The notes under the pieces are model-generated. The model was not told the DNA's origin. It saw nothing but the letters and a program-made list of their open reading frames with translations, and did not search any database. DNA of 55,508 nucleotides, filler included, from Basidiobolus ranarum (Eukaryota), in the NCBI GenBank assembly GCA_040143965.1. It is 4 parts of 4 records of this genome, joined end to end, with 100 filler letters (N's around TTAATTAATTAA, not from the genome) between each part and the next. Parts side by side here need not be neighbours in the genome. Positions count along the whole stretch, not along the records: positions 41,724 to 55,508 come from JASJQH010000460.1; 3 more parts are not named here. The stretch is one strand, 5' to 3'. Shown piece after piece: positions 1-55,508 of this stretch (position 1 is its first letter; every line of letters starts with the position of its first letter). A program made the translations under genes and the position numbers.

Positions 1-136
1 TGGTGGTCGTTTCGGTCGTAAGGGTGTTGCTATCAACTTCGTCACCAACGATGATGTTGTTATGCTTCGTGATATCGAGAAGTTCTACAATACTCAAATC
101 GATGAGATGCCCATGAACGTTGCTGATTTAATCTAA
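1..136 (+). CDS. TIF1: Translation initiation factor eIF4A (DEAD-box helicase), C-terminal end; 5' part lies outside the contig
   Basis: Frame from base 2 reads [44 protein letters not shown], the canonical eIF4A C-terminus; TAA at 134-136. Confidence 0.93.
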
Positions 137-523
137 ATCTAATTTACCAACACGTAGACGTTAGTCTTTTTGTTTATATTATATTATAAACCTTTATTCT
201 TTTAGCTAGTAATTTTGATTTATACGTCTTTAAGTATGTGTAGTCATTAGATATACTTCTGAAGGGAATATCTACCGTTGTATAATTTTACCTTCACACT
301 TGATGCCAAGATTCTCATCTCTTTACTTTCCTAATGACATGTGTACCTTGACATTTTACTTACTGAATAAATTCAACCTAGACACTTATTCAACGAGATA
401 TCTTAAACAAAACCATGGATTTATTCGTATATCATATGTGAAGAAGGGCTTGCAGAGTACCAATTGTAACTGGATTGAAAATCATCAAATTTATAACAAT
501 GAAAAAGCTCCAACAGTATCGTA

Positions 524-1137
524 TCATTGATCTACAGTGGTACTAAAATCTAAATCAGAGAAATCGAATTGACTGGCCTTGGTTCTTTCGTCTTTGAAAA
601 GTCTAAAATAATGTCAAGAAATTAATTACAAGTGTAGATAATATGAGATTCAAATTAAGAATAATACCGATTTTGAATTCGTGGATCTTCTCCTTCAATT
701 CCAATACCCATTTGGGGAATCTTTGCATCGACAACATAGTGGTTATCACAACCTGGGCAAAATTCGTCTTCTTCTTCAAAGTTACTAATATATATTGGAA
801 AAGAGAGAAACAAACCATTGGTAAGAAAGTAATGATAAATGGAGGAAATGGTTTTCGTGTTTGAATGAAGAGTCCCACCTCACGTCTTTGCGGAATACTT
901 TCTTGCACTTTTTACAACCGAAGACCATTTCGGTGGTTTTGCGAAGTGGATGATCGGAATGCTCGGCATGACATTCGGCACAATCGAACCAGCGTTTACA
1001 GCAAGGTGCACGAATGGAAGCCTAAGTGATTAGTTACTCAACATTAATTCTTTTCTTTGATGGGGATTCCGGTTTTAGAGTATTTAAGAAAAGTAGAAAG
1101 AGTAACCTACTTGCACGTTGAGGATGTGCTTACACAT
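524..1137 (-). CDS. CHY-type zinc finger protein, 4 exons
   Basis: Manual splicing over GT-AG introns gives MCKHILNVQ/ASIRAPCCKRWFDCAECHAEHSDHPLRKTTEMVFGCKKCKKVFRKDVS/NFEEEDEFCPGCDNHYVVDAKIPQMGIGIEGEDPRIQNR/LFKDERTKASQFDFSDLDFSTTVDQ*. Cys/His pattern matches the small conserved fungal zf-CHY protein. Missed by the ORF track. Confidence 0.88.
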
Positions 1138-1580
1138 GTTATTTGTCTTCTGAGAGAGAACACAAAGAAATAGTGTAAATGAACTATTAAACAGTTTACT
1201 ATTGAGTGGGGATATTGATGACCAGAGTCAAAAGATCGTCTTTTTTCTCGAAATTTCTTTTCACTGAAATGATAAACAATCATCGAAGAGATCCCATTTT
1301 TGGATGATGGAATTATCGTTGAATTAATTTTGGTGTACAAGAAAAAGCATAGTTTCAAATTGATTCTGTAACATGGTTTTAGCAGTTTTCATTAATTTGT
1401 CTTAGGTTCAGGTTTACTATACAATAGTTTCAATTCTTGTCGATTCTACATTACCTTCCGCAAAGGTAAACTAAATGTGTGTACTTTAAAATACCTACTT
1501 TTCCAGCCGAGTATTTGGGTCTAGAGCTAGGGTTAAGAGAGGGGGGAGGGTTGGGATAGTAGTCAGATAACTTGTGAAGA

Positions 1581-3244
1581 TCAGTCCATTTTCCTTCGCT
1601 TCACATTGGTTTTGTCAGTGGATGGTTGTGGCTTTTCTTCTTTTGGTGGGGGTTTGGAATGTCCTTTCATATCCATATCATCTTGTGTGACTCTTCTGAT
1701 CGGATATTCAAAGGGTTGGCCAGAGAAAGAGCTATACAGGTAACTATGTGAGCTGAGATGTTGCATACGTGGTATTATAGATGTAATTACTTTAAGGTGG
1801 GCTTAGGGTCCTCCTGGAAATATGGGTGGTCTAGTGCCTCTTCTGCAGTGATTCTTTTCAAAGGATCATACTCAAACATGCTAGCTAACAATTGAAATGC
1901 CGATTCACTTTTGCATGATGAGGTGGATTGAAGGATTCCTTTCAGGTTGTTTGGATATCTGATGAAAAGATGGTGTGAATTGTCAGTTAATATTGATGCT
2001 TGTATCGCTTTGCTTACGTTCTAAACGAGCTGAGGTTGTGATACTCCGGCATTTGGTCGATCATAGGCCATCTTTCCTCTATCAAAGAAAATTTAACAAA
2101 GTGAAAATCAACCATATAACATATCCATTGTTTACTTGTTGGTGTGCCGATGACTTCAAATATCTTGGTAAGCTGGTTCTTCTGAAAGGGTATATTTTTC
2201 TTGTTGTCCATCTTGGCTTCTTCTCCTTTAAAAATCGGCCTCAACGTCAACAACTCCGCAAAAATACACCCGACAGCCCATATATCTGTATTGAGATGAG
2301 TAGGGTAAACTGCTTAGCTAATCATGAACTTGCGGGAAATCATTAAATTACGTTTACTTACCAACCGCTTTCGTGTAGTGTCTAGCGCCCAAGAGAAGTT
2401 CCGGTGCACGATACCATATAGTCACTACTACTTTGTCGCCATTGTATAGTGGTTGCAACGGTCGCTGGAAAAGCCGAGCCAAACCCAAATCTCCTAAATA
2501 ATATACACTGATATTAGTGACCATCTACAATCAAACTAAACGAGTACTATATTTGCCTATCTTCACTACTCCATCGGCTGTTACAAGAATGTTTGCGGGT
2601 TTAAGATCTCGATGCAGAATCCAATTGTTATGTAGATATGATAGTCCATTTAACAGTTGCCACAGAAAAGATTTGATAGTAAATTCGGGAAGTGGTTTGC
2701 GTTCGTGGTGAATGTGGTGATGTAGTATTTGCTAAGGATTCTCAAGTTAGTTTCTAGTTTGTTGACCCATTACTAGCTAAAATAATTACTAAGAAATCAT
2801 GCTCCGCGTATCCTAGAACCATATGAATAGATTTATCTTCTAATATAACTTCCTTCAGAATTACTATATTTTCATGATCCAATTCTCTACATAGCTGATG
2901 GTAAAGTTAGAGAACTGCTGAAAACTAAGAATGTTTAAGATAAACATACCGCTATTTCACGACATGCCGATTGTGATACTCCAGTGTAAGTTGATACCTC
3001 ACCTTCTTTTTCGGGTTTAAATTTCTTAATAGCATACTCCTTCCCGAAATCAAAACTAAACAAACGTTGATTAGCAACCAAATGGGCGTGAGACAAGGAA
3101 GTAAGTAGTAAATAGAAATCACCTTTCTTTAGATCTCGCTTTGTAAACTCGTCCATATGTTCCGGAACTAATGAAACCCAAAATTTCATATTTATCTAGG
3201 ACCTTGATTTTCGCTGCGTTTTTTCGCGCTTTATAGACTTCCAT
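1581..3244 (-). CDS. SSN3: Mediator kinase CDK8 (Srb10/Ssn3), multi-exon
   Basis: [49 protein letters not shown]...[86 protein letters not shown]. The SACRE helix and DLG motif are diagnostic for CDK8. Confidence 0.95.
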
Positions 3245-3710
3245 GATATTAAGTTATTGTATCTCAATAAAAATAAAACGATTCTATATGAAATGAATTT
3301 TCTTTAAAGTAAAGAAGAAGTAGAAAAAATAATATTCTCAGGTTATAGATTGGTGAGTTCACTGTATATTTTGAAGCTATCAATGCTTCGTACGAAGAAC
3401 TACGTTACTCTGAAAAGTTCGCCGTATATACCACGTCGTTAATTATGGTAGCATCATATACAAATTTTGAATCCGAGTTTTCACGATAAACTAATTGAAA
3501 GATAGCATAACTTTGATGCGCATTTAATTTAATCATCTATTATCCCGTGATTCTAATGACTTGACTATTTTTAGACAATTGACATTTTTAACAGTCCAGG
3601 TAAATATTGCATAATAGTAGGTGTTTTACTTGGTTTACTCAGTGGACACACCTAACACCAACTATAACGTTGAACCAAACAAATACATAATATTTCCTTA
3701 GCGTGAACTG

Positions 3711-6700
3711 ATGGAGGTTGATGAGCTTTTAGACCAATTTAACTGGAATGCTACCATAAATGCGACAGCTTTGGAGAGTAAATTGAGTGATGAATTAGCT
3801 AGCTTGGAGACTGTAAAGCCTTTTATTGTCCTACTCATTTTTGACCTCGTTTAACTCACTATTTTGTCACTTTAGGTGAACGTCAAGTCAATTATCGAGG
3901 CCGATGGTAGGATGGGTGAGGTAATAGCGGGCTTAGATAAAGCCCTGGAGGAACTTGAAAATCTAGATGACCTGATGACTTTATATTATACTGAATTGGA
4001 CGTAAGTCAAAGTTGTTTGAGAAGTACTCTAGAACCGGAACATATATCGAGTGAACCCCATTTTTTAGACAATGGACCATGATGTGAAGTACATTCAATC
4101 TTTGAACAAAGGTCTTCAGGTGCAAGCCTCCAACCAGAAGAAACTTTTGAATGAAGTGAGCCAGATTTTGGTAAAGTATACTGTACATGCTACTATATAA
4201 TTCAATGAAATCAATAGATTGATACTTGGTGAATATTTGTTTAGGAATCGGTTACTCTACCAGACTCATGCGTCAGCACGCTACGTGAAGAATCACTGGA
4301 GAGTCTGAGCGGCATTGGTAAAATCGAAGAAAACGCCGCATTTCTACAGAAGCAATTACAGAGACAATACCATGAAGGTATATTACTTTTGCCTATCTTG
4401 AGAATTGAATGTGCTTTAACTTCGGTGAAATTTCCCCTAGGATCTCAAGAATTAGGAGTTTATGCCGAGCGCGTGGAGTTATTCACACAGACAAGTAATA
4501 ATTTCTCTACTAGAGTTATGGAGTATCTCAAAGTTATGATCGTGTACCAGGTAAGCAGCGAGTATAAGCTAAAATTCATAATGGTGTTTATCTCGTAACC
4601 ACGAATATTTATTTAAGGCAGAGGGCTGTATGAATGATTCCAAAAATCGTCAGGCTAAATTGGCCAGTTTAAAGATCCCTGGATTGGACGCTATGAAAAA
4701 GCACATTCAAAAATTCCGTGGACTAACACTCTGGCTAAAAGAAATGGAGTTTCGAAAATATAACGATATTCAGATGGTAAACAATCATATACTTTGAGTG
4801 CAAGCAATCTTACAATTAGTAAAGTGCGGAATGATGAATATGACAGGTCTATGTCGAGGCTATGAGCAAACTGTACAGAAAGGAGATTAGGGAAGTGACG
4901 GACTCCCTACGAATATTCTTTCAGCCTAGTAAACGATATGATGACTATGACTATGGCGAGTGACTTCAGTTTTGCAGTTCAAGTGAATCCTAATTTTTGA
5001 CTCTTTGACTACTTGCTACTAGTTTTTACCACTTCGGAGAAATCCCAAGTATCATCAGTAACTAGGTCAGCTTTAGGAAACCGAAGGATGAGCTTTGAAA
5101 GTAATGAACCCAAAATGAAACCAGACGAGGTAAGTGGAATCCAAAAATACCTACCAAATGTATATCATTCATGTTTATTTTGCTCCAAAGGCATTCAAGA
5201 AGGTGCTTAGTTTCATTGCACCTACTGTGATACAAGAGCAAAACTACTTCATTGATTTCTTCCACTTTGGAGATGAAAATGAAGTTTTCCAAGACTGGGT
5301 AGAGAATAGGAGAACTCAGCAGGAAATACAAGATCTAAGCAAACCTCGTCAATTGACCAAAGATAGAAAAAGAAAGCAAATCAAGTATGCTACCAGTGGA
5401 TTGATAGTAAATCGTGAGATCTACTAACATGTATATGTTGTGATTAGACAGATTTTGGAGGGGATTTTCGATGGCTTAGCAGGAGAAATTTCAACCATGA
5501 TCGATAATGGCAGTCGTGCTGATAGCAGGTTAGGCTTTTCGGTTTGACCAAATTCTATTGTAGGCTGTAATTAAACTATGAGCTCTATGAATGTGTAGCT
5601 GTGCTCCTGGTATGCTTGCTTGTGTTGAGCAACATTTGGCTTTTTGTCAAAATCAAAATCAAGACTTCCTCTCAGGAGTTCTCACTTTACAAAAAACTCG
5701 TCTAACATCAATATTCGAGCGATTTGTGGTAAGACCACTATTACAAAGTTACGAGGATAATTGTTATCGCGCCATACTCATTTTCATTCCAATAGGATGA
5801 GCAATTACGTGCTATTGAAGATAAAAAAGTGAAAACTAAAAAGCGTAGCGGAATGTTATCATTTGTTATGATCTTCCCGGTATTTTACAACCACTTCTAA
5901 ATATAACGATATTTAAAGGATTAGGGCTGATCCGTCGATCTCATTTTTCTACTATAGAACTTTGTTGCCCGTCTAGAAGACTCGCTTGGGTCCGCTAATA
6001 CTGATATTCGTCAACTGGTTAGCCAAGCTTATGGCCGAATTGTCAAAACCATGTTTGATAGTTTGGATGCTATTGCTAAGGAAGCGGATTCCATGAGTGC
6101 TGATGACAAAGAGCAGCTTAATATACATATCCTTACCATGGGTACGTATCCTCACATATGTGGGTATCGTTACTATTACCAACACTAATATGTTTCATGA
6201 ACTACCTCAAATCAGAAAATATGCATCATTTTTTTATGGAGATCCGCCGATTCAAAATACCAGTATTGGAGGCTTACGGAAAGCAAGCTCGTGACATGTA
6301 CGAGGCAAGCCTGAGCTGTTATGTGAAAGCAGTTATGCGTCGCCCTCTAGCTAGATTACTTGTAGGCATTTACCATCTGATTATCTGCCATTTACTGAGT
6401 TCACTCACTTTGTATACATTTTGAAGGAGTTCTTTGACGGTGTGGAAGGTTTATTGAAGACCACATCGCCAGAAGAAGTCAGTTATCATTTGAGTTATAA
6501 CAAGGTGGCTCTTCGCAAAGTAGTGGCTTTGTATCCAGGCAAAGAGGTAAATTTTATTAAGAAATGTTTTGAGTCATTTATTAATGCCACAAGTTTATTC
6601 GCCTAGATCCGGAAAGGATTGGATATGCTGTATAAACGTGTTGATAAGCATTTTTGTGAAGAAGAAGGCTTGTTACAAGTAGTATGGAGAGCCATTCAAG

Positions 6701-6831
6701 AAGAATTTTTAAGGCAACATGAGCGCTTTTCAAATCTGATACAGAAATGTTACCCAGATGCTCATGTGTCTCTCGAGTTCTCAATTCAAGATCTGTTAGG
6801 ATATTTTTCGGAATTGGCTAGAAGCCACTGA
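3711..6831 (+). CDS. SEC3: Exocyst subunit Sec3 (EXOC1), many introns; start codon uncertain, N-terminal PH domain not seen
   Basis: Exons read MEVDELLDQFNW..LESKLSDELASLE; NVKSIIE; IQSLNKGLQVQASNQKKLL; TKKRSGMLSFV; KEQLNIHILTMEN; MRRPLARLLEFFDGVE; LYKRVDKHFCEEEGLLQVVWRAIQEEF...LEFSIQDLLGYFSELARSH*. These match Sec3 coiled-coil and C-terminal domains. Confidence 0.9.
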
Positions 6832-7444
6832 TTTCACGACTGGATTTAACACATACTTTTCTCAAACGGAATGAGCTAATATTGAAACGAAGGAAGATCG
6901 ACTGCTTCAGAATTTATAAAATATTCACCCAATATCTTTCAGTGTGCAGCGTTCTATTTTTGTTTTGTGTAATCTGATTTTAAACTAGGTCGTTGTCACA
7001 TTCAGAGCACAAATAATACGTCAGTGTGATTTTATGATGTGCCAATTTTAGAAATGAAATAAGCTTCGTTGCCAAGGGTTTTATAATTAGTCACCGTCTG
7101 TCACCCTCATTGGGAAGTAGCTATAATGATCTGAATAGATTTCCAACTATAAATATGATCTCATTATGCTCCAGTAGATCCCGGTCTGATTTAGATTAGA
7201 TGGCTGTTTTAGTGCGGTTCGTATTTGTGTTCACAGTTCAGGTGATCTTCGATTGTGCTTGTTCTATATATAAAGGCGCAGTGTGCAGGTTCAACAAAGA
7301 CTAACACTTATAAAGGATCTAATTGAGAATAATTTTCAAGATAAGCACGATTGCTTGACTTTGTGTATGAACCGGCTTTGGCGAAACTAAATTCTATTTA
7401 ACTACACTCGGTCAATATCTTGTACATCAATTAAAGTTACAACC

Positions 7445-8741
7445 ATGATACTCATCAACCTACTTCTTGGACTACTGTTATCACGTTTCGTTCATGTTCG
7501 TGCGGCAAGAATCAAACCCATGATATGCTATGATTATTCAAGCCCTATACACCCTCATTATGGTGGGTTGGTGGATTGCACATTGAAAGGACCACGAAGA
7601 CGAATTAGGCACAGCAAAAGACTTCCTGTAGCACTGAATGCAACGGACAATAACTTTCAACTAAACCTAAGCTGCAATGAAACACTACATCCATGTGATA
7701 AGATTAGACAAAGCTTTCAAACAGCCTTTGATCTCATCTCCAACGTCATCATCCTGAAACAACAAATTTCTGTAAGTGCTGAACTCTCGGAACTTCCACC
7801 TGATATCATAGGTATGAATTTATTGTCAATATCCAATATTCCAGACCAAGAGCTAATCAAATTTACTAGGTGGTGCGTTTCCCTCACGTCAGATACCTCG
7901 CCTTGATCCTGACCATATTACCCGGCTGTATCCACAGGCTTTGTTCAAACAAAGTGGGAACCAAGATGCAGAGTACGCTACATCTGATATTCATGCGGTT
8001 TTTAATAGTGATATGGATTTTTGGTATATGGTAAGACTTGGCGGTATTATTGTATCAGGAATCACTTCTAAATCACTCCATTAGGGCGATGGTACAATCA
8101 GAGAAGATCAGTTTGATTTCCTGTACGTCATTGTTCACGAGTTAATGCATGGACTTGGAGTGACTACTAGTTGGGGACTATTGCCAGATGAGAAGTCTCT
8201 TGCTCCTTTGGAGTACAATATGAATACTGGAGAGGTATTGGGTTTCATGGAAACATCATTCGATAGATATTTGATCAGTTCAACGAAGAAATTCAATACG
8301 TTGTACGAAAATATGAGCGAATTTTTTACAACTACCAAGTCAACATATAAGAATATGGATGATTTTCTCGGTGTATTCAATACAAGTGACCAGTATTCGT
8401 TGGCATTAGACAGTTACAGATTGGCGACAACTCCACGTTCACTTGAATTTCAAATGAACAATAATCAGACCATAGTTTTGGAAACAAACTTTAATGGACA
8501 ATTCCTGCCCGGGTCTTCTCTAACTCATTTCGACTATATCACCTATAAAAATAGCTCAGATTTCTTGATGACTTTCTACAACGAACCTGGAGTGAACATC
8601 AACCAAATTATACAGCAAACGAATGAGTACTTCACTAGTCCAATTGGCCCTTTGCTAACAAACTTACTCCAGACAATTGGATACGAAACTAATCCCAATC
8701 CCCGAAATTACAAAGAAATCCTGAAAATTCAACCAAGTTAA
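7445..8741 (+). CDS. Secreted zincin-like metalloprotease (HExxH), 3 exons (approx. 7445-7811, 7870-8030, 8085-8741)
   Basis: Signal peptide MILINLLLGLLLSRFVHVRA. Spliced product contains RLYPQALFKQ..DIHAVFNSDMDFW..DFLYVIVHELMHGLG. TATATAA at about 7265-7273. Confidence 0.8.
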
Positions 8742-10150
8742 TTTATGTAAATAATCCAGTGTAAATCATAACCAAAATCCCTATTTATAAAGTGTTATGC
8801 ACTATGACATGCTTTCAAATAACGCTTTTGTTTTATCAATAAGTCGTGCCGAAGTAGTTCGTTACCAACCTATCATGCTTCATTTAATATACTCTAATCG
8901 CCTACCTCTTTCTTTGGATAAGGACTAAGAGTATTTGTGACTCAATTCTAGTTTCTGTTCAGTGTAGATAGCATGTGTAAATCTTGAATTCTCATTTAAG
9001 ATTTAAACTACAATTTCAACTATGTAAAAAGATAATTAGAGTGACTATTACATTTGCAGTATTGACTTCGCTAGAAACTTGTCAAAAAGTCTTCTACGAA
9101 TGATTAATCATTCCCCAATTATGTTGGGTTGTGGGAAATGAAATAACAAAGTGTTAGAAATCGGATTTCAGAAAATTCCAAATCTTATTTATGATGGTTT
9201 AAGGAATTGAACTTCTGCGCGAACAAGACCCTCTAGACCGATATTTTCAGTACATATGTAGCAGATATTATGCCGCTACATATCCGAATTATATGTTTTC
9301 AGCAGTTGTAGTTCTTTAGAGAACCGATTTGTAAAGAGTACTTATCTCCAGATTTATGATATGCTTAACTTTTCCTGAAGAGGGCAACAATATGCCATCG
9401 CGGATTTGGTGATATTCAGAGCCGTCGAAATCCATTCAGAATTTCGAGTGTTTAAATATTTATTCCGTTGGTATATTTGCTCTAACCCCAACCCATTCAA
9501 TGCTATAGAATGATATTAGATTACTGACAACTTACTGACACTAATCCCAGCTCTACTTGCACCAAATCATCCAATTGGGATAATCACGGAAGTGTCACTT
9601 TCTTCACCAATGATCTATTTTATTGTTCTAATCACATTCACTACCTCTTTACTCAGTAGCAATTTGCATAACTACATAGACCAGTAACAATTCGCATCAA
9701 TATCTTCATAAACGGCACACAATACTTGTTGGTGTGCCGACTAATTCATTTGCCATATGTTGTCTACCTGAATTAGAGCATATGTCCTAGTTTATGCAAT
9801 CTGTTCATTCTTAGGTTTCTTGCTAACACTGAATGTCAAATGATCATATCAAGCAGTCAACGTTGGATCAGCTCACATCCATCCGCTTGGCCATGAATTG
9901 AACCGACTAGCAAATGGCCTTCAACTTCCTTTATTCAGGATGCTAAAGTGAGGGGTTGCAAACACGGAGAAACTAGTCCAAGCTTTAGTCTTCTTCGTTA
10001 CTTGATCATTAGGGTGACGGTGATATAATTTGTAATCGGTTGGACGATACTCCGAAGCATCACTATATATGGCTATTCTTGCAGTATGGCACATCAACTC
10101 AAGATTCATATAAATGCAGTGGAAGAGAAGGCTTACCGGAAAACAAAAGC

Positions 10151-11311
10151 ATGAAGTCTACTGCATCAACAAACAACACAAAGGAAGTTTTCGAGGAGCT
10201 GATTTCCAGAAACCACCGGACTACGACGTTTTCTTGGATGATTTTGCTCATAATCATACTTCTCACTTAGTGTGCAATCTGTACATCTGTGCGTCGAAAA
10301 AGAGGATGCGTGACATGTACAAAAGAATCACTAAACACCTTGATCCACTCCCTGAAGCTAAGTACAATATTGATGAAAGCAATTATTCGCAGTTCATAGG
10401 CGTAAAGGATGCCTATCGCGATTTACTTGACTTTTTTGATCAACAAATTGACCAAACTGGATTTGACAAAGTATTTAATAAATATGCGCCACTGCTTCTG
10501 CCAGGGCTAGTTGGGGAGATCGCTCACTCTTTAATTCAGTTGGGATATGCTGTTGAGGTTCGACACAATTTGATTCTTTTTGAAGCTCTAGCGTTGAGCA
10601 CACTCGGTTATGGGCCGCATAGGGAGTTGATCAATCAAGAGTTTTCTGTATCTCTGTATGAGGATCCGATTGCTATCATTCAGGAGATGTCCAGCGATTT
10701 CCGCTTCAAGAATGTTCAATTTGATCCTTATACAGATACTACGCGTGAAATAGACATTCAGTATTTTGAATACACTCAGAAGTACTATAAGGCTTGGGAC
10801 TCAAGTATTAAGTAGAGAGGCCTTGATGAAAAAGCCCGAGAGCTGTCTGAATAGCCCTGTGTGAATAGCCTTCTTATTCCTGGGCCACAAGCCTGAATTT
10901 TGACTTGACTTTCTCCTGTGTCATGCACTAACTGCATTCCAGACGGGTCGAACCTTGTTGCCGATGCTATCAGAATATGATCAAGTTCGAACTCTCCGTT
11001 TAGTCTAGTTCACGGCGTTGACTTTATTTGCCTCGATAGGACGCCCCCTTCCGAGATGGGAGAATCTAATCAACCATCCGGTTGAATTACTGTCGGATAA
11101 AGTTGCGTTTTGGAAGGGAGTTGGTGAAGCAGCAACTCAAGAAGAAGATAGATTTGCTCATGCTATTAAAAGTATTCGCACAATGAAAGAGCTCGCCAAA
11201 GTCTACCCACAAGATGAGGAGATATGGAGGCATGGATCAAGAAAAGTCCTAGATTTAGTTCAAAATCCTGAAGATTGGGACCGTAAGCTTGGTTTAGCGT
11301 CAAAACAGTGA
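10151..11311 (+). pseudogene. Questin oxidase / AflY-HypA (DUF4243)-like oxidoreductase pseudogene, intronless
   Basis: Family motifs FAHNHTSH, GLVGEIAHSLIQLGYAVE, LDFLLCHALTA, HAIKSIR. Disrupted by a frameshift near 10218, TAG at 10813, a 14-bp tandem duplication (ctgtctgaatagcc/ctgtgtgaatagcc, about 10843-10870) and further in-frame TGA and TAG stops. Confidence 0.75.
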
Positions 11312-11512
11312 TATGGATTAGCATCCTGAATAAGTACTTGTGATTCTTTGGGAATGAATTATGTAAGTGAACTAAATAAACTGAAAGAATTATACAAGTG
11401 AACTGAAATAACAGAGTGTATTGATAATGATCGTTGGTGAGTGAATGGTTTCACATTGAGTTGACATTGATTTCACCAAACTACAGAATAGAGGTCACGA
11501 CTAACGTTATTA

Positions 11513-12240
11513 CGTAGATGGGCCTTCTACATCAATCTCCCAATCCGAGTGATCACCGTCGTCATTGCGATCCTGTTTCTTTGTCTTCTTTCGACAACAG
11601 TCTCGTTTAGGGAGAAGGTCAAGCGGATCAATTTCATCGGGACTCTGCTGCTGGGATTCATCATCATGTTACTGCTCCCTACCAAATGGGGAGTAAATGA
11701 GTACCCTTGGAACTCTCCCATCATTGTAGGGTTATTCTATGTGTCGGGCATTGTTGATCATTTATAGCGGTGGATTATAAAGTCGCGGCTGAACCAATCA
11801 TTCCTTACCGGTTATTCGGGGAGCGCTCACTACGGTTTTCTTTCATCGCAATATTTTTTTACGGAATAGTATTCTTTGGGGTGATATATTACATCCCATT
11901 TTATTATCAGATTGTCCTCTGGGAATCAGCTATCTCATCCGGGCTTGGGATGCTGCCCATGGTGCTTTTAGTCTCCTTGTTAAGTATTACTGCTCGCCAA
12001 TTGATCTCGAGGACCGGTATCATCATCATCTGGTGCTAGATAGGCTCCGCGGAGACGACGGTGAGGGTGGGGCTGATCACGATGTTCAATGTAGATACTA
12101 CTCGTGCCCACCAAATTGGCTATTTGCTTATTTTAGGAGCTAGGGCAGGAGGCTGCCATTGAGCGTAGAGATGTGAGCATAGTTACTTCCAATCCCAACT
12201 TCTCCTGACGATCGGAGAAGTGTTTGGAGTATTGATATTG
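11513..12240 (+). pseudogene. MFS DHA2 (14-TM drug:H+ antiporter) internal fragment, degraded
   Basis: RWAFYINLPI..., KVKRINFIG, WGVNEYPWNS, AAEPIIPYRLF, YYIPFYYQIV..SAISSGLGMLP. In-frame stops at about 11765 and 12037; no N-terminal half. Confidence 0.8.
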
Positions 12241-13078
12241 GGATATTTGGCGTTTGCCCATCGGGATCTCTTGGGGTGGTGGATACTGAAATCAATGTTG
12301 ATGGATCCACCTATTTCTGTATCGAGTTAGGGAATTATCCAAAATGGGGTAATACTTCAGGGATATTCCAGGATCTGACGATAACAAACAATAACTCGTG
12401 AAATTGCTTGATAGGGCTTGTCCAATACAGGATCACAAAGTATAATTTACCTTATATATAAATTTTATTAGAATTTAAGTTTTGCAAGCCGAAGTATTTT
12501 TAAAAATTTTCACAAAGTTTCGAACCAAGATCCAAACAGGTTTTAAATTAAGTTCTAAATTTAAACTTTCCCGAAGATAATTTTAAAAATTTTAAAAAAA
12601 TTTGGAACAAAGATCTGAATTTGATTCAAATGTTAATAATAACCCATTTACTCCGAAACTCGCAAAGATGTTGAATTAGTTGGAGGCTTGTTTATAGACA
12701 TACTATTTTAAGTGCGACACTAATAATAGACGTTCTGACGTATAGACAAATTGCAAATACACATAATAAACCCAATAATATTATTCGAATTGCGACTTTA
12801 TAAATATGAAAAAAATTGCAATTTAGGCCTATACTAAGCTTTTTCATAGAATATATCAAACGACGGAGTACTCTTACCCGATAAAGTGACATTCTTTTCT
12901 CCATGCCTAGAGCAAATGACATTCACACGTTCTGGAAATATATTGCACTAATCGACAATAATATTAGCGCTACTATTCATATCGAGATTAGAATCACTAA
13001 AACTAGATATTTAGGTTATAAGTGGTGTTAGTAGTATATAAATGCAGTTTGGGGTAGGTATCATAACATCAACTGATA

Positions 13079-13825
13079 ATGCATTTTGTGATCCCATTAC
13101 TTGCTATTGCTAGTGTTGCCACAGCCTACGAAATTACTGATAGCTGCATCAACCAGTGTATTAGCACGGTTGGGAACGAATATGTGCCCGGCTTTTCATT
13201 GGAACAGGACAGTAGTACGTTTAAGGAGAGCCAGTATTGTTATTGCGATAAGAGCTACCCACAAGGCGTAAAACTCAACAACGATCTGACAAGTTGTTTT
13301 AGGGCGAATTGCAATCCCATTGCAATGATTGATTTCATAATGTTGAAGCCATTAATTTGCGCAGTAGTTGTGACCACTACGGAAGCTTCAACATCAAGAA
13401 CTACCGAGATTACTACATCTACTGAGTATAAGGAGACTACTACTACATCAGTATCAACTTCAAATTCAGAAACTACTGTACTTCCTACTGACTCTGAAAG
13501 CACTAAATCTCTGTCAACTACAGATACTACAGACACTCCAATATCAACAGAGACTACGGAGATTAACACGCTGACCGAGTCGACGGAGACTGATACTCCA
13601 GCATCGACCGAGACTATGGAGACTGACATGCCTACAGACGCTACGAAAACTAACACTCCAACATCAACAGAGAATACGGAGACCGACACTTCAACATCTA
13701 CGGAGATTACTACCACACCAGTACCAACTACAGACTCTGAAAGCACTCAATCTCAGTCAACTACAGATTCTACGGACGCTCCAATGTCAACAGAGAATAC
13801 GGAGACCGACACTTCAACATCTACG
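13079..13825 (+). CDS. Secreted Cys-rich domain plus Thr/Ser-rich mucin-like stalk (cell-wall protein), truncated at contig end
   Basis: Signal peptide MHFVIPLLAIASVATA; Cys-rich N-domain (CINQC..YCYCD..SCFRANC); repeated STENTETDT units; TATATAAA at about 13035. Confidence 0.8.
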
Positions 13826-13925
13826 NNNNNNNNNNNNNNNNNNNNNNNNNNNNNNNNNNNNNNNNNNNNTTAATTAATTAANNNNNNNNNNNNNNNNNNN
13901 NNNNNNNNNNNNNNNNNNNNNNNNN
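13826..13925. other. Artificial contig linker (N-run containing TTAATTAATTAA)
   Basis: 100 bp; the central 12-mer gives stop codons in all six frames. Confidence 0.99.
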
Positions 13926-14069
13926 GGATAGTGCCATATTGTTCCTTATAGTGTCCGATCAAGTGTTATAGGACCCAGCCATGGTAATTGACAGATCGCG
14001 CCAGATGGTGTGCTAGCAGGCTGGATCGAGCGGCACGATCTGACCTGGTCCGATGGAACAAGTCTAGCA

Positions 14070-15705
14070 ATGTTGCCTAATTTTCTATGCCAGGTTCAAC
14101 AGCTTATTTCACCGGTTTTAGCCAAGTTTGCATGCTCAAAATGCAGTTGTTGCTTTCAAGCTTGCATAAGTTTTTAGTTTTGATCCCTGTGGCTAATTTG
14201 TGTTATTCTATATGTGATAGTGGATCCAGCCTTGCTAAACACAACATTTAGTGCTTTAATTGTTGCTTGGCTCACTTGGAGTAGATCCTTAGCTATTGCA
14301 TGGTGCATTGAGTACATCATCCAATTTTGCAGATGGTGAAGCTGAATTTTGGTTTAAATAAAGTACAACAGCACCCTCACCAACTGCATCTAGTGCATAG
14401 TCATGACCTAAGAAGACTTTCCTTATTTCCATTGGTTTTAAGCTGGAAAACCAATCTTTCCTGTTTGACATATGCTAGGAAGCTCCTGACTCAATGTAAC
14501 ATGTTCTGAGTCTTCTTTATTAGGTACTGATAGGATAGACACAAATAGATGATCTCTATCAGTGCTTACTTGTTTTGCTTGTTACAATTTTAACTTTTTG
14601 GCAAAAATCCTATTTTTGCAGTTTTTGATTAAATGGCCTGGTTTGTTGCAATACTTGTAGATGATTGATAACCTATTAGGGGCACCATTATTAAAGCCTG
14701 TTTGATGCTTTACAGCTCTAAAAAGTAAATATTCTGCATTATTTTGTTGAAAATTTGATCTCCTTATTTCCTCATTCAATAGCCATGCACCAACATATTG
14801 CATTGTTAATAGCTCTGATCTTGATTCTAGAGCAGTTATGAGGTTCCCAAACTTGTCTGGTAGGCTCTCAAGTAATGTCATTACTAAGTCAACTTATTTA
14901 GAGGTGCCCCAATGGAAGAGAGCTGATTTCCCGTATTTTTTTGCCATTTTATATGACTAAACATAAAATCATCAAAATTTAAGTGAATTGAGAATAATTT
15001 TCACCTAAGATATAGCCTATTAGCCACACATTTAGTCTCATATAGTCACTCAAGTGTTTACCAAGCACTTTGGGTGTTTTTGGCTGACTGTATGTGCCTC
15101 AATTAAGAGTCTTTGATACGTAGACAAAGTGTAGAGAGTTCTTTCCTCTGCTTCTGGTGAAAGACAAGTATAGCTTCTGGTGGTCCCTTTTGCTCTCTTT
15201 CTTCCCCAGTTACAAATCCCCAAAGGTCCTTGTCTTCTAGCACCATTTGCATCTTTAACTTCCAAAGGCGAGAGTGTTCACCATCAAACTTCTCTGTAGA
15301 TGCAAAAACATTGGTTATAGTACCAGTAGACATACCTTTAACAGCTATCTTGGGGCTCACAATCTGATAAAAGTGTGTAGGGGACTTGCAAGTATTTTGG
15401 GCAAGATTTGAATTTGTGAATTAGACAATTGAGTTTTATTAAATTGAATATGTCCTATTCAATGGTTACAATGAAATAGAGCCATTGGATGTGCTTAGAT
15501 CATAACAAACATGCCTATAAAGCATGGGTGAAAATCTGAGGTGATTTGAGAAAATAGTGAAAATTGGTAAAAGTGATCAAATGGATATATCTGTCAATTA
15601 GAGCAATAAACGCCAGTTTTTGAATCACAGAATTGAGTACTAAATAATCAGATTATGAATAAACTAACAACTACATAATGAGCTGCTATTTACCTAATTT
15701 CAACA
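14070..15705 (-). mobile_element. Ty1/copia element A: 5' LTR (15365-15705), PBS, gag, protease; truncated before integrase
   Basis: LTR TGTTGAAATTAGG...TTTTATCA on the minus strand. Gag WKLKMQMVLEDKDLWG, LLESLPDKF, zinc-knuckle remnant KYCNKPGHLIKNC. Protease DSGAS-HMS. Stops and frameshifts present. Confidence 0.9.
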
Positions 15706-18700
15706 TAATTCACAAATTCAAATCTTGTCCAAAAACACTTTTATCAGGGTATGAGCATCAAGCTAGCTGTTAAAGGAATGTCTACCAGTACTATTACCAA
15801 TGTTTTTGCATCCCCAGAGAAGTTTGATGGCAAAGACTTTCACCTTTGGAAGTTCAAGAAGCAAATGGTGCTAGAAGACCAGGACCTCCGGGGATTTATT
15901 ACATGAGAAGAAATAGAGCCAAAGGGACCAACAGAAGCTATCCTTGCCTTTCACCAGAAGCAGAGGAAAGCACTCTGTACACTTTGTATTAATCTCAGAG
16001 ACTCTCAATTGAGGCACATACAATCAGTCAGAAGTATCCAAAATGCTTGTCAAACACTTGAGGGACTATATGAGACCAAAGGTCTGGCTAATAGGCTATA
16101 TCTTAGGTGAAAATTATTCACAATTCAGGTGAATTCTGATGATTATGAGCTTAATCATATATATTGGATAAAATCTATGGCTGATCAGCTCTCATCCATT
16201 GGGGCACCTCTAAATGAAGATGACTTAGTAATGACACTACTTGGGAGGCTGCCAGAAGTGTTCATGAACCTCATATATTTCTTAAAATCAAGATCAGTGC
16301 CATCAACAATCAAATATCTTGATGCTGGACTTTTGAATGAGGTATTAAGGAGATCTCATTCCCAGCAAAATATTGCAGAATAGGCATTTTTTGGTGCTGT
16401 AAAACATCTAACAGGCTTCAATAACGGTGCCCCTAAGAGGAAATCAATTATCTCAAGTATTGCAAGAAACTAGGCCATTTAATCAAAGATTATAGAAAAA
16501 CAACTTTTGCCATAAAGCTAAGATTGGAACAAGCATATCAAGTAAGCTCAGATAGGGATCATATATTTGTGTCTGCCCTATCAGTAACTACTAAGAAGAA
16601 TCAGAAGCGTAGTACAACAATTTTCAAGCTTCTCAGCATATGTCAAACCAGAAAATTTGGTTTCCTAGCTTAAAACCAATCCAAACAAGGAAAGTCTACT
16701 TGAGTGATTATTTTGCACTAGATGCAGTTGGTAAGGGTACAATTGTGCTCAATTTAGACCAAAATTCAGCTACACCATCTGCAAAATTAGATGCTGTACT
16801 AAATGTACCAAATATAGCCAAGAATCTACTCTCTGTACGCCTGGTAAGTACTCAAGGACTAAATTTAGTGTTCAGCCAGGCTGGATGCACCATCACAGTT
16901 CAGGATAATAGCAAGATAGCTACTGGGATCAAAACCCCACACATACACAATATGGAAATTAACAAATTGAATTTGGCCAATGCAACCTTGGCCAAAACTG
17001 GTGACATATGTTGTCAAATTTAGCATATAAGATTAGGCCATATTGGGGAACAATAAGCTTGTTTCAAGTTTAGAAAGTGAAAATATCACTAAATTGGATC
17101 ATTGTTAAGATTGCATATATGGAAAACTTCACAGACAGACATTTTCATGCTCTGTAGAGATCTAATCCGCTCCATATTCTGTCCTGATTCATTCTGTCCT
17201 ATGTGGGCCCTTGAAACATGTCTCACTAAATGGGAAAAGGTACTTTACGATCTTTATTGCTGATAAAGCAAGATAGACTTTGGTATTCTTTCTCAAATCA
17301 AAATCCAAACCCTTACTACACTCAAGCACAACAAAGCAATGGTGGAGAAAGCATCAGCACAACAAATAAGGGTATTAAGGAGTGAACATGGTGCACAATA
17401 CTGCTCAAAAGACTTTACTAGTTTTTTTTGTTCTAATCATGGGATTAAGCAGAAAACTTCAATACCTTACACTCCACAGCAAAATGGAGTGGCAGAATGT
17501 GGGAATAGGACCTTAGTAGATGGCAGGATCAATGTTACATGATCAAAAGTTATATTACCAATAATGGGCGGTATCTGTCTCCACTGCAGTCTATATTGAA
17601 AACAGATGCCCAATAGGATAGCTACAAAATTCTACTCCATTTGAAGCCCTATATGGATCAAATCCAAGTGTAGATCATCTCAGGATCTGTGGTTGCACGG
17701 CATATTGCCTAATTCCAGCCAAAAACACTTTCAATTGGAACCCAAGAGCAGAAACTACATATTTCTTGTTAACTGTGCAGGATCTGATGCCTACAGACTT
17801 TTCCATATGGAAAATCAGTAGTTAATAAAGTGCAGGGATGTGATTTTTGAAGAGAAAGGAAATTTGGTACTGTGATGGATCTAAGGCCAACACACCATTT
17901 GATACCAAAAATCAGAAGTTAATTTAGTGCAGAGATGTGAATTTCAATCAAAAGGAGATTTTTCACCTCAAATCATAGTTCTTGATCCAGAAAACACAAT
18001 CAGCACTATTCAAGAACTGTCTGACACAATTCCAGCTGTATCTGAGCATATTTGACCAAAATTCCAGTCCTGATTACATGAGAGAATGATTCAGGGCCCA
18101 GATGATCATCCAGAAGAGGAAATACACCAGGCCACTAGTGGAACACTTCTAATAATGATACATATGCTTGGGCCGCATTAATGACATACCCCAGACTCTA
18201 GATCAAGCTCCGCTGTGTCCAGAATCAAAGTTATAGGAAAAAGCAATGTCTGTTGAGTTTTTCTTTAGTTCGGGACAATGAAACATGGGTTTGAAGTCTG
18301 CTAATGTCAGGGAGAAAGCCAATAGGTTGAAAATAGGTCTACAAAGTCAAGAACCAAGCTGATGAATCCATACAAAGGTACAAAGCAAGAATAGTTGCAA
18401 AAGGTGATTCCAAGACTGCAGGAGTTGATTTATTGAAACCTTTGCTCCTGTAGCTAAGTTTAGCTCAATTAGATCAATCCTAGCACTCTCAGCCATCCAT
18501 AACCATGATTTACATCAAGTGGATGTAAAAACAGCCTTTCCAAATTGATCTCTAAAAGAAGTGATCTATGTGGAGCAACCAGATGGGTTTATTGACCCAA
18601 AACATCTTGATGTGGTCTGCAAACTGCACAAATTGCTATATGGACACAAGTAAGCACCCTAGGCATGGAACAACAAGTTAGATACCTACTTGGAATAACT

Positions 18701-19731
18701 AGAATTCCAAAAATGCACAGTAGATCACAGTATTTACACCAAAGCAACTGGAAATAGGATCCTTATCTAGGCACTATACATGGACAACTTGATTATAGTC
18801 ACAAGTGATATAGTAGCACTTAATCAGACAGAAAACAGCTTATTCAACCCATTTCAGATGACTGTAATGAGTGAATTGAGTTATTTTCTTGGAATCCAAA
18901 TCAAGCAAGATAAACCCAATCAGAAAATCATGCTGAATCAGTCAAGATATATGCTAGATATCCTAAAACACTTCAACATGGAGAATAGCAAGCCTGTATT
19001 GGCACCACTGGATCCCAATGTGAAATTAATCAAAATATCATCCAGCTTGGCCTAAAATGACTCAAATCAAAGCCAGAAGTAACCTTGTCAATCAAGACTG
19101 AGGATTCATGAAAAATTTTGCTATTACTGTATTTGAAGATAAGCAAAAATGTATTTCCTTAGCTAAAATCCCACTATTTCATGCTAGAACAAAACATACA
19201 GATATTAAGCATCAATTTATTGAAGAAGCAATAAAGAATGATACAATTGAACTTGCCTATTGCCCTACTGAAGAAATGATTGCTGACATCTAATCCAAAC
19301 CTTAAGCTAAAGCACAATTTGAATTATTAAGATACAAGTGAGGTTTCAGAGAAATACAAAATAATTAGTTGTGTAAGAATGTTGAAATTAGATAAATAAC
19401 AACTCATTATTTAATAGTTTACTTATTCCTATTCTGATGATTTAGCATTCAATTTTGTCATTGGATAATGTGTATTTATTGCTCTAATTGATAGAAATAT
19501 CAATTACATCACCTTTATCAATTTTCATTATTTACTAAAAACTTCTCCAAATCACCTCAAGTTTTCACCCATGTTCACCAGGCATGTTTGTTATGATCAA
19601 ACCATGTCCAATCGTTCTGTTTCATAGTTGACAATAAATAGTACATATTCAATATAATAAAACGTAAGTGTCTAACTCACCAAGCCTAATCTTGACCAAA
19701 ACACATACTAATCCCCTTAACAATTTTATCA
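15706..19731 (+). mobile_element. Ty1/copia element B: 5' LTR remnant (15706-15746), PBS, degenerate gag-pol with internal RT/RNaseH deletion, 3' LTR (19380-19731)
   Basis: Integrase LRSEHGAQY, PYTPQQNGVAECGNRTL; RT LHQVDVKTAF, LYMDNLII; RNaseH FHARTKHTDIKHQF, YCPTEEMIADI. LTR bounded by TG...CA. Numerous stops. Confidence 0.92.
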
Positions 19732-19811
19732 GGTTGTGAGCTCCAGGCTAGCTGTTAAATGATTGTCTACCAGTATAATTACCAATGTTTTTGCATCCAC
19801 AAAGAAGTTTG

Positions 19812-20163
19812 TGATAAAAGTGTTTAGGGTATTTGGAAGTGTTTTGGGCAAGACTTGGATTTGTGAATTAGACACTTAAGTTTTATTGAATAGAATATCT
19901 ACTATTTGTAGTGAACTATGAATTAGAACCATTGGACATGCTTTGATCATAAGAAACATGCCTGCTGAACATGGGTGAAGATTTGAGGTGATTTGGAGAA
20001 GTTTTGAGAAAATAATCAAAATTGGTAAAAGTGATCTAAGTGATATTTCTGTCAATCAGATTAATAAACACATGTTTTTCAATGACAAAATTGAGTGCTA
20101 AATAATCTGAATATGAATAAACAAACTATTAAATTATGAGTTGCTATTTACCTAACTTCAACA
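19812..20163 (-). mobile_element. Copia family-1 LTR (352 bp) interrupting a PBS plus gag start that follows element B
   Basis: Same LTR sequence as 22534-22885 and 15365-15705. No matching TSD (gtttg / aatat). Confidence 0.88.
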
Positions 20164-20300
20164 AATATATTTGTCCAACACTGACTCACATTGGCAGATC
20201 TCAGGCAGATACAGCAACTGTGTGAAGATTTTGTAATTGGATATGAGAAACGTTATTACAGGTTTAGAGAAGATGGGCTGAATGTCAATCCATGGACATA
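20164..20300 (+). mobile_element. Possible CACTA (Tnp2-like) transposase fragment
   Basis: LTLADLRQIQQLCEDFVIGYEKRYYRFREDGL resembles the FVxxYExxYY segment preceding the HxxxH motif of fungal CACTA transposases. Short and degraded. Confidence 0.35.
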
Positions 20301-21039
20301 GACTATGTAACTCTATAATTTAGACTAATTTGTTTGTGTGATAACCTGACAGGATTTTCAGGAAAGCTGCAAGACAGACTTCTTGCTGAGATAGATTGAG
20401 ATATGCAGTATTATTGTCTTAGCCACTGAGTAATCTTTTCAAGCACTGACCCATCTACTTGTGGTAGGACATTTGTTAACTACAAGTTGGGGAGATTTTT
20501 GCTGAATTCTTTACAGAAACATGCCATAATCCAAGAGCTTATTCTGATTGTGTATGACAACATGAGTCAGCTGTTTGCCAAGTGTCAGTATTTTTCAAAA
20601 TTTCAGATGTTTAGCAATTTTTCCAATGTTAATTTGCTGGTCAAGTATATTGATTTTATTGAGTTATGTCTGCTCAGTCACATATGTGCATATGTAGCAC
20701 CAAAACATTATAAGATTCTTGTATTTTTGGACTCTCATTATGCCTAGAATACAAAGCCTAAAACATTTAAATAAAGGCATGTAAATTAATTTAATTCCTA
20801 TGGCAGTAAACCCAGCAATTTGCCATTTGAAAATAGATTTTTGCACAAATTGCCAGAAATTAAACAAGGCATTGCAAATATAAGGACCTAATCTGAACAT
20901 GTATGAATATCACTAAAATACCATCAAGAGGCCACTGTCTAACCATCAAAATCCCTGAAGGAATCAAAGCCACCAATATTAATACAGTTCTCTGAAAGCT
21001 TTGCAATCCAGAAGGGTGGATACAATACAGATCAAATCA

Positions 21040-22533
21040 AATTTTTTTGTTTGGGTTGCCCAATATAGGTAATATGGTTTTACTGATGTAATATTGATCT
21101 TGCCTTCTCCAACATGGTCATATTAGCGCATTCAGCCATTCCACTATGCTGTGGAGTATAAGTTGCAGTAGTGTGTTGCTTATTTCCATGTTTAGAGCAA
21201 TAGAAATGAAGTCTTTTGAGCAATATTCTGCACCAATTTTACCCATGACTACCCTGATTTTTTATGCTGATTCTTTCTCTACCATTGCTTTGTAGTAGTT
21301 GAAGAAGTTGAGGCTTTACAGTTGATTTAAGAAAAAATACCCAAGTATCTCCTGTTTTCTCATCAATTAAGTTCATAAAGTACCTTGTGCCATCTAGTGA
21401 GACATTTTTTATGTGCCCACATAGCTCAAAATGCATCAAGGCAAGATTCTGAGTAGAGTAGATCTCTCCCAGGGCTGAAAATGGTGGTCTTTGTGGTTTC
21501 CCGGATATTTGTCCATCCCAGGTATCCATTGTTTGATCCCAGCAGCTAATTTGGTATCATATATGCACTGTTGCTCAACACAAATTATAGTCCTTGAGCG
21601 GTTGCTTGGCTTACTAGCAGGAGATACCTAGCAATGTTTGGTGCAGGGCATACTTCATCCATGGTTGCAGTTGATGCAGCTTAGCTTGGGTTTTATTATA
21701 GCACAACTTTGTGCTTACCAGCTGCATCAATCACAAAGTCATCAGCTAGTTATACTCTTCTATTTTGGATTAGTGTTAAGCTGGAAACCATTCTTTTTTG
21801 TTTTACATATACTGCAAAGCCCTTATATCCATGCTTCTGAATCTTTTTAAGTAGTTACTCTCAGGGCAAACACAAATACACAATCCCTAGCTGTGCTCAC
21901 TTTTTTTGCTTGTTTCCATTTAGGCATTTGGCAAAAGTCCTTTGTCTGCAATTCTTAATTGAATGGCCTGATTTCTTGCAATACCTGAAGACAATTGGTT
22001 TCCTATTAGGGGCATCATTATTGAAGCCTTTTAGACATTCTACAGCCCAAAAAAATACCTGATATGCATTATTTTGCTGAGAAATAGATCTTCTAAATTC
22101 CATAGTCAAAATCCTGGCTCCAACATATCAGACTTCTCTGTCAATGCAAACACATTGGTAATAGCGCTGGTAGACACTCCATTAATGGCTAGCTTGGGGC
22201 TCAAAAATGGATAAAAATGTTTAGGGAATATGAATATGCAGAGGTCAAGAAATGACTTTGTAAATTGGACACCTAAATTTTATTGAATAGACTATGTCCT
22301 ATTGGTACCTTACTATGAAATGGCACTATCATATAAGTTTGGATCAGAACAAACATGGCTGATAAGCAAGAGTGAGATAATGAGATGATTTGGAGAAGAT
22401 ATGAGAAAGTAGCGAAAACAGGCAAACATGATCTAATTGATATTTTTATTTATTAAAGCAATAAGCACAGATCTTTGAATGTCAGAATTGAGCATTAAAG
22501 ATCATGATATGAACAAATCAACTACTAAATAAT
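21040..22533 (-). mobile_element. Older, deleted copia relic (LTR about 22210-22533, gag and integrase fragments)
   Basis: Diverged LTR copy; FRYCKKSGHSIKNC; HFELCGHIKNVSLDGTRYFMNLIDEKT; PQHSGMAECANMT. Confidence 0.8.
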
Positions 22534-25500
22534 TGATCAAAGTGTTTAGGGGATTTGGAAGTGTTTTGGACAAGATTTGGATTTGTGAATTGGACACTTA
22601 AGTTTTATTGAACTGAATATGTCCTCTTTATAGTTTACAATAAAATTAGACTATTAAATGTGCTTAGATCATAGCAAACATGCCTGTTAAGCATGGGTAC
22701 AACTTTGAGATGATTTGGAGAAGTTCTGGGATAATAGTGAAAATTGGTAAAAGTGATCTAATCAATATTTCTATCAATTAGAGCAATAAACACCTGTTTT
22801 TGAATTACAGAATTGAGTGCTACATAATCAGAATATGTATAAACTAACTAATAAATAATGAGTTGCTATTTACCTAATTTCAACATTCCCACTCAACTAA
22901 TTATTTTGTATTTCTCTTAAACCTGACTTATATGTTAATAATTCAAATTGTGCTTTAACGAAAGGTTTGGTTATGATATCAGCTATCATTTCTTCAGTAG
23001 GGCAATAGACAAGTTCAATTATATCATTCTCTATTGCTTCTCTAACAAAATGATGCCTAGTATCTATGTGTTTTGTTCTAACATAAAATGTAGTGTTTTT
23101 AGCTAATGAAATACATCTTTGTTTATCTGCAAACAATCTAATAGTATGTTTTTGCATGTCTCCTAAGTCTGTAAATATCTTCCTTAACCACATAGCTTCT
23201 TGTGTAGTAGCAAAGGCAGCCATATACTCTGCTTCTGTAGTGGAAATTGCTCTGGCTGGTTGCTTCTACTATTCCAAGTTATGGCTCCATTACCATAAAT
23301 AAAAGTTTACCCAGTTGTTGATCTTCTATCATCAAGGTTTCTTCCTCAGTCTAAATCACTGTAGCCTTCAAATTTTGTGCATCAGGAGCAGCAGAGTATT
23401 CTAGAACTAGATCTGCAGTTCCTCTCAAATACCTGAATATTTGTTTTACTGCAGTTTTGTGCACGGATCCTGGATTTTTGAGGTAGAGGCTGACAGTTCT
23501 CACTGCCACAGCAATGTCTCAATGTGTTCCAACCATTGTATACATTAAACAACCAGCCATGGTTTGATAAGGGAGCTCCTGGCTTTGATTTGAGTCATTT
23601 TAGGCCAAATCAGATAAAATTTTAATTAGTTTCATATTGGGATTCATTGATATTGATACAGGCTTGCTATTCTCCATGTTGAAGCATTTTAGGATGTCAA
23701 GGATGAATCTAGACTGCTTCAGCATGATTTTCTGATTGGGTTTATCTCTCTAAATTTGAATTCCAAGAAAATAACTTAATCACCCATATCATTCATCTGA
23801 AATTGGTTTGATAAGCTACTTTTTGTCTGATTAAGTGCTTTGAGATCATTTGTGGCTATGATTGAGTCATCCACATATAGTGCCAAGATAAGGATCCTAT
23901 TTCTGGTTGTTTTGATGTAAATAATGTTACCTGCTGTGCATTTTTGGAATTCCAGAGTTTCCAAATAGGTATCTATCTTGTTGTACCATGCCCTGGGTGC
24001 TTGCTTGAGTCCATACAGCAATATATGCCATTTACAGACCATATCAGGATGTTTTGGGTCAACAAATCTATCTGGTTACTCCATATAGATCTCTTCTTCT
24101 AGATTTCCATTAGGAAAGGCTGTTTTTACATACATTCAATCTAGATCAAGGTTATTGATGGCTGAGAGTGCCAGAATTGATCTAATGGAGCTAAACTTAG
24201 CTACTGGAGCAAACGTTTCATTAAAATCAACTCCTGGAGTCTGGAATAGCTTTTTGCAACTAATCTTGCTTTGTACATTACTATGGTCCAATCAGTTTGG
24301 TTTGTGACTTTGTAGACCCATTTGCAACCAATTGGCTTTCTCCCTGATGGAAGAGGACTTAAAACCCACTTTTTATTGTCCTGAAGTGAAGAAAACTCAT
24401 CTGACATTGCTTTTTCCCATTATTTGATTCTGGACACTCCAGAGCCTGATCTAGAGTCTGTGGCTTGGCACACAATGCTGCATAAGCGTATACATCATCA
24501 TTGGAATAGTTCCATCAGTTTCCTAGCTTATTTCTCCTTCTGGATGATCTTCAGGGTCCTGAATTACCATTTGATGTAATTGGGACTCATATTTTGGTCA
24601 AATAGGGCTCAGATACAGCTGGAATTTGTCAGACACTTCCTGATGGTGCTGATTGTGTTTTCTGGATCAAGAACTGTGACTTGAGATGAAAAATTTGCTT
24701 TTTCATCAGAAATCACATCCTGGCACTTGATTAAATTCTGATTTTAGGTATGAAGCAGTGTGTAGGTCATGGATCCATTACAGTAACCAAGAAATACACA
24801 TTTTCTGCATTTGGGTTCCAATTTTGAACATTTTTGAACTGGAATTAGACAATATTCTATGTAACCAAAGATCCTGAGAATTATCCACACTTGGTTTTGA
24901 TCCCTATAGGGCTTCAAATGAAGTAGAATTTTGTACAATCTTGTTGGGCATCAGTTTTTGCTATAGACTGCTGTGGAGACAGATTTAGCCCTATATTGGC
25001 AATCTAACTTTTGATCATGGAACATTGATCTTGTCATCTCCACTATGGTCCTATTAGCACATTCTGCAAATCCATTTTGCTGTGGAGTATAGAGTACAGT
25101 AGTTTGTTACTTAATTCCATGTTTAGAGCAAAAACCAGCAAAGTCTTTAGAGCAGGATTCTCTACCATTATCACTCCTAAGTACCCTTTTTTTTGTGCTG
25201 ATTCTTTCTCTAACACTACTTTGTAGTGCTTGAATGTAGCTAAGGCTTCAGATTTTGATCTGAGGAAGAAAACCCAAGTATATCTTGTTTTGTCATCAAT
25301 AAAGGTCATAAAATATCTTATCCCACCCCATGAAACATTTGTCATGGGCCCACATAGGTCAGATTGAATCAGGGCAAAATTCTGAGTGGATTTGATCTCT
25401 CCAGAGCTTGAAAATTGCTGTTTGTGATGTTTTCCATTTATGCAACCTTTGCACATATCCAATTTAGTGTTATTTTTAATTTCCAAGCCTGAAACAAGCT

Positions 25501-26902
25501 GAATTCAGATCATTTGGGTCAGTTTTTGTTCCCCAATGTGGCCTAACCTTCTATGCTGCATTTGACAACGTAGTTCACCACTTTTGGCCAAGTTTGCACG
25601 CTCAGAATGCAATTTGTTGATTTCAAGCTTGCATAAGTTTTGAGTTTTGATCCCAGTAGCTAATTTGATATTATTCTGATCTATGATAGTGCATCCAGCC
25701 TTACTGAACACAAAATTTAATCCTTGAGTAGTTGCTTGGCTTACTGAGAGTAGATTCTTGGCTATATTGGGTACATAGTGTACATCATCTAATTTTGCAG
25801 CTGGTGTAGCTGAATTTCAGTCTAAATTGATTACAACTGTGCCCTAACCAACTGCATCTAGTGCATAGTCATGACCTAAGAAGACTTTCCTTATTTAGAT
25901 TTGTTTTAAGCTGGAAAACCAATCTTTCCTGTTTGACATATGCTAGGAAGCTCCTGAATCAATGTATCATGTTTCTGAGTCTTCTTTAATAGGTACTGAT
26001 AGGATAGACACAAATAGATGATCTCTATCCGTGCTTGCTTGATTTGCTTGTTCCAGTTTTAACTTTTTGGCAAAAATCCTATTTTTGCAGTGCTTGATTA
26101 AATAGCCTGGTTTGTTGCAATACTTGTAGATGATTGATAACCTATTAGGGGCACCATTATTAAAGCCTGTTTGATGCTTTACAGCTCCAAAAAGTAAAAA
26201 TTCTGCATTATTTTGTTGAGAATTTGATGTCCTTATTTCCTCATTCAATAGCCATGCACCAACATATTGCATTGTTAATGGCTCTGATCTTGATTCTAGG
26301 GCAATTATGAGGTTCCCAAACTTGTCTGGCAGGCTCTCAAGTAGTGTCATGACTAAGTCATCTTCATTTAGAGGTGCTCCAATGGAGGAGAGCTGATCTG
26401 CCATAGTTTTTATCCAATTTATATGATTAAGCGTAGAAGCATCAGGATTCATTGGAATCGAGAATAATTTTTGCCTAAGATATAGCCTATTAGCCAGACT
26501 TTTATTCTTGTATAGTCCCTCAAGAGTTTCCCAAACATTTGGGATGTTTTTGGCTGATTGTATGTGCCTCAATTGAGAGTCTCTGAGATGTAGACATAGT
26601 GTAGAGAGTGCTTTCCTCTGCTTCTTGTAAAAGAGAAGGATAGCTGTTGGTGGTCCCTTTGGCTCTATTTCTTCTCCTGTAACAAATCCCCAAAGGTCCT
26701 TGTCTTCCAGCACCATTTGCATCTTGTACTACCAAAGGTGAGAGTCTTCACCATCAAACTTCTCTGTGGATGCGAAAACATTGGTAATAGTACTGGTAGA
26801 CATTCCTTTAACAGCTAGCTTGGGGCTCATAGCCTGATAAAAGTGTTTAGGGGATTTGGAAGTGTTTTGGGCAAGATTTGGATTTGTGAATTAAACACTT
26901 AG
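22534..26902 (-). mobile_element. Ty1/copia element C, near full length: truncated 5' LTR (26835-about 26902), PBS, gag-PR-IN-RT-RNaseH, PPT, 3' LTR (22534-22885)
   Basis: Domain order [91 protein letters not shown] immediately before the 3' LTR. Inactivated by stops and frameshifts. Confidence 0.95.
26821..26834 (-). promoter_or_regulatory. Primer-binding site complementary to the tRNAiMet anticodon arm (half-tRNA type), overlapping the gag ATG
   Basis: LTR end TTTTATCA is followed directly by GGCTATGAGCCCCA. Other copies: 15747 GGGTATGAGCATC, 19732 GGTTGTGAGCTCC, 15364(-) GATTGTGAGCCCC. Consensus GGTTATGAGCCC. Confidence 0.8.
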
Positions 26903-27730
26903 TAATATATCTAATATAACACCTACCTGTGAGTACTTCCTTTGAGCCAGTCAAGTCCTTTCTAGTCACACAGTAGCCTGTAACTGTCTCTAGTAGTCTC
27001 TCTTGAGCTTCTTCTTCAGAGGTCTTGTAAGTGATGATGAAAATAAGTGGTGATCACAAGTACTAATTGTTAGTTGAAAACCAGGATGATTTTTGTTTGA
27101 AAAGATATGGCTCCTAGTTATACTTTTCCCTAACAAAAATTTGAGGATTATTATCATAGGAAAACCATCACAATTTTGATCCATTTGTGATTGACTGTTT
27201 ACTTACTGTCATAAAATTGTCAAGTTTGATTTGATTTTAATCAATTTTTTCAGATTCAGGAGTGAAATTTCAAGATCTCACAAAGTAGTTGTGCATGATT
27301 GGCTACAATCTCAGAGAACTCTGGATCAACACATGTGCAAAAAGCATAACTCAAATTTTACACAATTACCACTTGAGTGCTAATATGTCACCTTTGAAAT
27401 CCCTAGTCTCTTTGATATATTCTCCTGAATATTTTTATAGAATTCTTGATAACAAAGGTATAGCTCATACCCAACACAAGTTTGTATCAATATCTCCATC
27501 AAAGCCCACCATTGTATTAATGTTGCTGAATCAACATTCTTCCAGCTATCTGGCAGATATCCTGCAATATTATGCTACTCTGTATTAAGTTCTTCCTAGA
27601 TATCTGCACAGTCAACACCAGACTGAATGTCAAGTTAAAAATTCTTCTTCTGAAGCCACTTCCTGCATACTTGCACTGTGTTTTTCCCTTCATACTTTTG
27701 AAAATACTCCTCAAGCACTTTGACTATTTT

Positions 27731-27830
27731 NNNNNNNNNNNNNNNNNNNNNNNNNNNNNNNNNNNNNNNNNNNNTTAATTAATTAANNNNNNNNNNNNNN
27801 NNNNNNNNNNNNNNNNNNNNNNNNNNNNNN
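27731..27830. other. Artificial contig linker
   Basis: N-run with TTAATTAATTAA, 100 bp. Confidence 0.99.
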
Positions 27831-28068
27831 ACAGATTGTGACCTATGCTCAAAAACATTTCATTATTCCAGGGATTATCCATTGTAACTATTGGGCATAA
27901 ACAAGGGATTCCAATAGTAACTTGATTACATCCTTGCCCTTTATACATATCATCTATCACTTTTACCATTTCTATGACTCAATGAGACCTTGGAGTTTAT
28001 ATTTGGCAGTTGGCAACAGCAGCCAATGGTTGAGAAATCGGTCATGCTCAGTCATTCAGAGAAGGTAC

Positions 28069-28417
28069 TGTTGAAATTAGCATTGCCTAAACACCTATAT
28101 AGTCATATATAGCTTAGTACTTAGTTATCTTATAATTTGCCAAGATATTATCCATTATTCTCAATCGGAATCTACTTGGAATATTTTTACCAACTTAGAT
28201 GTTCTCAGATATATAGATTTTTCTAACTTGTGCTAGAAGCCCCAAACTTTGCACACATGCTCCTGGGACCTTCCTTAACACATTCTACATGTTAGTCTGT
28301 TTACATCTTGACAAAACTATAAATGTCAACTTTCTACTCAATAAATCAATAAGTGAAAAACCACCAATTCCTCTAATTCTCCAAACCACTTCCAACAGGC
28401 TCCCAAATACTTTAACA
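28069..28417 (+). mobile_element. Solo LTR, family 2 (349 bp), with 5-bp TSD GGTAC
   Basis: TGTTGAAATTAGC...TACTTTAACA; GGTAC at 28064-28068 and 28418-28422. Homologous to 48064-48733, 54067-54400 and 54658-54986. Confidence 0.92.
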
Positions 28418-29435
28418 GGTACAAGTTGGAGTTAGGGTAATTAATTGTATAGTAATATACCTCATTTCAATGATTTGTAATACTTGCAATCATCTCCTGA
28501 GAGCTTCTGAGCCTAATTTACGCTGGATTGAATCATCATCAAGCAATAGTCCAGGTGTTGAAAATATAGTAAATTTTTGAATATCCAAAATCTGGATGAT
28601 CACGTGACATAGATGATATTTTGCGGTTAAGCCATGAAGGATTCATAGACTTTGAGATCAAGCCGCTTTGGGTAGGTCTAAATAATACGAATCTACCAAT
28701 AACTTATATTAACTAGAGATTGAGAACTTCGTTGGATCATTGTAAAAAGGATGCAAACAAATTCTAAAAGCCTCCAAGGGAACCATAGTTTCTTTACGAA
28801 GTATATATTGAATTTGCTAGTGCTTTGACTAACTAGTCGCCAAATTTCGTTTAACATGGATATGGCAGTCCATGAGCTCCCAATATCAGAGATGAAGCCA
28901 TTATTATCGAGGAATATTGAATTTCAATTTGAATAAAGTAAATTTAGCATTGATAGTGTTCATAATAGAAATGGAAGAATGAAATCATATACGCGAGAGT
29001 GTCTATTGGGGGAGGGTACTTTTTATCAAGAATTCAAGACACTGGCACCATAATGTGAGATATTTACTTTCATATGCTAATTATCAATACAAATATTTCA
29101 ATTCCATAAGAATGATTCGTGTACATGGTATGGTCACATTGGGATGATTTTAATATCCTTTAAAATGAAGAATTGAATTACCTATTGATAGATAATCTCG
29201 AACAGATGGGATGATTTTCGGTAGGGAGCAGCATCGTGGGAGACCTACTTGGAGGAGTGAATATGAGTCACTTATATTCATTGGATAACATTCAGTTAGG
29301 ATCCATGAGAATCTTCCATAGCATCCAGTAAGAGCCCCACGAAAGATGAGTATAAATGAAGATGGAAGTATTCATCTCACGAAGAAAGAGAGCGAGCCTC
29401 ACCCTCCCAATCGAACCTGCAAAAACCAAATAATC

Positions 29436-29951
29436 ATGACCTCACTTCATTCAGGTGTTGAATAAGTCACGAGAATCTTGAATAGATCGAATGTCACTTA
29501 TGATATTATCACATTAAATGAATCTGCACGTACCGCAAAATTAGCTGCTGATCAATTGAATTGTCCTGTAGCGGCCATCGCAAACTCTTTAATCTTTGAG
29601 ATTTCCGAGACTAAATTACCTTTACTTATACTTACTAGCGGTGGACATAAGGTGGATTTAAAATTGGTTGGTGATGGTTTAGGCATTAAGAAGCTTAAAA
29701 GAGCCACTCCAGATTTCGTTCGACAACATACCGGTTTCGCTATTGGTGGTGTGGCGCCTATTGGTCACCCCGAGCCTATTAAGACTGTGGTAGATGTTGA
29801 ATTATCTCGGTTCGAGAAGGTTTGGGCAGCTGCCGGACACCCAAATACTGTCTTCCAAATCACTTTTGAAGATTTAGTTAGACTTTCTAATGGCTCCATC
29901 TCTAAAGTAGGTGAGGAGATACCAGAAACTGACCCAAGTATGACCAAATAG
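29436..29951 (+). CDS. YbaK/EbsC (ProX-like aminoacyl-tRNA deacylase) family protein, bacterial-type, intronless; in-frame TAA at codon 10
   Basis: MTSLHSGVE*VTRIL...SARTAKLAADQLNCPVAAIANSLIF...LILTSGGHKVD...RATPDFVRQHTGFAIGGVAPIGH...VWAAAGHPNTVF. ATG at 29436, TAA at 29463-29465. Confidence 0.85.
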
Positions 29952-30240
29952 AGATGAGTGGTCTTTACTCTGACGGGTGCTTCGAAATGAAATTTGGAGG
30001 TGGATATATCTCCTTTACATCCTCTAATCATAATGGCGTTTATTCCCGTTTATGTAATAGGTAGTTAATTGGTGGATATTAAGCTCTAAAGCTTACCCTT
30101 TCATTACATAAATAAAATGGTTTTTGTACTGAACTCCTTTTACTTGCTTCCGTTCACAAAAAAAATCAACACTTTAACTATTAATAACAAAGGTATGGAA
30201 TGTTTCGGTTGTAATCGAAATGACCTCGTGCATACGGGTC

Positions 30241-33200
30241 TTAATGAATGGTGATAGAGGCATCAATCTCCTCGTATCTTTCCGACACGTCCGCACTGGC
30301 TGCCAGTTCTTTTTTGTGTTGAAGATGAATCAAGGTGAGCTTAAAGTGCTTGAGGATGAAATCAATGGGATTTCCTTCCGGAGTGATGAGAGCAGAGGAG
30401 TTGCTTGTCTTGGGAAGACTATCGCTTTCCATGTTGGTGATATTACTGTTGATCAAATCGATGATACCATTCAAATGCTTGGAAGTGACCTGTCATTAGA
30501 ATACAATGAGGTTAATAACATTTCACTTGTCTTTAAATGTATATATATTACACCAAAAATACTTTACCTCATCTACATGACGTTCGAAGAAATAAATGTA
30601 CCGGTTCAACATCTCAACGAATAACTCAACATTAGTAACTGAATCCAGACAGGAGTCGGCAATTTTGAGTGCGCGCTGTAAAGTTTCTAAAACACGCTTG
30701 CCATTACGATACATGTTGGTATCTTCATCGCCGTCTTTTCCAGTGACTTCCGTACCCCAAAACAAGTGAGTGCAGTGGTAGACTGCGCGGCATTGATCCG
30801 GTTTCTTAAGTAATTTACCACCGTGAAGTACACATTTGGTAATCAAAGTGTCATAATCGTCAGAGTTGAACACCTTGCTCATTTGTAGGGTGCCAACAAT
30901 GAGTAGGATAGCTTGGAATTGAGCTTTGGATTCCGAAATCGACTCTTCATACACTGAGAAGGCTTGTACAAAGAATTCATACGCAATCTCCTCAAAACCG
31001 CATTCATCAGCAGATTGAGCAGCGAGGAGGAACAGACGTAAAGACAGGTCGTGACATTCAGCTTTGTTATACAAAATAGCAATGAGTTGATGAATGAATT
31101 TGAATAAAGTGGTGCATTTTCTCTTCCATTCTTCATCCTATAAAGAATATGACAAAATGGTAAAAACTTCGTTGAGAGGATAATATCATGTCGAGCACTA
31201 AAGCTGACTTTACCTTAGTTTCGATGGAGTTATATTTTCTTGCTAGTTTGACAGCTTCAATAACCATTGGTGGGAATGTAAACCGAATTCGATCTCCGCC
31301 GTCCCCAAATTGCTTTCTAGCGGCCAATAATAGCTAGAAGTATTGGAGAATATGTATGAATTTAATAAAGTGCTAGAGACGAATGAGTAAGGATGTTAAA
31401 ATACCATGATTTGCTCATCGGGGCCATCGTTACGGAAGAGATGAATCATTCGAGCTACCCAACCTTGCTCTTCTGCAGCATCCTCATCATCCATGGGGCT
31501 CTTACCACTCAAAGCGAATGACACCCCGACACTAGCATCTTTTTGATCTTTTACCAATACACTACATAATTCTAGCACACCATTGACTTCTTCCGGGGTA
31601 CTGATGATGGTTTCCTTTTTCAAAATACTGGAAACAATGGCGTGGGCCACTGAACGACGAGTAGAATAAGGCTGCAAGTCAAGTAAGGATTGGTAATTTG
31701 TGAGTGATAGAAGGGTAAGCGCCGTTGGATATGAGTTAATAGGAGCGAGAAGTAACGATAACAGACTAGAAGTGGTATTAGCGGTATGCAAGTCTGGGCT
31801 TTTACAAGCAAGGATAGGGAGACAAAAATGGATTTAGTACAATACTCTTGTCATTATAGGAGTCAACCTATGAATAGTTCATTACCTTTCTTCATATTCG
31901 ATCATTTTTTCCTTGGTAAAGCCGATGATTTGATCGACATAGTCCAACTGCTCAGGATAGCAACTAAGAGACAAGTTAACTAAAGAAACCAACAAGGCAG
32001 TAATATCTTGAATAGAAATATCGGGGCGTGCCTAAATGATATCAACTGTAACTAAATCGGTAAGATTTTGACAAGATTCCTGAGGTGATGGTATACTTTA
32101 ATTAGTTCAACAATCTGCTCCCAAAAAACCTCGAATAATTTGACATCTTCAGGGATGCCACGGATTCGTTTGACGCCACTTTCATCCACTTCGTCCCCAT
32201 TTTCGGCTTCTCTAGCAGCATAGGCTGCCAGACGATCAATTAATGAAATAACGATTTGTTTAACACTGACTCTGGGGTTGAGTTTAGCCAGTGCAGAGAG
32301 AAGCTGGTCTAAGGTACGCAAATGAAAATCATCCTCAAATACCTAGAATGATTCTGGTGAATTAGAATTTTGAGGTGATATAATAGGCAGTGTACGCTTA
32401 CTTGAATTATAGCTTCCATAAGATATTCTTGAGCAATGAGATCTTTGCAACTGACTACTTGCTCGAGAATGCCTGGGAGAATGGTCTTGATAATGAAAGA
32501 TGAAGTAAATTAAAGGTGAGTCCAATAAATATACGAGCTACATATGAGCTTAGAAGTATCTAATTGAGCTTACTTCTTGGTACAAATTCAAGCTGACACC
32601 TTCTAATTGACTGAGTTTAACCAAATTACTTCCAATAAGAATTTTAAGCTCCTTTCTTTCCAGCTCACGCTTTTCTCTTTCGCGAGAATGTCCTTGATGT
32701 TGCAAACGAACCCAAAGTTTGTTCATCTCCATGAAGTTAGTAAGGGTAAACTGAGTAGAGTCATTCAAGTTCCCTTCTGGTCTAAAAGTCACGTATGAGT
32801 TATAAAAGGTAACCAAAAACTCTTTTGGGAAAAAGAAATGTATACCCTTCACTGACTCCTGTAGGCAGGTAATCCCGAGTTGCACCTCCAAGATAGTATC
32901 TAAGAAAAAGGCCTCTAGTAGGATGTTGAACACCTCGTGCCATTTCCATCATATCCTTCATAATTTCTTTGACTGGTGCGTCTTTAATACTCATATAAAC
33001 ACTACCCACTGTGATCATCAAATAAAGACGAGGGATAATATTCCCAGCGTACTGAACTAACTCATATAAATCGGCAAGATGATGGCGACCTGAAACGTGA
33101 GCTTCATTTAAGAATGTAGTCAGATGTCTGAGAGAGTCAAAAATGGCCATATCTATAAATAAATCAAAATGAATAAACTAAACTTTTTAAAGTAGCTAAA

Positions 33201-33642
33201 AAAATATATGTTTCAAGCAAAAGAAAGAGGAGCCTACATAATTCGTAATAGTTCTTGGGCGTCAAAGAGGATGTGCGTAACTCCGCCAACATAGTGGAAC
33301 AGTTTTTAAGGGCATCCATGAGTTTATTGCCGTCCTAAAATTTAGTGATTTAGTTAATATCTAAAGATAAATGGAAAAGGTAGAGGCAATAGCCAAGTTT
33401 TGATGGTCAAATATTTCTAGTCCTTTACACGAATAAATATATATTTCGTGTGTACTGGTGTATAGCTAATATACTCGTCACTCGTAAAAGATGATAAATG
33501 TAAAAGCGTAGACAATAAAAGAAACTCGATAAATACTTACCAGACATTTTTTCATCTGGAAAGATTGAACCTTGACTATGTTCAAAGCATCTTCCAACAA
33601 TTTGCCCTGATTCTCGGTGTTTATCGAAGGGGAAGTTGCCAT
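30241..33642 (-). CDS. VPS35: Retromer subunit Vps35, multi-exon
   Basis: [120 protein letters not shown]. Confidence 0.97.
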
Positions 33643-34133
33643 TGTATATGGTAGATAGGGGTCCTGAAGGCAGTAGATAGGTAGAAGACAATGGGCCTGA
33701 TGATATATCAAATAGGATCAGATATTCTTAGATATTCGCCCGGAAAAGATATTGTCGTAATATAGGATACTCAATCAATGCTACCGAATTCCGAGTTTTT
33801 AGGAAGTCAGAAATTGCTTCACATAAGTGACGCATCCCATTCTAACCTGCTCATATTTGGATACGATAAACCAAGATGGTTTTCGAAATTATCTGAATCT
33901 TGTGAGTTCAATCGAATTTGAGAATATTTAGCGATTATTTAACAGTATAGGATAATTCATGACAAAAGTTATTTAATCAAGATTTAAAAACTAGAGTTAG
34001 TATATGTTACAGTGCCATATGCTAATATAGAGATCAGTCATGATGATTCATTGCGTAGTTCATTCTTTGTGATGGACTCGAGTACGAATAACAACCAAGA
34101 TCTATTGTAAGCCTTCGTTGTTGGTAAATTATC

Positions 34134-35200
34134 AAGTCATCCAACGAGGTTCGCTATCTAGCTTCGAAGCGCCGCCGAATGGAGGTAGTTCTTTAAACAA
34201 AGGCACCCATGTGCTATCCAAGAATGCGAAAAAGGTACAAATATATACACACCATCTGGGTGTCCGATTATCTTCGAGCTATCAATTGCACTCCTGATTG
34301 GATATGTGATGCATCGCTGTTTCAGCCATAGTTAGTTCATGGGTTCCTAATGAGTCAGATGTTACGAGTTGATTGAAGTGATAATGCCACCAAAATCTGA
34401 ACCCTATTTTTTACTTGCAAAGTTCCAAAAGAAATAGTTGGACTAATACAAAGCACATATTTGATGCACATATTCTTCTAACCGATTGGTACTTATTTCT
34501 GAATGGCAACATGGTCTAATTCTTTTTGGCTTCGAATCATACTTGCATACACTATATCATCAGAGGGTTCTTGGTAGAAGGAGGATCTCGGTTCTGTGCT
34601 ATACACTGGGTGAATATCATATACTTGGAGGGAATGCATAATGAAGCCTGACAATCCATACTGATTAAATTCTAAATTATAGGAATGTGCATGGTAAATG
34701 AATTTAGAAACCTGGATGCTTTCCAGCCGTCTGATGTAACCTTCACCAAAATACGCCATCAGAGACAGTGTTTGCATCTATGGTCTGGATGGGCAGTTAC
34801 CTGCAGGGCTGATTGTATTGTACGTATGGTTGAGGGATGAGCGATTGGGATTAACATATGTAATGGTTTAGAAAACTAACAAGTTAGCACATGTGGAATA
34901 TACATGGCAGATCGTATCTTTGGGCTAAATATGGTATTTTTTCTGGCCAAGCAATTTGCCAATCCATTGAAATAATTGTTTGTAATCAATGCAATGTCCA
35001 CGATGTTTGGCAATAAATCAATTCTGGGCTCAAATTGATTTTGGATTTCTTTGTCTTCAAACCTGGCCACAGTTAATTCTATTATAACTATCTATTTGGA
35101 AATTGGGAAAATTTGCATCATAATATGGAGCCACTTTAGATTCAAGTCAGATCGGTAGTTGATGTAGAAAGGTTTCTATTTGTCCCAAAGCACTGGTTAG
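34134..35200 (-). pseudogene. Unidentified degraded intron-containing gene remnant
   Basis: Protein-like segments with scattered stops (YDANFPNFQIDSYNRINCG; GHCIDYKQLFQWIGKLL; TIDANTVSDGVFW; TWVPLFKELPPFGG) separated by intron-like AT-rich blocks. Family not recognised. Confidence 0.3.
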
Positions 35201-35437
35201 CACATTCTATTAGGTTACCATTATAGTCAAGATTTATTTAAAAGAGGGTGTTACGGTATTGATGATGATTATTTGATTCATTTCAAAGATATTAGACAGC
35301 TAGCCCATTGCAAGAAGTTAAGGTATCGATTGCAGGGACAAAGATAGACAAGTGATTTGATATACAGATGAAGTACGAGAAACATGAATTTTATGATACG
35401 ATGGGTGCACGGTAGAGTATTTTAACGAGATTCCATT

Positions 35438-36820
35438 TTAAATTTTTTCTGTGTTCCTATCCACGAGGATTTTTTCATTGCTTGCGTCACAAGCAGTTGT
35501 TTCTACCACGGCCGGAACACTGGTTGTATTGGCAAAGATGCAGTCCATATGCTGATAAGCAGATTCTCCTAGTTCAGAAAGGTCAAGACCTAGTCGTTCA
35601 CTTGCAGAGTCAGCACGAAGGCTAAGTCCTGGTACCTTATCCATGATCCATAAGATTAAATAAGTTACAACAAAAGTCCATGCAAAGCCGGCAACGCTTC
35701 CAGCAAGCTGAATTAAAATCTGCATAAAGTTACCGTTAAGCCAGCCTCCGGCAATGGATGTCCCGTCCAAGGCAGCGATGCGCTGTTCCGCAAAGATGCC
35801 CGTCAAAATGTTTCCAATAATACCACCAACTGCGTGAACAGCAAATACATCCAAAGCGTCATCAAAGTTCAAAAGGTGGCCTAAATGGCGAGCATAGTTA
35901 CATCCAATACCAGCCACTACACCGAATAATACTGAAGCGGCAGGTCCGACGAACCCTGATCCTGGTGTAATTGCTACTAATCCAGCAACTGCTCCAGAGC
36001 AAAACGCTAGAGCAGAGAATTTGCGACCGGTACGGAAATAATCAATTAATACCCAGGTTAAAGCTCCGGCAGCTGCAGCAATGTTTGTCACAACAATTGC
36101 CATAACAGCCCTGAGAGAACCAGCCAAAGCAGATCCTCCGTTAAAACCAAACCAGCCAAACCAGAGGAATGCTGTTCCAAGTACAACGTTGGACATATTG
36201 TGAGCCTTGAAATCTTCTACCCCATGACCTTCTCTTTTCCCCACCTTAATAGCATATGCTAATGCTGCAACCCCTGAGGAAATATGAACGGGAGTGCCAC
36301 CTGCAAAATCCAGACTTCCTAGTTTCATGGACCAGCCATCAGGAGACCAAGTCCAGTATGCAATGGGATCGTAGACAAGAGTTGACCAGATGAAAATAAA
36401 CAATATAGTAGGGAGAATACGTGCACGTTCCGCTGCCGCACCAATAGCTAAAGCGGGTGCAATTGAGGCAAACATGCATTGATAAATCATGAAGGCAAGG
36501 TCAGGGATCTTTGGACTGCCTACGCTAGGATCTCCAAGGACGTTGATTAGAAAAGCGTGGTTTAGATTACCAATAAACCAGCTACCAGTGCGACTAAAAG
36601 TAAGAGAATAGCCCCAAATAAACCATTGAACCAAAACAACTGCAACAGATAGACAACTAAGTATTATGAGAGATAGCGCATTTTTTGATCGAGCCATTCC
36701 ACTATAGAAATAGCCAACCCCCGGAATCATAAGGAAAACCAGGCCTGTTGAGATCATCACCCAGGTAATATCGCCTGATGAATAGACGGGGGTAGGTTGA
36801 GAGGGATTGGAAGTGTCCAT
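35438..36820 (-). CDS. Ammonium transporter (Amt/Mep family), intronless, twin-His type
   Basis: 460 aa with about 11 TM segments; LDFAGGTPVHISSG, WFGWFGFNGGS, GLVAITP, DDALDVFAVHAVGG. Confidence 0.97.
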   Translation of the reverse strand: MDTSNPSQPTPVYSSGDITWVMISTGLVFLMIPGVGYFYSGMARSKNALSLIILSCLSVAVVLVQWFIWGYSLTFSRTGSWFIGNLNHAFLINVLGDPSVGSPKIPDLAFMIYQCMFASIAPALAIGAAAERARILPTILFIFIWSTLVYDPIAYWTWSPDGWSMKLGSLDFAGGTPVHISSGVAALAYAIKVGKREGHGVEDFKAHNMSNVVLGTAFLWFGWFGFNGGSALAGSLRAVMAIVVTNIAAAAGALTWVLIDYFRTGRKFSALAFCSGAVAGLVAITPGSGFVGPAASVLFGVVAGIGCNYARHLGHLLNFDDALDVFAVHAVGGIIGNILTGIFAEQRIAALDGTSIAGGWLNGNFMQILIQLAGSVAGFAWTFVVTYLILWIMDKVPGLSLRADSASERLGLDLSELGESAYQHMDCIFANTTSVPAVVETTACDASNEKILVDRNTEKI

Positions 36821-36878
36821 TGTCTAATATCAATTAGTTGAAGAGCTCAATGTTGCTTTTTCGACAGTCATCTCTTCG

Positions 36879-37330
36879 CTATATATATATGCGCAGCGCT
36901 CATGAAGGTTTGTCATGATTACATGTCATAGGGGGATATAATACTGCTTCAATCACATCCGTTACAGATAGAAAGGGCCAATAGACATTCACAAGTTTAT
37001 CTTCGGAAATATAGGGGAAGAGCTCTGTAAGGCTGCAAAAACCTTATCTGTTTGGAGGTTCCGAGGTGTTAGCAGAAATTACATGGTAAATGGTTTCATT
37101 CAATCTCCTATCTCGGCATTGCTATTAACATGTGAAAGCTAAACCTCTGTGATGTAGCGAGATGAGGAGCCGATCACTTTAGATTAATCGATATTTAAAA
37201 AAGTTAGCCTAAGTAGCCAACAAAAGTTTGGTACATGGTGCAAAACATGGATGGATATAGTTTTATTTGCGACATTGTTCATTGGGCCATGCTTCCTCAT
37301 TGGCATTAGGCTTGTATCTTTATCTTATCT
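36879..37330 (-). promoter_or_regulatory. Amt/Mep promoter: TATA tract and clustered GATAA sites
   Basis: TATATATATAT at about 36880-36890. TTATC (GATAA on the minus strand) at about 36997, 37044, 37320 and 37325, the known binding motif of AreA/Gln3-type nitrogen GATA factors. Confidence 0.5.
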
Positions 37331-40300
37331 GCAAGTTTTAATTCAATCACATCAGTTTGATCCATAAATTATTGGACCAAATAAGACTAGTCCAGGGATG
37401 TGGGCCAAGTCACGTGTGCTTCTGGTAATCAAGTAATCAATCCCACATGATACAATCACTAGTTGGCCTATGTGGATTTATCCGAATTGTTGTCATCTGA
37501 GGCTATGCACCCCAGATAAAAGATAGTGCAAGCGTACTCCACCTCTTGATGAAATAAGGTGTAAGCGTATCGCGGTCCTGTTGGTTAGGGGAAATAATTC
37601 CAAATGCGTTAAATGTAATGGCAATGTGCTGACTTTAAAATTGTTCAGATCATATAATGGAGATTTCTTCGGCATGCTTTTGACTGTCATCTACATATCG
37701 CTGCATAGCGGCTTGGGCAGTATGCAGTCTATTTGTCGTCTGAGGCTATCCACTAGGAGGTGATAATCAAAGCAAGGTTTGTATGGCTGTGTTAGTGAAT
37801 CAGCATGAACCCTGATCACCAAGCCGTTTAAGATGATACAGTATGGATTTCTAGACCACTGATATGAGGCAAGTATTAGCAAATCCTATGAGTTGTACCA
37901 CTGTAGTCGGTCTAAAAATATATCCATGGCAAGTGGCGCATATGACAAGAATGTAGGTAGTTACCACACGAGAGAGCTACTCTTACATATGTGTGAAGTC
38001 TATTGCTTAACCAAATCTGCATCCTCCGTTGAAATGGTTTGTTGCAAGATATTTGCATTTTCATCATACAATGCACTCCAACTCAGAATCAGGGGTTTTC
38101 AACGTGATTTATCGACCAAGTCTATCATTAGCCATCCTACATAGATAACGTCCTTGATGAATTTGACATAACGATTACTGGTATTCTATGAATATTACTT
38201 AATCCAGTTGATGCTTATGGCTTTCTTAGATTAGATTGCTGCAATAAACTCCAGGTATGAGTTCCATAGGATACTTTCTACAACATCTCACATATATATC
38301 ATGAGAAAGTGCTCCTTATATAGGTATTGCTGTACTATAACAAAGGTGCAAGTTACAACTGAATCTACATCTGACTGGTTTGCAGCGACAAGTCTAATAC
38401 ATAGCGATGTCTACATCAGGTGTAGAAAAACATCTCCCTCATGTTTTAGAGATGTAATTTCTAAGTTCAATAAAAATCGAATAGTAAACACCATCGTAAT
38501 CTGAGAAATCTGAGGGGATATGGTAGATGTGAAATTAATTGCCAAATATAGTGAGATACAGATGCATTTGGATAAAACCTTATCACTATTTGTGTCAATA
38601 TCATGCATAAGGAATGCAACATTAGAAAATCTCAGTGTGGATTCAACGACCTGCTAAGCTTGTAGGCATGTGATCGTTTGTTCGTTCAATATCATCAAAT
38701 GTTTCCTCGGCTTTGGTGCACTATTACAGTGGGTTCTATTTGAACAGGTACCCACTCTCAATAGGACCCCAGTGCTCAATATGTTTCCAACTTATTGCAC
38801 TCTGTTTCTCTGGAAAATATTTCAACATTTGGTAGAATAAAAGTAGAGTATCTAGTGTTGTCCAGTCATTATGTACAATAAAGATAAATAGCTATAATTG
38901 GCCCAAGGTTATGTTGCAGGTTTCTGATCATGTATACATCAACTTATACTGTTGTGATATTACAATATGTTCCTACTCTACATCGACGAGGGTGCAAGAT
39001 AGCAAATGATGCTCTATCATATTTCACTTAAACGGGATGACTTGTCTACATGATGGATATGCAACAGGAATATGAATATGGGCATTGCAAATGAAAATAC
39101 CATATATAAATCAATTAAGAACCGACGGTGCTTATATATAGCTAGGATTTCAACTCTCAGCTGCACAGAGGAAAAAGTGTCAGAAAACCAAACCGCTAAC
39201 AGTAACTATTGGCTTCACCACTCGAAAAGTCTATTATTACAGTAAAATTAGCGAAAAGGCCGTAAGTCTATTTTAATTATTGTTCACTTTGTTTAATTCC
39301 ATCCTGGTGTTACAACTGGTTGACATATAAGATCGTTGAGATATCTTGTGGTTATACATAAAAGATAAAGGTGAGATGCTTTTATAAATATAGGCTTACT
39401 TTAGCAATGAAAGTATTTCTTTGAGGATTCATGTTACTAATTTCCCATTACATCTCTTATGATTCTTCGTCGATATCTTCGCCTTTCTATTATCCACATT
39501 GTTGAATACAGGACATGTCGTAGACCATCTACGCACTGGTTTATTAGCCTATAAATGTACAATATAGATTTTATTTCGGAAAACGTAGATTGTCGTAGGC
39601 TATAAGAATGCAAAGTAGATATCGTTCCCGGCGCGGTCGTACTAGCAAGCGCCTCTTCCAAATGCAAGCACATTAAACTACAACTGGATACGATGCTTGC
39701 CGAGCAATGCCACATTGGTTGTTTCTATTTCTAGACATCTTGATATAACCCTCTTCTCCCCATGAGGTACCCCAACTATTCTTTACAAGCCAATAATCCT
39801 CTCCGAGTTCTGTTCCATACCCAACGATAGTAACGCTTATATATCCCTCCAAAATACCGTCTATTATATCCAGAAGCGAGCTGCAAAGAGGCTCATTGTA
39901 GACACCACTCGAATATAGTTGAAACGATGCATGAGATCCGTCTATCAGTGCAGGTAATATTTTGAATATGCTTTCTCCACTCTACCGGTAATATCTACAT
40001 GTATTATATGCCTTTTATTGTTAAAGGCATAATCTATAGATATAAGGAGAAAAGATATTCAGTGCTATGTACTCATAAATTATGTAACCATAGTGTTCAC
40101 TGATACTGGTTTATTTCCACTGGTTAACATGAATATTCCAGATATGCCATTTTCAATAGGGGCATGGATGCCCATATTGAGGGCCGTTTGTCTACATTCA
40201 ACGTCTCTCTAGATTTAATGTGGATGAGTATCAAATCGAATAAAATCTATCGTCTTCCTATTCGACTCTTTCAACGGAGAACATCCATACGAAGTTAGTG

Positions 40301-41274
40301 CGATATGCACGAAAAAGTTATTAAGAGCACTCTGTACGGATGTAAGACTTGTAATATTACAGAGTAAAACTTTTCATAATGCCACTGATGATGTTTTTCT
40401 TAAATATGAAGGGGACAAAGAGTATGCATCCATGCGTACATGGCAACTCAAATGTGAGCTAACTTTCATTATAGATTATAGATTATTATTATTATTTCTT
40501 TGAGATCAATGAAATTTAGATTGAGATGTTTGGCATACATGAAGAAAAAGAATATAGTGGCTAGTCTGATGAATAAAATGTCAGAATTCCCACATTTCAA
40601 TTTTATTCATAAACCATGACTATGAGTAACTTAAAATAGCCTCTGTTTCCTGTATCATAAGCCCAATGAATCTTTTATTCATCTCAAACTGCCAAATGAA
40701 ATAGAGTACCTAGCTATCTATGCAGTGTGTGCAGAGATATAATCGTTTGAGAAATACTGGCAGAGAAGTGAATCAACTAAGAGCTATAGTGTAACTTATG
40801 GCATCATTTACCAGATATGGCCATATCAAGTATTTATCTCTGTCTCAATGAGACAACAGTTCACCATTTCAACGGGAGCCTGAAGGTTGTAATCTTCGCT
40901 TTTAATCGTTGGCAAAGTATGAGAGTTTTCAATTTCGAGCAGAAGAGTTTGCCATTAGATTTGTATATATGAGCGCGGCATTATGATTACGCTCATTTAC
41001 TTTAACAGTAAAAGAATGACGTGCTTTACCCGCTTAAGCATATGCTTACTTGCATAGTGGCATGTGTTATTAATCGGCAGAATAGATATTCTGTGAGGGT
41101 TTATCAGATTTATTTGTATAAAACCGTACTAATAGGAGATATAAATGGATTGGTATTCATAGTGGCCTGATCAAAGCGCAGGTATCATAAACGTATCATC
41201 ATTCAGCAGCAAATACACCAAGATCATATGCTATGAAGCTTCATACATCAGTTCACAGCAAGTCAGATTCCTGA

Positions 41275-41623
41275 CTAGATGAAGAATAAAGCCATGAGTG
41301 TGGTAACACTGAGAATCAAGCATAGCTCATTAACTCCCGACAAGGATCGGCCATTATTACCGGTTGTAGTTGGCAAGGGTTTCGATGAAGAACTTGTTGT
41401 TGTAGTACTGGAAGGTGCTGGGGATGATACAATGGAGCTGGTTGGTAGTGTGGAAGATGATGATGGATCAAGGACTATAGGTAAGCCGTCATTTGCACAG
41501 TCTTGAATATATTGCTGCTTATCAGAGTCGGTTGGTTTTAATTTAGGGGTTTTAACTGAGGTATGTTGCGTGCATACACCCCAATTAGAGAAGTATATTA
41601 AGAAATCACGGATAAACAGACAT
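41275..41623 (-). CDS. C-terminal part of a putative GPI-anchored protein; 5' end beyond contig
   Basis: CLFIRDFLIYFSNWGVCTQH...QDCANDGLPIVLDPSSSSTLPTSS..TTTTSSSSKPLPTTTGNNGRSLSGVNELCLILSVTTLMALFFI*: S/T linker, small-residue omega region and hydrophobic tail. Confidence 0.7.
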
Positions 41624-41723
41624 NNNNNNNNNNNNNNNNNNNNNNNNNNNNNNNNNNNNNNNNNNNNTTAATTAATTAANNNNNNNNNNNNNNNNNNNNN
41701 NNNNNNNNNNNNNNNNNNNNNNN
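41624..41723. other. Artificial contig linker
   Basis: N-run with TTAATTAATTAA, 100 bp. Confidence 0.99.
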
Positions 41724-41963
41724 CACGTAGTAACGAGCATCAGCCCAATCTGTGCACAGGCCATTGTTGAAGCGGAAGCTGCGAGAGCACGAGGTGAGTA
41801 CACTGATATTGGCGAGTTTGCTTGGTGGACTAGCCACATCAGTTTCATTCAATGAGCTAGGAGCAACAGTAGTGTCGTGAGTTGGTAGAGCCTCTACTGA
41901 AGATACTACGAAAGCAGTGACTGCGAGGAAGACACAAGAAAATGCAAATGTAAATTTGGCCAT
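41724..41963 (-). CDS. Secreted protein N-terminus with a CHAP-like catalytic Cys motif; truncated at contig edge
   Basis: Signal peptide MAKFTFAFSCVFLAVTAFVVSSVEA, followed by FNNGLCTDWADARYY (compare CHAP G-x-C-T-x-[YW]-A-x-x-R). TATA-like TATAAATA about 70 bp upstream. Confidence 0.6.
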
Positions 41964-43799
41964 GTTGATTTTGAATAGTAGACTTCTAATAGTAAACCAG
42001 TACTGATTTGTGTATAGCTCCTATCCACTGTATTTATACGAATTTGTAACCTCCTCTCTCCGTCTTTGATAGCAGTCCTTCAGAGTGACTTCCAGATCCC
42101 AGGCCATTTTTTCCATTTTGATAGATGTGTTAATTATGAGAGCCATAAGTGGAATTACCAAAGTCAGTTTATTGTGTAAAAAAAATTGGAAGTTTCATTT
42201 ATTGAGTACGTACTGAAGATTCAATCCGATGGGGTATCGAATGACTATATATGGATATATAGGTTGTGGTTGTAAACAAACCAATGAGATTTTTCACAAT
42301 TTGATTTGTCCAATAAGCAATTTCAATCTTGCTCTGAGGTGTTGTTGAATCCTTTATACGACTTTCTTGGCACAGTACTATGTGATAGAAGCTGTAGATT
42401 CACCAAATTAAAGCGCAATTGTGCGACAAGCCATATCCCATCCTGATGTTAGAATAGTAGATGTGATGCTTCTGTTCCGCTAATTAAGTTCACTTCCTTA
42501 GCATTTCCCAGACCCAATCATCGAAGACAAATCAACAAGAGGAAAGGATAGATGTGATAAAAGTTGCTACGTTTTTAATAGAAATCAAAGGATTTGTTGA
42601 TTAGCTGGAATAAATTTAGAAGGGTTTCTAATTGGGAGGTGTTTTTTAAAAAGGTATGGAATAGATGATAGGCACAATCGTTTTTGGTTGAATGAATCCC
42701 GTGATTGAGACATGATGAAGTTACATGTGTGTGATCGTGATTTGAAATTGAGTCAACGTACCTTGGAGTGAAGTAGAAATAGTCGTTATTGTCAATGTAC
42801 CCACTCCAACCCTTTAGTGATCATAAGTAAATTTAACTGGCACCTCTACCATATCTTTAATCTATTTGTTTCGAGTTACAATGATTACATTTACAACTCC
42901 ATATCAAGCATCATACGCGGCTTATTAAAAATGTTGTTCAAATGAGAGGCTTGTTTACACTACTTGGGTTTGTTATGCTGGATATAATAATTAATCATAT
43001 ATGGAGACCGATCACTTTGCTTAAATAGTTGTTTTATGGAATTTCCTGGAACTTTATACCAAGAAGACAATGAATACTCTTTGAGAGAATACGAAATATT
43101 TTTAAGAATATGCAATTTGGACAGTTGTAAAGCCAATGATACCTTCGAAAATAGTACAAAAGACAGGAAATCCTCTAGCATTTTACATTGGATCATGTCG
43201 GGTGACTTTCGGCTACCAATCTCAACACCACCAGTTAGCATTAATAGTGTTAAATCAGCTCCTTAGGTGATACCTGACGTTAAAATTCTTCATGTGGGGC
43301 ATTAAACATCCAGTAAATGAGGTGTTCACCTTCTGACTGTCAATAATCATGTTGTTTCCACATCTTAGTAGATTGTCTTGTCAACCTGGTATCACGATAT
43401 GTGACTTGACAATTTTCGGATTGCAGTAATTTCAATGGCTTTTTATATACTAGTAAAGATTTCCCGGACCTCCTTCCACTTGTATAGAAATTCGAGTGGT
43501 TGGCACAGAGTTAAGGAGGATACTACCATATGTAAAGTACTTTAGACGTATTGAGTATCCCAACGAAGTGAAGTCACAAAAGCATAAACTTAATTGAGAA
43601 GTTTGTACTATTGTTATATTCGTAAATTCAGGACTGCTGAAGGACTTATTATTGACCAAGGAGAAATGATGATTATTTGCTCGTCTGAATAATCAGCTAT
43701 CTTGATATCACGTGATTCGAGGTTAGGCATTGGTACTGCAGTTTAAACGCTGCAAAATAGGCGTATTCCACTACTGGTTGTCTGTACTAAATTTGTGTA

Positions 43800-44690
43800 C
43801 TTGGTCACCTATTTTGTGACAGAATGTGGCTCATAGCCTGTAACTATTCACACACAGTGCTATCTGGTATGTTTAACGACAAAGAAGTAGTTAGCGAGTA
43901 AACTTAAGCGTATCTAAAAACCAAACATCTTCCGGCACATATTTTGATTAGGCGTTTAGAATGAATGAGTAACTAACCACCCACATTGTGGCTGGGCGTA
44001 TTTAATAACCAGTAGATATTCACAGATTGTATGGAGGTGTGTTTAACGGTAAGGAATCAGCTAACAAGTAGACTTCGGCATATTTAATAACCAAGTATCT
44101 TACAACATATATTTTAATTAGGCGCCAAAAACTACCAAGTAACTAACCACCCACATTGTGGTAGGGCGTATTTCATAGCAAGTAACTATCCGCACACAAG
44201 ACTTTAAGCATATTTGATAGTCAAATATCTTACGATGTAATATCAACGCAACTAGTCACTCATACTGTGACTACATGTGCTTCATAGCCAGTAGCCTTTC
44301 ATACATAGCACTACGTGGTATGTTTGACGACAAACAAGCAATTAGTGAGTAGACATGATTATCTAATATCCAAGTATATTGTCATTACACATATTTTGAT
44401 TCGGCGCTTATAATCAATCGAGTACTAACCCACCCCCATTGTAGTTGGGCGTATATTTTAGCAAGTAACTATCCACACACAATACTTCATTGCATGTTAA
44501 ACGGCAAAGAATCAACCAGCAAGTAAACTTTAGAATATCTCATAGCCAGGTCACATTTTGATTGAACGCCTGAAATAGTTGAACATCTAGCCACACACAT
44601 TGTGGTTGGGCGTGCTCGGTAGCCAGTAACTAACCGCAAATAGTACGTTATAGCACATATGATAACTACGAGGTGAGTAAACCTCAATGG
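43800..44690. repeat. Degenerate higher-order tandem repeat (about 42-bp monomers, about 170-bp units, about 450-bp duplication)
   Basis: AACTAACCACCCACATTGTGG..GGGCGTA at about 43971, 44141, 44424 and 44587; CACATATTTTGATTAGGCG-like at about 43936, 44105, 44388 and 44552; GTCAC-N7-GTGAC at 43804 and 44255. Confidence 0.85.
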
Positions 44691-44796
44691 TCATATTACG
44701 TAAGCTTATTCTTGGGAATATTATATAAAGAGGCCCATTTTCACTATTTCAAATAATTACAATATCCTGACTTACTCAAAACAACTTTAAGCAAAT

Positions 44797-44979
44797 ATGC
44801 ATATTCCTATCGCTGGCATTATCTTGGTGATTCTATCCATCGGAATGGTCTCAGCTGGAAACAATAGTCACTACAAAGACTGCCGCAAGACTGGCTGCCA
44901 CAAAGGGTACAAGTGTAAAAATGTCAACAAATGCCATGACCGCAAAGGACATTGCCCAGTCAAATACGAATGCAGATAG
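44797..44979 (+). CDS. Small secreted cationic 6-Cys peptide
   Basis: Signal MHIPIAGIILVILSIGMVSA; 40-aa mature part GNNSHYKDCRKTGCHKGYKCKNVNKCHDRKGHCPVKYECR. TATATAAAG at about 44722; start context CAAATATG. Confidence 0.8.
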   Translation: MHIPIAGIILVILSIGMVSAGNNSHYKDCRKTGCHKGYKCKNVNKCHDRKGHCPVKYECR

Positions 44980-45031
44980 CGAATGCAGATAACGAATGCA
45001 GATAGCGAATGCAGATGACGAATGCAGATAA
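44967..45031 (+). repeat. 13-bp minisatellite x5 (CGAATGCAGA-TRR) overlapping the peptide stop codon
   Basis: Units end in TAG, TAA, TAG, TGA, TAA. Confidence 0.95.
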
Positions 45032-45361
45032 CCATCTATCTTGAAAGAATGTTTTGTCTATTTCTCTTTGCAACTGTGTGTTTTCCTTGATATTGATTTG
45101 TTCAAATATAAAAAAAATTATTTCGTTAACGAATTTCTTACTCTCATAATTCATATTTATGAACCTGAGATGGTGGAGTTTGATTGATAATTACTGGCAT
45201 ATTGGGCATCACTGTAACATGCTGACCCCTCTAATGAGTTTTACCAGCTGTAGCGAAGAACTCTTACGGTAATTACTTTCATGGCACTTGTTGATTGATG
45301 CTGCTTTACTAGAAAAACCTATTTATTTTTGCATCATCAAGATGATTAGAGCTAACAAATT

Positions 45362-45958
45362 CTACTCAATTAAGTCACAGACCTTCTTAAAATCTTCTGC
45401 ACTCTTAGGTACAATCGGTACATTTTTAACCACTTTTTTGACTAGTGGACATCTCATACATCTATTATACACAGATAAAACATTCGGGCTACAAGCGCAT
45501 TTGACTATTTTGGTGAAACCTGCTTCTTTGAAATTTGCCGCCAAGCTGATACAATCGGAGGATAAAGCTCCCAAACAGAGTGTACACGAAGGAGCATCGA
45601 GTAAATTTGTGATTGCTGATGTTTGAAGTCCTAATGTTTTAGTTAGTATGCCTAGATTGCTTCCTAACAAGGAGGTTACATCAGATAATCCACCGACAAC
45701 ACCCTGTAAAGTTCGGCCTAATCCACCACCGACAACACCCTTTAAAGTGCGACCTAATCCAGTACCGACAACACCATTTAAGGTGCGCCCTAATCCACCA
45801 CTAACTCCTTGCAATGTCCGACCTACTCCACTTCCAACTGTACTGACACCCTTTTTCAAGTAGCCAAATGCATCACCAAAAATATTAGGATCGGGATTTG
45901 GATGAGCGAATGAAGAACCGATAACTATAACCAGAGTTACGCAAGTTAATAAACGCAT
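45362..45958 (-). CDS. Secreted protein with four 11-12-aa Gly-rich amphipathic repeats (GLGRTLxGVVGG) and a Cys-rich C-terminal domain
   Basis: 198-aa intronless ORF with signal peptide. Repeats diverge synonymously at DNA level. C-terminal CTLC..C..CAC..CMRC..C. Confidence 0.85.
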   Translation of the reverse strand: MRLLTCVTLVIVIGSSFAHPNPDPNIFGDAFGYLKKGVSTVGSGVGRTLQGVSGGLGRTLNGVVGTGLGRTLKGVVGGGLGRTLQGVVGGLSDVTSLLGSNLGILTKTLGLQTSAITNLLDAPSCTLCLGALSSDCISLAANFKEAGFTKIVKCACSPNVLSVYNRCMRCPLVKKVVKNVPIVPKSAEDFKKVCDLIE

Positions 45959-46549
45959 GGGTGATTCTAAATTGCCGAAGGATAAAGTGGATTAAGGAGA
46001 AGTATGGAGTGGTGAGGAAATGTGAAAATCAGCAACATCTTTTATTCAAATTCTTGAAGTGGCGCAGCGATGATGTTTATTTGTGACTGGATTTGAAGTA
46101 CTTGTAACAAGTCGCATAATCAAATGATTGATAGAGGTTGAAGAGAAAAGGCTTTCAAGTAGTGAAAGAGTAAGAAATTTTCATCAAATGAGTTGGCCTA
46201 AAATCAATACCTATATGAGAAATCATACAATCGTAAACATGCTTCATGTGGCAGTATGAAACACTATGAAATATACTGATACACTACCATATCTTATTCT
46301 TTGAATAAATTGGTCAATTAGGCTAACTGTAGTCTTATGTTTCTCACCATAAACCTTTAGTCATTATGAACCGCTGCTCATACCCCATTTTGATTATTGA
46401 TTATAATATCATACGCTGACATTCTCTGCTACTAGTGTATCTTACCCATTTTGTCAACATAGCACATACATTCCACAATGTATAAAGATACTTTGAATAT
46501 GGAAACTTTGTACAGCATTTCATAGTCACTACAGATTTCTTAAAATAAG

Positions 46550-46787
46550 TATTAGGTTTAACACTATCTAATTGTTGGGAATTCTCAGGGAGAATGGAAG
46601 TGAAATGGATTGTGATAAGAAAGTATGGTTTTCACATGTTAGTTTATCAGTTGGAACTTTGGTATTTATACTTTTGTCAGAAATACCATAAACTAATAAT
46701 AGGGTCATGGTGAAAAACATGTCAGGATACTGTGTACAAAGTCTGGGGGCTTTAGGACAACATTGAATTTTTTACTAAATTTCAACA
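46550..46787 (-). mobile_element. Degenerate LTR related to family 2
   Basis: Ends TTTCAACA at 46787; contains TGTGTACAAAGTCTGGGGGCTTTAGGACAA, similar to family-2 TGTGCACAAAGTTTGGGG. Left boundary approximate. Confidence 0.55.
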
Positions 46788-46939
46788 TCCTGAATATCTT
46801 TAATCAGAATCAATTAGATACAAAATTAATTCTAAGTACAAAACTAATTTCTCCCATAATCTGATATCTGCTTAAATATATATGAAATAATAGGTGTATA
46901 TTTCAACACTAATCAAAATAAGAAAAGAAGAGAAATAGT

Positions 46940-48000
46940 TCTACATTTTGCAAGTTACTCCACACAAGGATCAGAGAAGAGATACCCAAGCTCATATTGG
47001 GATGGACCTTCTATCATATGAGCTTAAATGATTCTCAACACTACTTTTTTAATCAAAGATTCCTGATATACATTGACCACAATGCTCTAAAAGCTATATT
47101 TAATATGCTAAATTGAATTGGCAGAATGGCATGAGGGAATATTATGCTACTAGAATAAAAATTTTCAATATGCCATCAAAAGGGTAAATATAATCTAGCA
47201 CTTCCATTATCCTTCTTAGTGGAAACCTACAAAGAAAAACATATTCTTGTATGTATAACAATACAAGCAAGAGGTTTAATAAGTAATGTGCAAGGACTAC
47301 TATTAAAATTTTTTTGTGCAGTCTTACAACTTCTAAGGATTGGGAATATAGCAGATAATGCTCAACAAAGTTATCAGGAAGATTGTATCATATCTTGGTA
47401 AAAAATTCATTAAAGGTGTTATTAAACTACACTTATAGGAACAATCAAATCAAAAAGCTGCTTCAGAGGCAAAATCACAAGTATAGGTGTTCAAAATTTA
47501 TCAGCAAGGTGATTCAAGAGCAGGGCACATATAGTATCTTGTAAAGCAGCAATGCAGTGTAGCACAGCTCTATAAGATGGTATGAGAAGTAGTACCAGAG
47601 TGTTCACAGTATGTGCAATACTAAAATAAGCCACCAACAGGTTATGGTGGGCAAAAACATATCCCATGACATAGCCCACTGAAAGTGCTACAAATTAACA
47701 TCATGGGCCTTGTAAAGCAAGCAAAACTGAGAAACCAATTTATATTAGTCTATCTGGACTAAGTAACACATGGCCCTTGTCAAGATCCTACAATGAAAGA
47801 ATAACAGATGTAATCATAGATTACCTTTTGATAGAATTGTTTCAAAATATAGATGTTCAAATCATCTAATAAGTCACCAAGGAATAAAACTCATGAGTAT
47901 CATCCTTGCAATCATACTATAAAGACTTAATATCAGGACAGATTTTAGTACAGCATATTGACCTAAAATAATAGCAGATTAGAGCATTTATATTAGAATG
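46940..48000 (+). mobile_element. Ty3/gypsy pol relic (RNaseH then integrase), heavily degraded
   Basis: Frameshifted EKRYPS..., QRFLIYIDHNALKAIF, IGRMA*GNIMLLE, ICHQKG; then NQFILVYLD and FSTAY*PK. RNaseH-before-integrase order indicates gypsy. Confidence 0.65.
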
Positions 48001-48063
48001 CTAATTGTTTGTTTTAACCAGTCATGCAAGAAGTTGCTGAGTGGAGTATGGAACTGAGGAAGA

Positions 48064-48733
48064 TGTTGAAATTGTTGGAGGATCTTGACATAATGGGGGT
48101 AGACTTTGAGTATTAGAAGCAACTTATGATAGTGTGTTTTAGTTAGTTTATTCTCAAGAGTATATGGTGACTTATATAGTAGAAAAGTAAATCAATTGTT
48201 TGAGATATTCAGGAGTTTGTGTAATAAGATATAATAGATAAGTGGGGGTAATAAGACATACTTGTTATATAGATATAGAGATATTCCTATTTAGAATATA
48301 GGGGCTATAGATACATTGCTTTCTGTTTCTGATATATGTATCATAACTAAAGTTAACTATGATGTTGAATAAAGATTTATTATCCAACAGAAATTAGCAT
48401 TGCCTTAACACCTATATTGTCATATATAGTTTAGTATTTAGTTATTTTATATTTAATCAAGATATTACCCATTTTTCTCAATCCAAATCTACTTAGAGTA
48501 TTTTTTCCAACTTAGAAGTTCTCAGATATATAGATTTTTCAAACTTGTGCTAGAAGCCCCAAGCTTTGCACCAATGTTCCTAGGACCTTCTGTAACACAC
48601 TCTACATGTTAGTTTGTTTACATCTTGACAAATATTTAAATGTCAACTTTCTACTCAATCAATCAATAAGTGAGAACCACTAATTTCTCTAATTCTCCAA
48701 ACCACTTCCAACAGGCTCCCAAATACTTTAATA
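48064..48733 (+). mobile_element. Family-2 solo LTR with TSD GAAGA, interrupted by a nested LTR
   Basis: TGTTGAAAT[insert]TAGCATTGCC...TACTTTAATA; GAAGA at 48059-48063 and 48734-48738. Confidence 0.9.
48073..48389. mobile_element. Family-3 solo LTR (317 bp) with TSD GAAAT, nested in the family-2 LTR
   Basis: Termini TGTTGGA...TCCAACA; GAAAT at 48068-48072 and 48390-48394. Confidence 0.88.
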
Positions 48734-48754
48734 GAAGATTCCATTAGTAAATTA

Positions 48755-49036
48755 TGTTGAAATTATTTAGGGAGAAATATTGGTCTGGCCAGGAATTGAA
48801 CCTGGGACCTCCTTCACTCTAGCAAGGTGCTCTAACCACTGAGCTACCAGTCCTTGTATGCTATGCCTATATTGCTAGGGAACCTTAACCTAGTCTGTAA
48901 ATGTATGGTACTTTGGCATTTCAGCTATACAAGCAACTGATTGGCCTTAGACTTTGTGTTCAGATGCAGTCACCATACTCCATATTTTTCTCTTTAGGAA
49001 CTACTGCTTGTACCACAAGTCACCAGACTTTCAACA
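48755..49036. mobile_element. 282-bp LTR-like element with TSD AATTA, containing a tRNA-like sequence
   Basis: Perfect 8-bp inverted termini TGTTGAAA/TTTCAACA; AATTA at 48750-48754 and 49037-49041. Confidence 0.88.
48781..48853 (-). tRNA. tRNA-like (pseudo-tRNA) sequence inside an LTR; nominal anticodon AGA, short variable loop
   Basis: GGACTGGTAGCTCAGTGGTTAGAGCACCTTGCTAGAGTGAAGGAGGTCCCAGGTTCAATTCCTGGCCAGACCA: 73 nt, A box, B box, intact D and T arms, one acceptor-stem and one anticodon-stem mismatch. Confidence 0.75.
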
Positions 49037-49149
49037 AATTATTCATCATGATACAAAGAAACTGATTATTCATCAGTATACTTATTGTTTGGTTATAGCT
49101 TGACTGATCTAGTTGACTGGCTAACACAAGAATCACAATTGTTTGAAGA

Positions 49150-51030
49150 CTTATGGGAAATTTCACTTCATTTAATAGATCATACCTTGCAGAGAGTTAG
49201 TACTACAGACCTGGCTATAAACGAATAATACATACTCTCTTTGGTCTCTTTCATAAAATGATATCTAATATATATGTATTTGCTGGCAGTATGTGATGTG
49301 AGTTTTCTAGCAAATATGTACCTTTGATTTTATTGAATTGTTTTAGCTGACAAGTTTTGAGCATATCCAAATCTGTTAAGAGTTCTGTTAATCATATTGC
49401 TTCTTTTGTTGCTTCACAAGCAGTCATGGATTCTGCCTCTACTGTAGCCAGTGCCACAATATGTTGCTTTTTTGAATCCCATGAAATAACTCTATAACAA
49501 CATCAAGATATTCATCCCATTTTAGGTCTGCTCTTTTCTGATTCCTTTCCCAAATTTTCATCTGAGTATTCTAGAAGATCAAAACTTGCTCCAAAATATG
49601 TTTGCTTTAAGAGCTGATCTGTAGTTCATTTCAATTTTCTGGAAATCAAATTAACTGCTACAATTTGATCAAATCTAGAATGTTGAAGATACTGACAAAT
49701 ACCTCCAACACAGGATGTGTATCTGGCCATGTGTCTACCATGATACTGATCAATCTTTCAACTATAGATTAACAAGAAAAATGTTAGCTTTCATATAAAT
49801 CTAAAAATAAAATCTAAGAATATCTGATTTGAGCTATATTTGGTCAAGTGATGATTTTTCTCAACTGGAGTGAATACTGAATTATATTCTTATATTCTAA
49901 GCTTTATTTGTATAACTAGAATATACTTATTTTGCCTCAATGTTAATCTTTTGATAGTGCTATTTATCTTTATTTAGATGCTTAGATGGCATCTCAGCTT
50001 ACCAAGATCAGTCATTTGGCAGATAAGCTGGATTTGGGCTTCTCCAAAGCCTTCAGGTCATTGGGTGCTATATCAAGATCATATATATGTAAGACTAATA
50101 AGGCTAGGCTTTGTCTTATCTGGCCCAAAGTAGATAATATAGGCAGTGTTACTCTTTTGGAATTTGAGTGTTTCCAAAACAGCATCTATCTTGCTATTCT
50201 CAGCTTGTGGAGATTATTTAAAGCAATAGATGTTTATTGTGTCTACAAATGTTTTGAGGGTTTTCTGAGTCAAATAAGGATTGATTGTCATGTAAGTAAG
50301 TGCAAGTTTAGGTGCAATTATAAAGCAAGGCCTGATATTCAGTATCCATTGCAGATCTCCAGAATTATGTTCCATTTTATTTGCTGGGTTGAAATAAAGC
50401 TACTCTAGCTTTGAGCACTATATTGGACACCTCTTTAGCCTCAATTCAGGAAGAAGTGTTGATTGAAATGCTACTCTCTTCATTATTTTGATTTGAATAA
50501 ATATCAATGATTTGATTAAAAGAAGATTAAATTCATCATCATCAGAGGTCTTTTTACAGTGGATGTATCATTTTTATCACACACAACATCCCTAGAGTTG
50601 CTAAACTTTGAAACTTTGGTATCTTAGAGTCAGCAGGACTTAGTTTGAGTACAATAACATAGAAATATGCATTTTTGACTTTATGAGTCAAACCTAGACT
50701 ATTTTTTGAACAAAATTCACACAAAAGCAATGTAGCCAAATATCTCCATATATTTTACATTGGGCTTACATCCAAACCAAATTTAATATATTGTGGTGTT
50801 GGGTGCACTACTATTATAGCTCCTCTTCTTAAAATTTGCAGCTCTAACAATAAATTCTGCCCAAAATTATGAGATATATTTTTTTGCATTTAGCATTGAT
50901 CTTGCCCTTCCAATTATAATCCTGTTGGCTATCTAAGCAAATCCACTTTGTAGAGGTGCATAGAGGCAGTGGTTTCTTGCTTAATTTCATAAACTTTGTA
51001 AATGTGATTAACTAGTGTTGTAGGATAATC
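49150..51030 (-). mobile_element. Degenerate copia pol relic of a different family (integrase, RT, RNaseH fragments)
   Basis: KQHIVALATVEAESMTACEATKEAI; PDTHPVLEVFVS; QSGFA*IANRIIIGRARSMLNAK. Confidence 0.75.
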
Positions 51031-51053
51031 TCTACCAATAGCAGTACCTACTT

Positions 51054-51701
51054 TTGGTTTTCGCAGGTCATCAAGATAAAATCGGACCCGGGGATCTTCA
51101 ACGGATGACTACTGGCCGCGGTATTGTGCATGCAGAGATGCCACAAACTAAGTGTCATGGTCTTCAGTTATGGGTCAACCTGAGCGTTGCTGATAAAATG
51201 TGTGAGCCACGTTACCAGGAGCTCCTAGACAATGACATTCCAAGAATATCACCACCAGGGGTCAATGCAGTGATTAAAGTGATTGCTGGTGATTCTTTTG
51301 GGGTCAGTAGTCCTGTGGTCACTAAGACACCTACCATGTATCTAGACTTTAAGGTTGAGAAGAATTCCAAATTTGAACAAGCCATCCCAGAGAGTTACCA
51401 AGGCTTCTTGTATATACTGGAAGGGGAGCGCTACTTTGGTTCAAAGAATACACTAGGAAGAGCACACTACACATTGACACTCAGCGAGGAAGGAGGTACA
51501 GTTAGCATAGAGACCAAAGAGAAGTCGGTTCATTTTGTACTTGTGGCTGGTGAACCACTCAAAGAACCAATTGTTCAATACGGGCCATTTGTCATGAATC
51601 ACGCGAGCGATATTCAAAGCACTTTTTCTGACTATCGCATGGGAATCAATGGCTTCGAACGAGCCCGTACATGGCGTTCTAAGATTGGAAATCAGCATTA
51701 A
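51054..51701 (+). pseudogene. Pirin family protein, 5'-truncated
   Basis: FAGHQDKIGPGDLQRMTTGRGIVHAEMP..HGLQLWVNL..GEPLKEPIVQYGPFVMN. The N-terminal HPHRG metal-binding segment is absent, with copia relic directly upstream; conserved QWMT reads QRMT. Confidence 0.8.
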
Positions 51702-51959
51702 ACAGATTCACAAGATAATACTGTACTGCTATAGTATTCCTTTGTATTTTAAACTATCCAGCTAATAAGGAATCCAGTTGTCCTTTTTACTCACTACAGA
51801 TTGTTGAATTATGTACAGAGTTGGTTAAAGATTAATTGTATTCCATATATATAGGATAGCCTCGCATCAGACCCAACAACAATTCCATACTTGCTATGCA
51901 AAAAAAGAGTATCGTTTTGATAAACTTCCTAGTTGGAGCTGAATTGGTTTTCTCCTAGA

Positions 51960-52850
51960 TGTGCGCCCTTGAATGGCATCTCGGGCTCCGCCGACCGCAC
52001 TGTGAAGAAGGAACAACTTCAAGAGTTTACCATTGATAATGTCAATACTCATGAAACAACCAACTTTGGTCTCAAGCTTAGTTCCAAACTTCTCCACCAC
52101 AGATGGCCACTACTGCGTACCCACAAATGTGAAGATTTATATTAACTCTCTCTACATAGATCAATAACACGGACAGCTTGAAGACTGGATTAAGAGGTCC
52201 TACTCTCTTGGAGAATTTCCAATTTCGTGAAATCTCATGCATTTTGGTGGGTTCACAATCTTTTAAATTTGGTCATATATAGTCTCATATCGTGGAAACC
52301 CATAGATCACAAACGTATCCCTGAACATGCTGTTCATGCTCATGGATATTTCCAGGCATATGGAGACTACTCAAATGTCACAGTCGCTAAGCTTTTACAC
52401 AATCCTGAGGTGAAGAGTCCAGTATTTGTAACAATCTCTACAGTGTTAGGCTCTCGTGGATCTGCCGATACCGTGGGAGATGCTCGTGGATTTGCTTCAC
52501 GCTTTTATACTGAAGAAGGGTTATTCGATATTGGTAACTATTGCTATTTAATTGATAAGTTTCTCCCTTACTAATACTTTTTAAAAACTAGTTGGTAACG
52601 ATATACCTGTATTCTTTATTCAAGGTATAAATACCTCGAACACATTTGACAATGTTGATAATGCTTATTAATATCTATATATTGTAAACATCTTAGATGC
52701 CATAAAGTTTCCTGATCTTGTTCATGCCTCCAAACTAGACCCCGATACAGAGATGCCCCAAGATGGCACTGCGCACAACACAACTTACGATTTTATTTCT
52801 GAATTTCCAGAATCTTTACGCACAGTACTCTGGGCCTTCTCTGGACGCTC
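51960..52850 (+). pseudogene. Large-subunit catalase N-terminal fragment, with introns
   Basis: [36 protein letters not shown] (ARG segment deleted); [50 protein letters not shown]; ends at LWALSGR with no C-terminal half. Confidence 0.88.
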
Positions 52851-53029
52851 TTGAAATATCAAGCCCACCTACCCACAAACACTCACTAGTACGGCATAGT
52901 AAATGTTTGTAAACCTCGAGATGCTTATTAGTCTGGACTATAAGTATTATTAACTCAGGATTTAACTGTTCCGAATGCAGGTGTTGAACAATCCACGAGA
53001 ATTTTCCTTAACCTCATTTTTTCTGGGAG

Positions 53030-53854
53030 AATGCATTGAATGTCATGGGTGGCACGGCATATGGCACAAAACTTGCTGATCCCCTGTTAGATCCATCCAA
53101 AAAACATATCCCTTTGTTGACCTCTTCTACTGGGATATCACGGTCACGATCTAACAATCCACTACATGATTTCATGCAAATGGTGATTGAACCATAACGT
53201 AAAGAAGGAGAGGTAGACAAGAAACAGAAAGATAATATTGTCGAAAAGATGCGACTTTTTATGATAGTAGGGATGGAAACCGCAGCGTCAATATTATCGG
53301 CCATATTCAAACAGATTGCCAAACATCCAGCTGAGCTGGCCACACTTCGCTCTGAGATTGATGAACTGTATGCAAACTCGGTCTTATTCACCCAGGATGA
53401 TTTCGAAGTGCTACCCAACGGTGTTCTACGTCGAGCCAAATTTCTAAACGCGGTGATTCACGAGGCTCTATTATTACTCCCACCGGGAGCAGCTACGATC
53501 CACCGCTGTACTACGGAGCGTTGTACAATCGAGGGTTTTATTCTCTCCGCGAACGTTGAAGTACTGACGCCCTTTTACTCGCTCAATCAGAGATTTATGA
53601 ATGATCAAAAGCACAAGGGATACAATCCAATGAGATTTGTGGAAGGTTCAAAGTTGTCGTCACGCTTCTTTGCGTTCGGCAAGCTCTCAAGGAGCGGCAT
53701 AGGCCAAGAGTTTGCTATGATCGAGTTGTGTCAGGTCATCGCGGCTATGGTTCACTACTTCCATTTGATGTTAAAAGCCGCAGGAGAAATATCGGGTCTT
53801 GGTGGACTAATGGTAAAGGATTTCACTATGACTGTGGAGAAGAGCATATTTTAG
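53030..53854 (+). pseudogene. Cytochrome P450 C-terminal fragment, intronless, inactive
   Basis: I-helix LFMIVGMETAA; K-helix FLNAVIHEALLL (ExxR Arg lost); YNPMRF; FAFGKLSRSGIGQEFA (heme-ligand Cys replaced by Gly); upstream in-frame stop. Confidence 0.85.
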
Positions 53855-54066
53855 TAATAGTAATCGGTGAGTGTATTAGTGTATTGAAAATTAGGAAATA
53901 AATTGTAATTCAGTACATTATGCAATACCTGCTGATCATAATCAACCAGCTTGATAGGTTACGTACAATGACTTGATCTTACAGGGATGCTGCTTTTACA
54001 ACTCTTGAATGTCTTCAATGTATCACTTATTGGCTCATGCCCGAGAAATTACTTTTGAGATTTAAC

Positions 54067-54400
54067 TGTTAAAGTATTTTAGAAGTTGTTGGGAGCTTTT
54101 TGGAGAACTGAAAGATTGGTGGTTTCACTCAATGATCAATTGAGTGTAAGTTGACATTCATACTTTTTCAAGAAGTAGAGAAACCAATGGGCTAAATAAG
54201 TTTAGAGAGGTCCCTGAAGCATGTGCACAAAGTTTGGGGTCTCTTAGACAAGTTTGAGAAGATTATATATTCTGAAAACTTCCAAGCTGGTCTCAACCTT
54301 TTAAGTAAATTCCAAGTGAAGCTATTGGATAATAATATTGTGAAGCTTAGGTAGCTAACTATATGACTGCATACATGCTAGAGCTATGTCATTTTCAACA
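54067..54400 (-). mobile_element. Family-2-related solo LTR
   Basis: TGTTAAAGTA...TTTTCAACA on the plus strand; reverse complement is similar to 28069-28417. TSD imperfect (ttaac / ttagt). Confidence 0.8.
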
Positions 54401-54657
54401 TTAGTTGCATCAGGATACTGAATTACACAGGTGTCAAAGATATTTTGTAATCAGATGCCATTCCTGATCCTGGTCAACCCAGGGTAAACAGATCTTAACA
54501 TGACTTTCCATAGCCAGATTGGATGAGCTGTCCGGTATCCCATCTAGTCGAATATCTTCCTGCCATTCAGTTTCCTTCTAATATTCTTGTTTTAGTTTTG
54601 TTGAAAGGTACACACTTTGATTAATATACTTCTAGGAGATCACTGCATACACTGCTC

Positions 54658-54986
54658 TGTTGAAATTAACATAGCCTAAACATCAATATGTCAAATATAG
54701 CTTAGTATTTAGTTGTTCCATGTTTTCACCAAGATGTCACCTGCTATTCTTATTCAAAACTTACTTAAAAGTTCTTAGATATGTGGACTTTTCAAACTTG
54801 TCCTAGAGGCCCCAAACTTTGCACACATGTACCTGGAACCTTCCTTAGCACACTCTACAGGTTTGTTTGTTCACTCCTTGATAAAACTATAAATGTCGAC
54901 TTTCCACTCAGTAAATCAACAAATAAAAACCACCAATTCTTCTGGTGCTCCATATCACTTCCAACAATTTCCAAACTACTTCAACA
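54658..54986 (+). mobile_element. Family-2 solo LTR, near-perfect TSD (TGCTC/TACTC)
   Basis: TGTTGAAATTAAC...TACTTCAACA; similar to 28069-28417. Confidence 0.85.
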
Positions 54987-55347
54987 TACTCCCTCTTCAA
55001 TTTTAGCACGCAAGATGAATTTTTGGATATACACACTTAGTGGACTAAGTTACAGGTATATGATACAGACTTCATATATTTCTCTACTTGAAGGGTGCTT
55101 AGATTACCGATGAATATCAATATTAAATCACGGAAAAAAATTACATTTTCCAGATTAGTTCATAATATTAAGATGCAATACTAATCAGACGTAGGGTCTA
55201 TACGAAATACTGATTTTATATCTATGTATATTCTATGATCTCAGATTCGGCGATTATATGGGTGACCAACTATTTAAAGTCAACATAATAGGCAATTTCA
55301 ACTCTAAGTAACTACCAATTACAAAATGCACACGCATAATCATGCAA

Positions 55348-55410
55348 ATTAATGGGCATAAATCAATAATTAATGGGCATAAATCAATAATTAATGGGCA
55401 TAAATCAATA
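55348..55410. repeat. 21-bp perfect tandem repeat x3 (ATTAATGGGCATAAATCAATA)
   Basis: Three exact copies at 55348, 55369 and 55390. Confidence 0.95.
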
Positions 55411-55508
55411 CCAACTTCAGTAAATACATAGATACATTTTATTAAACAAAACTAATGGACATTGGATTCAAGGTGACAACTACTTGTGGTTCATCTCTGA
55501 GACGAGGT

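Follow-up and report, generated by a model that had tools for sequence, protein, structure and literature searches.

Does the tRNA-like sequence in this part of the genome of Basidiobolus ranarum, an early-diverging fungus outside the Dikarya, represent a working tRNA gene, a tRNA-derived piece that came to lie in a retrotransposon remnant, or a module with which an LTR integrated? The window, i.e. the whole stretch of DNA that was analysed (55.5 kb), contains three blocks of the form N44-TTAATTAATTAA-N44 (13826-13925, 27731-27830 and 41624-41723), which join four contigs and which we take to be six-frame stop linkers placed by convention. The linkers lie about 13.9 kb apart and the four contigs are nearly equal and descending in size, with the element under study located on the fourth. 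As the window is a chain of four contigs, distances and neighbourhood across the linkers are meaningless.

The outer unit was delimited by direct reading and by script. It spans 48755-49036 (282 bp, no strand assigned), has TGTTGAAA...TTTCAACA ends and is flanked by two copies of AATTA at 48750-48754 and 49037-49041 (no strand assigned, both read directly and script-checked). The unit opens with TGTTGAAATT at 48755 and closes with ACTTTCAACA at 49036, which gives inverted termini of 8 bp. The first 11 bases on the plus strand (TGTTGAAATTA, 48755-48765) are identical to the 5' (U3-side) ends of the LTRs of the resident copia element and of a second family (family 2), and the opposite terminus (...ACTTTCAACA, plus strand, 49026-49036) has TGTTGAAAGTC as its reverse complement (script-checked). 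An earlier reading, made from the sequence only, had described a 282-bp unit with these termini and a perfect AATTA duplication, and both the direct reading and the script agreed with it. The same reading had stated that the first 10 bases equal the termini of LTR families 1 and 2 in this window; the identity stood, and extends over 11 bases, with the families lying partly on other contigs.

We compared these features with chance. Pairs of the type TGTTG...CAACA, 100-7000 bp apart and with a perfect 5-bp duplication, were found four times in the window, whereas the same scan of 200 mononucleotide shuffles yielded a mean of 0.53 and a maximum of 3. One of the four pairs (12296-16308) crosses a contig linker and represents the chance level, as expected; the remaining three are compact units of 282-336 bp. 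Similarly, TGTTGAAATT occurs eight times in the window versus 0.64 expected, a number that was reached in 0 of 100 shuffles. The combination of 8-bp inverted ends and a perfect 5-bp duplication at 48755-49036 is far above chance.

Such units are regular in this genome. Besides 48755-49036, and allowing slightly degenerate ends in the resulting count of six, the window holds five solo LTRs with TGTTG-type ends and 5-bp duplications (four perfect, one 4/5): three of family 2, at 28069-28417 (duplication GGTAC), 48064-48733 (plus strand, GAAGA, 21 bp from the element) and 54658-54986 (TGCTC/TACTC, the 4/5 case), one at 46573-46908 (no strand assigned, CTAAT, on the same contig as the element), and one at 48073-48389 (GAAAT), which is nested in 48064-48733, 9 bp inside its 5' end. 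Solo LTRs with 5-bp duplications are thus a recurrent element of this genome, 48755-49036 being one of them, and since the five others share its TGTTG termini and 5-bp duplications, it is a solo LTR, presumably of the resident copia-type system. The unit integrated as a whole, by way of 5-bp staggered cuts, and its ends match the resident copia-type LTRs. The proposal that it is an LTR-type insertion was thus supported by the TGTTG...CAACA ends, the 5-bp duplication and the 11-base match to the 5' ends of the copia and family-2 LTRs. Four LTR insertions (46573-46908, 48064-48733, the nested 48073-48389 and 48755-49036) lie within 2.5 kb, between 46573 and 49036, and the three other solo LTRs of this cluster lie, without exception, downstream of the tRNA-like unit, within 2.2 kb. 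Such clustering could reflect either targeting or nesting in junk DNA. The stretch 46909-48063 was considered as a dead pol fragment, a candidate that found no support, since 13 short frames on the flanks of the LTR cluster gave no Pfam match.

The copia elements themselves are represented by two degenerate copies on the second contig, with gag, Pol_BBD, rve and RVT_2 domains and many stops; no intact copia was seen in the window. Their LTR starts with TGTTGAAATTAG and ends with ...CTTAACA, and is followed by a leader beginning with TTATCAGG.., which presumably resembles the complement of the anticodon arm of initiator tRNA-Met. On this contig (14300-27000) the two copies stand in opposite orientations and are accompanied by additional copies of the LTR; near 22192-22816 there is a tandem duplication of the LTR, of 325 bp.

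The element at 48755-49036 is single-copy within the 55.5-kb window, where neither a second LTR nor a PBS or PPT belonging to it was seen and where it exists as a solo LTR only. No LTR resembling its 183-bp non-tRNA body was found among the eight LTR copies of the window (local alignment in both orientations, 200 shuffles per comparison, best z 1.5). As the body is unlike the other LTRs, nothing points to a parent family from which the tRNA is missing, 55 kb being a small sample.

Inside the unit, ARAGORN called a tRNA on the minus strand at 48781-48853, with anticodon AGA. Rfam assigned the same 73 nt to the tRNA family (RF00005) with 57.8 bits and an E-value of 6.1e-10, well over the gathering score of 29, and the minimum-energy fold is a cloverleaf, of a stability that does not exceed that of shuffles (z -0.24). 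A box A-like motif (TAGCTCAGTGG, 48836-48846) and a box B-like motif (GGTTCAATTCC, 48792-48802), both on the minus strand, were identified by scans with generic consensus patterns; each pattern occurs once in the whole window, and no second tRNA-like sequence was detected there by Rfam (E<=10) or by the box A and box B scans. The module lies wholly within the LTR, its 3' end 26 bp and its 5' end 183 bp from the respective termini. The cloverleaf of 73 nt with A and B boxes at 26 bp from one terminus, as originally described, was therefore recovered by ARAGORN, Rfam, the fold and the pattern scans between them.

The cloverleaf fold and the Rfam score could be taken to indicate a genuine tRNA gene that is flanked by LTR-like motifs by chance. 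We consider this scarcely credible. Eukaryotic tRNA-Ser has a long variable arm, and hence the nominal AGA (Ser) anticodon on a class-I body with a short variable arm contradicts an assignment as tRNA-Ser. In addition, the Rfam alignment shows a non-standard pair in each of two stems, those of the acceptor and the anticodon; the 481 nt that follow downstream on the strand of the module contain no stretch of at least four Ts (T4+); and the 8-bp inverted ends with the perfect 5-bp duplication are not a product of chance. The long variable arm, the intact stems and the close T-run terminator of a functional nuclear tRNA-Ser are thus all missing from the module, and it is unlikely to be a working tRNA. 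This is in line with the sequence-only reading, which had pointed to the conflict between anticodon and variable loop and to the lacking T4 terminator, and had judged a translating tRNA improbable; the class-I body with AGA, the two broken pairs and the T4+-free downstream region bear out all of these points.

The position of the tRNA-like part relative to the duplication distinguishes this locus from a familiar arrangement. The Ty1 delta and Ty3 sigma elements of yeast are solo LTRs with a 5-bp duplication near tRNA genes; there, integration is targeted to the tRNA gene, which itself stays outside the LTR. The locus resembles these in that a solo LTR with a 5-bp duplication is found close to a tRNA-type Pol III unit, but here the tRNA-like part is enclosed by the duplication, at distances of 26 and 183 bp from the two ends of the unit. 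The duplication surrounds the entire unit, and the tRNA-like part must therefore have been present in the LTR at integration or have been added afterwards; an addition of the latter kind, being younger than an outer duplication that is still perfect, should carry marks of its own. No convincing secondary duplication or tail was found around the tRNA-like part.

The second of these possibilities, a one-off event in which a tRNA pseudogene or a tRNA-derived SINE inserted into this solo LTR after its integration, so that other copies of the LTR would be without it, appears improbable to us. The 6-mers TAGGGA and ATATTG are present on both sides of the tRNA-like part, and the window offers a single copy of the LTR for comparison. 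However, the order of the two 6-mers is swapped, a similar sharing of 6-mers was obtained for 551 of 2000 random flank pairs (28%), an A-rich or simple-repeat tail is absent, and the older outer duplication is still perfect, next to which a younger insertion should have left clean marks. Nor does the unit as a whole behave as a tRNA-derived SINE (SINE2). It has in common with these elements a tRNA-derived head, the A and B boxes that make up an internal Pol III promoter, and its nature as a non-coding mobile element. SINEs, however, are without TG..CA inverted ends, carry a LINE-like or A-rich tail, have duplications of variable length and are moved by LINE enzymes, whereas 48755-49036 has LTR ends, a 5-bp duplication and no tail. 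Neither a tail nor a flanking duplication of its own was found for the tRNA-like part, TG..CA ends are present, and the flanking 6-mers are at chance level.

A closer parallel is provided by Helenus (TRIMp3), a group of miniature LTR retrotransposons whose LTRs contain a Pol III promoter of tRNA origin (Kojima 2024, PMC10886601). The analogy drawn in the sequence-only reading with a TRIM that has tRNA-like sequence in its LTRs proved correct, as such elements are described in the parts of that paper on which we draw. According to these parts, a Helenus element has two LTRs that enclose a short non-coding interior, complete with PBS and PPT, and measures 311-1263 bp in total; the tRNA-derived sequence of the LTR retains conserved motifs for box A (TRGCY..YGG) and for box B (GGTTC); target duplications measure 4-6 bp, and 5 bp in fungal families; and many families are left only as solo LTRs (PMC10886601). 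Mobilisation of the fungal families by copia was inferred there from PBS types in common, the commonest primer type of both fungal copia and Helenus being initiator tRNA-Met, and members of the group are mispredicted as tRNA-Thr-AGT, Ser-AGA and the like, with isotypes that disagree (PMC10886601). The unit at 48755-49036 shares most of these traits: a sequence derived from a tRNA, complete with A and B boxes, that lies wholly within the LTR, TG..CA ends with a 5-bp duplication, a probable copia-type partner system (here degenerate copia with the same LTR 5' end), survival as a solo LTR, and a non-functional tRNA call of the 'Ser-AGA'/'Thr-AGT' type, with AGA in this case. It differs in its host, Basidiobolus belonging to a lineage that is absent from Table 1 of that paper, and in that Helenus comprises two-LTR families whereas a solo LTR alone is seen here, so that the comparison concerns described traits and not consensus sequences. 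Comparable designs are known from Cassandra of plants and Ajax of nemerteans, non-autonomous LTR retrotransposons, each LTR of which contains a Pol III small-RNA gene as a module (PMC10886601). In these two the module derives from 5S rRNA, here from a tRNA; in Cassandra, moreover, the Pol III terminators are conserved and transcripts are proven, features of which neither was seen here.

We therefore lean, with moderate confidence, towards a Helenus/TRIMp3-type solo LTR in Basidiobolus, left behind after LTR-LTR recombination and carrying a tRNA-derived module, the likeness being one of described traits. The element probably adds a new member to this already described kind, from a host lineage new to it. 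Its parent would have been a short non-autonomous element with the structure LTR-PBS-PPT-LTR, copied in trans by the reverse transcriptase and integrase of copia. In such an element the role of the tRNA-like part would be that of a promoter, not of a tRNA in translation: its A and B boxes would recruit TFIIIC, TFIIIB and RNA polymerase III, and transcription of the element would begin in the upstream LTR, at the 5' end of the tRNA-like part, and continue through the interior into the downstream LTR without meeting a T4 stop, a read-through that would supply the terminal repeat needed for strand transfer. For Helenus itself, Pol III transcription is stated to be unvalidated in the parts of the paper used here (PMC10886601).

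The model of Pol III read-through makes a prediction, namely that the sense strand must be without T4 stops. Over the full 282 bp the tRNA-sense strand indeed has no T4+ run, whereas the opposite strand has a T5 run; 856 of 5410 random 282-nt windows (16%) are likewise free of T4, and this property weakly suggests that the tRNA-like part is in sense orientation. Around the tRNA-like sequence the TTTT-free stretch on the minus strand continues from 49255 down to 48187 (1068 nt), about the longest of 780 gaps on both strands (median 95, 99th percentile 710, maximum 1072), and this could be a coincidence or a trace of Pol III read-through.

The termini hint at the reverse. In the oriented copia LTR and family 2 the U3-side 5' end is TGTTGAAATTA in 6/6 copies, and this U3-type sequence is matched by the plus-strand end of the element in 11 of 11 bases and by the other end in 9 of 11, which weakly favours an antisense position of the tRNA-like part in the LTR, at 26 bp from its U3 edge. 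In that orientation it could not drive the element's own RNA. The hint depends on two bases, and the T4 argument counterbalances it. An antisense position would fit an ordinary Pol II-driven LTR, of a copia or a TRIM, in which a tRNA-derived piece, acquired in an ancestor, is carried along without a promoter role; the piece might stem from an old SINE insertion or from template switching, and perhaps lies antisense near the U3 edge. The stems of the tRNA-like part are already decaying, and partial tRNA similarity is noted for 'not a few' non-TRIM LTRs of Repbase in the parts of the paper that we cite (PMC10886601), both of which agree with such a passenger. Against it, the A and B boxes are intact, the tRNA-sense strand of the whole unit is free of T4 while the T5 run is on the opposite strand, and the orientation hangs on two bases. 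We regard a passenger as unlikely, though by no means negligible. A bolder variant of the antisense arrangement is that the tRNA-like unit might serve as a portable TFIIIC/Pol III landing pad that steers later LTR insertions.

With respect to the preferred Helenus-type reading, the tRNA-like part was also considered as the element's own primer mimic, as had been suggested earlier for this locus. This part of the proposal did not survive comparison with the leaders of the resident copia elements: the complementarity of the tRNA-like part to three copia leader/PBS regions was no better than that of shuffles, of which 151, 352 and 185 of 500, respectively, scored at least as high. In the same vein, no complementarity to the own tRNA-like sequence for priming is reported for Helenus in the sections of the paper considered here (PMC10886601).

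We searched for relatives outside the window in several public collections. Viral contigs gave 0 related matches and prokaryote genomes 0 matches to the junction pattern, both being collections in which Basidiobolus is not expected. A 54-aa open frame of the LTR body, used as a proxy for other copies, gave no candidate in a protein collection. In metagenomes, where Basidiobolus is not expected either, a 21-mer from the T-arm and acceptor matched three contigs of one assembly (L001:50-81, L002:11256-11287 and L003:3921-3952). These contigs were rejected as LTR relatives, the similarity being confined to 33 nt at 91% at the tRNA-like 3' end and the remainder unrelated. ARAGORN called no tRNA in the three contigs, and the repeat that they have in common looks, by eye, like a tRNA-derived SINE. 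The scanned collections hold little or no Basidiobolus DNA and the misses therefore say little. A literature search on TRIMp3 yielded no relevant publication beyond PMC10886601, and one on retrotransposons, tRNA genes and the genome assembly of Basidiobolus had no report of such elements among the matches listed.

The kind of element, an LTR with a tRNA module, is already described and is not new. It is plausible, however, that the family is undescribed in this fungal lineage. Helenus comprises 113 families in rust fungi and some in Agaricus, Coprinopsis and Amylostereum, and in Table 1 of the paper it is listed, among fungi, only for Pucciniales and a few Agaricomycetes (PMC10886601). The screening behind these numbers, as far as the parts used here describe it, took Repbase LTR entries as seeds and was extended to related genomes (PMC10886601), and early-diverging fungi were thus probably outside it. 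We think it quite possible, with somewhat less than even confidence, that Basidiobolus has a tRNA-promoter LTR family of its own, of the TRIMp3/Helenus type but of an origin separate from that of the rust and agaric families, with two-LTR copies elsewhere and read by Pol III. If a whole family exists, the range of Pol III-promoter LTR retrotransposons would reach from the Dikarya to an early-diverging phylum, Basidiobolomycota (NCBI taxonomy), and the repeated capture of small-RNA promoters by LTR elements would gain support; apart from this, a single solo LTR of a kind already described is nothing out of the ordinary. According to the parts of the paper cited here, Helenus-type elements inflate tRNA gene predictions in rusts (PMC10886601), and calls of 'tRNA-Ser(AGA)' with a short variable arm in Basidiobolus assemblies are therefore suspect.

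With regard to the origin of the window, the family-2 LTR at 48064-48733 is 89-95% identical to its relative on the third contig, which indicates that the third and fourth contigs come from one genome. The third contig also carries an intron-less ammonium transporter gene, of which the product is 90% identical to that of Basidiobolus meristosporus and 81-82% to that of B. ranarum; the next matches are at most 70% identical, and no identical protein is among the matches listed. A rust fungus as the source, which the host range of Helenus might have suggested, is rejected on the strength of this protein. On the first contig, an open frame that runs into the contig end (13067-13825, repeat family D14) is rich in Ser/Thr codons, contains internal repeats spaced by 243 bp and has no Pfam match. 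On the fourth contig, 4-5 copies of a tandem-like repeat of about 160-170 bp, with a core of the type CCACCCACATTGTGG (repeat families D9 and D10), are located at 43866-44648.
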